A stretch of DNA of 32,210 bases, taken from positions 1 through 32,210 of the IMG/VR virus record IMGVR_UViG_3300033415_000010; one strand, written 5' to 3'. This DNA is from a virus. Its lineage: Duplodnaviria; Caudoviricetes. Under the pieces are notes generated by a model. The model searched no databases. It was given only the letters and a program-made list of their open reading frames with translations, and was not told the origin of the DNA. Shown here piece after piece: positions 1 through 32,210 of the stretch. A program made the translations under genes and the position numbers. Positions within the stretch are counted from its first letter, which is position 1, and every line of letters begins with the position of its first letter.

Positions 1-135
1 GTAGCCGTCGCCGTCGCCGCTGCCGCTGCCGCCGCTGAAGCCGCTGCCGTAGCCGTAGCCGTCGCCGTGGCCGTCGCCGCTGCCGCTGCCGCTGCCGTAG
101 CCGTAGCCGTAGCCGTTGGAAGTTACAGTTTCCAT
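1..135 (-). CDS. Gly-rich GYG/GSG/GDG repeat protein (partial, runs off window)
   Basis: ATG at 135 gives METVTSNGYGYGYGSGSGSGDGHGDGYGYGSGFSGGSGSGDGDGY...; overlaps the end of the upstream gene by 13 nt; not in ORF track. Confidence 0.7.
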   Translation of the reverse strand, partial: METVTSNGYGYGYGSGSGSGDGHGDGYGYGSGFSGGSGSGDGDGY

Positions 136-425
136 ACCGGCACCGCATCAATCGACGCTTTAGCTTTTTCGGAGAGGGGGAGGACTTCGATGACTTCAGT
201 TAGGATCACTTCGGGCACCGCAGCCGGGAACTTGCAGCTCTTCGGCTTGCTCACGCCGTCGATGCTGAGCTGCGACAGCGATGCCGCGCCATCCCAGTAC
301 CAGAGCCGCCGGGCCTCGGTGATTACGCCTATCTTTCCTTTCAGGGACTTGAGAACGCCAGCGAAAACGCCAGCGGAATATGTGCGCACGATTACGTGCT
401 TTTGTTTTTTAGATTTTGTAGCCAT
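123..425 (-). CDS. conserved phage protein, DUF6948-like
   Basis: VIVRTYSAGVFAG...ARRLWYWDGAASLSQL motif recognised from memory; AT-rich leader upstream. Confidence 0.75.
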   Translation of the reverse strand: MATKSKKQKHVIVRTYSAGVFAGVLKSLKGKIGVITEARRLWYWDGAASLSQLSIDGVSKPKSCKFPAAVPEVILTEVIEVLPLSEKAKASIDAVPVWKL

Positions 426-481
426 AAAATTAATACATTTGTATCTAATATAAATAGATGCTCAGCAAATGCGTGTGATGC

Positions 482-901
482 TCATCGCTCCACCTCCGTG
501 TCTTCCATCGCCTTTGCTGCGCGGCGCAGGTCGCCTGCGGTGAATGATGCTGGGTACTGGCTCACGCGCAGGGTGAGATGAGTGTCGTCTAAGGCATAGT
601 CCTCATACGCCTTGGCAAACGGCCTCAGCGCAGTCTCCAACTCCTTGATACGTGCCACAGCATCAGCGTACTGGATGCCGCGCTTGATTAGATGGCTTCC
701 GAGTTCGGCGTTTTCGGTCGTCAGGTTTTTGATGCGGGCCTCCGCCAGACTCAGCGCCGTGCCGCCCGCGTGATTCGTCGCGCTTTCTAGATAGCGGATG
801 CGCACCCGCTGCCTGTAGTTGCCCGCCTCCAAATCTTTCATCCGAGTTTGCGCGCGCTCGATCCAGTCGCGCAGGTCAATAATCGTATTTTCAATGTTCA
901 T
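482..901 (-). CDS. hypothetical coiled-coil protein
   Basis: Start MNIENT at 901 overlaps the upstream stop (ATGA); heptad-like ARIKNL/ARIKEL segments. Confidence 0.7.
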   Translation of the reverse strand: MNIENTIIDLRDWIERAQTRMKDLEAGNYRQRVRIRYLESATNHAGGTALSLAEARIKNLTTENAELGSHLIKRGIQYADAVARIKELETALRPFAKAYEDYALDDTHLTLRVSQYPASFTAGDLRRAAKAMEDTEVER

Positions 902-1107
902 GGTTTCCCCCTCTCTGCCGCCGGGCACGTGTGGCACCAGCGGGTAATTTTTTCGCTCACTGCATGGTTGCCGCAGTGGCCGATCTCGGGGTTTGGTTTG
1001 TGCTCCACCCAGTGGATACACTCGTTGCACGGGATGAGGTCGGGCTGCTGCGTGGTCTGCTGCGTGGTCTGCTTGAGCAGCTCGAAAAGTCGGTCGGTGG
1101 GGCTCAT
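898..1107 (-). CDS. small Cys/His (Zn-binding-like) hypothetical protein
   Basis: MSPTDRLF start with GGAGG upstream and ATGA overlaps at both ends; CNECIHW..HC..WC. Confidence 0.7.
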   Translation of the reverse strand: MSPTDRLFELLKQTTQQTTQQPDLIPCNECIHWVEHKPNPEIGHCGNHAVSEKITRWCHTCPAAERGKP

Positions 1108-1562
1108 GCGCGCCTCCTCCGTGATGCGATGACCTGGGTGCTCTTGATGGATTTTAGGGGAACCCCCACCATGTCCGCAGCCGCTTCCGACTGAACCCCG
1201 GACCGCACGAGCGCAGTGTACTGTTCCAGGATTTTGAAGCGGGGTTCCCAGTCCACCACGATTCTCCCCTTCGCCCCCCGAGCAGACTTCGTAACCGAGG
1301 CCACCCAACGGGTGGTGGCCCCGTACTTCTCCGCGATCTCGGCTATGCTCATCCCCGAGCGCGCGTCCGCGTTCATGGCGCTATGCTTCTCCTCCGCGCT
1401 GTCAAACAGGCGGACGTTCCTCGGTTTCTCCTGCCTGCCGATCAGATGCCTGATGCTCGGGTGGTGGATGTTCACCCTCTTCAGGGCGAGCTTCTGCTCG
1501 CGGCAGAAAAAGCGATCCACAATCGACCCGCACGCCGAAGCTGCTTCCTGTGTGGTGCTCAT
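1104..1562 (-). CDS. HTH DNA-binding protein
   Basis: GMSIAEIAEKYGATTRWV and a second AAADMVGVP helix-turn-helix-like segment; ATGA overlaps. Confidence 0.7.
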   Translation of the reverse strand: MSTTQEAASACGSIVDRFFCREQKLALKRVNIHHPSIRHLIGRQEKPRNVRLFDSAEEKHSAMNADARSGMSIAEIAEKYGATTRWVASVTKSARGAKGRIVVDWEPRFKILEQYTALVRSGVQSEAAADMVGVPLKSIKSTQVIASRRRRA

Positions 1563-1771
1563 CGGCGCAGGAGGTAGAGGAATGCCAGCCACACTGGGCT
1601 GCTTATTGCGGCCAGCAGGATAACCACCGCCAAGAAATCAAAGACTGCGATGGAGAAAAAAGTTATCCCGTCGAACACTCGGCGCGAGCGGTCCTCCCTG
1701 CTAACCAGAAGTGTGAGCAGCCCCCCGATGACGGAACCCAGGGAGGCGGCGATTAAAATTTCAGATGACAT
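1559..1771 (-). CDS. small membrane protein
   Basis: 70 aa with 2-3 hydrophobic stretches; AT-rich leader. Confidence 0.7.
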   Translation of the reverse strand: MSSEILIAASLGSVIGGLLTLLVSREDRSRRVFDGITFFSIAVFDFLAVVILLAAISSPVWLAFLYLLRR

Positions 1772-1789
1772 ATTATTTAAGTTATTTTA

Positions 1790-1819
1790 TGTGACTAAGT
1801 AACACTGTGTAGAAGTCAA
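1790..1819 (-). promoter_or_regulatory. promoter-like TTGACT plus palindromic box
   Basis: TTGACT on the minus strand (1814-1819), then box TGTGACTAAGTAACA (1790-1804) before the ATG at 1771. Confidence 0.55.
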
Positions 1820-1838
1820 GCCCGGCGAGGCCGGGCGG

Positions 1839-2282
1839 TTAAACCGACTTGCCCACGTCAACGCAGGTCTCCTCGATGACCCGGCGTGCGAAGTAGTCGC
1901 TGCATAGCGGGCTCTCAAACTCGGCCAAGACCCAGTAGCCGTCCTCGTCCTGGGTAAGCGTGGCCACCATGTTCACCGCTTTCTTCGGGTCCTTGTCCAC
2001 AGTGATCCTGAAAGTACAGAGACTGTGGCGCTTCTGTTCCTTGAACCAGGTGCTCATCTCCATGTACCGGAGACCCTGGTGAACGTGCAGGGATGCCGCT
2101 ATATGCCCGGCCACCTGGTCGAAGGTGGGGGAAAGTTCATAGGCTTTAAGGGCCCCCCTTAAATGAAACCGAAAGCCTGCGGAGACCCACACCCTCCCGT
2201 AGAATTTCAGGGATTCCTTCGTCAGGAACTCCGTAATTTCAATCTCCTCACTAACGTCGTTTAATTTATTCGTGTCGCTCAT
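1839..2282 (-). CDS. hypothetical protein
   Basis: MSDTNKL start with ATGA overlap. Confidence 0.7.
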   Translation of the reverse strand: MSDTNKLNDVSEEIEITEFLTKESLKFYGRVWVSAGFRFHLRGALKAYELSPTFDQVAGHIAASLHVHQGLRYMEMSTWFKEQKRHSLCTFRITVDKDPKKAVNMVATLTQDEDGYWVLAEFESPLCSDYFARRVIEETCVDVGKSV

Positions 2283-2638
2283 TTTAATTCGATCTTTCCC
2301 TCCCATATCATTTTGAGTTCATCCGGGGCAAGCCCTTCAGTCATCCGACCGAAGGTGTATTGCGCGTCCGCCGCGCAGATTTCAAGCTGGCGTGCGGCCC
2401 CGATGTGCTCGTGTTTATCCAGAAGAGTGAGAGTCTTGTCCCCGCTTGCACGGGCAAGGGTTCCTTCCAGATGCTTCTTGTAGCGGTGGTGCTGTCGCAT
2501 CACCTTGTTGCAGGCGAGCAGGTACTGGGTTTTCCAGTAGCGCAGGTCGTCCTTTCGATACCGTGGATATTGCGGAGTCGCGTCTATCATGTTATTTTGT
2601 GTGACTGAGTAACATTCTGGTTGGTTTGTCAATTTCAT
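2279..2638 (-). CDS. hypothetical protein (alternative start at 2590)
   Basis: ATGA overlap at 2635-2638, but an internal TTGACA (2627-2632) and box (2600-2614) precede the ATG at 2590. Confidence 0.65.
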   Translation of the reverse strand: MKLTNQPECYSVTQNNMIDATPQYPRYRKDDLRYWKTQYLLACNKVMRQHHRYKKHLEGTLARASGDKTLTLLDKHEHIGAARQLEICAADAQYTFGRMTEGLAPDELKMIWEGKIELK

Positions 2639-2874
2639 TTCAGGTGTTCCGGGAGCTGCCCCCGTTCGAGTTGGCGGCGGACCATCATGATCGGGGTCGC
2701 GTCCACGTCTGTTTTAGTGGCCCTCCTGTTGAGGGTGTCCTCCCCGACCCAAAGATCTCTGACGAGCTTTGAGGCGAAGGGGTAGAAAAGGGTTCCGTCC
2801 GCAGCCCAGTGGAGCCGTGGCTTTCCAACGGCTGCCGCGAGCTTGAGGTCGGTCCCTGAGAGAAAGGGTGTCAT
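2635..2874 (-). CDS. hypothetical protein
   Basis: MTPFLSG start with ATGA overlaps; the longer track ORF overlaps other genes. Confidence 0.65.
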   Translation of the reverse strand: MTPFLSGTDLKLAAAVGKPRLHWAADGTLFYPFASKLVRDLWVGEDTLNRRATKTDVDATPIMMVRRQLERGQLPEHLK

Positions 2875-3053
2875 CGGGCCTGGGAGACGAGCAGGTAGGT
2901 GCCCGCGCAGAAAGTCGCCGCCAGGAGAACCCCCAGCAGCAGTCTTGTTTCGGCATGGGCTTCGATCCTGTCGATCAGGTCGAGCGCCTCGGTTCTGGTA
3001 ATCCTCCCGGAGTGGGTCCACTGCGCGAGGACGTTGGCGATTTTTGTTTTCAT
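2871..3053 (-). CDS. small membrane-anchored protein
   Basis: MKTKIAN start with ATGA overlap; C-terminal hydrophobic helix. Confidence 0.65.
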   Translation of the reverse strand: MKTKIANVLAQWTHSGRITRTEALDLIDRIEAHAETRLLLGVLLAATFCAGTYLLVSQAR

Positions 3054-3712
3054 AATGTAACGAGTTGGTTGCCCCACTGAGCTGCCATTGCGGTGGCGAT
3101 TCCGGGGTAGGTTTGACTGCGAAGTTTCCCTCTGTCTTTCGAGGGCGGAAGTTTGTTCTGCCCGCTGTCCGTCTGGTTGGCCCAGCGCCGGACGTACTTG
3201 CCGTTGTGAAGAACGAGTCGAGCGTCAACCCGCTGGGTTGGGGTGAGTAGGGGTAACCTGTTGAGCCAGAGACAGGTCTTCTTGCTGGCGTCCTCCCCGA
3301 ACTCATAGGGCTGGATCGACTGGTCGGGTTTCCTGATGCGAGAGCTGATGATTCCGACGGGGTTCTCCAGATACCACGGTTCCGGGCGACTCATGAGAAG
3401 GCGTACAAATTCAAGGGACTTCTCGGTCTCCAGCCACCCACGACCCCTGTCGTTCCAGTGGAGACCACTGCCACAGAGGTAAGTGCAGGGTGGGTGGAAA
3501 CCGAACATGTCCCAGTTGTTACTGAGTACTTCACAAACGTCACCTTGGATGTGGTACGGACTGCCGTCGTCGGTGGGAAGAAGGTCGCAACTCCAGGCGT
3601 CGTGACCGAGTTTCCTGAACGCTTCCCGCACGACACCGCTTGACTCGCACCCAATGAGGATTCGCATCCCGGTTGGTACTGAGTAACAACCGTTGCGGTC
3701 GAGCAGGTTCAT
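3050..3712 (-). CDS. phage DNA (cytosine-5) methyltransferase-like protein
   Basis: RILIGCESSG..AF...GHDAWSCD N-terminus, catalytic PPC (motif IV), ENP (motif VI), YEFG..KKTCLW, RSQTYPGIA.AMA.QW; alternative start at 3667. Confidence 0.8.
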   Translation of the reverse strand: MNLLDRNGCYSVPTGMRILIGCESSGVVREAFRKLGHDAWSCDLLPTDDGSPYHIQGDVCEVLSNNWDMFGFHPPCTYLCGSGLHWNDRGRGWLETEKSLEFVRLLMSRPEPWYLENPVGIISSRIRKPDQSIQPYEFGEDASKKTCLWLNRLPLLTPTQRVDARLVLHNGKYVRRWANQTDSGQNKLPPSKDRGKLRSQTYPGIATAMAAQWGNQLVTL

Positions 3713-3987
3713 TCGAGGTCCCGGCTGTTCGCCACAGGGCAGGCTGCGGCGTAGACCTCCCACCTGAGACTGTACGTGAGGATCTTCTTGGCCGCCGCGA
3801 CGTTCTTGAAGAGTTGGCGTTCGTCGCTGGCGGTCATCGGGACATCCCAGTGGATCTGCGTCCCAGCGTCGTCGAGGTGGAACTGACGAGGGCTCATCGC
3901 CAAGGCGACGAGGAACTCCATGGCATCGCCACGGTCGAACGCATTGTCGCAGGTTTCGGATAGGCCGTAATCGAGGGGAGATTTCAT
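3709..3987 (-). CDS. hypothetical protein
   Basis: MKSPLDY start; ATGA overlaps at both ends. Confidence 0.65.
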   Translation of the reverse strand: MKSPLDYGLSETCDNAFDRGDAMEFLVALAMSPRQFHLDDAGTQIHWDVPMTASDERQLFKNVAAAKKILTYSLRWEVYAAACPVANSRDLE

Positions 3988-4847
3988 GCTGTGACTTTGA
4001 TTTGTTTGATGGCCTCTACCCCGCCGTGGATACGGACGGGCGGGATGAAATCCCAAGTGCCCTTGCGGTTGACGTAGCGGTCGCTTTGGTAATAACGCAG
4101 GTGTCCCCGGCGGTTGTGGGGAGAAACGTGTTTGCCGTTCGGTTCGGATGGGTTGGTAGGCTTGCCCAGCGTGACGATGCTCGGCATGTAGCTAACCCGT
4201 TTGCTGGGCCTGCTCGGCCTGCCCTTAAAGCCGACCTTGCCGCCCATGCGACGGGTGATCTGACCGGGCTCTTGGAACTGGAACTTCGGGACCGAGCAGT
4301 AGGCGAGCACCTTGAGGCACAGAGTCGTGAGGTTGAGCAGGTCCTCGTTCTCCCCCGGCGCAAGCGGCATGGCCCCCGGGTCCGCAGGTACGCTGCGTCC
4401 AATGAGGATCTCCTCATGCTTGCTGGGCTTCGTGACAAGGGTGTTCCCCCTGCCATCGTCGCCCTCGATCAGCACCATAAGCCGATCCCCCGGTTCGGCA
4501 TCCGGGATGTCCAGTCCCTCGAACTGGGCAAGGATCGTGTGAATGTCGTAGCGCCCGATGATGGCCGTCGGAATCGCAGGGTCCTCGAAGTAGAACTCAA
4601 CCGTATGGGAAGGCCATAGGAGCGCCGCTAAATCCGGGTTCTTGAAGTCGGAGAGCAGCAGGTCGTCCGAGAGCGCCTTGTCAACGCGAAGCTGCACCCC
4701 TCCCTTGCGGTAGAAATGACTGGTGTACGCCTGGACAAGTCCGCTGCTCCCGCTCGTCGCTTTGCACAGGGAGAGGAAACGTGCGTCAATCTTCACGTCC
4801 GGCGGAAGGTAGTGAAGATCCTTCATATATTTGTGGGAAAGTTTCAT
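3984..4847 (-). CDS. conserved phage hypothetical protein with C-terminal PHxRRGHxR motif
   Basis: HVSPHNRRGHLR...WDFIPPV C-terminus; ATGA overlaps. Confidence 0.75.
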   Translation of the reverse strand: MKLSHKYMKDLHYLPPDVKIDARFLSLCKATSGSSGLVQAYTSHFYRKGGVQLRVDKALSDDLLLSDFKNPDLAALLWPSHTVEFYFEDPAIPTAIIGRYDIHTILAQFEGLDIPDAEPGDRLMVLIEGDDGRGNTLVTKPSKHEEILIGRSVPADPGAMPLAPGENEDLLNLTTLCLKVLAYCSVPKFQFQEPGQITRRMGGKVGFKGRPSRPSKRVSYMPSIVTLGKPTNPSEPNGKHVSPHNRRGHLRYYQSDRYVNRKGTWDFIPPVRIHGGVEAIKQIKVTA

Positions 4848-5671
4848 GCAACCCCCTCCTTCGCCCGCATCTCAATCGTCGGGGTCTCGTAGCCGAGCTG
4901 ACGGGCGATGGGGATCAGCTCGTCGAAGCCGATCTGGTGACACCCCACTTGGACAGCCCCGCCCCGAGGCGTATCCACTTCGTCGCGAAAGACACGCAGG
5001 CCGATGTAGTTGTCGAAACTGAAGTCGGGGAAGTCCACCTCGTTCGCCTCCATGAAACGACCGCGCTTTAGCAGGCAATCACAGACCCGCTTCCACACAA
5101 GCGGGGCATAGCGGGTCAGGATCTGCGCCCCCCTGCTCGTCTCGATGCGGCTGCCGTCCTTGCTCAGGCGCAGCATGACTGGAGACGGAATGCCTGGGAG
5201 AACGGGTAGACTGTCACGCTCATGGTTGCGCCATTCCAGAAGACGCTTTGGATACTCAGCCGCCTCCTTCTTCCGCCGGACCCGAGTTTGTTTGACCGCG
5301 TCAATCTTGCGCTGCTTCTGCGAAAGCCTGTGCTCCGCCATCTTCTTCTCCTCCTGGCGCAGGAAGCGGGCGAACTGGACCTTCGTGAAATGGTCCATGC
5401 TAGGTACATCCAGCACGGGGACTCGGGCCTGCGACTGTGCGTTCGAGAGCGCCGAGTACACATATCCCTGATGCTTGGTCGTCGAGATGCTGTACGAGCG
5501 AACCGTGACAAGCACATGCTTCGTCTTCTCCTTACCAACGGTGACGAACTTCGCCACCGGGAAGTGAAGACCGTAGCTGTAGATCGTGGGGCCAACAAAG
5601 AACAAGTTGCTGCCCTTGCCCTCTGATTTCTGCTGATGTGCCCATACGTGGGCGACGTTTCGGTTATTCAT
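4844..5671 (-). CDS. conserved phage hypothetical protein
   Basis: 275 aa; IYSYG.HF, YSISTTKHQ, IETSRGA and VGCH.I motifs look like a recurrent phage early-gene family. Confidence 0.75.
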   Translation of the reverse strand: MNNRNVAHVWAHQQKSEGKGSNLFFVGPTIYSYGLHFPVAKFVTVGKEKTKHVLVTVRSYSISTTKHQGYVYSALSNAQSQARVPVLDVPSMDHFTKVQFARFLRQEEKKMAEHRLSQKQRKIDAVKQTRVRRKKEAAEYPKRLLEWRNHERDSLPVLPGIPSPVMLRLSKDGSRIETSRGAQILTRYAPLVWKRVCDCLLKRGRFMEANEVDFPDFSFDNYIGLRVFRDEVDTPRGGAVQVGCHQIGFDELIPIARQLGYETPTIEMRAKEGVA

Positions 5672-5698
5672 ATTTGATTTGGTTGAGTATAAAATTTA

Positions 5699-5887
5699 TT
5701 ACTGAGTAACATCTGACAAATTGCGGTAGGGGTAAAGCTCGATGTCGTCTTTCCTCGCCAGTTGGATGGCTTCATCGAACGAGAAAGTGTCCGCCTGGCG
5801 GGAGTCCCGAATCAGACGGAAACGTGCGGCCCCCCGGGCGAACCACTTGTCCTTGGATTTATGATATACTTTGTAGACGATGGTCAT
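5699..5887 (-). CDS. hypothetical protein
   Basis: MTIVYKV start with ATGA overlap; ends VTQ-stop inside the palindromic box. Confidence 0.65.
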   Translation of the reverse strand: MTIVYKVYHKSKDKWFARGAARFRLIRDSRQADTFSFDEAIQLARKDDIELYPYRNLSDVTQ

Positions 5888-6102
5888 GTTGTTTCCTTTC
5901 GTGCCCAAACCGTGACTTTGATATGGACCTCAATTTCCAATGGCTTGTAGCAGCAGGGGCATTTTCCTTGGTGTGTTCCTGGGATCGGGTCGTTGTATTC
6001 GTTGTCCCAGTCATCTACCCCAAGGGTCCTCTCACAGTGGGGACAGTTGAACTCGTAGAGGGCGTCGGTTGAGATTCGGATACTCCTGTTGGTAGATTCC
6101 AT
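5884..6102 (-). CDS. small Zn-ribbon protein
   Basis: CPHC...CPCC pairs. Confidence 0.7.
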   Translation of the reverse strand: MESTNRSIRISTDALYEFNCPHCERTLGVDDWDNEYNDPIPGTHQGKCPCCYKPLEIEVHIKVTVWARKETT

Positions 6103-6347
6103 TCTTTGCTAAGGTGAACGGTGAAGTCGTCGGGCGGGGTGATCGGTCCCCAGAAGAACCAGTCGTCAGCTCTCCAAGTTACCCCGAGACCTTCATCCAC
6201 GACATAGAATCCCTCAGGTATTTGAAACGCCACCCGGAGGATGACTGGCACCCCTGTCGGTGAACGCCGGACCCAGTAGTATCCTTCTTGCTGAGGAATC
6301 CCCCGGTGGAGAAGGCCCGCTGAAATGAGAGGTCGTGGGGTGTTCAT
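6015..6347 (-). CDS. hypothetical protein
   Basis: PQQEGYYWVR...WFFWGPITPP; ATGA start overlap; 3' tail overlaps the next gene by 88 nt. Confidence 0.65.
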   Translation of the reverse strand: MNTPRPLISAGLLHRGIPQQEGYYWVRRSPTGVPVILRVAFQIPEGFYVVDEGLGVTWRADDWFFWGPITPPDDFTVHLSKEWNLPTGVSESQPTPSTSSTVPTVRGPLG

Positions 6348-6541
6348 TTGATTCCTTTCGCTTCCTTAATGAGGGATTCCAAACCGTAGATTGCGTCGAG
6401 GGTGGGGATCTCAACTGTGCAGTTGAGTTCCGAGCAGTTGAGCAGGCGTTCGACCTGCGGGATGAGGCGACCAAGCATCTCTGCTTTGCGCTCCAAGGTG
6501 ACGAGTTCCGCGTTGAAGCGGGAGAGGATGTCGTTGTTCAT
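6344..6541 (-). CDS. hypothetical protein
   Basis: 65-aa ORF tiling the operon. Confidence 0.65.
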   Translation of the reverse strand: MNNDILSRFNAELVTLERKAEMLGRLIPQVERLLNCSELNCTVEIPTLDAIYGLESLIKEAKGIK

Positions 6542-6547
6542 AATGTA

Positions 6548-6772
6548 TCAATAGTTCCAGTTCAAAGCCGCGTCTGGGAAATCCAGATCCTGTGGATCGT
6601 ACCCCGTTGTAAGTGGATAGAGTTGTGTTGAACGAAAGAGGGGCCTACCTGCGTAGTCCCTCCGCTTGCTCTTAGATCCTTTCAGTACCCGACGCACCTG
6701 CTTGTCCCACTCTCCGATGGTGCGATAGCCGGGTGGGTTGCGTGGTACGTCGGGGAAACCGTCGGGGTTCAT
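6548..6772 (-). CDS. hypothetical protein
   Basis: 74-aa ORF; ATGA overlap. Confidence 0.65.
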   Translation of the reverse strand: MNPDGFPDVPRNPPGYRTIGEWDKQVRRVLKGSKSKRRDYAGRPLFRSTQLYPLTTGYDPQDLDFPDAALNWNY

Positions 6773-7302
6773 TTCTTTTCCACGTTGAATATTGCGTAAG
6801 GCGCCTTGCCGTCATCGAACCAGTCGGAGCCGAGACAGTAGACTTTTGGGAAGGTATCGAATGGGGCGTCGGTGAGGGGCGCCCCGTTGATGTCGTGGTC
6901 TGTGAGGGCGTTGTTGAGGTCACCAGCTCCGGGCACACACGGAGAACAGAAGCAGGCGTAGGTGTAGTAGGGCGACTTGAGAACAAACAGGTCGTTGTCG
7001 AGGCAACCCGTGATAACGTATCCGTCCTTCTCGTACACGTAGTCGCCCAAACGATCTTCCCAATGCAGGGAAAGTTCCTCGGCAACTTCGTCTTCGTCCA
7101 CGTCGTCGGTGCCGGGTTCCAGGTGTCGCTCTCGGAGGGCTTCGTCAAGCGCCAGCTTCCAAGCACGGTTCTCGCCGTAAGCCATGAGGTCGTCAAGGGC
7201 CTCGGGTGAGACGCTGTTCTGAGATATGACCCCGTAACGGATACCCGTTGCGAGGTCGATGTTGGTGGTGTTGCCACCGTAGTTTATGCCGCTGGATTTC
7301 AT
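6769..7302 (-). CDS. acidic conserved phage protein
   Basis: TGIRYGVISQN, CFCSPCVPGAGDL and YCLGSDWF motifs; strongly Asp/Glu-rich. Confidence 0.75.
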   Translation of the reverse strand: MKSSGINYGGNTTNIDLATGIRYGVISQNSVSPEALDDLMAYGENRAWKLALDEALRERHLEPGTDDVDEDEVAEELSLHWEDRLGDYVYEKDGYVITGCLDNDLFVLKSPYYTYACFCSPCVPGAGDLNNALTDHDINGAPLTDAPFDTFPKVYCLGSDWFDDGKAPYAIFNVEKK

Positions 7303-7514
7303 TCTTCCTCCTCGTTTTCCACAGTGTAGTCGGCGTTCAGAGCAAGCAGCTCCCGGAACTCAGGGAGCCGGGAGTCCACCCACTCGACAAACTCATCGTA
7401 TTCCGAGAGCTTAGAAAGCTCGATGGCCAGCTTCGTGACTTGGGCACCGTAGGCTTTCTCCGCCCCGACCACGATGATCCCGCCTTTTAGTTGGTATGCG
7501 TCTAGTTTCTTCAT
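7299..7514 (-). CDS. small acidic hypothetical protein
   Basis: 71 aa, ends ENEEEE; ATGA overlap. Confidence 0.7.
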   Translation of the reverse strand: MKKLDAYQLKGGIIVVGAEKAYGAQVTKLAIELSKLSEYDEFVEWVDSRLPEFRELLALNADYTVENEEEE

Positions 7515-7581
7515 GTTATTTTAGTTGGTATGCGTCTAGTTTCTTCGTGTTATTTTAGTAACCTTCGTACTGCGAAGGTGT

Positions 7582-7752
7582 TTAGATGCGGGCGTATTGC
7601 CCCACGGAGTTTTTTCGGAATCCGGCTTTTGAAACCCAACGCCGCACGGTGCGGGGTTGGACTTTGGCGGATTTAGCGACCGTTTCGAAGGTTTGGCCTG
7701 CGTTGAGGCATCGAACGGCTGCTAGGATGTTGGCGATGGCGTTGAATTTCAT
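7582..7752 (-). CDS. small HTH protein (56 aa, missed by ORF track)
   Basis: MKFNAIANILAAVRCLNAGQTFETVAKSAKVQPRTVRRWVSKAG...; typical HTH pattern. Confidence 0.7.
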   Translation of the reverse strand: MKFNAIANILAAVRCLNAGQTFETVAKSAKVQPRTVRRWVSKAGFRKNSVGQYARI

Positions 7753-7814
7753 TTGGCTGCCTTTTTGCTGGGTTTTTTCCCGCCTTTTAGTTGGTATGCG
7801 TCTAGTTTCTTCAT
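7749..7814 (-). pseudogene. 21-aa duplicate of the N-terminus of gene 7299-7514
   Basis: MKKLDAYQLKGGKKPSKKAAK-stop, ATGA-coupled to the HTH gene. Confidence 0.5.
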
Positions 7815-7820
7815 GTTAGT

Positions 7821-8714
7821 TTAGTACCAAGCGTTGCCGTTCTCCAGAATCACAGCGTCGAGTTCATCTTCGCGGAGATTACTGTGCTCGGGGAAAGTAT
7901 TCTTGAACGCACTACGTAGCTTCCGAAGCGACGACTGCGGATCGAGCGCCCTGGGTGTTGTGCCCTTGGCCCCCTCGTACTGCTCCGCCATTGTGAGAAG
8001 ACGCTCCAGGTCGTCGGTGTCCACCTGGTCGTCGTAGGGATCGTCATACTCATCGAACTCGTCCGGGATCAGGTCGCCGTTGGCGTCGAAGACTCCCGAC
8101 TCTAAGTGCTGGCTGATGTGTGCGACACCTCCCTTGCGGGAGAAGCCTTGGAAGCGGTCGATGTAGGGCTCGTACCCGAAGTTCGAGAACCAACAGCCGA
8201 GGTCCTCGACGCCAGCTTCGCGGTTGAGGAAAAACACTGCGCCGTCGCTACGATGGATAACCATCTTGTTGTGGCTACCGATCATGTTTTCCAGCAGGGT
8301 GACGCCATACTCGTGTTGAAGGAACCACGGGTCGCGACGAAGCAGTGGGTCGAGAATGTCCTCGACGAAGCAACCCGTGTCGCTCGTAACCTTCGTACTG
8401 CGATGGTCAAGGATACCGTTGTGATGGATAGCAAAACTGAAACCTTCGTGACAGTCGGTGACAGGCCACGGATGACAGTTGCGGGCATCCTGCGCTCCGT
8501 GGGTGGCAAAGCGGTAGTGAACCACGAGATCGCGGTGGTGGTGATTCTTCATGCCGGACATGAGTGCGGCATGTGAGAAGAATCCCTTCTCGATGTGGAG
8601 CTTCCCGTCTTCGACGTAGCTAAAGCCTGCGCCGTGCGGGTTGCCAGTGAAGCAGGTCTCGTAAAGGGACTCCTTAAGAGTGACGCCGGCGGGTTTGTGG
8701 ATTATGATGCACAT
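7821..8714 (-). CDS. class II (Ntn) glutamine amidotransferase
   Basis: True start MCIII with Cys2 nucleophile; NPHGAG, HYRFATHG, NCHP, HNG, SDT motifs; acidic C-terminal extension. Confidence 0.9.
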   Translation of the reverse strand: MCIIIHKPAGVTLKESLYETCFTGNPHGAGFSYVEDGKLHIEKGFFSHAALMSGMKNHHHRDLVVHYRFATHGAQDARNCHPWPVTDCHEGFSFAIHHNGILDHRSTKVTSDTGCFVEDILDPLLRRDPWFLQHEYGVTLLENMIGSHNKMVIHRSDGAVFFLNREAGVEDLGCWFSNFGYEPYIDRFQGFSRKGGVAHISQHLESGVFDANGDLIPDEFDEYDDPYDDQVDTDDLERLLTMAEQYEGAKGTTPRALDPQSSLRKLRSAFKNTFPEHSNLREDELDAVILENGNAWY

Positions 8715-8718
8715 GGGA

Positions 8719-10155
8719 TTAAATCTGTTCAGTGGTTTCGACGGTGACGGTTGCTGTGGCGGGCTCCGGCATGACAAGCTCAGGTGTCTCGGTCGTGACA
8801 CTCTCGATGCGTGCGTTGTGGGGCTGAGTAACAACCGGAGCAGGTTCAAGCGAGGAAAGCTTCTTCCTAAGAGGACGCAGCCAACCAAGCTCGACGCAGC
8901 GAGCGAAGAGGTAGGGATACGCCTTGCGATTCGAGCGCACCCAAGGGATGAAATCCTGGGTGAAGTCGAGCCCGGTGAGCGCACGACAGGGACCGCAGAA
9001 CTCCACCACTGCGGCAGAGAACTCAATGGCTGCCAGGATACGCTCCGAGCGGGTGTTGCCCTTAAAAATACGGAACTCAATCGTAGCCGCGTTGGTCAAG
9101 TTGACCGCCTCGTAGCGGTCACCTTCGTACTTGGCGTCTCGGAACATCTTCGAGGATTTTAGCTCGGAGTAGTGGCCGCTCTTTCGACGCGCAATTCGCT
9201 CGACGTAGCCGTTGTTCCCCGGGCTATTGATAAAGACCAGTATCCTACCGATCTGGAGGTGTGTCAGCGGAGCACGACTGACATGGACGTGAATGCCGCA
9301 CTTGTCATTGTCGCCACTAAGACCCGAGCGGACTTGGTTCCACCGCACGGAGTCCCAAGTCTTGCGGTGTTCGTCAAGCGACATGGGCGCACTCACGATC
9401 TCAAAACCGTTTCCGATACTGCCGTCATGGGCACAGAGAACGCGGTCCCTTTCGCTGTTCAGCGCATCGAGGACACTCTGCGCCTTGACGGAACAATCCC
9501 CGTCGTACTGGACTTCCACTTCGACACCGTACCAGAGAGGGCCTTCACCAATCTTCTTCGGGATCTCGTAGCTGTGGTAGTTGTGGATCGGACCGGAGTC
9601 TTCGTCTACCTCGTGGCAATTTTCGCAGCAGTCTTGACCCCCGCTCCAGTCATCCCCATCAACCCAAGTGTCGCAACACTCGCAGTAGTGGAAGTTATCC
9701 CGAGCATACTGATTCAAGTACAATCCGTTTAAGCCCCGGACCTCGACGAAACTGTTGTCACTGGAATAATACTGCTGATAGCCTTCGCAGAAGGTGTAGT
9801 CCCGATCCCGGACAGGCGTGCAGACCACGCGTTCCTCGGCGCTTCGCCTACGATACGTTGAGTAGGTGCGATAGACCGGGTGCAGGTCGTCTTGATAGTA
9901 GGTGTCCCCGGTCTCATCGCAGGTGCCATAGCTGTCGCTGTAGCAGCCCCCGCAGATCAGGCGACCGTCATGCGTCGTGTGCATCTCGTCGCGCTTACTA
10001 TAAGTGTGGCAGTCATCACACTCGGCGTACTCCTCGTGGAACTCGTCGTCCTCGGACTCGTGGACCCAGCCCACGTTGTCGTACTCTTTCCAGTTATCAG
10101 ACGCGGGAAACTCCGTGCCGCGGTAGTCGCTGGTTCTCAGGATATTTTCAGACAT
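8719..10155 (-). CDS. putative amidoligase (COOH-NH2 ligase, glutamine synthetase-like fold) with N-terminal Cys-rich repeats
   Basis: YGVEVE, HDGS..GFEIVSAP, CGIHVHV, RYEAVN, TIEFRIFKG; several CxxC pairs at the N-terminus. Confidence 0.88.
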   Translation of the reverse strand: MSENILRTSDYRGTEFPASDNWKEYDNVGWVHESEDDEFHEEYAECDDCHTYSKRDEMHTTHDGRLICGGCYSDSYGTCDETGDTYYQDDLHPVYRTYSTYRRRSAEERVVCTPVRDRDYTFCEGYQQYYSSDNSFVEVRGLNGLYLNQYARDNFHYCECCDTWVDGDDWSGGQDCCENCHEVDEDSGPIHNYHSYEIPKKIGEGPLWYGVEVEVQYDGDCSVKAQSVLDALNSERDRVLCAHDGSIGNGFEIVSAPMSLDEHRKTWDSVRWNQVRSGLSGDNDKCGIHVHVSRAPLTHLQIGRILVFINSPGNNGYVERIARRKSGHYSELKSSKMFRDAKYEGDRYEAVNLTNAATIEFRIFKGNTRSERILAAIEFSAAVVEFCGPCRALTGLDFTQDFIPWVRSNRKAYPYLFARCVELGWLRPLRKKLSSLEPAPVVTQPHNARIESVTTETPELVMPEPATATVTVETTEQI

Positions 10156-10204
10156 GGTAGTATTTGATTTATGGTTACTATCATCTTAAGCCTGCTACGC
10201 AGGC

Positions 10205-10402
10205 TTAAGATTCATCCTCGATGCTGTTGCAGTTCTGCCTCGGGGTGGCCGAACGCTTCACACTTGGAAGCGGTTCGTGGTACCAAGCCTCAACATCCTC
10301 GATGCCGTAGGCGCTAAGCAGCGTCTCCGCGGCGATTGCTTCGAGCTTCCAGTGTTTTGCGGCCTTACTGGGATGCCGTAGATTCCTGATTTTCATTGTC
10401 AT
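10205..10402 (-). CDS. hypothetical protein
   Basis: 65-aa ORF with A-rich leader. Confidence 0.55.
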   Translation of the reverse strand: MTMKIRNLRHPSKAAKHWKLEAIAAETLLSAYGIEDVEAWYHEPLPSVKRSATPRQNCNSIEDES

Positions 10403-10472
10403 TTTATTTGTTGGCTAACGGGAAATCATGTTAGTGTGTGTTGCTGAGTAACACCCAGTCAACACAGAATTT

Positions 10473-10673
10473 TCAGGCTGCATCCCAACCGAAACGCGCC
10501 GCCAGTCGGTTGAGCGTGTTGAAGGCGTCCGACCAGGCCGCAGCAGGAGGAGTGACCTGAACCGCCAAGGCATAGGGATTCCCGAAGGGGCGCGCCCGGA
10601 TTGAGAAGTCGTCCGAGATGAAGAAAAGGAGGGTTTCCCCTCCGGTAAGTCTGGTCAAATAGGTTGTACTCAT
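10473..10673 (-). CDS. hypothetical protein
   Basis: 66-aa ORF directly after a terminator hairpin. Confidence 0.6.
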   Translation of the reverse strand: MSTTYLTRLTGGETLLFFISDDFSIRARPFGNPYALAVQVTPPAAAWSDAFNTLNRLAARFGWDAA

Positions 10674-10679
10674 GGCATG

Positions 10680-10710
10680 AAAAAACCCGCCTTGGTTGAA
10701 GGCGGGTTTT
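10680..10710 (-). terminator. intrinsic terminator
   Basis: AAAACCCGCC/GGCGGGTTTT stem with U-tract on the minus strand. Confidence 0.75.
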
Positions 10711-10733
10711 CGTTGTGGGTTTGGGTGGCGGGG

Positions 10734-11150
10734 TTAATCGGCACGCCGAGCATAAGCAATCTTGCGTGCCGCAAGGATTGTATCCGCAGCAGCGTTGGCG
10801 GTAAGGCGGTTGACTGTTGTCCAGCACTCCTGAGTATAAGAGTCCTCGAACGCCGAAACCAGTGTGTAGCAATACCGCCTCGACCCGTCTGGCAGATCAT
10901 AAGCGATCTCATGCACCTCACCGCCGGAAATCGTGCCAACGAAGCCCACGCTCTCGGCGGGCTTCACCCAAAGGACCGAAGCGCCCGCCTTCTTCAGCCT
11001 TTCGCAGGCGTTGTCCTCCACCAAGCACCAAAACCCGGTGGCTTTGAGCCTGATGATGTTGGACACCTTTCCGCCGCCTACAACTATGAAGAATTTGCAG
11101 TTCTCAGATGTTGCCGTATCCGGCACCGTTGATGGTAAGTTATCTTTCAT
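10734..11150 (-). CDS. hypothetical protein
   Basis: MKDNLPS start after an ATAAATCAA leader. Confidence 0.65.
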   Translation of the reverse strand: MKDNLPSTVPDTATSENCKFFIVVGGGKVSNIIRLKATGFWCLVEDNACERLKKAGASVLWVKPAESVGFVGTISGGEVHEIAYDLPDGSRRYCYTLVSAFEDSYTQECWTTVNRLTANAAADTILAARKIAYARRAD

Positions 11151-11170
11151 TTGATTTATCCGGTTAAAAG

Positions 11171-11210
11171 AAAAACCCGGCTGCGGAGCAAGTCTCATTC
11201 AGCCGGGTTT
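11171..11210 (-). terminator. intrinsic terminator
   Basis: AAACCCGGCTG/CAGCCGGGTTT stem followed by a U-tract on the minus strand. Confidence 0.7.
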
Positions 11211-11247
11211 ATGGTTTAGCTTCGTGCATTTTCGATTCAGTAACAGG

Positions 11248-11460
11248 CTAGGCGTCTCGCCTCCCCTCAATCACAAAGGGAAGAGTTCTGCCTGGACCTC
11301 CGTTTATCTTGTGCAGCTCCTTGCGGAGCGTCTGAAGGATGAACGCGGTACGTGTCATCCCTAGATTGTGCGCCATGCTTGTAACTTGGGCAAGTGTGCC
11401 GGGGTCGAAGCTGACGCTTGTTGGCACGGTTAAGCGTGCCGGATGGTATCTGGTTGTCAT
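11248..11460 (-). CDS. ribbon-helix-helix (CopG/Arc-like) DNA-binding protein
   Basis: TSVSFDPGTLAQVTSMAHNLGMTRTAFILQTL; the track's N-terminal extension only reads through the repeats. Confidence 0.75.
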   Translation of the reverse strand: MTTRYHPARLTVPTSVSFDPGTLAQVTSMAHNLGMTRTAFILQTLRKELHKINGGPGRTLPFVIEGRRDA

Positions 11461-11464
11461 AATG

Positions 11465-11657
11465 CCACACGCAAGCCTTGGGTGATTGGCCAAAGGTTTG
11501 CGTGTGGAAAGTGAAAGACGACTTGCTTGTAATAAGTCGTCTTTGTGGGGTACCACTACCTGTAGTGTGGGTACTCCTACAGGTTGTGGTCTATGCGACA
11601 AATTTTCTTTGCTTAGGACCACAACCTGTAGTGTTGGTACTCCTACAGGTTGTGGTC
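11465..11657. repeat. cluster of four palindromes, the last two a 41-bp direct repeat
   Basis: IRs at 11465-11507 and 11514-11544; GACCACAACCTGTAG-N11-CTACAGGTTGTGGTC at 11617-11657 with a variant at 11551-11591. Confidence 0.9.
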
Positions 11658-11678
11658 TGATGTAAAAAAGATTTATCG

Positions 11679-12257
11679 TCACACCATTCCTGCAAGCCGG
11701 AAGCTATAAAAGCCCCGGTGCGCCGGATCTCTGTCAGGGACACCCAAGATGACGTGATCTGACAGCTCAATCCCGAGGATGCGCGCAGCTTCCCTGAGTT
11801 GCCGGGTGATAGCCAAGTCTGAAGAACTAGGCTCCGGGTCGCCACTTGGGTGGTTGTGCGCTATGGCAATGCAGGCCGCACCATCCCGGATGGCTTGGCG
11901 GAAGACCTCGCGGGGATGCGCCAAACTCTGAGTTGCCGTGCCGGACGTGACTTCAGTGACACGAATCACCCTGCGCCGGGTGTTCATGCTGATTGTCCAA
12001 AACTTCTCGATTTCAAGGCCGTAGGCCTTGGGCAGGAGAAGTTTGTAGATGTCTTCCGGCGCTGCCAAGACAGCAGGGGGCGGGTTTGCCGAGGTAGCAG
12101 CCTCTTTCAAGAGAGACTGCGCGGCAACCAAGGCCGCTTTTCGGCGGGGGGAAAGACGGACTGGGCAATCTTGTACATCGATCTTGGATAACCCGCCTTC
12201 CTGGAGTATCCAGTCACAGGCCGGACCTGGACCGATGAGTGCTTCGATGGCGTTCAT
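11679..12257 (-). CDS. radC: RadC-like JAB/MPN domain protein
   Basis: E-x-F, HPREVFRQAI, AHNHPSGDPEPSSSD, LGIELSDHVI. Confidence 0.93.
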   Translation of the reverse strand: MNAIEALIGPGPACDWILQEGGLSKIDVQDCPVRLSPRRKAALVAAQSLLKEAATSANPPPAVLAAPEDIYKLLLPKAYGLEIEKFWTISMNTRRRVIRVTEVTSGTATQSLAHPREVFRQAIRDGAACIAIAHNHPSGDPEPSSSDLAITRQLREAARILGIELSDHVILGVPDRDPAHRGFYSFRLAGMV

Positions 12258-12343
12258 AAAGAGCCCCTCCGGAGCTCGATTAGGGTGATGGCTGCGAGAA
12301 GCACGAGCAGGCACCCGCAAAAGATTAGGAAAAACATGGCATG

Positions 12344-12372
12344 AAAAAAAACCCACCTCTTTTGAAGGCGGG
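12344..12372 (-). terminator. intrinsic terminator
   Basis: Minus strand CCCGCCT-TCAAAAG-AGGTGGG followed by T8. Confidence 0.7.
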
Positions 12373-12379
12373 CTTGGGA

Positions 12380-12475
12380 TTAACTTTTACGTGCCGCACG
12401 GGCGATGGTGCCCGTGCTGGGGAAGGAGACGCCATCAATTACGATGGCGTGCGGGGTGAGGTTGACCAGCGGCAT
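12380..12475 (-). pseudogene. 31-aa remnant of an NLTPH-motif phage protein
   Basis: MPLVNLTPHAIVIDGVSFPSTGTIARAARKS-stop; resembles the N-terminus of longer phage proteins recalled from memory. Confidence 0.5.
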
Positions 12476-12485
12476 GGCTGCAAAG

Positions 12486-13237
12486 CGAAACCCTGAACGG
12501 AATTGCTCAGGGTTTCGTGTTGAAGTCAAAAGCCAGTGGGTGATTATCCCCACTGGCTTTGAGGTTGAACGTCCATGCTAACTTTTCTCCGCATGGACTG
12601 CGTGTTTTACTTCGCACCTTAAAAGATCGCTGCGAAGGCATGTCGGTAAAGCCGGACATGCTGGCTTCTGACACGGGAAAAACTCAGGTCGCGAGACCTG
12701 CTTTCCTGGTGTGGAGAGTGTTTTAATCCGCTTCTCTCAACGGTTTACTAAAGAAGGCTTTTGCTTTTGTGGCCAGCCAAACAAACCACGTAACGAGCCC
12801 TTGAGATCAGGTCCGCCTGGCTTCTAGGTGCTAGGTCCACAAGCTCGCGCAAAGGCGTTTTGCTTGTGGCTTCATGGGATGCGCAGAACGCGTCCCGATG
12901 GGTAGAGTTAAAACTCGTCCCCATGCTTTGCTTTTCAGTTCAAAGCCCTTGGAAGCCAATTAAAAGAATCGGCAAAGCAGTAGCTTAACCTCACTACAAG
13001 GTGCCCTTTGCTTTTCTGGCCGAATCTGGCCCCGCTTTATCCCATACTCGGTCTCCATTTGATCCTACCTCTTTTCCCCTGCGCCTTGCGCGGGGTTTCA
13101 AAAGTCGCAGACTATTGCGGGTCTGAGGCTAAGGAGCTTGGGGCGGCTCACCGTGAGCCCCCTTAAAGGGCTTTCTGGCAATGCTTCCGCCTGTACTCCG
13201 TCGAGGGGCGAGAGCCCCGCGCAATGGCGCGGGGCTC
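12486..13237 (-). ncRNA. candidate large structured RNA / 5' leader
   Basis: No ORF of 60 aa or more in any frame; more than 10 closely spaced hairpins; repeated AAAAGCAAA on the minus strand; TTGACG at 13238-13243; strand uncertain. Confidence 0.45.
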
Positions 13238-13303
13238 CGTCAAAATTTACGAGACTTTTCTGTGCGGGATTGCGTGCAATGGCACGCGAGAAAAAGAACT
13301 TTT

Positions 13304-13381
13304 GCAGCTGATAAGGGCTACTTGCTGCCCTCGTAGTGGGAAAACCACTACGAGGGCAGAATAGTAGCCCTTATCAGCTGC
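13304..13381. repeat. 78-bp near-perfect palindrome
   Basis: GCAGCTGATAAGGGCTACT-TG-CTGCCCTCGTAGTGG-GAAAA-CCACTACGAGGGCAG-AAT-AGTAGCCCTTATCAGCTGC. Confidence 0.92.
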
Positions 13382-13591
13382 GCAGCGGCGGGGCGGAGGC
13401 CGGGGCGGGGGCGGCGGAGACGATGGAGGTGGGCATGGGATGGGTGGATTAAGCAAATAGGATTTATCTCAAGGCATTGACTCTAATCCCTACCTATTTA
13501 GTCGGGATTAGCGGAGTCCCTGCTTAAGTGCCGGACTCCTACCCATGCGGAGCGCACCCGAGAGAGGGGCAAAAATCACACCCAAAAATCT

Positions 13592-13621
13592 CGTAAATCG
13601 TTGGTAGTCTAAGGACTTACG
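13592..13621. other. 11-8-11 dyad resembling a tyrosine-recombinase (Xer/cer-type) site
   Basis: CGTAAATCGTT-GGTAGTCT-AAGGACTTACG; arms are 9/11 inverted matches. Confidence 0.4.
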
Positions 13622-14087
13622 TAAGTGCCTAAAGCCTCTGAAAAGAGACTAATGGCTGATTGATAATGAGATCCAGTATCAGCGAGGGGGGCCTCCGGGG
13701 GACTGGGCACCTGGCTGCACGCGAAAGCATATGGGTGCTTTCCGCACTTTCCGAAGTTAGGCCCGTTTTCATCAGTTAGGTTTAGTTAAGTTTATTCCAG
13801 AGACATACGATGTCCGACCCCCGGATTCAAGATTTACGACCATCTAAGAAAGTTAGGCTCACCTAACATTATTAGGAAAGCCGTAGGACATGCCGTGTCC
13901 GACCCCCGATTAGGTTTACTCTAGTTTATCCGACGAGAATGAGTTTCAACACGAGGGCTCCGAACGGTTCTTATCTTAAGTAAACAAGTAGCGATAAATG
14001 CTAGCCCCCCGCACCCCCTCGGAGTGCCGGGCCGGAACGGCCAACAAATGGGCCATTGGTACAAAGTCAGTCCAGCCACTTTTGATA

Positions 14088-14355
14088 CCACGGACCACAC
14101 ACAACCCACTCCCCCTGCCGGAGATACCCCAATACAGGTCCAATGGTCCAATCTTTTTTAATAATAAAATTATATTATATACATAGATATACACACACAC
14201 ACACGCTATATGTAACGTCTCGTATAAGGGAAGGACTACCCCCCCCCCTAACCTGTGGACCACGGACCAATTTGGGGTTAACCCCTTGGCCCATCGTAGG
14301 TTTGTGCGGGTCCAACGTCAAAAATAGCCCCCGTCCCACCCCAAAGCGGTCCATC
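14088..14355. other. candidate replication origin
   Basis: Seven GGWCCA hexamers around an AT-rich, (AT)n(AC)n core at 14152-14213, just downstream of the D5 helicase gene. Confidence 0.55.
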
Positions 14356-14367
14356 CTTTTTGCCGAC

Positions 14368-14398
14368 AAAAAACCCCTTAGTTTTTGGCTAAGGGGTT
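14368..14398 (-). terminator. intrinsic terminator of the primase-helicase operon
   Basis: AACCCCTTAG/CTAAGGGGTT stem plus T-tract, 6 nt after the stop. Confidence 0.75.
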
Positions 14399-14404
14399 GA
14401 TAAT

Positions 14405-16054
14405 CTATTCTTTATCGTCAGTTTTTACAAAACTCGACCCCCGGGGCTTGATCCCGAAGTATTGCCAAGGTCTTGTAATAGTGCCGTCTTCTCGGTAAAC
14501 CCGCCGCTTGGCTTTGACCAAACCCCGCTTTGCCAAGTAAAGCGTGAAATCCGTCGATCTCTTCGGCACGACGCTCATTCCCTTGCACCAGTCGATGTAA
14601 TCGCGGCGGAGTCCATCTGGCGTGGCCCTGTACTGGCTCCGGTCGGCTGTCTTGGCAGTCAGGTTGGCCTCGTCGAGGTCGTACCGCTCCTCCAACGACT
14701 CCCACCAGTCGAGCAGGTGATCTTGGCTTTCCCGGTATTCTTCCGTAATACGAATCAAAGCCTCTGGAATCGCAAGGCCCTTGCGACCGCCACCCCTTGC
14801 TTGCCAGTCCAGGCACCCCTTCAGGCACCAGTTGAGGATAGCCGACCGAGCCGTCGGGTCGGTAAGCAAAGTACGTTTGACCAAGTGGTCCCTCTTCTTC
14901 TCTGGCACCGCCTTGAAGTGAACCTTGACCATTCGACGCCATACGCCGGGGTCCTCGGATTCCGTTCTAGGATCGAAGTTCGAGACGAGCCAGATTTTCC
15001 AAGTCGGGTTTAGCACATCCATCTTCGTCTGCTGGAGGGCACGGGCGGTAACTTTCTCACCCCCCGATAGCTGCTTGATCCTACCTTCGTTGAGCCGAGC
15101 CCTGGAATCGCCTTCGGTGGCGAACACGAACCGGGCACCCAGTAGGTTGTAAAGGTCGGGGCTGGGGGCGGCACCGTCACGGGTGTTCTTGCCCAGGGCG
15201 CAGAACATCTCAAACGGGGGCTTGTAGCTGTAATCCCCCAGCATATCGGCAAAGGCTTCGGTCAGCGTGGTCTTTCCGCTGCCCCCGTCGCCCGAGATCA
15301 GGAAGAACGACTCCGCCTCAACGTCCCCAGTCATACTCATCCCAAAGCACCTGGCGAGGAAATCGCAAACCCCAGGCACTTGGATCTCCAAATCCTCCAA
15401 GAAGCGGTCGAGAACCTCAGACTTGGCGCTAGGATCGAAGCGTACCCCCGCCATTTTGCTTTGGAAGAGAGATTTCTCGTGAGGCAGCAGAAGACCCGTC
15501 TTCAGGTCCAAAACGCCGTTTTTGACGTTTAACAGCCAAGGATTAGAATCGAGGGCACCGGGGTCGAGGTCGATCTGGGGGTTGCACTTCGCTAGGCTGA
15601 CGGCAGACGAGATGTGGCCGGACCCCTCATGAGACTCGGCTTTTGAGATCATTGTAGCCCCGCCCTTCTCGCCACCGTAGCGCAGGATTGTCTGTTGGAG
15701 CCAGTCACGGGCGCATTTCTTGGCGAGGGTCTTGGCAATGTTGCCTTCCACGTCCTTCGAGTTGCGGTTGAAGGACCACCGGGCACCATCCCAATAAGCC
15801 CAGCCTAGTGCAGGAACATGGCGATAGTCGCCCTTCATCGCCTCGATCAGTCGGTACGAGGCGTCGAGGTCGGTGCTGATCCCCACGGAATGTCCCTCGC
15901 GGGAGAAGTCGAGCACCGGGGCGACTGGAGCCTTGGGAATGGGGACTATCGGAATGTTTAGGGTGAAAGCCAGGGGTTGGTTTCCGTAGGCGGCGGGCTT
16001 GCTGTTTCCCATTTCTTCCGGGAAACCGTCGTTTGAGAGTCTTGATTTGGTCAT
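14405..16054 (-). CDS. P4/D5-family primase-associated SF3 helicase
   Basis: D5_N features (WAYWDGARW, LLNVKNGVLDLKTG), Walker A GDGGSGKT, GARFVFATE, IKQLSGGE...AR, VWRR; start MTKS overlaps the primase stop (ATGA). Confidence 0.92.
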   Translation of the reverse strand: MTKSRLSNDGFPEEMGNSKPAAYGNQPLAFTLNIPIVPIPKAPVAPVLDFSREGHSVGISTDLDASYRLIEAMKGDYRHVPALGWAYWDGARWSFNRNSKDVEGNIAKTLAKKCARDWLQQTILRYGGEKGGATMISKAESHEGSGHISSAVSLAKCNPQIDLDPGALDSNPWLLNVKNGVLDLKTGLLLPHEKSLFQSKMAGVRFDPSAKSEVLDRFLEDLEIQVPGVCDFLARCFGMSMTGDVEAESFFLISGDGGSGKTTLTEAFADMLGDYSYKPPFEMFCALGKNTRDGAAPSPDLYNLLGARFVFATEGDSRARLNEGRIKQLSGGEKVTARALQQTKMDVLNPTWKIWLVSNFDPRTESEDPGVWRRMVKVHFKAVPEKKRDHLVKRTLLTDPTARSAILNWCLKGCLDWQARGGGRKGLAIPEALIRITEEYRESQDHLLDWWESLEERYDLDEANLTAKTADRSQYRATPDGLRRDYIDWCKGMSVVPKRSTDFTLYLAKRGLVKAKRRVYREDGTITRPWQYFGIKPRGSSFVKTDDKE

Positions 16055-17001
16055 GATGAGTGTTGGTTGAAGAGAGGGTTGAAGAAAAGGACTTCCTGAT
16101 GCTTGCCATTGTCGCGCAAGCCACCGGGCATTCGGGCAAATTGTTCGGGGAACCACATCCGGGGGTCGGCACCGAGCCTGACGGCTGCGCAGAACCAGTC
16201 GCGCAGGGCGCGGGGGTCCGGCTGCGCACGGGCACCGACGTAAACCCAGCCGTGGACGCTCTTGCCGCCCGAGGATACGGCCATCGCCAGGAGTCCACGG
16301 GTGTTTTTGTTAAGTTCCCACAGGAGGCTGGCCTGTTTGTCGGGGGAAAGCTTCGGATTATCGAACTCCACGATCAGAAAACGACGGGCTCCGACGGCAT
16401 CCCGGCAGTGGTGCGAGGTGCTGCCGCGTTTTGTGACGCCCGTTCGCTTGCGCATGGGGTTGGGCACGACGAACTGGCAGTTTTCCAGGGATTCGTCGCT
16501 CCAGTCTTGCAGCGGGAGTGTGCGGAAGGTGGACGCCTCGCGTCCGCAGCAGACAAGTTCCTCCGCCTTGAAGAAATGACGCAGGGGGAGCCTCGGACTT
16601 TTCGCGCTTCGCGCCCGCAGGTCGTCCAGGCAGCGCACTTCGCTGGCTTTCACCACCCGGGAGCTGAGGCGCGGGGCGAAGGGGGCCTCGTCCTCGGAGA
16701 TTCCCCTGAAATTCGCGGGCCAGCCCGTGACGGGATTGAAGATTCCAAGGCTTTCTTCGAGGGTGAAGCTGCGTTTGTTCTCCAGGTCGCACTCGAAGGC
16801 TCCTGCGACGAAGCCCTCGATCTCCCGCTCGGGGATCTCGCGGCGGAGAGTCCAGGTTTCGCAGGCTGCGCGCAGGAGCTGCACGCAGTCGCGCTCCGGG
16901 ACGCCCTGACGCCGCAGCGACAGGGCCTGCCTGAAGAGATGCGTGTGGAGTCCGACGGATTCCTCCGGGGGATACAGCATCACGGTGACGGAATCGGCCA
17001 C
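16051..17001 (-). CDS. AEP-type (RepB-like) DNA primase
   Basis: FLIVEFD, SGGKSVHGW and RMPG motifs; adjacent to the D5 helicase. Confidence 0.75.
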   Translation of the reverse strand: MADSVTVMLYPPEESVGLHTHLFRQALSLRRQGVPERDCVQLLRAACETWTLRREIPEREIEGFVAGAFECDLENKRSFTLEESLGIFNPVTGWPANFRGISEDEAPFAPRLSSRVVKASEVRCLDDLRARSAKSPRLPLRHFFKAEELVCCGREASTFRTLPLQDWSDESLENCQFVVPNPMRKRTGVTKRGSTSHHCRDAVGARRFLIVEFDNPKLSPDKQASLLWELNKNTRGLLAMAVSSGGKSVHGWVYVGARAQPDPRALRDWFCAAVRLGADPRMWFPEQFARMPGGLRDNGKHQEVLFFNPLFNQHSS

Positions 17002-17010
17002 GGCGCGAGG

Positions 17011-17223
17011 TTACTGGGTAACAACGTGCGCGGGCTCGCGGGTGACGGCGACGGACACTCCGCCGCGCACAGAGACCTTTTTCGTGGTGAACCGCTTGCG
17101 GCTCAGGCGGGCGTAGAAGTGAACGTACCTCTGGATCGAGGGTGCGGCCCCGTATTTGGAGCAGGGCAGCGTTGCGGTTTCACCGATCTCAAGATCGGTC
17201 GTGGGCCAGGTTCGTCTTTTCAT
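17011..17223 (-). CDS. small basic putative DNA-binding protein
   Basis: MKRRTWPTTDLEIGET...RFTTKK...VAVTR; TTGACA at 17258-17263 upstream supports the start at 17223. Confidence 0.65.
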   Translation of the reverse strand: MKRRTWPTTDLEIGETATLPCSKYGAAPSIQRYVHFYARLSRKRFTTKKVSVRGGVSVAVTREPAHVVTQ

Positions 17224-17295
17224 GCGGGGTGTCGTGAAAAGCACCTTGAACAATATATGTCAATGGAAAAAGTTACTCGGTAACTCGGAAGGAGG

Positions 17296-17331
17296 AAAAG
17301 AAAAACGCCGTCTTCACAAAGGAGTACGGCG
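17296..17331 (-). terminator. intrinsic terminator after RHH gene
   Basis: CGCCGT/ACGGCG stem followed by TTTTTCTTTT on the minus strand. Confidence 0.6.
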
Positions 17332-17342
17332 CTGAGAGGGCC

Positions 17343-17606
17343 TCATTTCTTTTTCTCGGAAGACCTCTTTCTCTTGGACCCGTCTATCGAAAGCGTTGCG
17401 CGGTCCCGGGCGGAGGGGGCCCCCTTGAAGATTTCGGGGTCCACCTCCTCCACCATCATCGCCTTGCCCCGCAGCTTCATGTCCTGGAGGATCAGCTTGG
17501 TGAGGTATTCCGAGCGTTGCATAAGTAACTTGGACCTGCGATCCTCCATGATCTGGAAAATCGTCGGGTCGAAGGAGACTGAACGGTTGATAGTTAATCG
17601 TGGCAT
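17343..17606 (-). CDS. ribbon-helix-helix repressor
   Basis: NRSVSFDPTIFQIMEDRRSKLLMQRSEYLTKLILQD. Confidence 0.8.
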   Translation of the reverse strand: MPRLTINRSVSFDPTIFQIMEDRRSKLLMQRSEYLTKLILQDMKLRGKAMMVEEVDPEIFKGAPSARDRATLSIDGSKRKRSSEKKK

Positions 17607-17803
17607 ACGACTGTTATCTGATAACAGCTTGTAACAATGTCAACTAAGATTTACATACCAGGGACGGGGTGTTCCCGCCGCGACGGAATTTCCTTTTATG
17701 CAAAGCAACCATCCTTCAACAGGTTGCAGGTGCGTAGACGCAGGGGCTTCCCGTTAGATATTGACAATGTTACAGAGAGTTACCAACTAACACCCCATAG
17801 CGT
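17607..17803. promoter_or_regulatory. divergent promoter/operator region
   Basis: TTGACA on the minus (17638-17643) and plus (17761-17766) strands, each followed by TGTTACA and a GTTA-N5-TAAC dyad. Confidence 0.75.
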
Positions 17804-17989
17804 ATGAAGTCCATCACTACAAAGTCCAGGAAGGCCACCAGCAAGATCGTGCGGGTCACCCGCAGCATCTCCTTTTTCCCGGAGCATATCCGGCATTTGA
17901 AGGAAAGGGCGCTGCGGGAGAACCGCAGCGTGAACTACCTCGTGAACGAGCTGATTGCTCGGGACGGCGAGGGCAACGACGGGAAATAG
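17804..17989 (+). CDS. Arc-like ribbon-helix-helix protein
   Basis: TRSISFFPEHIRHLKERALRENRSVNYLVNELI. Confidence 0.8.
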   Translation: MKSITTKSRKATSKIVRVTRSISFFPEHIRHLKERALRENRSVNYLVNELIARDGEGNDGK

Positions 17990-17992
17990 GGC

Positions 17993-19396
17993 GTGGCGTT
18001 CTCACCCAAGCCGCATCAGGAACGCAATGCGCGGCACCTGATCGACTGCCTTACCCGCTACGGAGGGGCGATTGACATGAGCGACACCGGGACCGGGAAA
18101 ACGGTCACGGCGCTGCTCCTGTGCAAGCAACTCGCTGCGCGTCCGGTGGTCCTCACCCGCAAGGCGGTCCTCTCCGGTTGGGAGCAGGACTGCAAGCGCG
18201 TGGGGGTGGAGCCCCTCGCACTCGTCAACTACGAGGCCGCCAAGTCGGACAGGTTTGACCTCGGGAAACTGGAGGCCACGGGGCGCGACCGTAAAACCGG
18301 GGAGCCGACGGGCTACCGCTACGACTGGAAGCCCGGGCTTGGGCGGGTCATCTTTCTTTTCGACGAGAGCCAGAACTGCGGGAGCATGGTTTCCCAGAAC
18401 TCGAAGATGCTCCTCGGGGCGGCGAAGATGTACAAGACGGTTTGCTTGAGCGCGACCCCGTTCTCCACCCCGCTTCAGGCGGGGCCGCAGATGTGCGCCC
18501 TTCGACTGGCCACCCAGGCGGATTGGTACCCCTGGCTTTTCAGGCACGGATGCAGGAAGAACCACTTTAACGCCTGGGAGTTTGTCGGAGACCGGAGGGA
18601 TCGGGTCGATGCGGTACCTGGGGCGAACGCCGCCGAGGGCAAGCGCATCATGTCGGAGTTAAACGCGCAGATACTGCCCAGCAGGGGAGTCCGCACACGC
18701 CGGGGGGAGATACCCGGCTTCCCGCAGACGGTTCTTTCAACTGTGAGCGTCAAGTGTCCGTCCCCCGGCGAGGTGCTCAAGGAGTACATGGAGGCGCTTT
18801 ACAACGCCCGCCAGATGGATCTGGACCGGGTCAAGGAGCAACTCCCGCCCGAGCTGCACGAGATCGCCCAGGTGCTGCCGATGGTGGCGGATCTTCGGGA
18901 CCGCCAGGAAGCCGAGATACTGAAACTCCCGATCATCGAGGAGATGGTCGAGGATGCCCTCGCCAAGGGGGAGAGTGTCGTGGTGTTCCTCAATTTCGAC
19001 CTCACGATTGAAGCCCTCTCGAAGCGGCTCGGGGTGACAAACATCATCCGGGGCAGCCGCAAGGGCGAGAAAAACAACTACGACCGGGGGATGCGTATCC
19101 ATAGATTCAGGACAAACCTTGATCGCGTGCAGATCATCAATTCCTGCGCGGGTGGAGCGGGCCTGAGCTGCCATGACAGCGAGACGAAGGTTCCCCGGAC
19201 CAGCATCATTTCTCCCCCGTGGAGCGCGCTCGTTCTCAAGCAGGTTTTTGGTCGCGTCCAGCGTCTGGAAGGCGGCTTTTCCCAGCAGAAACTGCTTTTT
19301 GCGAAGGGGACCGTCGAGGATCGCGTGCGTGTGCGCGTCGAAAATCGACTGGATAATGTTGATTCCCTGACAGATGGGGATCTTGCTCATTTTTAA
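17993..19396 (+). CDS. SF2 (SNF2-like) helicase
   Basis: PHQ Q-motif, DTGTGKT, VNYE, FDESQ, LSATP, GGAGLS, QVFGRVQR. Confidence 0.9.
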   Translation: MAFSPKPHQERNARHLIDCLTRYGGAIDMSDTGTGKTVTALLLCKQLAARPVVLTRKAVLSGWEQDCKRVGVEPLALVNYEAAKSDRFDLGKLEATGRDRKTGEPTGYRYDWKPGLGRVIFLFDESQNCGSMVSQNSKMLLGAAKMYKTVCLSATPFSTPLQAGPQMCALRLATQADWYPWLFRHGCRKNHFNAWEFVGDRRDRVDAVPGANAAEGKRIMSELNAQILPSRGVRTRRGEIPGFPQTVLSTVSVKCPSPGEVLKEYMEALYNARQMDLDRVKEQLPPELHEIAQVLPMVADLRDRQEAEILKLPIIEEMVEDALAKGESVVVFLNFDLTIEALSKRLGVTNIIRGSRKGEKNNYDRGMRIHRFRTNLDRVQIINSCAGGAGLSCHDSETKVPRTSIISPPWSALVLKQVFGRVQRLEGGFSQQKLLFAKGTVEDRVRVRVENRLDNVDSLTDGDLAHF

Positions 19397-19444
19397 GTTG
19401 TGAGTTACTAAATAACACTCTGTAACACTCATCACACCCAACTT

Positions 19445-20617
19445 ATGCCCGACCTACACGCCGAATTTGGCCCAAGCAGCCTGAAAAATTACGCCTTCTG
19501 CGCCGGATGGAAGAACAAGGATGAGGAATCCGAGGCGTCCATCGACGGCACGATCAAACACCGCGCCGCCGAGACCGGAAAACGTACCGTCGCCCACCCG
19601 AAGACGGGGGAGCCCTACGAACTCAACGATGAACAGTGGGCGGACGCCGAAAAGTGCATCTGTTATTGCGACCTTGTGAAGAAAGGAGCCGATGCGTTCT
19701 TCCATGAGGAACGACTTGAAATCTGCGGGGTGACCTGGGGTACGGCGGATTTTATTGCCCTCCACAAAGGGCAGACGTTCGCCCACCTGATCGACTTTAA
19801 GTTTGGCTTTCTTGCGGTTGATGACCCCAAGGACAATCTCCAGACGCAGGGGTACGCCTGTGGAGTATTCGAGTATTGGACCTCGGTCGAGGCAGTGAAG
19901 GTGCATATCCTGATGCCCCGCCGCAACGAGATCCTGACGCATACCTTCTACCGGAAAGACTATCCGGCGATGAAGCTGCGGGTTGCGACCGCGCACGCTC
20001 GGGCCGAGGAATTTAAGCGGACGGGCGACTGGGCGCTGTGCCAGCCCGCTCTCAAGAATTGTGAACACTGCGGACGCAAGGGTGCGTGTGTGCCTTTGCT
20101 CACCTGGGCGCTCCCCATGGTTAAGAAATACGACCCCCTTCCGATCATTCAGGAGGTCCACTCTTCGCAGATCACGAATCCCGGAGAACAGGCGGCTGCC
20201 TACTACGAGGTCGCAAAGATCCTCGAAGAGATGGGCAAAGCAGCCCGGAAACACCTCCTCGAACTCGGCATGAAAGAGGGGGGCTTCAAGGACCGCGACG
20301 GGAACGTCCTCTACGAGGTCGCCACCAAGTCCGGCAACCGTGGAGTCCTCGATCTGGAGAAGTTCCTGGGGGTCATGCACGAACGGGGCCTTACGGAGTC
20401 CGACGTGCTGGCGTTCAGCAAAATCTCCATTGGGGATTGTCTCGACCACCTCGCCTCTCTCAAGGCCCCCAAGCGGGGGAAAGGGAAGTACTTGGCTGAG
20501 GTTGAGGCCCAGCTTTACGCCTCTTCCGCCATCGAGCAGGGGGACCCGGTGCTCTACCTGAAAAAGGTCAAGAAGTCGGAAGCTATCGAAATCGAGGCCG
20601 AGGTTGTTACTCGGTAA
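19445..20617 (+). CDS. DUF2800-like PD-(D/E)xK (Cas4-like) nuclease
   Basis: HAEFGPSS...C, GT..H, WGTADF, IDFKFG, N.Q...YA, CEHC.....C. Confidence 0.82.
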   Translation: MPDLHAEFGPSSLKNYAFCAGWKNKDEESEASIDGTIKHRAAETGKRTVAHPKTGEPYELNDEQWADAEKCICYCDLVKKGADAFFHEERLEICGVTWGTADFIALHKGQTFAHLIDFKFGFLAVDDPKDNLQTQGYACGVFEYWTSVEAVKVHILMPRRNEILTHTFYRKDYPAMKLRVATAHARAEEFKRTGDWALCQPALKNCEHCGRKGACVPLLTWALPMVKKYDPLPIIQEVHSSQITNPGEQAAAYYEVAKILEEMGKAARKHLLELGMKEGGFKDRDGNVLYEVATKSGNRGVLDLEKFLGVMHERGLTESDVLAFSKISIGDCLDHLASLKAPKRGKGKYLAEVEAQLYASSAIEQGDPVLYLKKVKKSEAIEIEAEVVTR

Positions 20618-20664
20618 TACTTTGCTACGCTAACTAAAACAAAAACATCAATACTACTAATACC

Positions 20665-21525
20665 ATGGGTAAGAGTTCCTTCACTGACATTGACGCCAAG
20701 AACGTGACCGAGGCTGACGCCGAAGTCACCCAGCAGACGGAGACGACCGCCATTGCTCCGCAGAATACTGCCGTGGCAAATGCGGAAGACTTCAACTTCC
20801 AGAACGACGGTTTTGCGGACGAGATTGATGCACGCAATATCAACATCCCGTTCATCAAACTTGTCCACGGCGTGGGCGACTTGAGCCGCGAGGGGTTCGC
20901 CCCAGGCTCTCTTGTATTCGACAAGAATCTAGTTCTTCTGGAGCCCGCCAAACCCGGCAAGAGTCAGGAGCCCCTGACGATCCACCCGCTCAACGGCATG
21001 TTCGGCGGGCTCGACTACATCGAGTACCCGACGAACGCGCAGTACGAGGCTTACCAGGCGGCGGGTTTGCGGGGAGGTGGCCCCTTCAAGAATGAAGTCG
21101 AGGCGAAGGCAGCGGGCTACGTCACCAGCAAGGAGGCCAAGGAGATTAAGAGGCTCAATCCTGCGGCTAACCCGCTCATTTACGGACCCCGCCTAAGCCT
21201 GTGCGTCCTTGTCGAGGGAAACAAGGACTCCAACTTCCCCTACGAGTTCGGCGGAAAGACCTATAACCGGGCCGCTTTGGTCCTTACCAAGGGCAGCTAT
21301 TATTCCGCAGGCAAGGACCTCTACACGGGGGTCGTAACCGCCCGTCAGTTGAACAAGGCGAACCCTGGACAGTTCCCGCTATTCTGGACCTCGTGGCATT
21401 TGACCACGAAGTTCTGGAAGGCACCCGGCGCGGTAAACGGTGCGTTCAATGTCAACGCCAAGCAGGGCACAAAGACCAGCCCCGAGTTCATCGCCTGGGT
21501 CAAAGCCACCTTCAATCTCGTCTGA
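20665..21525 (+). CDS. probable ssDNA-binding/recombination protein
   Basis: IPFIKLVHGVGDL...PG N-terminal motif; lies between the nuclease and PolA genes. Confidence 0.55.
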   Translation: MGKSSFTDIDAKNVTEADAEVTQQTETTAIAPQNTAVANAEDFNFQNDGFADEIDARNINIPFIKLVHGVGDLSREGFAPGSLVFDKNLVLLEPAKPGKSQEPLTIHPLNGMFGGLDYIEYPTNAQYEAYQAAGLRGGGPFKNEVEAKAAGYVTSKEAKEIKRLNPAANPLIYGPRLSLCVLVEGNKDSNFPYEFGGKTYNRAALVLTKGSYYSAGKDLYTGVVTARQLNKANPGQFPLFWTSWHLTTKFWKAPGAVNGAFNVNAKQGTKTSPEFIAWVKATFNLV

Positions 21526-21580
21526 ACGCGAGAGGGGCATACCCCTGATCGGCGCGGCAGGGTAAGTCCGCGCCTTATCT

Positions 21581-21697
21581 GACTGGGTGGCGGAACAAGC
21601 GGGTTGGGGCGTCCTTTTAGGTGCACCAGCTTCGCCCGGTAGACGCGCCCGGGACAACCGTGGTCCACTGTTGGTTCAAGTCCAACCCCAGTCACCA
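21581..21697 (+). tRNA. aberrant tRNA-like RNA (D-loop insertion, undetermined anticodon)
   Basis: Acceptor GACTGGG/CCCAGTC plus ACCA; D-arm halves TGGCGGAA and GGTAGACGC; T-arm GTTGG-TTCAAGT-CCAAC. Confidence 0.75.
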
Positions 21698-21709
21698 ATT
21701 TCTTAATAC

Positions 21710-23737
21710 ATGACTACCACAGAACCGTCTCCGATTTCTCGGACGCTTCAAACACGCTACGCGACTTTCGATACCGAAACCCGGTACTCCGAGGAATACT
21801 CCGTTGCCGATCTGGGCAACGAGGCTTACGTCCGGGACCCGCGTTTCGAGTGCTATCTGGTTATCGTCCATGCGGACGACGGTTTCAAATTCATTGGGCA
21901 CCCAAAGGATGCGCCCTGGGATCAGATCAGCCAATATGCGTTTCTCTCCGCGAACGCTGGGTTCGACCAGGCGGTCCTCCGCAGAATGATCGAGTTGGGG
22001 CAAGCCCCGGCTTTTGCCTATCCGAAGGAGTGGCATTGCACTTCAAACATGGGGGTTTACTTCGGGCTTCCTCGGGCCTTGGCGAAGGCGCTCAAGGCCG
22101 AGTTCGGAATCGAGCACGACAAGAGCGTCCGAAACAAGGACATGCTCGGTATCGGACACGCGGAACTGGAGGCGAATCCGGCCCTAAAGGAGAAGGTTTA
22201 CAAGTACGCCGCCCTCGACGGAGAGGGGCCTCTCCTCCTGTGGCAGAAGTATGGCCACCTCTGGCCCGAGATCGAAAAGGAGATTTCCAACGAGACCTAC
22301 CGCATGTGTCGGGAGGGGGTCTATGTTGACAAGGCGAAGATCGAGTATTGTATTCAGATTCTTGAGACCGCTTGCGCGGTAAACGAAGACCGAATCCCGT
22401 GGTCGAAGGACTACCCGATTCTTTCTCCGAAGGCCCTTCGTACCGAGTGCGCCAAGCACGGGATCAACCCCCCGGCGTCTTTGGCGAAGACCAGCGAGGA
22501 GTGCGCTCTTTGGGAGGCGAAATACGGGGACTTAATCCCATTTGTGAAGTGGATGCGCAACTGGCGCAGGGCGAACGCTCTCTTGGAGAAGTTCAGGACG
22601 ATGCACGTCCGCATCGGTGAGGACGGTCGCATGGCCTACTCACTGCTCTACTATGGGGGCAGTACCGGAAGGTTCTCTGGTGGAGGGGGATACAACCCAC
22701 AAAATATCCCCAAGGAACCAATGTACTTTGACGCGGAGTGGAATATCACCAGCGAGGCGAACACTGCGAGAGTCATCGACATGCGTTCGACTCTGGTGGC
22801 ACCCCCGGGGAAACTCCTCGCGGCTGTCGATTACGCTCAGATTGAAGCTCGCGTGACTCCGTGGGTCGCCGGGGACCGGGCTACGCTCGACCGTATTCGC
22901 CCGCCATCTCTTCGCTCGATGCGTTTCAAGGAGATGCTCAAAGCGGAGACGAGCGTTTATCAGGTCCACGCAGAACTTGCCATGGGTTGGAAGGGGATGA
23001 GCGAGGACCCCTCGACCTGGAACCTTAAGAAGGCCGACAAGGTTCTGTATGCCCTGGCCAAGGCGCGTGTTCTCGGGCTCGGCTTTGGCTGCGGGTGGAA
23101 CAAGTTCATTGCCCTCGCCAAGCTCATGCTCGACAAGGAGACCTTCAAGAAGGTTTTCGGGGCACCCGTGCCTCCCGACCACGCGACCGCCTTCGTCGAT
23201 TACCTCATCCAGTATGACAAGCCGAAGACCTATCTGAAGCAATGGCCCCTGCTGACGGAGGAAGAGAAGACGATCTGGGTCAACTCGTGGCTTCAGGTCA
23301 CCGACTATCGGACCAAGAACCCGAAGATCACCGCCCTCTGGCGCAGGATGGGCGACGAACTCGCTCGAAGCTGCGGAGGCGACTACACGGTCACGCTCCC
23401 TTCAGGGCGCGATCTGTTCTACTACGGGGTCCACAAGCGGGCGGACTCCTACTACGTCTACACGACCAAGGGGGACCCGGCTTCACGAGCCTACGGGCCT
23501 CTCCTCGTCGAGAATCTCGTTCAAGCCACCGCACGCGACATCCTCTGTGAGGCGATCCTCCGTCTTCGCAAGGCGGGCTTCCGGGTCGTGATGCACGTTC
23601 ATGACGAAATCATCGTCGAGATCGACCGCCCCGAGGACGCGGATCGCATCATGGAGATTATGTGCGAGAGCCCGCGCTGGGCACGCACGCTCCCCATCGG
23701 AGCCGAGGCAGATGTCACCACTTTCTATCGTAAGTAA
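21710..23737 (+). CDS. family A DNA polymerase with 3'-5' exonuclease
   Basis: DTET exonuclease motif, TGRFSG, NPQNIP, motif A DYAQIEAR, motif B KARVLGLGFG, ENLVQATARD, motif C HVHDE. Confidence 0.93.
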   Translation: MTTTEPSPISRTLQTRYATFDTETRYSEEYSVADLGNEAYVRDPRFECYLVIVHADDGFKFIGHPKDAPWDQISQYAFLSANAGFDQAVLRRMIELGQAPAFAYPKEWHCTSNMGVYFGLPRALAKALKAEFGIEHDKSVRNKDMLGIGHAELEANPALKEKVYKYAALDGEGPLLLWQKYGHLWPEIEKEISNETYRMCREGVYVDKAKIEYCIQILETACAVNEDRIPWSKDYPILSPKALRTECAKHGINPPASLAKTSEECALWEAKYGDLIPFVKWMRNWRRANALLEKFRTMHVRIGEDGRMAYSLLYYGGSTGRFSGGGGYNPQNIPKEPMYFDAEWNITSEANTARVIDMRSTLVAPPGKLLAAVDYAQIEARVTPWVAGDRATLDRIRPPSLRSMRFKEMLKAETSVYQVHAELAMGWKGMSEDPSTWNLKKADKVLYALAKARVLGLGFGCGWNKFIALAKLMLDKETFKKVFGAPVPPDHATAFVDYLIQYDKPKTYLKQWPLLTEEEKTIWVNSWLQVTDYRTKNPKITALWRRMGDELARSCGGDYTVTLPSGRDLFYYGVHKRADSYYVYTTKGDPASRAYGPLLVENLVQATARDILCEAILRLRKAGFRVVMHVHDEIIVEIDRPEDADRIMEIMCESPRWARTLPIGAEADVTTFYRK

Positions 23738-23756
23738 TCACTAACCTAATACATCC

Positions 23757-23963
23757 ATGAATCAAAACATACTTAAGTCACTGCACCAACGCACGGAACT
23801 CCTGGCGAAGGACCCCAACTCCCGGTTCGCACCTCTTACCGTGGTGTTTCGGGACGAGGAGATCGTGGACGCGCTCATCCAGCTCACGGGTTTGTACCGG
23901 GACCAGTTGGATGACATTACCCGGGTCCAAGAGGCGTTACATGCCAAGCAACACGCCACCTGA
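23757..23963 (+). CDS. hypothetical protein
   Basis: 68 aa; stop overlaps the next start (TGATG). Confidence 0.65.
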   Translation: MNQNILKSLHQRTELLAKDPNSRFAPLTVVFRDEEIVDALIQLTGLYRDQLDDITRVQEALHAKQHAT

Positions 23964-24436
23964 TGCGCTGCCTCGGCATAGACTTGGGCGAACACACGGG
24001 GATCGGGGTCCTCGACTCCCCGTATCGCTTCGTCCACTGCGAACTCCTGCACCTGAAGCCCGGGCGCTTCGACAGCTACGGAACCAAGTTCCTCCTGCTC
24101 GACAAACGCATCCGGGAACTCATTGCGGAGTTCAAACCCGACCTCGTGGCCTTTGAAATCTGGCGGCACCACAAAGGGCTTCAAGCCGCCCAGGTGCTCG
24201 GCGGATATTCGGCCACACTCACGCGAGTCCTTGCGGACCCCGGTATGCCCCCCGGCATCGGGCTCGAAGTTGGTACAATCAAGAAACACGCCACGGGGCT
24301 CCACAGCGCAAACAAAAGTCTCATGCAGCAGTCCGCTTCGCTCCTGTGGCCCAAGGCACGAATTGAATCAGACGATGTGGCCGACGCGCTGCACATGGCG
24401 CGACTCGGCATCCACCAAGTCTCCCCCACAAGATGA
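23963..24436 (+). CDS. ruvC: RuvC-like Holliday junction resolvase
   Basis: LGIDLG..TG, FKPDLVAFE, IKKHATG..SANK, DDVADA. Confidence 0.85.
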   Translation: MRCLGIDLGEHTGIGVLDSPYRFVHCELLHLKPGRFDSYGTKFLLLDKRIRELIAEFKPDLVAFEIWRHHKGLQAAQVLGGYSATLTRVLADPGMPPGIGLEVGTIKKHATGLHSANKSLMQQSASLLWPKARIESDDVADALHMARLGIHQVSPTR

Positions 24437-24879
24437 AACCTACTTTCGGAACTCTCGATATTCCTGAACCTCGACCTCTTTCCTCCATGAAATTCCCTGC
24501 GACTATCAAAACGTGGATACGAGACCTGCTTGAAATCGGGGACCCCCAATCCCCGAGAAATCGAACAACCGCTTTTCAGATCGCCCTGACTGATGAGCTG
24601 GTAGACCACCCCGAGAACTGGTGGGTGGAGGGTAAGTCGGACGGCTCCTTCGTCGCCAAGCACAACAAGGTGAAGCATATTACTCTTGTTGCGGGTAACT
24701 CCAAGTTCCCGCAGGTGTCGTTTATCTCGGCCTTCGGGCGCTCCACAAAATTCACGGATGCAAACGCCCGTTTTATCTGGGCCGCTCTCAACGACCGTCA
24801 CCGAGAGAGGCTGGTGGAAGAGGAGTCGGCGGAACAGGCTCGAATACTTTCTCGCTTGCGGGACGGTGTTACTGAGTAA
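24433..24879 (+). CDS. hypothetical protein
   Basis: ATGA overlap; ends VTE-stop inside the palindromic box. Confidence 0.7.
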   Translation: MKPTFGTLDIPEPRPLSSMKFPATIKTWIRDLLEIGDPQSPRNRTTAFQIALTDELVDHPENWWVEGKSDGSFVAKHNKVKHITLVAGNSKFPQVSFISAFGRSTKFTDANARFIWAALNDRHRERLVEEESAEQARILSRLRDGVTE

Positions 24880-25658
24880 TGCTAGGTAACATCCTAATGC
24901 TGCCAGAAGACACAAATCCTGAAGACCTTGTTCCGCGTCGGATGCGCAAGCAGTACCCGCAGGCGCTGCTTCAGATGGTCGATACCGCCTTAACGACGTG
25001 TCAGGGGAATCGAGGCCATGCGGCGAACATGGTGGGGAAGACGCCGCTGGAGATGAAGAACATCATCAACAACACCCCCTGGCTGAAGTTAAAATGGCAG
25101 CTCAAGGAAACCATCCCACCAACTCCTGGAGAGGCGGTCGATATTGATAGACCGCCCCCCGTAATCGGGTCCACGCCTTCGGCTGTCGTCAAGGCTATCG
25201 AGGCACAGGACAAGATTATCCAAAAGGGTTTTAGGAAGATGGGGTATTCCGAAGACGAGGTTCTTTTCTTCGAGGCGCTACAGACCGAGGTGGCGGGGAA
25301 CATCAAGGGCATCCTCGATCTGACTTTCGGCGGTGCCGCTCACAGCACCATGAAGTCCCTCATCATGATGAGGAAGATGGAGGAAACGCTCGCGGATATA
25401 GATGAGCACCCGGAGAAGTATCGGAAGGTCGCATACACTCGGGAAGGCACGGAGTATGAAGTGGAGAACGAGCACGACTACCGCCTCAAGGTGTGGAAGC
25501 ACTACATGAATTTCGCGGATCTTCAGAGGAAGATGAACATCTCGGTCAATGAGGCCACGAAGACCCGGCTCATGGCGCAGAAACTCCAGCAGGAGATGCG
25601 TGGCAAGGACACCGGGCCGAAGACTGTGGCTGGGTGGGAAACTCCTGGGACTGAATGA
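24879..25658 (+). CDS. probable terminase small subunit with Fis-like HTH (alternative start at 24897)
   Basis: ALTTCQGNRGHAANMVG HTH; helical body; ATGA-coupled to TerL. Confidence 0.55.
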   Translation: MLGNILMLPEDTNPEDLVPRRMRKQYPQALLQMVDTALTTCQGNRGHAANMVGKTPLEMKNIINNTPWLKLKWQLKETIPPTPGEAVDIDRPPPVIGSTPSAVVKAIEAQDKIIQKGFRKMGYSEDEVLFFEALQTEVAGNIKGILDLTFGGAAHSTMKSLIMMRKMEETLADIDEHPEKYRKVAYTREGTEYEVENEHDYRLKVWKHYMNFADLQRKMNISVNEATKTRLMAQKLQQEMRGKDTGPKTVAGWETPGTE

Positions 25659-27202
25659 GCGACTCCGAAAACTTCCAAGAGATTTCCGATGTTGAACTTG
25701 CCCAGTTGCTGGTCAATTCCGCAGAACCGCCCCCCGATGACCCGGAGGAGCCGACTAAGTGGCTCCCAAACCTCACACCGAAGCAGATGGAAGTCTTCTT
25801 CGATCTTACGCAAAACCTTCTAGCTCCGGGCAATAGGTACTCTGGGAAGGGGTTTTCTACAGGGTACGCGGCGGTTAAGCACGCCTATGATTATCACAAC
25901 GCGCTGGTGTTGGCGGTGGTGAAGTCGAAGCGTCAGGCACTAACTGGGGGGTGGTATAGCAAATTATCTGCGGAAATACTTCCCGACTTCGCCCGTAACG
26001 TAAAGGGGTTTATTTATCGAGGCCCTCGGACCACCGCAGAGAAGGACCTTATCATCGAGGTGCAGAATCGGTACGGGAGCTGGAGTATCATCCAGCTCAT
26101 GTCCATCATGCACGACCAAGAGGTAGAGAAGAAAACCAAAGGAATCGAAGCGTCCTTGGTTTATGTGGACGAAATCAATCTTTTCTCTCTTCAAGAGGTA
26201 CACTCGCAACTCGCCAATACTCTGGGCAGAAGAAACCATATCCCGCCAGAGGCACAGCGCCTCATGGCTACTTGTAACCCAGATAGTCCGAAACATTGGG
26301 TTTACCAAGCCTGGTTTGTTGAGGGAAAAAACGACCCAGCCTTCCGAGTCATTGAGATTCGCAAAGAGGATAATCCAGACCCAAAGGTAGAGGCGTACTA
26401 TAATCGTCTGAAGGTCACCCTTAGAAACAATCCGACGAAGTACAAGAGGGACATCGAGGGGGTCTGGTGCGAGGCCCCAGACGGAGACGCCATCTTTGGC
26501 GATGTTTTCGTGCCGGATTTTCATGTGAAGGGGGACCTTCAACGGGAGGAGTTTCTCCACCCCCGGGCAGGCATTCGTTGCGTGGTGGGCCTCGATATTG
26601 GCGACACGAATCATGGAGTGGTTTTTCTTCAAGAGCGGGTCACGAAGGATCGCATCATCTGGATCGCCTTCGATGAGATCGTGCATGTCGGCAAGCGGGT
26701 GAAGCAGGAGTCTCTGACATTCTCGATCATGTCGAAAATGCAGTATTGGTCTGAGCTGGTTGGCTGCGATTTTCAGTGGTCCTTCATCTCGGACAAGAGC
26801 GCCTTCGACCGCTACCGGAGCGGCACCGGAAGTTTCGACCACCTGGAGATTCAGAAATTCAGCAAGGCGCTGCTCCCGAAGTTTTCCCGCATTAAGCAGC
26901 CGATCAAGATGCTTGAATGTCCGAAGCCCATGGGGAGCGTCAGCACGAGGAGCCGAATCCTGATCGACCTTCTCTCGGAAGAGAGGTTCTTCGTCTCGGC
27001 CAAATGTACCCAGCTCCAGGATATGCTCCTCAACATCACGGGCACGAAGGAGGACCCGTTCGTCCCGAACACGCACAGCGTCTACAAGCACGCCTTGGAC
27101 GCCTGCACCTACCCCCTTCTGTATATGAACGTCGGCGGGTCGGTTGTGGCAGAGACGGCAGCTTCAGACAACAAACCCCAAGTATTGGCGGTGGGCGGGT
27201 AG
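25655..27202 (+). CDS. terL: terminase large subunit
   Basis: Walker A GNRYSGKG, Walker B VYVDE, TCNP..P.HWVY, DNP, nuclease GLDIG and HALDA. Confidence 0.92.
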   Translation: MSDSENFQEISDVELAQLLVNSAEPPPDDPEEPTKWLPNLTPKQMEVFFDLTQNLLAPGNRYSGKGFSTGYAAVKHAYDYHNALVLAVVKSKRQALTGGWYSKLSAEILPDFARNVKGFIYRGPRTTAEKDLIIEVQNRYGSWSIIQLMSIMHDQEVEKKTKGIEASLVYVDEINLFSLQEVHSQLANTLGRRNHIPPEAQRLMATCNPDSPKHWVYQAWFVEGKNDPAFRVIEIRKEDNPDPKVEAYYNRLKVTLRNNPTKYKRDIEGVWCEAPDGDAIFGDVFVPDFHVKGDLQREEFLHPRAGIRCVVGLDIGDTNHGVVFLQERVTKDRIIWIAFDEIVHVGKRVKQESLTFSIMSKMQYWSELVGCDFQWSFISDKSAFDRYRSGTGSFDHLEIQKFSKALLPKFSRIKQPIKMLECPKPMGSVSTRSRILIDLLSEERFFVSAKCTQLQDMLLNITGTKEDPFVPNTHSVYKHALDACTYPLLYMNVGGSVVAETAASDNKPQVLAVGG

Positions 27203-27248
27203 ACAAATTTGATTTGCCTTAAGTGTTACTAGGTAATAACCAACCCCC

Positions 27249-27566
27249 ATGAACTCACCGAATGAACTTCGTCTCGATCTTTCCGGCAACGAGGACGTGG
27301 CCGCAGCCCTCGAATCATACTATGTCGGGGATGACTATTGCATTACGATCTGTGGCAAGGTCACCAGCAAGGACGACCAGACTTTTGTCGGCAGCATTGA
27401 CGAGATCGAGCATGACCAGGCCGAAGATGGCGAAGAGGCCAGCGAGGTGAACTCGGACGCACCCGTCATAGCCATGATGGTTGCCCGAAAGAAATCCGGC
27501 AAGAGCGGCCCCGTGAAAGTTCAAGTTGAGAAGGACGATGCGGAAGAAACGGATACCGAAACTTGA
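27249..27566 (+). CDS. acidic hypothetical protein
   Basis: 105 aa, Asp/Glu-rich; preceded by the palindromic box. Confidence 0.7.
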   Translation: MNSPNELRLDLSGNEDVAAALESYYVGDDYCITICGKVTSKDDQTFVGSIDEIEHDQAEDGEEASEVNSDAPVIAMMVARKKSGKSGPVKVQVEKDDAEETDTET

Positions 27567-27861
27567 AGATGTTCGGTACACCCTTAAGTGGCACCTCATT
27601 GACGCGCATTACAAGACGCTTGAAGAGGATCTCCACTGGACGGTGCCCCGGTATCGGATGCTTTGCACGGGCCTCTCACTCACTGAGCACGAGCTTGGGG
27701 CCTTCATCCGAGCGAGAGTTGGCGAGGTCGAGCGGTGGCTCAGGCTCGGGGAATTTCCCGCCCCCGTCGAGCTTCACCTGACCCTGATTGAGCGGGCGGT
27801 TCTCAAAAAGCCCGGGCAACCCCTTTTCCCACGACTCACATGCACGACTTCGACATCCTAA
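27538..27861 (+). CDS. HTH-like hypothetical protein
   Basis: GLSLTEHELGAFIRARVGEVERWL resembles an XRE-type HTH. Confidence 0.6.
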   Translation: MRKKRIPKLEDVRYTLKWHLIDAHYKTLEEDLHWTVPRYRMLCTGLSLTEHELGAFIRARVGEVERWLRLGEFPAPVELHLTLIERAVLKKPGQPLFPRLTCTTSTS

Positions 27862-30203
27862 AGCACTACGGTTCCACACCCCAGAGAATCCGGGATGTCT
27901 TTACGTCCCAGGACGGGGAGAATTTTGAAATCCGACAGAAGTGGGAGAAGCGTATCCAGAGTCGGATACACGAGGGGGCTCGCCATAACCTAAACCACTA
28001 TTCTTTCTTCGCCGCGAGCGACCTTGCCTGGGACTCGAATGTTATCTCGAAGATGCTGGTCCCCCTCCAGCTCTATGCCCAAGGACGGGTCCAGCTCGAA
28101 TACGTCAAGAACGAGCTGAAGGACGTTCCCCAAGAGGTTCGGGACCAGATTGCAAAGACCGACCCCAAGACTAATGAGATTACCGGTCTCAATATCCCTG
28201 AGTTTTTCAAGGTTAGTTTCAACTTGGTCCGTTCGCTTATCACCCGCAGATGCGCGGCCATCACCTCAAATTACAGCGGCAACTACCCCTTTTTCAAATA
28301 CGACCCCCGCAGCACGAGTCAGGTGGCAAAACTTCGTGCTGATGTGCTCTCCCAGCGGGTACAGATGATCGTTGACCAGTACGGATACCAGCACGACCTC
28401 GTTCAGACGATTCGGGAAATGTTGCTCTACCCGTTTTCGGTCGAGTTCGTCAGCGGCGGCTGGGACGTGGAGTTGACCATCGCCAAGAAGGAGCTTCGTG
28501 CGGAGCTTCAGAATGAGCAGAACCAGCTTTTCGAGTCCCGGGTCACCCGGGAGGGCATCCTTTTCAACCGTCCCCACCCCAGCCGTATCTTCTGGGATTA
28601 CACCAGTTCCCTGAACTCGCTAAACTTCGACACCGGGGTCCAGTACATCGGGTACTGGAACGTCCTCCCGTATCGAAATCTCTGTGACAACACTGCTTTC
28701 TTCAACCGGGACAAGATCGAGTACAGCTACAACGTCAGTACGCTGCTCAATGGGTACAATGCATATTGGGAACTGTACTTCTCCAGCTCTCCGGTAAACT
28801 TCCCCGACGGCAAGGCCACGGGAATACTCGATCTCGCCGGGGAGAACGACCGGAACAAGGTCGCAGGGCGCTACACTTCGGAGATGCAGGATCGCTCGAT
28901 CTTCCTGACGGAGTATTTCGAGCGCATCATCCCCAAAGACCACGGCCTCGGAGACTACCCCTGCCCGATCTGGGTCCGCCTCGTCGTTGCTGGTGGCCTA
29001 ACCGTCATCTACGGAGAGTTTTTGCCAGATACCCCCGGCGTCGTCTACCAGTACAATAATCACGACGGTAGGGTGCTCAACAACGCTTTCGCCACGGACA
29101 TCATACCGTACCAAGACCAGCTCTCAAACATGTTGACCAACCTCCTGCACGCGCAGAAGGCCGCATCAATCAAGGTCATTTCGGCGGACATTGACCAGAT
29201 CAACGACCCCGAGCAGCTTAAGATGGTGAGGGAGCAGGTTCAGGGTGACGGAGTTTACACGAAACCTCTTTGGGTTGAGTATAAGGGGGCACAGTATTCT
29301 GAGATCGGGGTCAGGCCCCGTGAAGTAATCACCGTTTCTGAGACTTCTGCCATCAATGATGTGACGATGTACCTGCGTTCTGCGGCTCAAGTCATCTCTA
29401 TGGCGGAGAGGAATCTTGGGGCGAGCGCAAACGAGGCTGCTCAGAGTGAACCTCGTGAAGTTTCTGCCACAGAGAACGCGAATATCGCTACCACGGTCAA
29501 CACTACCATCAATTTCATGGGGCTTGGAGTGGATGAGGGCCTCGATGCCAAGAAGCGCATCGTCTACAAGGGGCTCATGGCCCGTGGATCGACCAAGATT
29601 CAGGTGCCCGTGGCGAACAGGTATCTCGAAGCGACCATCAAGGCCGCAGGTTTTGACTTCGTTCCCGAGGAAAACGACCAGCAGGTCGGTACGAACCTCA
29701 CCGATCCGAAGCGATTCACCATCCTCGGCACAAAACAGCAGCTCGAATACGAGTATGCGTTCACTTCCCGAGAGGGTTCCGAGCGTTCCAGCAACGCCAA
29801 GGCAGCGGAAGTCTTGGTTAATCTCCTGGCTCAGATAGCCAGCATCCCGAATGTGCTGCAAGACCTCGGCAAGGAACAGCTCTATGCCTTCCTAAACGAG
29901 GTTGTACGGCTGAGCGGGGCGAGTGTGGACCTCCGTTTCGGATTAAAGGATGGTGAGAGTGAGCAGGTGAAGACGGGAGACCCGACTACGGACAATTTCA
30001 AGAGCGTTGAAGCGGCCATCCAGCAGATCACGCAGGCGATTCAGGCGGATCGAGGAATGATCCAGCAGATTGCCCAGACGCTCGCCCAACTTACCGGGGC
30101 TCCAGCAGCCGCCACACCTGCCGCAGCACCTGCACCCGGCGCCGCCGCCACACCTGCCGCAGCACCTGCACCCGGCGCCGCCGCACCGACCCCTCCGATC
30201 TAA
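27840..30203 (+). CDS. portal protein
   Basis: 787 aa downstream of TerL; DIIPYQDQLS and SATE motifs typical of P22-like portals; Gln/Ala/Pro-rich tail. Confidence 0.78.
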   Translation: MHDFDILKHYGSTPQRIRDVFTSQDGENFEIRQKWEKRIQSRIHEGARHNLNHYSFFAASDLAWDSNVISKMLVPLQLYAQGRVQLEYVKNELKDVPQEVRDQIAKTDPKTNEITGLNIPEFFKVSFNLVRSLITRRCAAITSNYSGNYPFFKYDPRSTSQVAKLRADVLSQRVQMIVDQYGYQHDLVQTIREMLLYPFSVEFVSGGWDVELTIAKKELRAELQNEQNQLFESRVTREGILFNRPHPSRIFWDYTSSLNSLNFDTGVQYIGYWNVLPYRNLCDNTAFFNRDKIEYSYNVSTLLNGYNAYWELYFSSSPVNFPDGKATGILDLAGENDRNKVAGRYTSEMQDRSIFLTEYFERIIPKDHGLGDYPCPIWVRLVVAGGLTVIYGEFLPDTPGVVYQYNNHDGRVLNNAFATDIIPYQDQLSNMLTNLLHAQKAASIKVISADIDQINDPEQLKMVREQVQGDGVYTKPLWVEYKGAQYSEIGVRPREVITVSETSAINDVTMYLRSAAQVISMAERNLGASANEAAQSEPREVSATENANIATTVNTTINFMGLGVDEGLDAKKRIVYKGLMARGSTKIQVPVANRYLEATIKAAGFDFVPEENDQQVGTNLTDPKRFTILGTKQQLEYEYAFTSREGSERSSNAKAAEVLVNLLAQIASIPNVLQDLGKEQLYAFLNEVVRLSGASVDLRFGLKDGESEQVKTGDPTTDNFKSVEAAIQQITQAIQADRGMIQQIAQTLAQLTGAPAAATPAAAPAPGAAATPAAAPAPGAAAPTPPI
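30108..30179 (+). repeat. 36-bp tandem duplication in portal C-terminus
   Basis: GCCGCCACACCTGCCGCAGCACCTGCACCCGGCGCC x2 (AATPAAAPAPGA). Confidence 0.9.
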
Positions 30204-30206
30204 TTT

Positions 30207-31544
30207 ATGGATACCACACCCGTACCCACCCAAACACCAGCCGCAGCGGCTGCGCCCACTACCACCCCAACAGCTCCCGTAACCAAAGACCCCGTCAAGG
30301 CGGGGCTTTTGGCCTCGGTTCTCGGTCTTGTTGAGAAGGAAAAGAAGCCTGTGGAGGAGAAGAAGCCCGGGACTCCTGCGGATCTCAAGGTAGAAGCCTC
30401 TCCTAAGAAAGTTGCGGTCAAAGTCCGCGAGAAAAAGCCCGACCCCGCCCCTGAACGCGCACCGCAACCTCTCTTTGACGAAGCAAAACTTGAGGAGGTA
30501 GTCAAACGGGCGATCAAACCAGAATCCGTCCAAGCCCCGGTTGTCCCGAGCGTACCCGACCCGACGGATCTCACCGATGCGGAGCGCGAGGAGTACGAGC
30601 TGGCCAAGTATTTTGAAGAGAAAGACCCTTCTAAGAAAGGTCTGACACAAGAACTCTCGGCCTTTTACAGGAAACAGAAGGAGTTTTTGGAAAAGCGCGC
30701 AGAAGAAGAGGGTTCAGACTACGACCCTTCCACCGACGTAGCCTTCAAGAAGTTTATCGAGAAGAACTCCCCGAAGTTTGGTGCTGGGGAACGTAGGCGA
30801 GCCCGGGAGATGAAGCTGGTTGAAGAGACCGAGCGCAGGGCTAGTGAACGCACCCGCGCTGAAGTGGACCCAAAAATCAAAAAGTTGGAGGACGACCTCC
30901 GGGAGACTCGGGAGCGTCCTCATATTGAACGTAGAATCGGGGACTTTGTCGCTGAAGTCACCCGCTCTATGCCGCAAGAGGTTTTGGGTTTCCATGCGAA
31001 GAACGGTAACGACATTACCAAGACGCGGGAGGCGTTCCCCGTGGAAGTCGAGGTCATCACCGATACCACCGAGGGGGCTAAGCGACTTGCGGGGGAATAT
31101 CTCGCGATTCGTCGGGGGTTGAAGGAGCCCTCCCACAAAGACCCCGGGCATACCCTGCTCGCAAACTTGGTCGATTCACAGGCACAGGAGCTTATCAAGA
31201 CGGGACGCCCGGAGTATCTTACCCGCAACGGAAAGCAGTTTATACACCCCTCTCGCATGACCCCCGCCCTTGAGCGGACACACTGGACTTTTGATGAGAA
31301 TGACGTTCTGACGCTCATCAAATACGCAGCCCGTAGGGAGGCGAACGATAGAATTTCGGCTCGATACCAAGAGCTGGATCGTCTCGGAGAAGCCAAGAAA
31401 AAGCGTGTTTCTACACTTAGTGGAGCGGGGAAAACGCCTGAAGTTCCTGAAGCGTCCCCTCGAAGTGGCGCGGCAACTCCTTCAGGAGGACCATCTTCCG
31501 GGGTAAAGTCCAAGAATACACTTCTTGGGGTGTTAGGCTTTTAA
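30207..31544 (+). CDS. probable capsid scaffolding protein
   Basis: Pro/Lys/Glu-rich, coiled-coil-like; between portal and capsid candidates. Confidence 0.6.
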   Translation: MDTTPVPTQTPAAAAAPTTTPTAPVTKDPVKAGLLASVLGLVEKEKKPVEEKKPGTPADLKVEASPKKVAVKVREKKPDPAPERAPQPLFDEAKLEEVVKRAIKPESVQAPVVPSVPDPTDLTDAEREEYELAKYFEEKDPSKKGLTQELSAFYRKQKEFLEKRAEEEGSDYDPSTDVAFKKFIEKNSPKFGAGERRRAREMKLVEETERRASERTRAEVDPKIKKLEDDLRETRERPHIERRIGDFVAEVTRSMPQEVLGFHAKNGNDITKTREAFPVEVEVITDTTEGAKRLAGEYLAIRRGLKEPSHKDPGHTLLANLVDSQAQELIKTGRPEYLTRNGKQFIHPSRMTPALERTHWTFDENDVLTLIKYAARREANDRISARYQELDRLGEAKKKRVSTLSGAGKTPEVPEASPRSGAATPSGGPSSGVKSKNTLLGVLGF

Positions 31545-31590
31545 TAGCACATATTTGTTACTGAATACTTTCAAGTAACTTTGCCTTGAG

Positions 31591-31622
31591 ATCCCGTGGG
31601 AATTATCACCCACGGGATTTTT
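31591..31622 (+). terminator. intrinsic terminator
   Basis: ATCCCGTGGG/CCCACGGGAT stem plus T-tract. Confidence 0.7.
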
Positions 31623-31666
31623 GTTATGGAATAATACGGGGTAGCAACCGCTAACAACAAACTATC

Positions 31667-32210
31667 ATGGGCGATCTACTCACAAAAGTCCGTTTGGTAA
31701 ACATTCCCGACGGTTCTTCTAATCTCACGAAGGCCACCTTTACTGGCCTTACTCCCGACCGTTTCCAGAACATGGCAACGACGGCTTATAGCGAGGCCCG
31801 CCTCTTGGCGGAAGCTGCTGAATCTTATGCTGTTGGCATCGTGGCGAAGCCTCTCGATGAGCTTCTCCTGAGCCGCATCAAGGAGGTGGATAAGAGCGCC
31901 CTCATGGAGAAAAAACTCCCGGGTGCGCAGTCTATCATTCTCCCGTACACCTACCGTAAGAGGAAGGCCAATCTCCCTGCCGATGACTTCGTGGTCACTG
32001 CCGGGGTGGTCAGCCCGAATGCAGGTAGCACGGTCAACGGCATCGTCTTTCCGACTTCTTCCTGGAACCTGAACGTCAAGTTCAGTGTGAAGTGGGGTGC
32101 TACTTTCATTGGTAGCGCGAAGTACAGCTACCTCGCCCGTATGTTCCTGAAGGGCGACTACATCTACGTCGAGTACGTCAACAAGACCGGTACCATCGGT
32201 CTTGACCGCG
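31667..32210 (+). CDS. probable major capsid protein (partial)
   Basis: Open from ATG 31667 (MGDLLTKVRLVNIPDG...) to the window end; call rests on synteny only. Confidence 0.5.
   Translation, partial: MGDLLTKVRLVNIPDGSSNLTKATFTGLTPDRFQNMATTAYSEARLLAEAAESYAVGIVAKPLDELLLSRIKEVDKSALMEKKLPGAQSIILPYTYRKRKANLPADDFVVTAGVVSPNAGSTVNGIVFPTSSWNLNVKFSVKWGATFIGSAKYSYLARMFLKGDYIYVEYVNKTGTIGLDR

Follow-up and report, generated by a model that had tools for sequence, protein, structure and literature searches.

The window, that is the whole stretch of DNA analysed, is a linear virus record of 32.2 kb with a completeness estimate of 47%. Its right half carries genes for helicase, exonuclease, DNA polymerase, RuvC and terminase, followed by a probable portal gene. 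The left 14 kb form a leftward arm of mostly small genes, those for a DNA methyltransferase, an amidoligase and RadC among them, and from its gene content and layout this arm is probably the early operon of the phage. Since the nearest named relatives of RadC, the one basis of the assignment, come from Opitutaceae and other Verrucomicrobia, the host probably belongs to Verrucomicrobiota.

Between an origin-like region, downstream of the primase-helicase gene (14405-16156, ending at 14405, with primase/D5 matches), and a series of three terminators, T1-T3, lies a strongly folded stretch. Its features and those of its flanks are listed in leftward order; G001 and G002 are related phages described below.

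14293..14321, minus strand: best sigma-70-like promoter into the leftward arm, TTGACG-17-TACGAT, a consensus match only
13750..14300, no strand assigned: origin-like region with repeats D3 and D6 and the AT-rich inverted repeat I18
13681..13700, no strand assigned: 20-nt G/C motif, common to G002 (L091:16700-16720) and, more loosely, G001 (L088 near 8135)
13587..13624, no strand assigned: 38-nt imperfect palindrome, 82% identical to a G002 copy in inverted orientation
13374..13436, minus strand: 20-codon Pro/Ala/Ser-rich ORF, in the place of the 149-aa first gene of G001 and G002
13304..13381, minus strand: 78-nt hairpin (19 + 15 bp), directly before the boxA-like core
13293..13299, minus strand: 7-nt boxA-like core GTTCTTT, just outside the interval 12486..13243 marked by an earlier note on this DNA; 3' half of the host boxA unmatched
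12486..13290, minus strand: folded body of about 13 local hairpins or small junctions with A-rich linkers
13007..13015, minus strand: AAAAGCAAA, copy 1, inside a 24-nt repeat 79% identical to a copy at 12751-12774
12927..12935, minus strand: AAAAGCAAA, copy 2
12760..12768, minus strand: AAAAGCAAA, copy 3
12380..12475, minus strand: 31-codon ORF, its stop codon ending 4 nt before the T1 stem
12344..12375, minus strand: terminator T1, 11-bp stem with 3 G-U pairs, -15.2 kcal/mol, U8
11679..12337, minus strand: first genes after T1, a 27-aa hydrophobic ORF and then the RadC/JAB gene
11167..11207, minus strand: terminator T2, next ATG 25 nt after the first U
10677..10706, minus strand: terminator T3, start codon immediately after

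Short direct repeats of two families and an AT-rich stretch mark the origin-like region and suggest a replication origin; the region lies 0.5-1.8 kb from the folded stretch, and AT-rich, repeat-rich stretches follow the primase gene in G001 and G002 too. The G/C landmark, near-identical in the window and G002, sits between the origin-like region and the folded stretch and is possibly a genome end or origin signal. The palindrome is a candidate operator over weak promoters, with a weak -10 match near 13633. The 20-codon ORF gave no family match and is possibly a relic of the first gene.

Folding and gene content of the stretch

The earlier note had described a hairpin-dense region without ORFs, and both properties were borne out. 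No ORF of 60 aa or more is present in 12357-13246 (longest, 58 aa), a scarcity matched by only 7 of 1000 dinucleotide shuffles. All eight stems that it named were found at their places (12486/12517, 12529/12560, 12571/12598, 12610/12637, 12638/12661, 12685-12700, 12837/12869 and 13212/13237), and perfect stems of 7 bp or longer number 7, where 300 shuffles had 0.9 on average and never more than 5. The folding z-scores of 12470-13250 are -7.7 on the minus and -9.2 on the plus strand, with none of 20 shuffles equal on either. The folded region placed at 12486..13243 is therefore real but larger than claimed, extending over about 12345-13381, from the 78-nt hairpin to the terminator T1. In a two-strand scan it was the best-folded 750 nt within the window, and in a one-strand scan one of 46 control phage loci folded better.

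On the minus strand, 44% of the unpaired bases of 12340-13400 are A (139/314). The confident helices of the predicted minus-strand fold are mostly local, and no loop-loop matches of at least 6 bp were found in it. On sequence grounds, leftward transcription of the stretch as a leader RNA is likely, and observations that count for or against a leader are marked as such below. One of those against is the paired fraction: the value predicted for the stretch, 0.60, is no different from the 0.61 of a coding control, so the fold gives no sign of hiding Rho sites.

The modular hairpins raise the idea of a precursor cut into small RNAs, or of short peptide genes set among the hairpins. The hairpin at 12529-12560 has a U-rich tail behind it and was scored as a terminator, and minus-strand ORFs of 58, 50 and 32 codons occur in the stretch. 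However, none of these three ORFs gave a family match, the region is depleted of ORFs relative to shuffles, and no fixed-length repeat unit was found in it; this explanation is highly improbable.

Certain words recur in the stretch. The three copies of AAAAGCAAA reported on the minus strand were confirmed, with no other copies in the window; any 9-mer was present three times in 21 of 2000 shuffles. For AAGC the count is 17, with 7.5 expected (0/2000 shuffles). The several GAAGCC of the earlier note are present as 3 copies, a weak excess over the 0.56 expected (37/2000 shuffles). The leader of G001 (L088:6760-7500, minus strand) has CGCCCGC six times and GCTATGC four times, and the repeated words differ from phage to phage. 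Four hairpins with a C-TAT-G loop were also seen in this G001 leader.

The stretch could not be matched by eye to a known family, and the Rfam search agreed: 0 matches in the window at the gathering threshold, with GOLLD, ROOL and OLE among the families covered. With E up to 10, only sub-threshold matches of hairpin type appeared (mir-3660, 36.8 of 70 bits; Leu_leader, 28.6 of 50 bits). No tRNA was found in the window, the record being 47% complete. HDV-like/theta and hammerhead cores gave 0 matches on both strands of the window, G001 and G002, using a home-made descriptor without positive-control validation and a CUGANGA search. Ribozyme cores and a CsrA-type GGA array were rejected as candidates. 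These observations support a real, non-coding stretch without an Rfam family.

Relatives, homolog searches and strand

Three relatives were reached through portal alignment, among the best 80 of 342 portal matches. Portal identity to the window is about 50% for each of G001 and G002 and 36% for G003. G001 is a complete genome of 68.6 kb, with a 3050-aa protein that has no Pfam match and no DxDxD motif. A common gene order is found in the window, G001 and G002: primase, an AT- and repeat-rich region, the short G/C landmark, the position of the first gene, then about 800 nt without evident genes, a terminator and small genes. The equivalent stretch measures about 830 nt in both G001 and G002; in G003 a short version of about 420 nt runs from a promoter-like site (L093:9554) to the terminator at 9099. 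A strong early-sense terminator ends it in G001, G002 and G003 (-19.6, -20.8 and -24.4 kcal/mol) and so, including the window, in 4 of 4 phages. The first gene of G001 (L088:7544-7993) and G002 (L091:16018-16467), absent from the window, encodes a 149-aa protein, 36% identical between the two. No known family and no relatives beyond itself were found for this protein, and its structure model is of low confidence (pLDDT 59.5), with no confident fold.

The stretches of G001 and G002 have folding z-scores of -6.8 and -5.0, which counts for a leader; in the coarse one-strand scan the two reached only -2.1, inside the range of the 46 control loci, which counts against it. Across the window and its three relatives the layout is kept and the sequence is not, and this also counts for a leader. 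Pairwise alignments among the four leaders gave z of at most 1.8 and no shared sequence.

Searches for homologs of the stretch were negative by blastn against annotated phages and within its own genome. Scans of viral contigs with primase or amidoligase alone gave nothing usable, nor did portal alignment against genome contigs; against genomes of the likely host phylum, portal alignment gave 0/401. By nhmmer, the leader had no match in the collected phage loci, in 80 RadC loci (best 80 of 556), in 20 stretches of portal relatives (among the best 80 of 342) or in 75 helicase loci (best 79 of 304 helicase matches). None of 20 stretches from more distant portal relatives was comparably folded, the best (-2.5) being at a tRNA/transposase site. 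A metagenome scan with the 20-nt landmark motif returned six loci, two of them copies of the phage and four with the motif alone. Two microbial-mat DNA assemblies, possibly the source of the window, are identical to it. No similar element was found in the open-licence literature.

Another phage group has a hairpin-rich, gene-poor stretch of its own (L131:7900-9250, L132:9180-10500, L130:7880-9100 and L134:7000-8000), 1.2-1.4 kb long and lying between a sigma-like ORF and the small terminase gene. L130-L132 are 73-84% identical over about 1.3 kb, and L134 shares shorter pieces. There is no Rfam match, and 19 of 121 predicted pairs show compensatory change among the four sequences. Homology of this conserved element to the window's stretch was rejected; of the two, the element is the more promising as a new, alignable RNA family.

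Were the stretch a large non-coding RNA in its own right, from a new family, of GOLLD/ROOL-like size and working as a decoy, scaffold or cage, T1 would be no more than its 3' end. Such an RNA would suit the length (about 800-950 nt) and the terminator at the 3' end in 4/4 phages, the A-rich linkers and repeated words (AAGC and AAAAGCAAA in the window, CGCCCGC and GCTATGC in G001), and the boxA-like core in front, as for stable RNAs. According to PMC9241854, phage K makes long non-coding RNAs of 635 and 1154 nt, lnc001 and lnc002; the stretch resembles these and GOLLD/ROOL in size (650-1150 nt), phage location and dense base pairing. GOLLD and ROOL, as described in bioRxiv 2024.12.08.627333, have hundreds of alignable members. 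Unlike them, the window's stretch has no Rfam match at E 10, no tRNA nearby and no sequence common even to the two nearest relatives; its helices are mostly local, no kissing loops are predicted on the minus strand, and its repeated words are not those of the other phages. Hfq, one candidate target of an A-rich sponge, was found in 0/41 genomes of the likely host class, and the Hfq sponge was rejected. We regard a stand-alone RNA as unlikely.

The strand and the molecule were considered from the base pairs. A point in favour of a leader is that in local folding (base-pair span limited to 80 nt) the early-sense strand had the better z-score in 3/3 phages (-8.0 vs -6.4, -3.4 vs -1.9 and -4.8 vs -3.0). 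On the early-sense strand of G002, the gain from G-U pairs is 67.6 kcal/mol against 44.7 +/- 6.4 in shuffles, 3.6 SD above; this excess is an RNA-type signal and counts for a leader. Two findings count against one: the window has no G-U excess on either strand, and its global folding is stronger on the plus strand. For these same two reasons, DNA palindromes would give the same signal. A DNA-level element by the origin or genome end (palindromic operators, cruciforms or priming sites in an array, or a plus-strand pre-primer RNA directed at the origin) fits the mostly Watson-Crick stems of the window, whose z-scores without G-U pairs are equal on the two strands (-8.1 and -8.0), the GNRA loop on the plus strand at 12691-94, the closeness of the origin-like region, and a similar hairpin cluster at 11460-11680. 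The terminator polarity, early-sense in 4/4 phages, and the G-U excess of G002 speak against it, as does the phage's own primase; C-GNA-G DNA triloops are not enriched (1/21 hairpins). An element of this kind is quite unlikely. N4-type GNA-triloop hairpin promoters were rejected on the same count and on the Pfam and DxDxD results for the 3050-aa protein of G001.

boxA-like sites, promoters and terminators

To evaluate boxA-like sites, a host profile was built from 40 sites of 30 rRNA loci in 61 genomes of the likely host class (consensus GTTCTTTGAAAAY; median score 20.2 bits, n=40). The three boxA-like words proposed earlier, at about 12619, 12960 and 13096, fail this profile with at most 3.3 bits (rank 25 of 32198 positions) and were rejected. 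The core at 13293-13299 follows the 78-nt hairpin by 4 nt and the stop of the 20-codon ORF by 74 nt, and is predicted to be mostly single-stranded (unpaired probability 0.5-0.9). It is one of only three copies of GYTCTTT on the window's minus strand. Against the full 13-nt host profile it scores below -0.9 bits and fails, which counts against a leader.

The relatives carry cores at similar places, which counts for a leader. An exact GYTCTTT lies 75 nt after the first-gene stop in G001, the sole copy in 20 kb; cores with one mismatch lie 62 nt after the first-ORF stop in G002 and 2 and 25 nt after the promoter in G003. The core is thus exact in 2/4 phages (window and G001) and one mismatch away in the other two. 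By the host profile, the G002 and G003 sites score 9.6 and 13.9 bits (ranks 3 and 1 of 19988 on their own strand), and the best early-sense boxA site of G001 scores -2.1 bits and is predicted to be paired, which counts against a leader. The background share of 100-nt windows with the core is 0.008, 0.005, 0.26 and 0.18 in the window, G001, G002 and G003; the joint figure of 1.8e-6 overstates significance, because these 100-nt windows were set after the motifs had been seen. Behind control ORFs the core was found in 1 of 180 cases, the G001 first gene itself.

Among host rRNA leaders, 11 of 30 have at least two boxA-type cores, 75-220 nt apart (L153, L160, L162-L165, L171, L173, L175, L177 and L178). 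In these the 3' half of the upstream core mostly deviates, which counts for a leader. In the likely host class, NusB was over the cut-off in 38/41 genomes and Rho in 29/41, again in favour of a leader. Many of the genomes G008 and G011-G050 have two long Rho-like matches (E below 1e-120), possibly two Rho paralogs.

The promoter at 14321 is the only good leftward match, with weak ones near 13633-13816. A start there would add 900 weakly folded bases upstream, which counts against a leader. From 14320 to 1 on the minus strand no sigma-70-like site scored 16 or more, and one weak promoter-like site is present in that arm at 9267, within a gene. The TTGACG that had been noted as pointing into the stretch does exist at 13238-43; it has no -10 hexamer, and a promoter there was rejected. 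Host rRNA-leader promoters look canonical.

The statement that the downstream operon has three intrinsic terminators held on the minus strand, with U-tracts starting at 12351, 11175 and 10685. T1 is the predicted 3' end of the leader. T1 and T3 share stem arm and tail as a 41-nt cassette, 83% identical, with the same start context, and the next ATG lies within 9, 25 and 7 nt of T1, T2 and T3. Since all three abut ATGs and no good promoter lies between them, the downstream genes need read-through or unrecognised promoters, another point for a leader.

The 31-codon ORF before T1 has a leader-peptide-like position, judged from the sequence, and no family support in database searches; a supposed likeness to a protein family starting NLTPH also found no database support and was dropped. 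On general principles, a ribosome at the ORF's stop codon would hinder formation of the T1 hairpin; no literature on the stop-to-stem distance was found. Directly after T1 comes the 27-codon hydrophobic ORF (12337-12254), whose stop overlaps the ATG of RadC/JAB (12257).

Beyond RadC, the second hairpin cluster at 11460-11680 is as strongly folded as the main stretch and contains two 53-nt palindromic units, 87% identical, which we take to resemble paired NrdR boxes. The NrdR-box-like pattern has 3 matches against 0.05 expected, an enrichment that is partly circular because the pattern was fitted to the sequence; the cluster is a possible repressor decoy. Further along the arm, a start-codon stretch occurs three times on the minus strand (7455-7545 and 7770-7820); the beginning of the 7299-7514 ORF is present there in two or three copies, which points to a local duplication.

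The series of three terminators, without a promoter in between, would also suit a processive antiterminator made of RNA only, of the type of HK022 put but much larger, that replaced an N-like first gene since lost. In the window the 149-aa gene is missing and the 20-codon ORF takes its place, and a motif scan found no arginine-rich N-like ORF in the leftward arms of three phages (window, G001 and G002), in the window before T1 in particular. Yet G001 and G002 have both the first gene and the folded stretch, the 149-aa protein is without known family or confident fold, put measures just about 65 nt in two hairpins according to PMC8632103, and expression could be accounted for just as well by leaky terminators or by phage promoters of an unknown type. 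This antiterminator is very unlikely. In G003, a small ORF after the terminator (L093:8258-8596, minus strand) ends in an arginine-rich motif that, we assume, resembles those of lambdoid N proteins; the best boxA-like site is in this phage as well.

Proposed leader and known systems

The best explanation, put forward tentatively, is that the stretch may serve the early operon as an untranslated leader, long and folded, and as its termination gate, in an arrangement like that of an rRNA leader. Host sigma-70 RNA polymerase would start upstream of 13380, and the 78-nt hairpin and boxA-like core would be made first, in the hairpin-then-boxA order of rRNA leaders. Through hairpin and core, host NusB/NusE would be loaded and Rho termination avoided over about 900 bases that carry no ribosomes. 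T1 would end most transcripts and set free a stable folded RNA; a minority would pass T1-T3 and so give expression of RadC, the amidoligase pair and the small genes. How large this minority is could be tuned by translation of the 31-codon ORF.

A wider proposal, which we hold to be doubtful, is that phages of this group produce a large early RNA, 800-950 nt long and not described before, Nus-loaded via an rRNA-style boxA, its sequence free but its position and ends kept. This RNA would be an RNA-only antiterminator, ten times as large as put, or else a stable decoy that engages a host RNA-binding protein via its repeated A-rich words.

If the leader is real, the phage borrowed the strategy of rRNA leaders (hairpin, boxA, Nus factors) for an RNA of about 1 kb free of ribosomes, and its first genes are metered through a series of terminators, in a host phylum with barely studied phages. 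To put, EAR and nut it would add a further, testable example of termination control centred on RNA, and as such leaders would keep their layout while the sequence turns over, covariance searches would miss them. Should it be no more than a folded spacer, the stretch is a control region that is ordinary except for its unusual size.

The T7 early region has an untranslated left end, host promoters and RNase III hairpins. The window shares with it a non-coding stretch and intergenic hairpins heading a host-transcribed early operon, but lacks tandem strong sigma-70 promoters, and its stretch is far more folded than its shuffles. In lambda, the order cro-nutR-tR1 gives a first gene, boxA and then a terminator. 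The window has the same succession of first gene, boxA-like word and terminators, except that its hairpin precedes the boxA-like word instead of following it.

As with HK022 put and B. subtilis EAR, the early-operon terminators are preceded by what would be a folded RNA, and an N-like protein is not evident. The put element has about 65 nt and two hairpins (PMC8632103); the window's element differs in its length of over 800 nt, more than tenfold, in its roughly 13 hairpins and in having no promoter at the 5' edge. It also has no Rfam match, and its antitermination activity is putative. On the features examined, it falls outside the Rfam families, put and N/nut alike.

Ribosomal RNA leaders present a hairpin (boxB) and then boxA, and the hairpin-then-boxA order is described for B. 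subtilis (PMC8632103, PMC13753749); boxA is used outside rRNA as well, as reported in PMC5725501. The rRNA-operon leader, bound by the NusB-NusE-NusA-NusG-SuhB complex, differs in that the window's RNA is not rRNA and has no homologs found, and in that 7 of 12-13 positions of its site match GTTCTTTGAAAAY, short of the full host consensus. What the window has of an rrn-type boxA is the invariant GYTCTTT core, predicted to be mostly single-stranded and just after a 5' hairpin. In both systems a hairpin and then a boxA-like core head a long untranslated folded RNA, and by this analogy the stretch appears most like an rRNA leader set before a phage operon.

What the first reader, a model, noticed from the sequence alone, without database searches (positions are those of the whole stretch)
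21581..21697. 117-nt tRNA-like RNA with a ~40-nt hairpin in the D-loop and a broken anticodon arm
Seen: perfect 7-bp acceptor stem, encoded CCA, intact T-arm and Leu-like D-arm halves (TGGCGGAA ... GGTAGACGC). Bases 21596-21637 are inserted in the D-loop and can fold as a G-U-rich hairpin capped by CTTTTAG, which resembles a Lys(UUU) anticodon loop. The 23 nt between the D and T arms have canonical class I length but lack U33 and a regular 5-bp/7-nt anticodon stem-loop. It sits alone between the SSB-like gene and PolA. Inference: not a decoding tRNA but a tRNA mimic (decoy for anticodon nucleases such as PrrC, RNase P/Z processing signal for the polA mRNA, or aminoacyl carrier). Intact acceptor and T arms argue against simple decay.
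Basis: partly seen in the sequence, partly recalled or inferred. Interest (0 to 1): 0.8.

Follow-up and report, generated by a model that had tools for sequence, protein, structure and literature searches.

The report
Phage tRNA body carrying swappable hairpins
This phage carries a 117-base gene shaped like a leucine tRNA with an extra hairpin in its D-loop and no regular anticodon arm, one member of a widespread phage family whose hairpins vary as exchangeable modules; it likely makes a non-decoding RNA that likely serves as a decoy or ligand for host RNA-binding or defence proteins.

Summary
21581-21697 holds a perfect acceptor stem, T arm and ACCA end, tRNA-Leu D-arm halves split by a 42-nt hairpin, and an irregular anticodon region. 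ARAGORN and Rfam miss it; 0 of 200 shuffles give such a frame.

It is not a one-off. Motif scans gave 64 distinct elements with the same frame, 63 of them in viral contigs. The D-loop insert (22-53 nt) and the anticodon region (20-82 nt) are unrelated, block-replaced modules. U48, which was not searched for, is present in 64 of 64, so the tRNA core is likely under selection.

Best reading: a non-decoding, tRNA-scaffolded RNA displaying exchangeable hairpins, likely a decoy or ligand for host proteins. Expression and function are untested. Closest known: phage T5 RNA1, an annotated stable RNA of unknown function with a normal D-loop. I found no paper on the family. This scan noted the family before on other DNA.

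The parts
21581..21697 (+). tRNA-shaped RNA gene (tRNA-Leu-type frame with two variable slots), 117 nt
   Evidence: a family model built without this copy scores it 54.1 bits, E 2.5e-12
21581..21587 (+). acceptor stem, 5' strand
   Evidence: 7 Watson-Crick pairs with 21687-21693, pair probabilities 0.90-1.0
21588..21595 (+). U8-A15: 5' half of a Leu-type D arm
   Evidence: mostly fixed by the search patterns in the family
21596..21637 (+). slot 1: 42-nt hairpin between A15 and G18; CTTTTAG at 21614-21620 is its tip
   Evidence: 14 pairs with probability above 0.5; z -1.8; best identity to any other slot-1 module 56%
21638..21646 (+). G18-C25: 3' half of the D arm with G18G19 and A20a
21647..21669 (+). 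slot 2: 23 nt in place of the anticodon and variable arms; irregular stem, A33, ends in U48
   Evidence: 3 of 5 pairs in the canonical register; family range 20-82 nt
21670..21686 (+). T arm, 5 pairs and a 7-nt loop
21687..21697 (+). acceptor 3' strand, discriminator A73 and encoded CCA
   Evidence: CCA is encoded in only 3 of 64 family members
21530..21574 (+). two predicted hairpins in the 55-nt spacer before the RNA; role unknown
   Evidence: fold; an 8-nt loop motif of the second recurs in slots of L021, L118 and L373
20665..21525 (+). upstream gene, 286 aa, Pam3_Gp34-like hypothetical protein (SSB identity not verified)
21710..23737 (+). family A DNA polymerase; its start codon lies 12 nt after the CCA end

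Best explanation
This is a member of a widespread phage family of tRNA-shaped RNA genes that keep the acceptor, T-arm and D-arm frame of tRNA-Leu and carry two exchangeable modules; it is likely cut out as a stable non-decoding RNA that likely displays its hairpins as a decoy or ligand for host RNA-binding or defence proteins. Shown: the frame, the family, the conserved core, the structure of one slot-1 module and the block-wise replacement of modules. Inferred: transcription with the replication operon, release by RNase P and 3' trimming (recalled tRNA-processing knowledge), L-shaped folding with slot 1 projecting from positions 16-17, and selection on the modules by host proteins. The target is unknown.
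For: Family: 64 distinct elements with 28 different acceptor sequences. U48, partner of A15 and not in any pattern, is present in 64 of 64 and in 49 of 49 slot-2 types against 26% T background. Slot 1 is structured: median z -2.1 over 57 sequences, 4 above zero. In one slot-1 type, 4 of 7 pairs change on both sides and 96.8% of cells pair, against 41-53% when slid (9 of that type's 12 members aligned). Modules are replaced as blocks: 33 slot-1 and 49 slot-2 types; 8 of 12 multi-member slot-1 types occur with two or more slot-2 types, and 7 of 13 the other way round. L459's modules recur in a non-Leu frame in L472, and its slot 2 recurs in a frame with a short D-loop, so the modules are not tied to one frame. 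The anticodon is not conserved: a 4-5 pair stem with a 7-nt loop and U33 appears in 11 of 64 under a lenient test. Nearly phage-only: 1 of 120 bacterial-genome loci is a true member. T5 encodes a Leu-frame RNA with a replaced anticodon region, annotated as a stable RNA. tRNA-directed defences exist, including one that binds tRNA and cuts the 3' ACCA tail (PMC12851939, passages).
Against: Nothing here shows expression, processing, a binding partner or an effect on defence. An aptamer inserted between C16 and G18 of E. coli tRNA-Tyr was not stably expressed (PMC5397188, passage), so D-loop inserts can destabilise a tRNA. No common neighbouring protein was found. 29 of 63 members have an ATG reading frame within 35 nt downstream, against 13 of 71 ordinary tRNAs in the same loci, which also fits a role in cis. 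The window's two modules have no relative in the set, so their own conservation is untested. Acceptor and T-stem pairing were selection filters, so their covariation is not independent evidence.
Confidence: 0.5

Rival explanations
1. The RNA is a LeuRS substrate or ligand: a leucine carrier or a sink for LeuRS or EF-Tu that works outside decoding.
For: The E. coli leucine identity set is A73, A15-U48, G18G19, A20a and the D/T-loop contacts, with anticodon and variable arms dispensable (PMC9976931, passages; PMC2377443, abstract). The window's copy has all of these plus encoded CCA.
Against: A73 is present in 49 of 64 and G73, an antideterminant for LeuRS, in 9; A73 is the majority base in 16 of 28 acceptor types. 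The same modules occur in a non-Leu frame. G18G19 and A20a were fixed by the search patterns. [quoted passage not shown]
Confidence: 0.15
2. The frame acts in cis as a processing or stabilising element for the mRNA behind it, here polA.
For: The polA start lies 12 nt after CCA, behind an AT-rich leader like those of neighbouring genes. 29 of 63 members precede an ATG frame within 35 nt, against 13 of 71 ordinary tRNAs (Fisher p 0.0007, not corrected for relatedness).
Against: 34 of 63 have no such frame, and the downstream proteins are unrelated. 26 of 64 loci hold ordinary tRNAs nearby. 0 of 59 PolA relatives have the frame upstream. It does not explain two hypervariable structured slots.
Confidence: 0.13
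3. The modules are selfish or neutral hitch-hikers that accumulate in spare tRNA frames at the two positions that tolerate insertions.
For: Modules move between frames, and one slot-1 sequence matches the flank plus first bases of another member at 28 of 31 positions.
Against: The frame stays intact with U48 invariant although decoding is lost, and module stems show compensatory changes. No shared mobility gene was seen among the downstream proteins, though 2 of 23 are HNH or endonuclease VII proteins.
Confidence: 0.1
4. It is a decayed tRNA-Leu(CAA) pseudogene with a chance insertion.
For: Slot 2 has class I length and CAA at 34-36. The copy has no close relative to compare.
Against: Acceptor, T arm, CCA and U48 are perfect, and 63 other elements have the same design with the insert at the same position.
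Confidence: 0.06
5. Slot 1 is an intron and the spliced product is a decoding tRNA.
For: With slot 1 removed in silico, ARAGORN calls a tRNA in 6 of 16 junction variants at its default threshold.
Against: Those calls are tRNA-Cys(ACA) in a slipped register of an irregular stem. Family slot 2 ranges from 20 to 82 nt, mostly without an anticodon arm. Inserts of 22-53 nt are too short for self-splicing introns, and no shared junction motif is seen in the alignment (intron knowledge recalled).
Confidence: 0.03
6. It is specifically a decoy for Lys-anticodon nucleases such as PrrC, through the CUUUUAG tip of slot 1.
For: The tip matches 6 of 7 letters of a tRNA-Lys(UUU) loop (loop consensus recalled). 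A module unique to one phage could still be a tailored decoy.
Against: 1 of 57 inserts has such an apex; C32-G38 is predicted paired (0.93), giving a 3-5 nt loop on a bulged stem.
Confidence: 0.03

Closest known systems
Phage T5 RNA1 (AY543070 30501-30644, annotated 'tRNA-like stable RNA with unknown functions'); also RNA2
   Same: Leu-type D arm and T arm with the anticodon region replaced by other hairpins; lies in a phage tRNA cluster. The family model scores RNA1 at 26.7 bits. RNA2 has an internal T-loop hairpin like slot 2 of L323.
   Different: RNA1 has a normal D-loop with no slot 1; 26.7 bits is no higher than ordinary T4 and T5 tRNAs (up to 36.5).
Bacterial and phage tRNA-Leu (Rfam RF00005)
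   Same: Acceptor, D-arm halves, A15-U48, G18G19, A20a, T arm, A73-CCA.
   Different: 42-nt D-loop insert, irregular anticodon arm, no long variable arm; not called by ARAGORN or Rfam.
Phage T4 species 1 and 2 RNAs (rnaC, rnaD)
   Same: Stable RNAs of unknown function beside a phage tRNA cluster (PMC9697503 passage); rnaC ends in a T arm.
   Different: No Leu-type D-arm halves and no D-loop slot; the model scores part of rnaC at 17.6 bits and does not list rnaD.
Allo-tRNAs and irregular tRNA polycistrons (PMC5389517, passages)
   Same: Odd tRNA-like genes, some in phages, some proposed as regulatory RNAs.
   Different: Defined by 8/4 or 9/3 acceptor/T stems; this element is 7/5, and 'D-loop' does not occur in that paper's main text.
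Engineered tRNA-scaffold RNAs (Spinach-tRNA, PMC5397188, passages; anticodon-arm scaffolds recalled)
   Same: A tRNA body used to carry a folded cargo.
   Different: Synthetic; the D-loop fusion at C16/G18 was not stably expressed in E. coli, whereas this natural family uses that position.

Membership tests
Decoding tRNA (RF00005) | 7-bp acceptor, 5-bp T stem, NCCA | tested here: met
Decoding tRNA (RF00005) | 5-bp anticodon stem with 7-nt loop and U33 | tested here: not met
   3 of 5 pairs, A33
Decoding tRNA (RF00005) | D-loop of ordinary size; detected by ARAGORN or Rfam | tested here: not met
   42-nt insert
Two-slot tRNA-Leu-frame phage RNAs (delimited here; noted earlier by this scan) | Leu D-arm halves split by a hairpin between A15 and G18, variable region ending in U48, T arm and acceptor | tested here: met
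   model of 43 other members hits 21581-21697 at 54.1 bits. The model also scores ordinary tRNAs, so it is not a sharp discriminator.
T5 RNA1-type tRNA-like stable RNAs | Leu-type frame with non-canonical anticodon region | tested here: met
T5 RNA1-type tRNA-like stable RNAs | Normal D-loop | tested here: not met
T5 RNA1-type tRNA-like stable RNAs | Accumulates as a stable RNA in infected cells | not testable with these tools
   only DNA runs were available
LeuRS substrate | A73, U8-A14, A15-U48, G18G19, A20a, U54-A58, U55, C56 | tested here: met
   sequence against the identity set in PMC9976931; presence of the bases only
LeuRS substrate | Leucylated in vitro or in vivo | not testable with these tools
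   needs an assay
Intron-containing tRNA | Removal of the insert yields a canonical tRNA | tested here: not met
   only slipped-register Cys(ACA) calls, 6 of 16 variants; anticodon arm stays irregular
Anticodon stem-loop mimic for Lys anticodon nucleases | Conserved open 7-nt Y-U-UUU-A-A loop on a regular stem | tested here: not met
   1 of 57; predicted paired
Allo-tRNA | 8/4 or 9/3 acceptor/T-stem arrangement | tested here: not met
   7/5; definition from PMC5389517

The most novel reading that the evidence does not exclude
Phages use the tRNA body as a natural display scaffold with two cassette slots, exchanged by recombination through the conserved frame, to make a diversified arsenal of small RNA decoys or aptamers against host defence proteins: an RNA counterpart of phage sponge proteins that would also explain the old T5 'stable RNAs of unknown function'.
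Probability: 0.3. Interest if true: 0.87.

Novelty: new variant of a known kind. Interest (0 to 1): 0.62.

Why it matters
Phage 'tRNA-like stable RNAs' such as T5 RNA1 are annotated but have no known job. Standard tRNA tools miss this design, yet short exact-motif scans gave 64 distinct elements. A fixed tRNA core with two exchangeable modules makes the question testable by swapping frame and cargo separately. If the modules are decoys, this is a new RNA-based counter-defence. A natural D-loop cargo position would also be useful for RNA engineering, since an engineered insert at that site was not stably expressed.

Tried and rejected
Expression: no RNA holder listed; this blank is no evidence either way. 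Laying three DNA runs showed no other letters or joints.

Close relatives: single-protein scans found only a near-identical contig; the upstream protein had no homologue. Alignment scans gave 158 other PolA loci; 59 had an N-terminal match with at least 350 nt upstream and none held a tRNA frame there; the model over 61 of these loci gave one 20.7-bit hit.

Cultured phages: blastn with the window's element and five family members found only short T-arm or acceptor matches. Five such hits were opened and none is a two-slot element.

Bacterial genomes: 18 of 120 loci passed the first filter; 17 were tandem 5' duplications of ordinary tRNA-Leu and were dropped (16 by rule, L413 by hand).

Antisense targets: the slots match nothing longer than 11 nt elsewhere in the window. 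Promoter and terminator scans show nothing near the element. Two overlapping minus-strand frames have no Pfam hit. T4 rnaC and rnaD as the same family: rejected. Rfam on 18 family loci: only weak generic tRNA scores on two members, 30.4 and 28.6 bits.

Literature: ten searches gave no description of the family. The library lacks most subscription papers and the old T5 papers. The alignment supplements of PMC10690425 (10,006 candidate viral RNAs) could not be read; the files searched had no hit, so parts of the family may be among its candidates.

Full report
Verdict. The feature is real and belongs to a large, apparently undescribed family of phage tRNA-shaped RNA genes with two exchangeable modules. 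It is very likely not a decoding tRNA. Its function is not shown; a decoy or ligand role is my best inference.

1. Observation. The window is a phage contig: helicase, DUF2800 exonuclease, family A polymerase, RuvC-like resolvase and terminase. At 21581-21697 the sequence shows a 7-bp acceptor stem, the D-arm halves of a tRNA-Leu separated by 42 nt (21596-21637), 23 nt to the T arm, a 5-bp T stem with a 7-nt loop, and ACCA. The free fold equals the constrained cloverleaf with the insert as a hairpin, though the D and T stems are weak in the ensemble (0.16 and 0.32). In the canonical register the anticodon stem forms 3 of 5 pairs and position 33 is A. ARAGORN and Rfam report nothing there. A generic frame detector finds this one frame in the window and none in 200 shuffles. 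Contigs of three DNA runs carry the same letters; two may be the window's source.

2. The family. In 22 of these a T arm and matching acceptor followed within 90 nt. Further scans, filtered for at least 4 of 5 T-stem and 6 of 7 acceptor pairs, passed 33 of 120, 20 of 39, 2 of 120, 38 of 48 and 18 of 48 loci. That gave 65 distinct sequences. I dropped L413, a duplication of an ordinary tRNA, leaving 64 including the window's own copy. In bacterial genomes 17 of the 18 first-pass hits were such duplications; the one true member (L373) is nearly identical to viral L118. The counts are lower bounds, biased to these exact motifs and rich in related phages.

3. What is conserved. The last base before the T stem, U48, was in no pattern. 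It is T in 64 of 64 elements and 49 of 49 slot-2 types, against 26% T inside the slot. With A15 this is the pair that locks the tRNA core (PMC9976931, passages). Acceptor pairing holds over 28 different sequences, but pairing was a filter, so this is not independent. CCA is encoded in only 3 of 64, A73 in 49 and C74 in 54. A covariance model from 43 members, without the window's copy, finds 21581-21697 at 54.1 bits. It also scores ordinary tRNAs (up to 36.5 bits in T4 and T5).

4. What varies. Slot 1 is 22-53 nt and folds better than shuffles (median z -2.1 over 57 sequences). In one slot-1 type, 9 of 12 members aligned show compensatory changes at 4 of 7 pairs. Slot 2 is 20-82 nt; only 11 of 64 pass a lenient anticodon-arm test with U33. 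At 70% identity there are 33 slot-1 and 49 slot-2 types. The commonest slot-1 type occurs with 10 slot-2 types, and 7 of 13 multi-member slot-2 types occur with different slot-1 types. The modules of L459 recur in a frame with a different, non-Leu D arm in L472, and its slot 2 in a frame with a short D-loop. This is block replacement, not gradual decay. The window's modules have no relative in the set (best 56% and 58%).

5. The Lys-like tip is unique to this copy (1 of 57) and is predicted to pair shut. The link to polA is not conserved: none of 59 PolA relatives with upstream DNA has a tRNA frame there, but they are distant. In favour of some cis role, 29 of 63 members precede an ATG frame within 35 nt, against 13 of 71 ordinary tRNAs in the same loci; the downstream proteins are unrelated (23 of the 29 were scanned), and 26 of 64 loci hold ordinary tRNAs. 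The carrier idea has real support in this copy. E. coli leucine identity rests on A73, A15-U48, G18G19 and A20a, and not on the anticodon or variable arm, and all are present. Across the family A73 is the majority in only 16 of 28 acceptor types, so leucylation cannot be the general job.

6. Mechanism. Shown: frame, family, core conservation, module structure and replacement. Inferred: the RNA is transcribed with the replication genes and released by RNase P and 3' trimming (recalled knowledge of tRNA processing). It then folds into the upper half of a tRNA, with slot 1 projecting from positions 16-17. A fixed processing and stability scaffold with two fast-changing structured cargos is what an arms race with host proteins would produce, so I favour a decoy or ligand role (0.5). 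tRNA-directed defences are a known pressure: Cas12a3 binds tRNA and cuts the ACCA tail (PMC12851939, passages), and phage tRNAs counter PARIS, retrons and Septu (search listings and abstract starts only). Against: there are no expression data (only DNA runs were listed), no partner protein, and an aptamer placed between C16 and G18 of E. coli tRNA-Tyr was not stably expressed (PMC5397188, passage).

7. Comparison with known systems. T5 RNA1, annotated as a tRNA-like stable RNA of unknown function, has a Leu-type frame with a replaced anticodon region but a normal D-loop. It works as the nearest precedent; the D-loop slot is the difference. T4 rnaC and rnaD do not share the frame; PMC9697503 calls them RNAs of unknown function (passage). 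Allo-tRNAs differ in stem lengths (PMC5389517, passages). Passages of a review of non-canonical tRNAs showed no D-loop inserts of this kind, and the word phage does not occur in it (PMC7609411). PMC10424219 (passages) added nothing specific. No cultured phage with a two-slot element was found by blastn.

8. Novelty. Ten literature searches and Rfam gave no description of the family. The alignment supplements of PMC10690425 could not be read (passages; supplements) and may hold parts of it. Earlier notes of this scan describe the same family on other DNA; they gave me the T5 lead and the word 'slot', and are not independent support. I rate it a new variant of a known kind (phage tRNA-like stable RNAs), interest 0.62. 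This copy adds one of the shortest slot-2 regions, an encoded CCA and a position in the replication operon of a phage contig with no other tRNA gene.

Noticed in passing
window 21530-21574: Two predicted hairpins fill the spacer before the RNA; an 8-nt motif in the loop of the second also occurs in slot 1 of L021 and slot 2 of L118 and L373.
   Followed up: partly
L466 1363-1393 (- strand) and L308 slot 1: The D-loop insert of L308 matches the upstream flank plus first acceptor bases of L466 at 28 of 31 positions, hinting that slot modules can arise from flanking hairpins.
   Followed up: no
L472 about 1550-1670; L459 about 1730-1820; L111 1-652; L003 733-1070: Several phage loci carry two or three tRNA-shaped frames close together, with and without slot 1, and with different D-arm types sharing the same modules.
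   Followed up: partly
L008, L504, L323 slot 2; T5 RNA2 (L124 3460-3584): Long slot-2 modules contain a second T-loop hairpin, as T5 RNA2 does.
   Followed up: no
L262 1366-1555 and L267 2143-2332: A 190-nt tRNA-Leu-type frame with a long internal insert lies near a distant PolA match in two metagenome contigs.
   Followed up: no
L097 67-181 and L118 170-284: A second elongated tRNA-like gene (Rfam tRNA 38-39 bits, not called by ARAGORN) sits directly before the two-slot element.
   Followed up: no
L072 1415-1489: A 75-nt tRNA-Leu(UAG) without a long variable arm lies directly before a family member in a phage tRNA cluster.
   Followed up: no
window, leaders of genes at 20665, 21710, 23757 and 10155: Start codons are preceded by A/C/T-rich leaders with a shared AATAC motif and no Shine-Dalgarno sequence.
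   Followed up: no
window 13209-13307 (- strand): Weak Rfam Leu_leader match (28.6 bits, below the gathering score of 50), probably a terminator-like hairpin in an ORF-poor region.
   Followed up: no
window 14405-17001, 11679-12356, 8719-10155 (- strand): Primase-like similarity split over two overlapping ORFs, a RadC/JAB gene and an amidoligase-2 gene.
   Followed up: no
L572 306-514 and 628-830 (Rhodococcus phage Trina): An irregular tRNA-like region, annotated tRNA-OTHER, lies just before a Ro RNA-binding protein gene.
   Followed up: no
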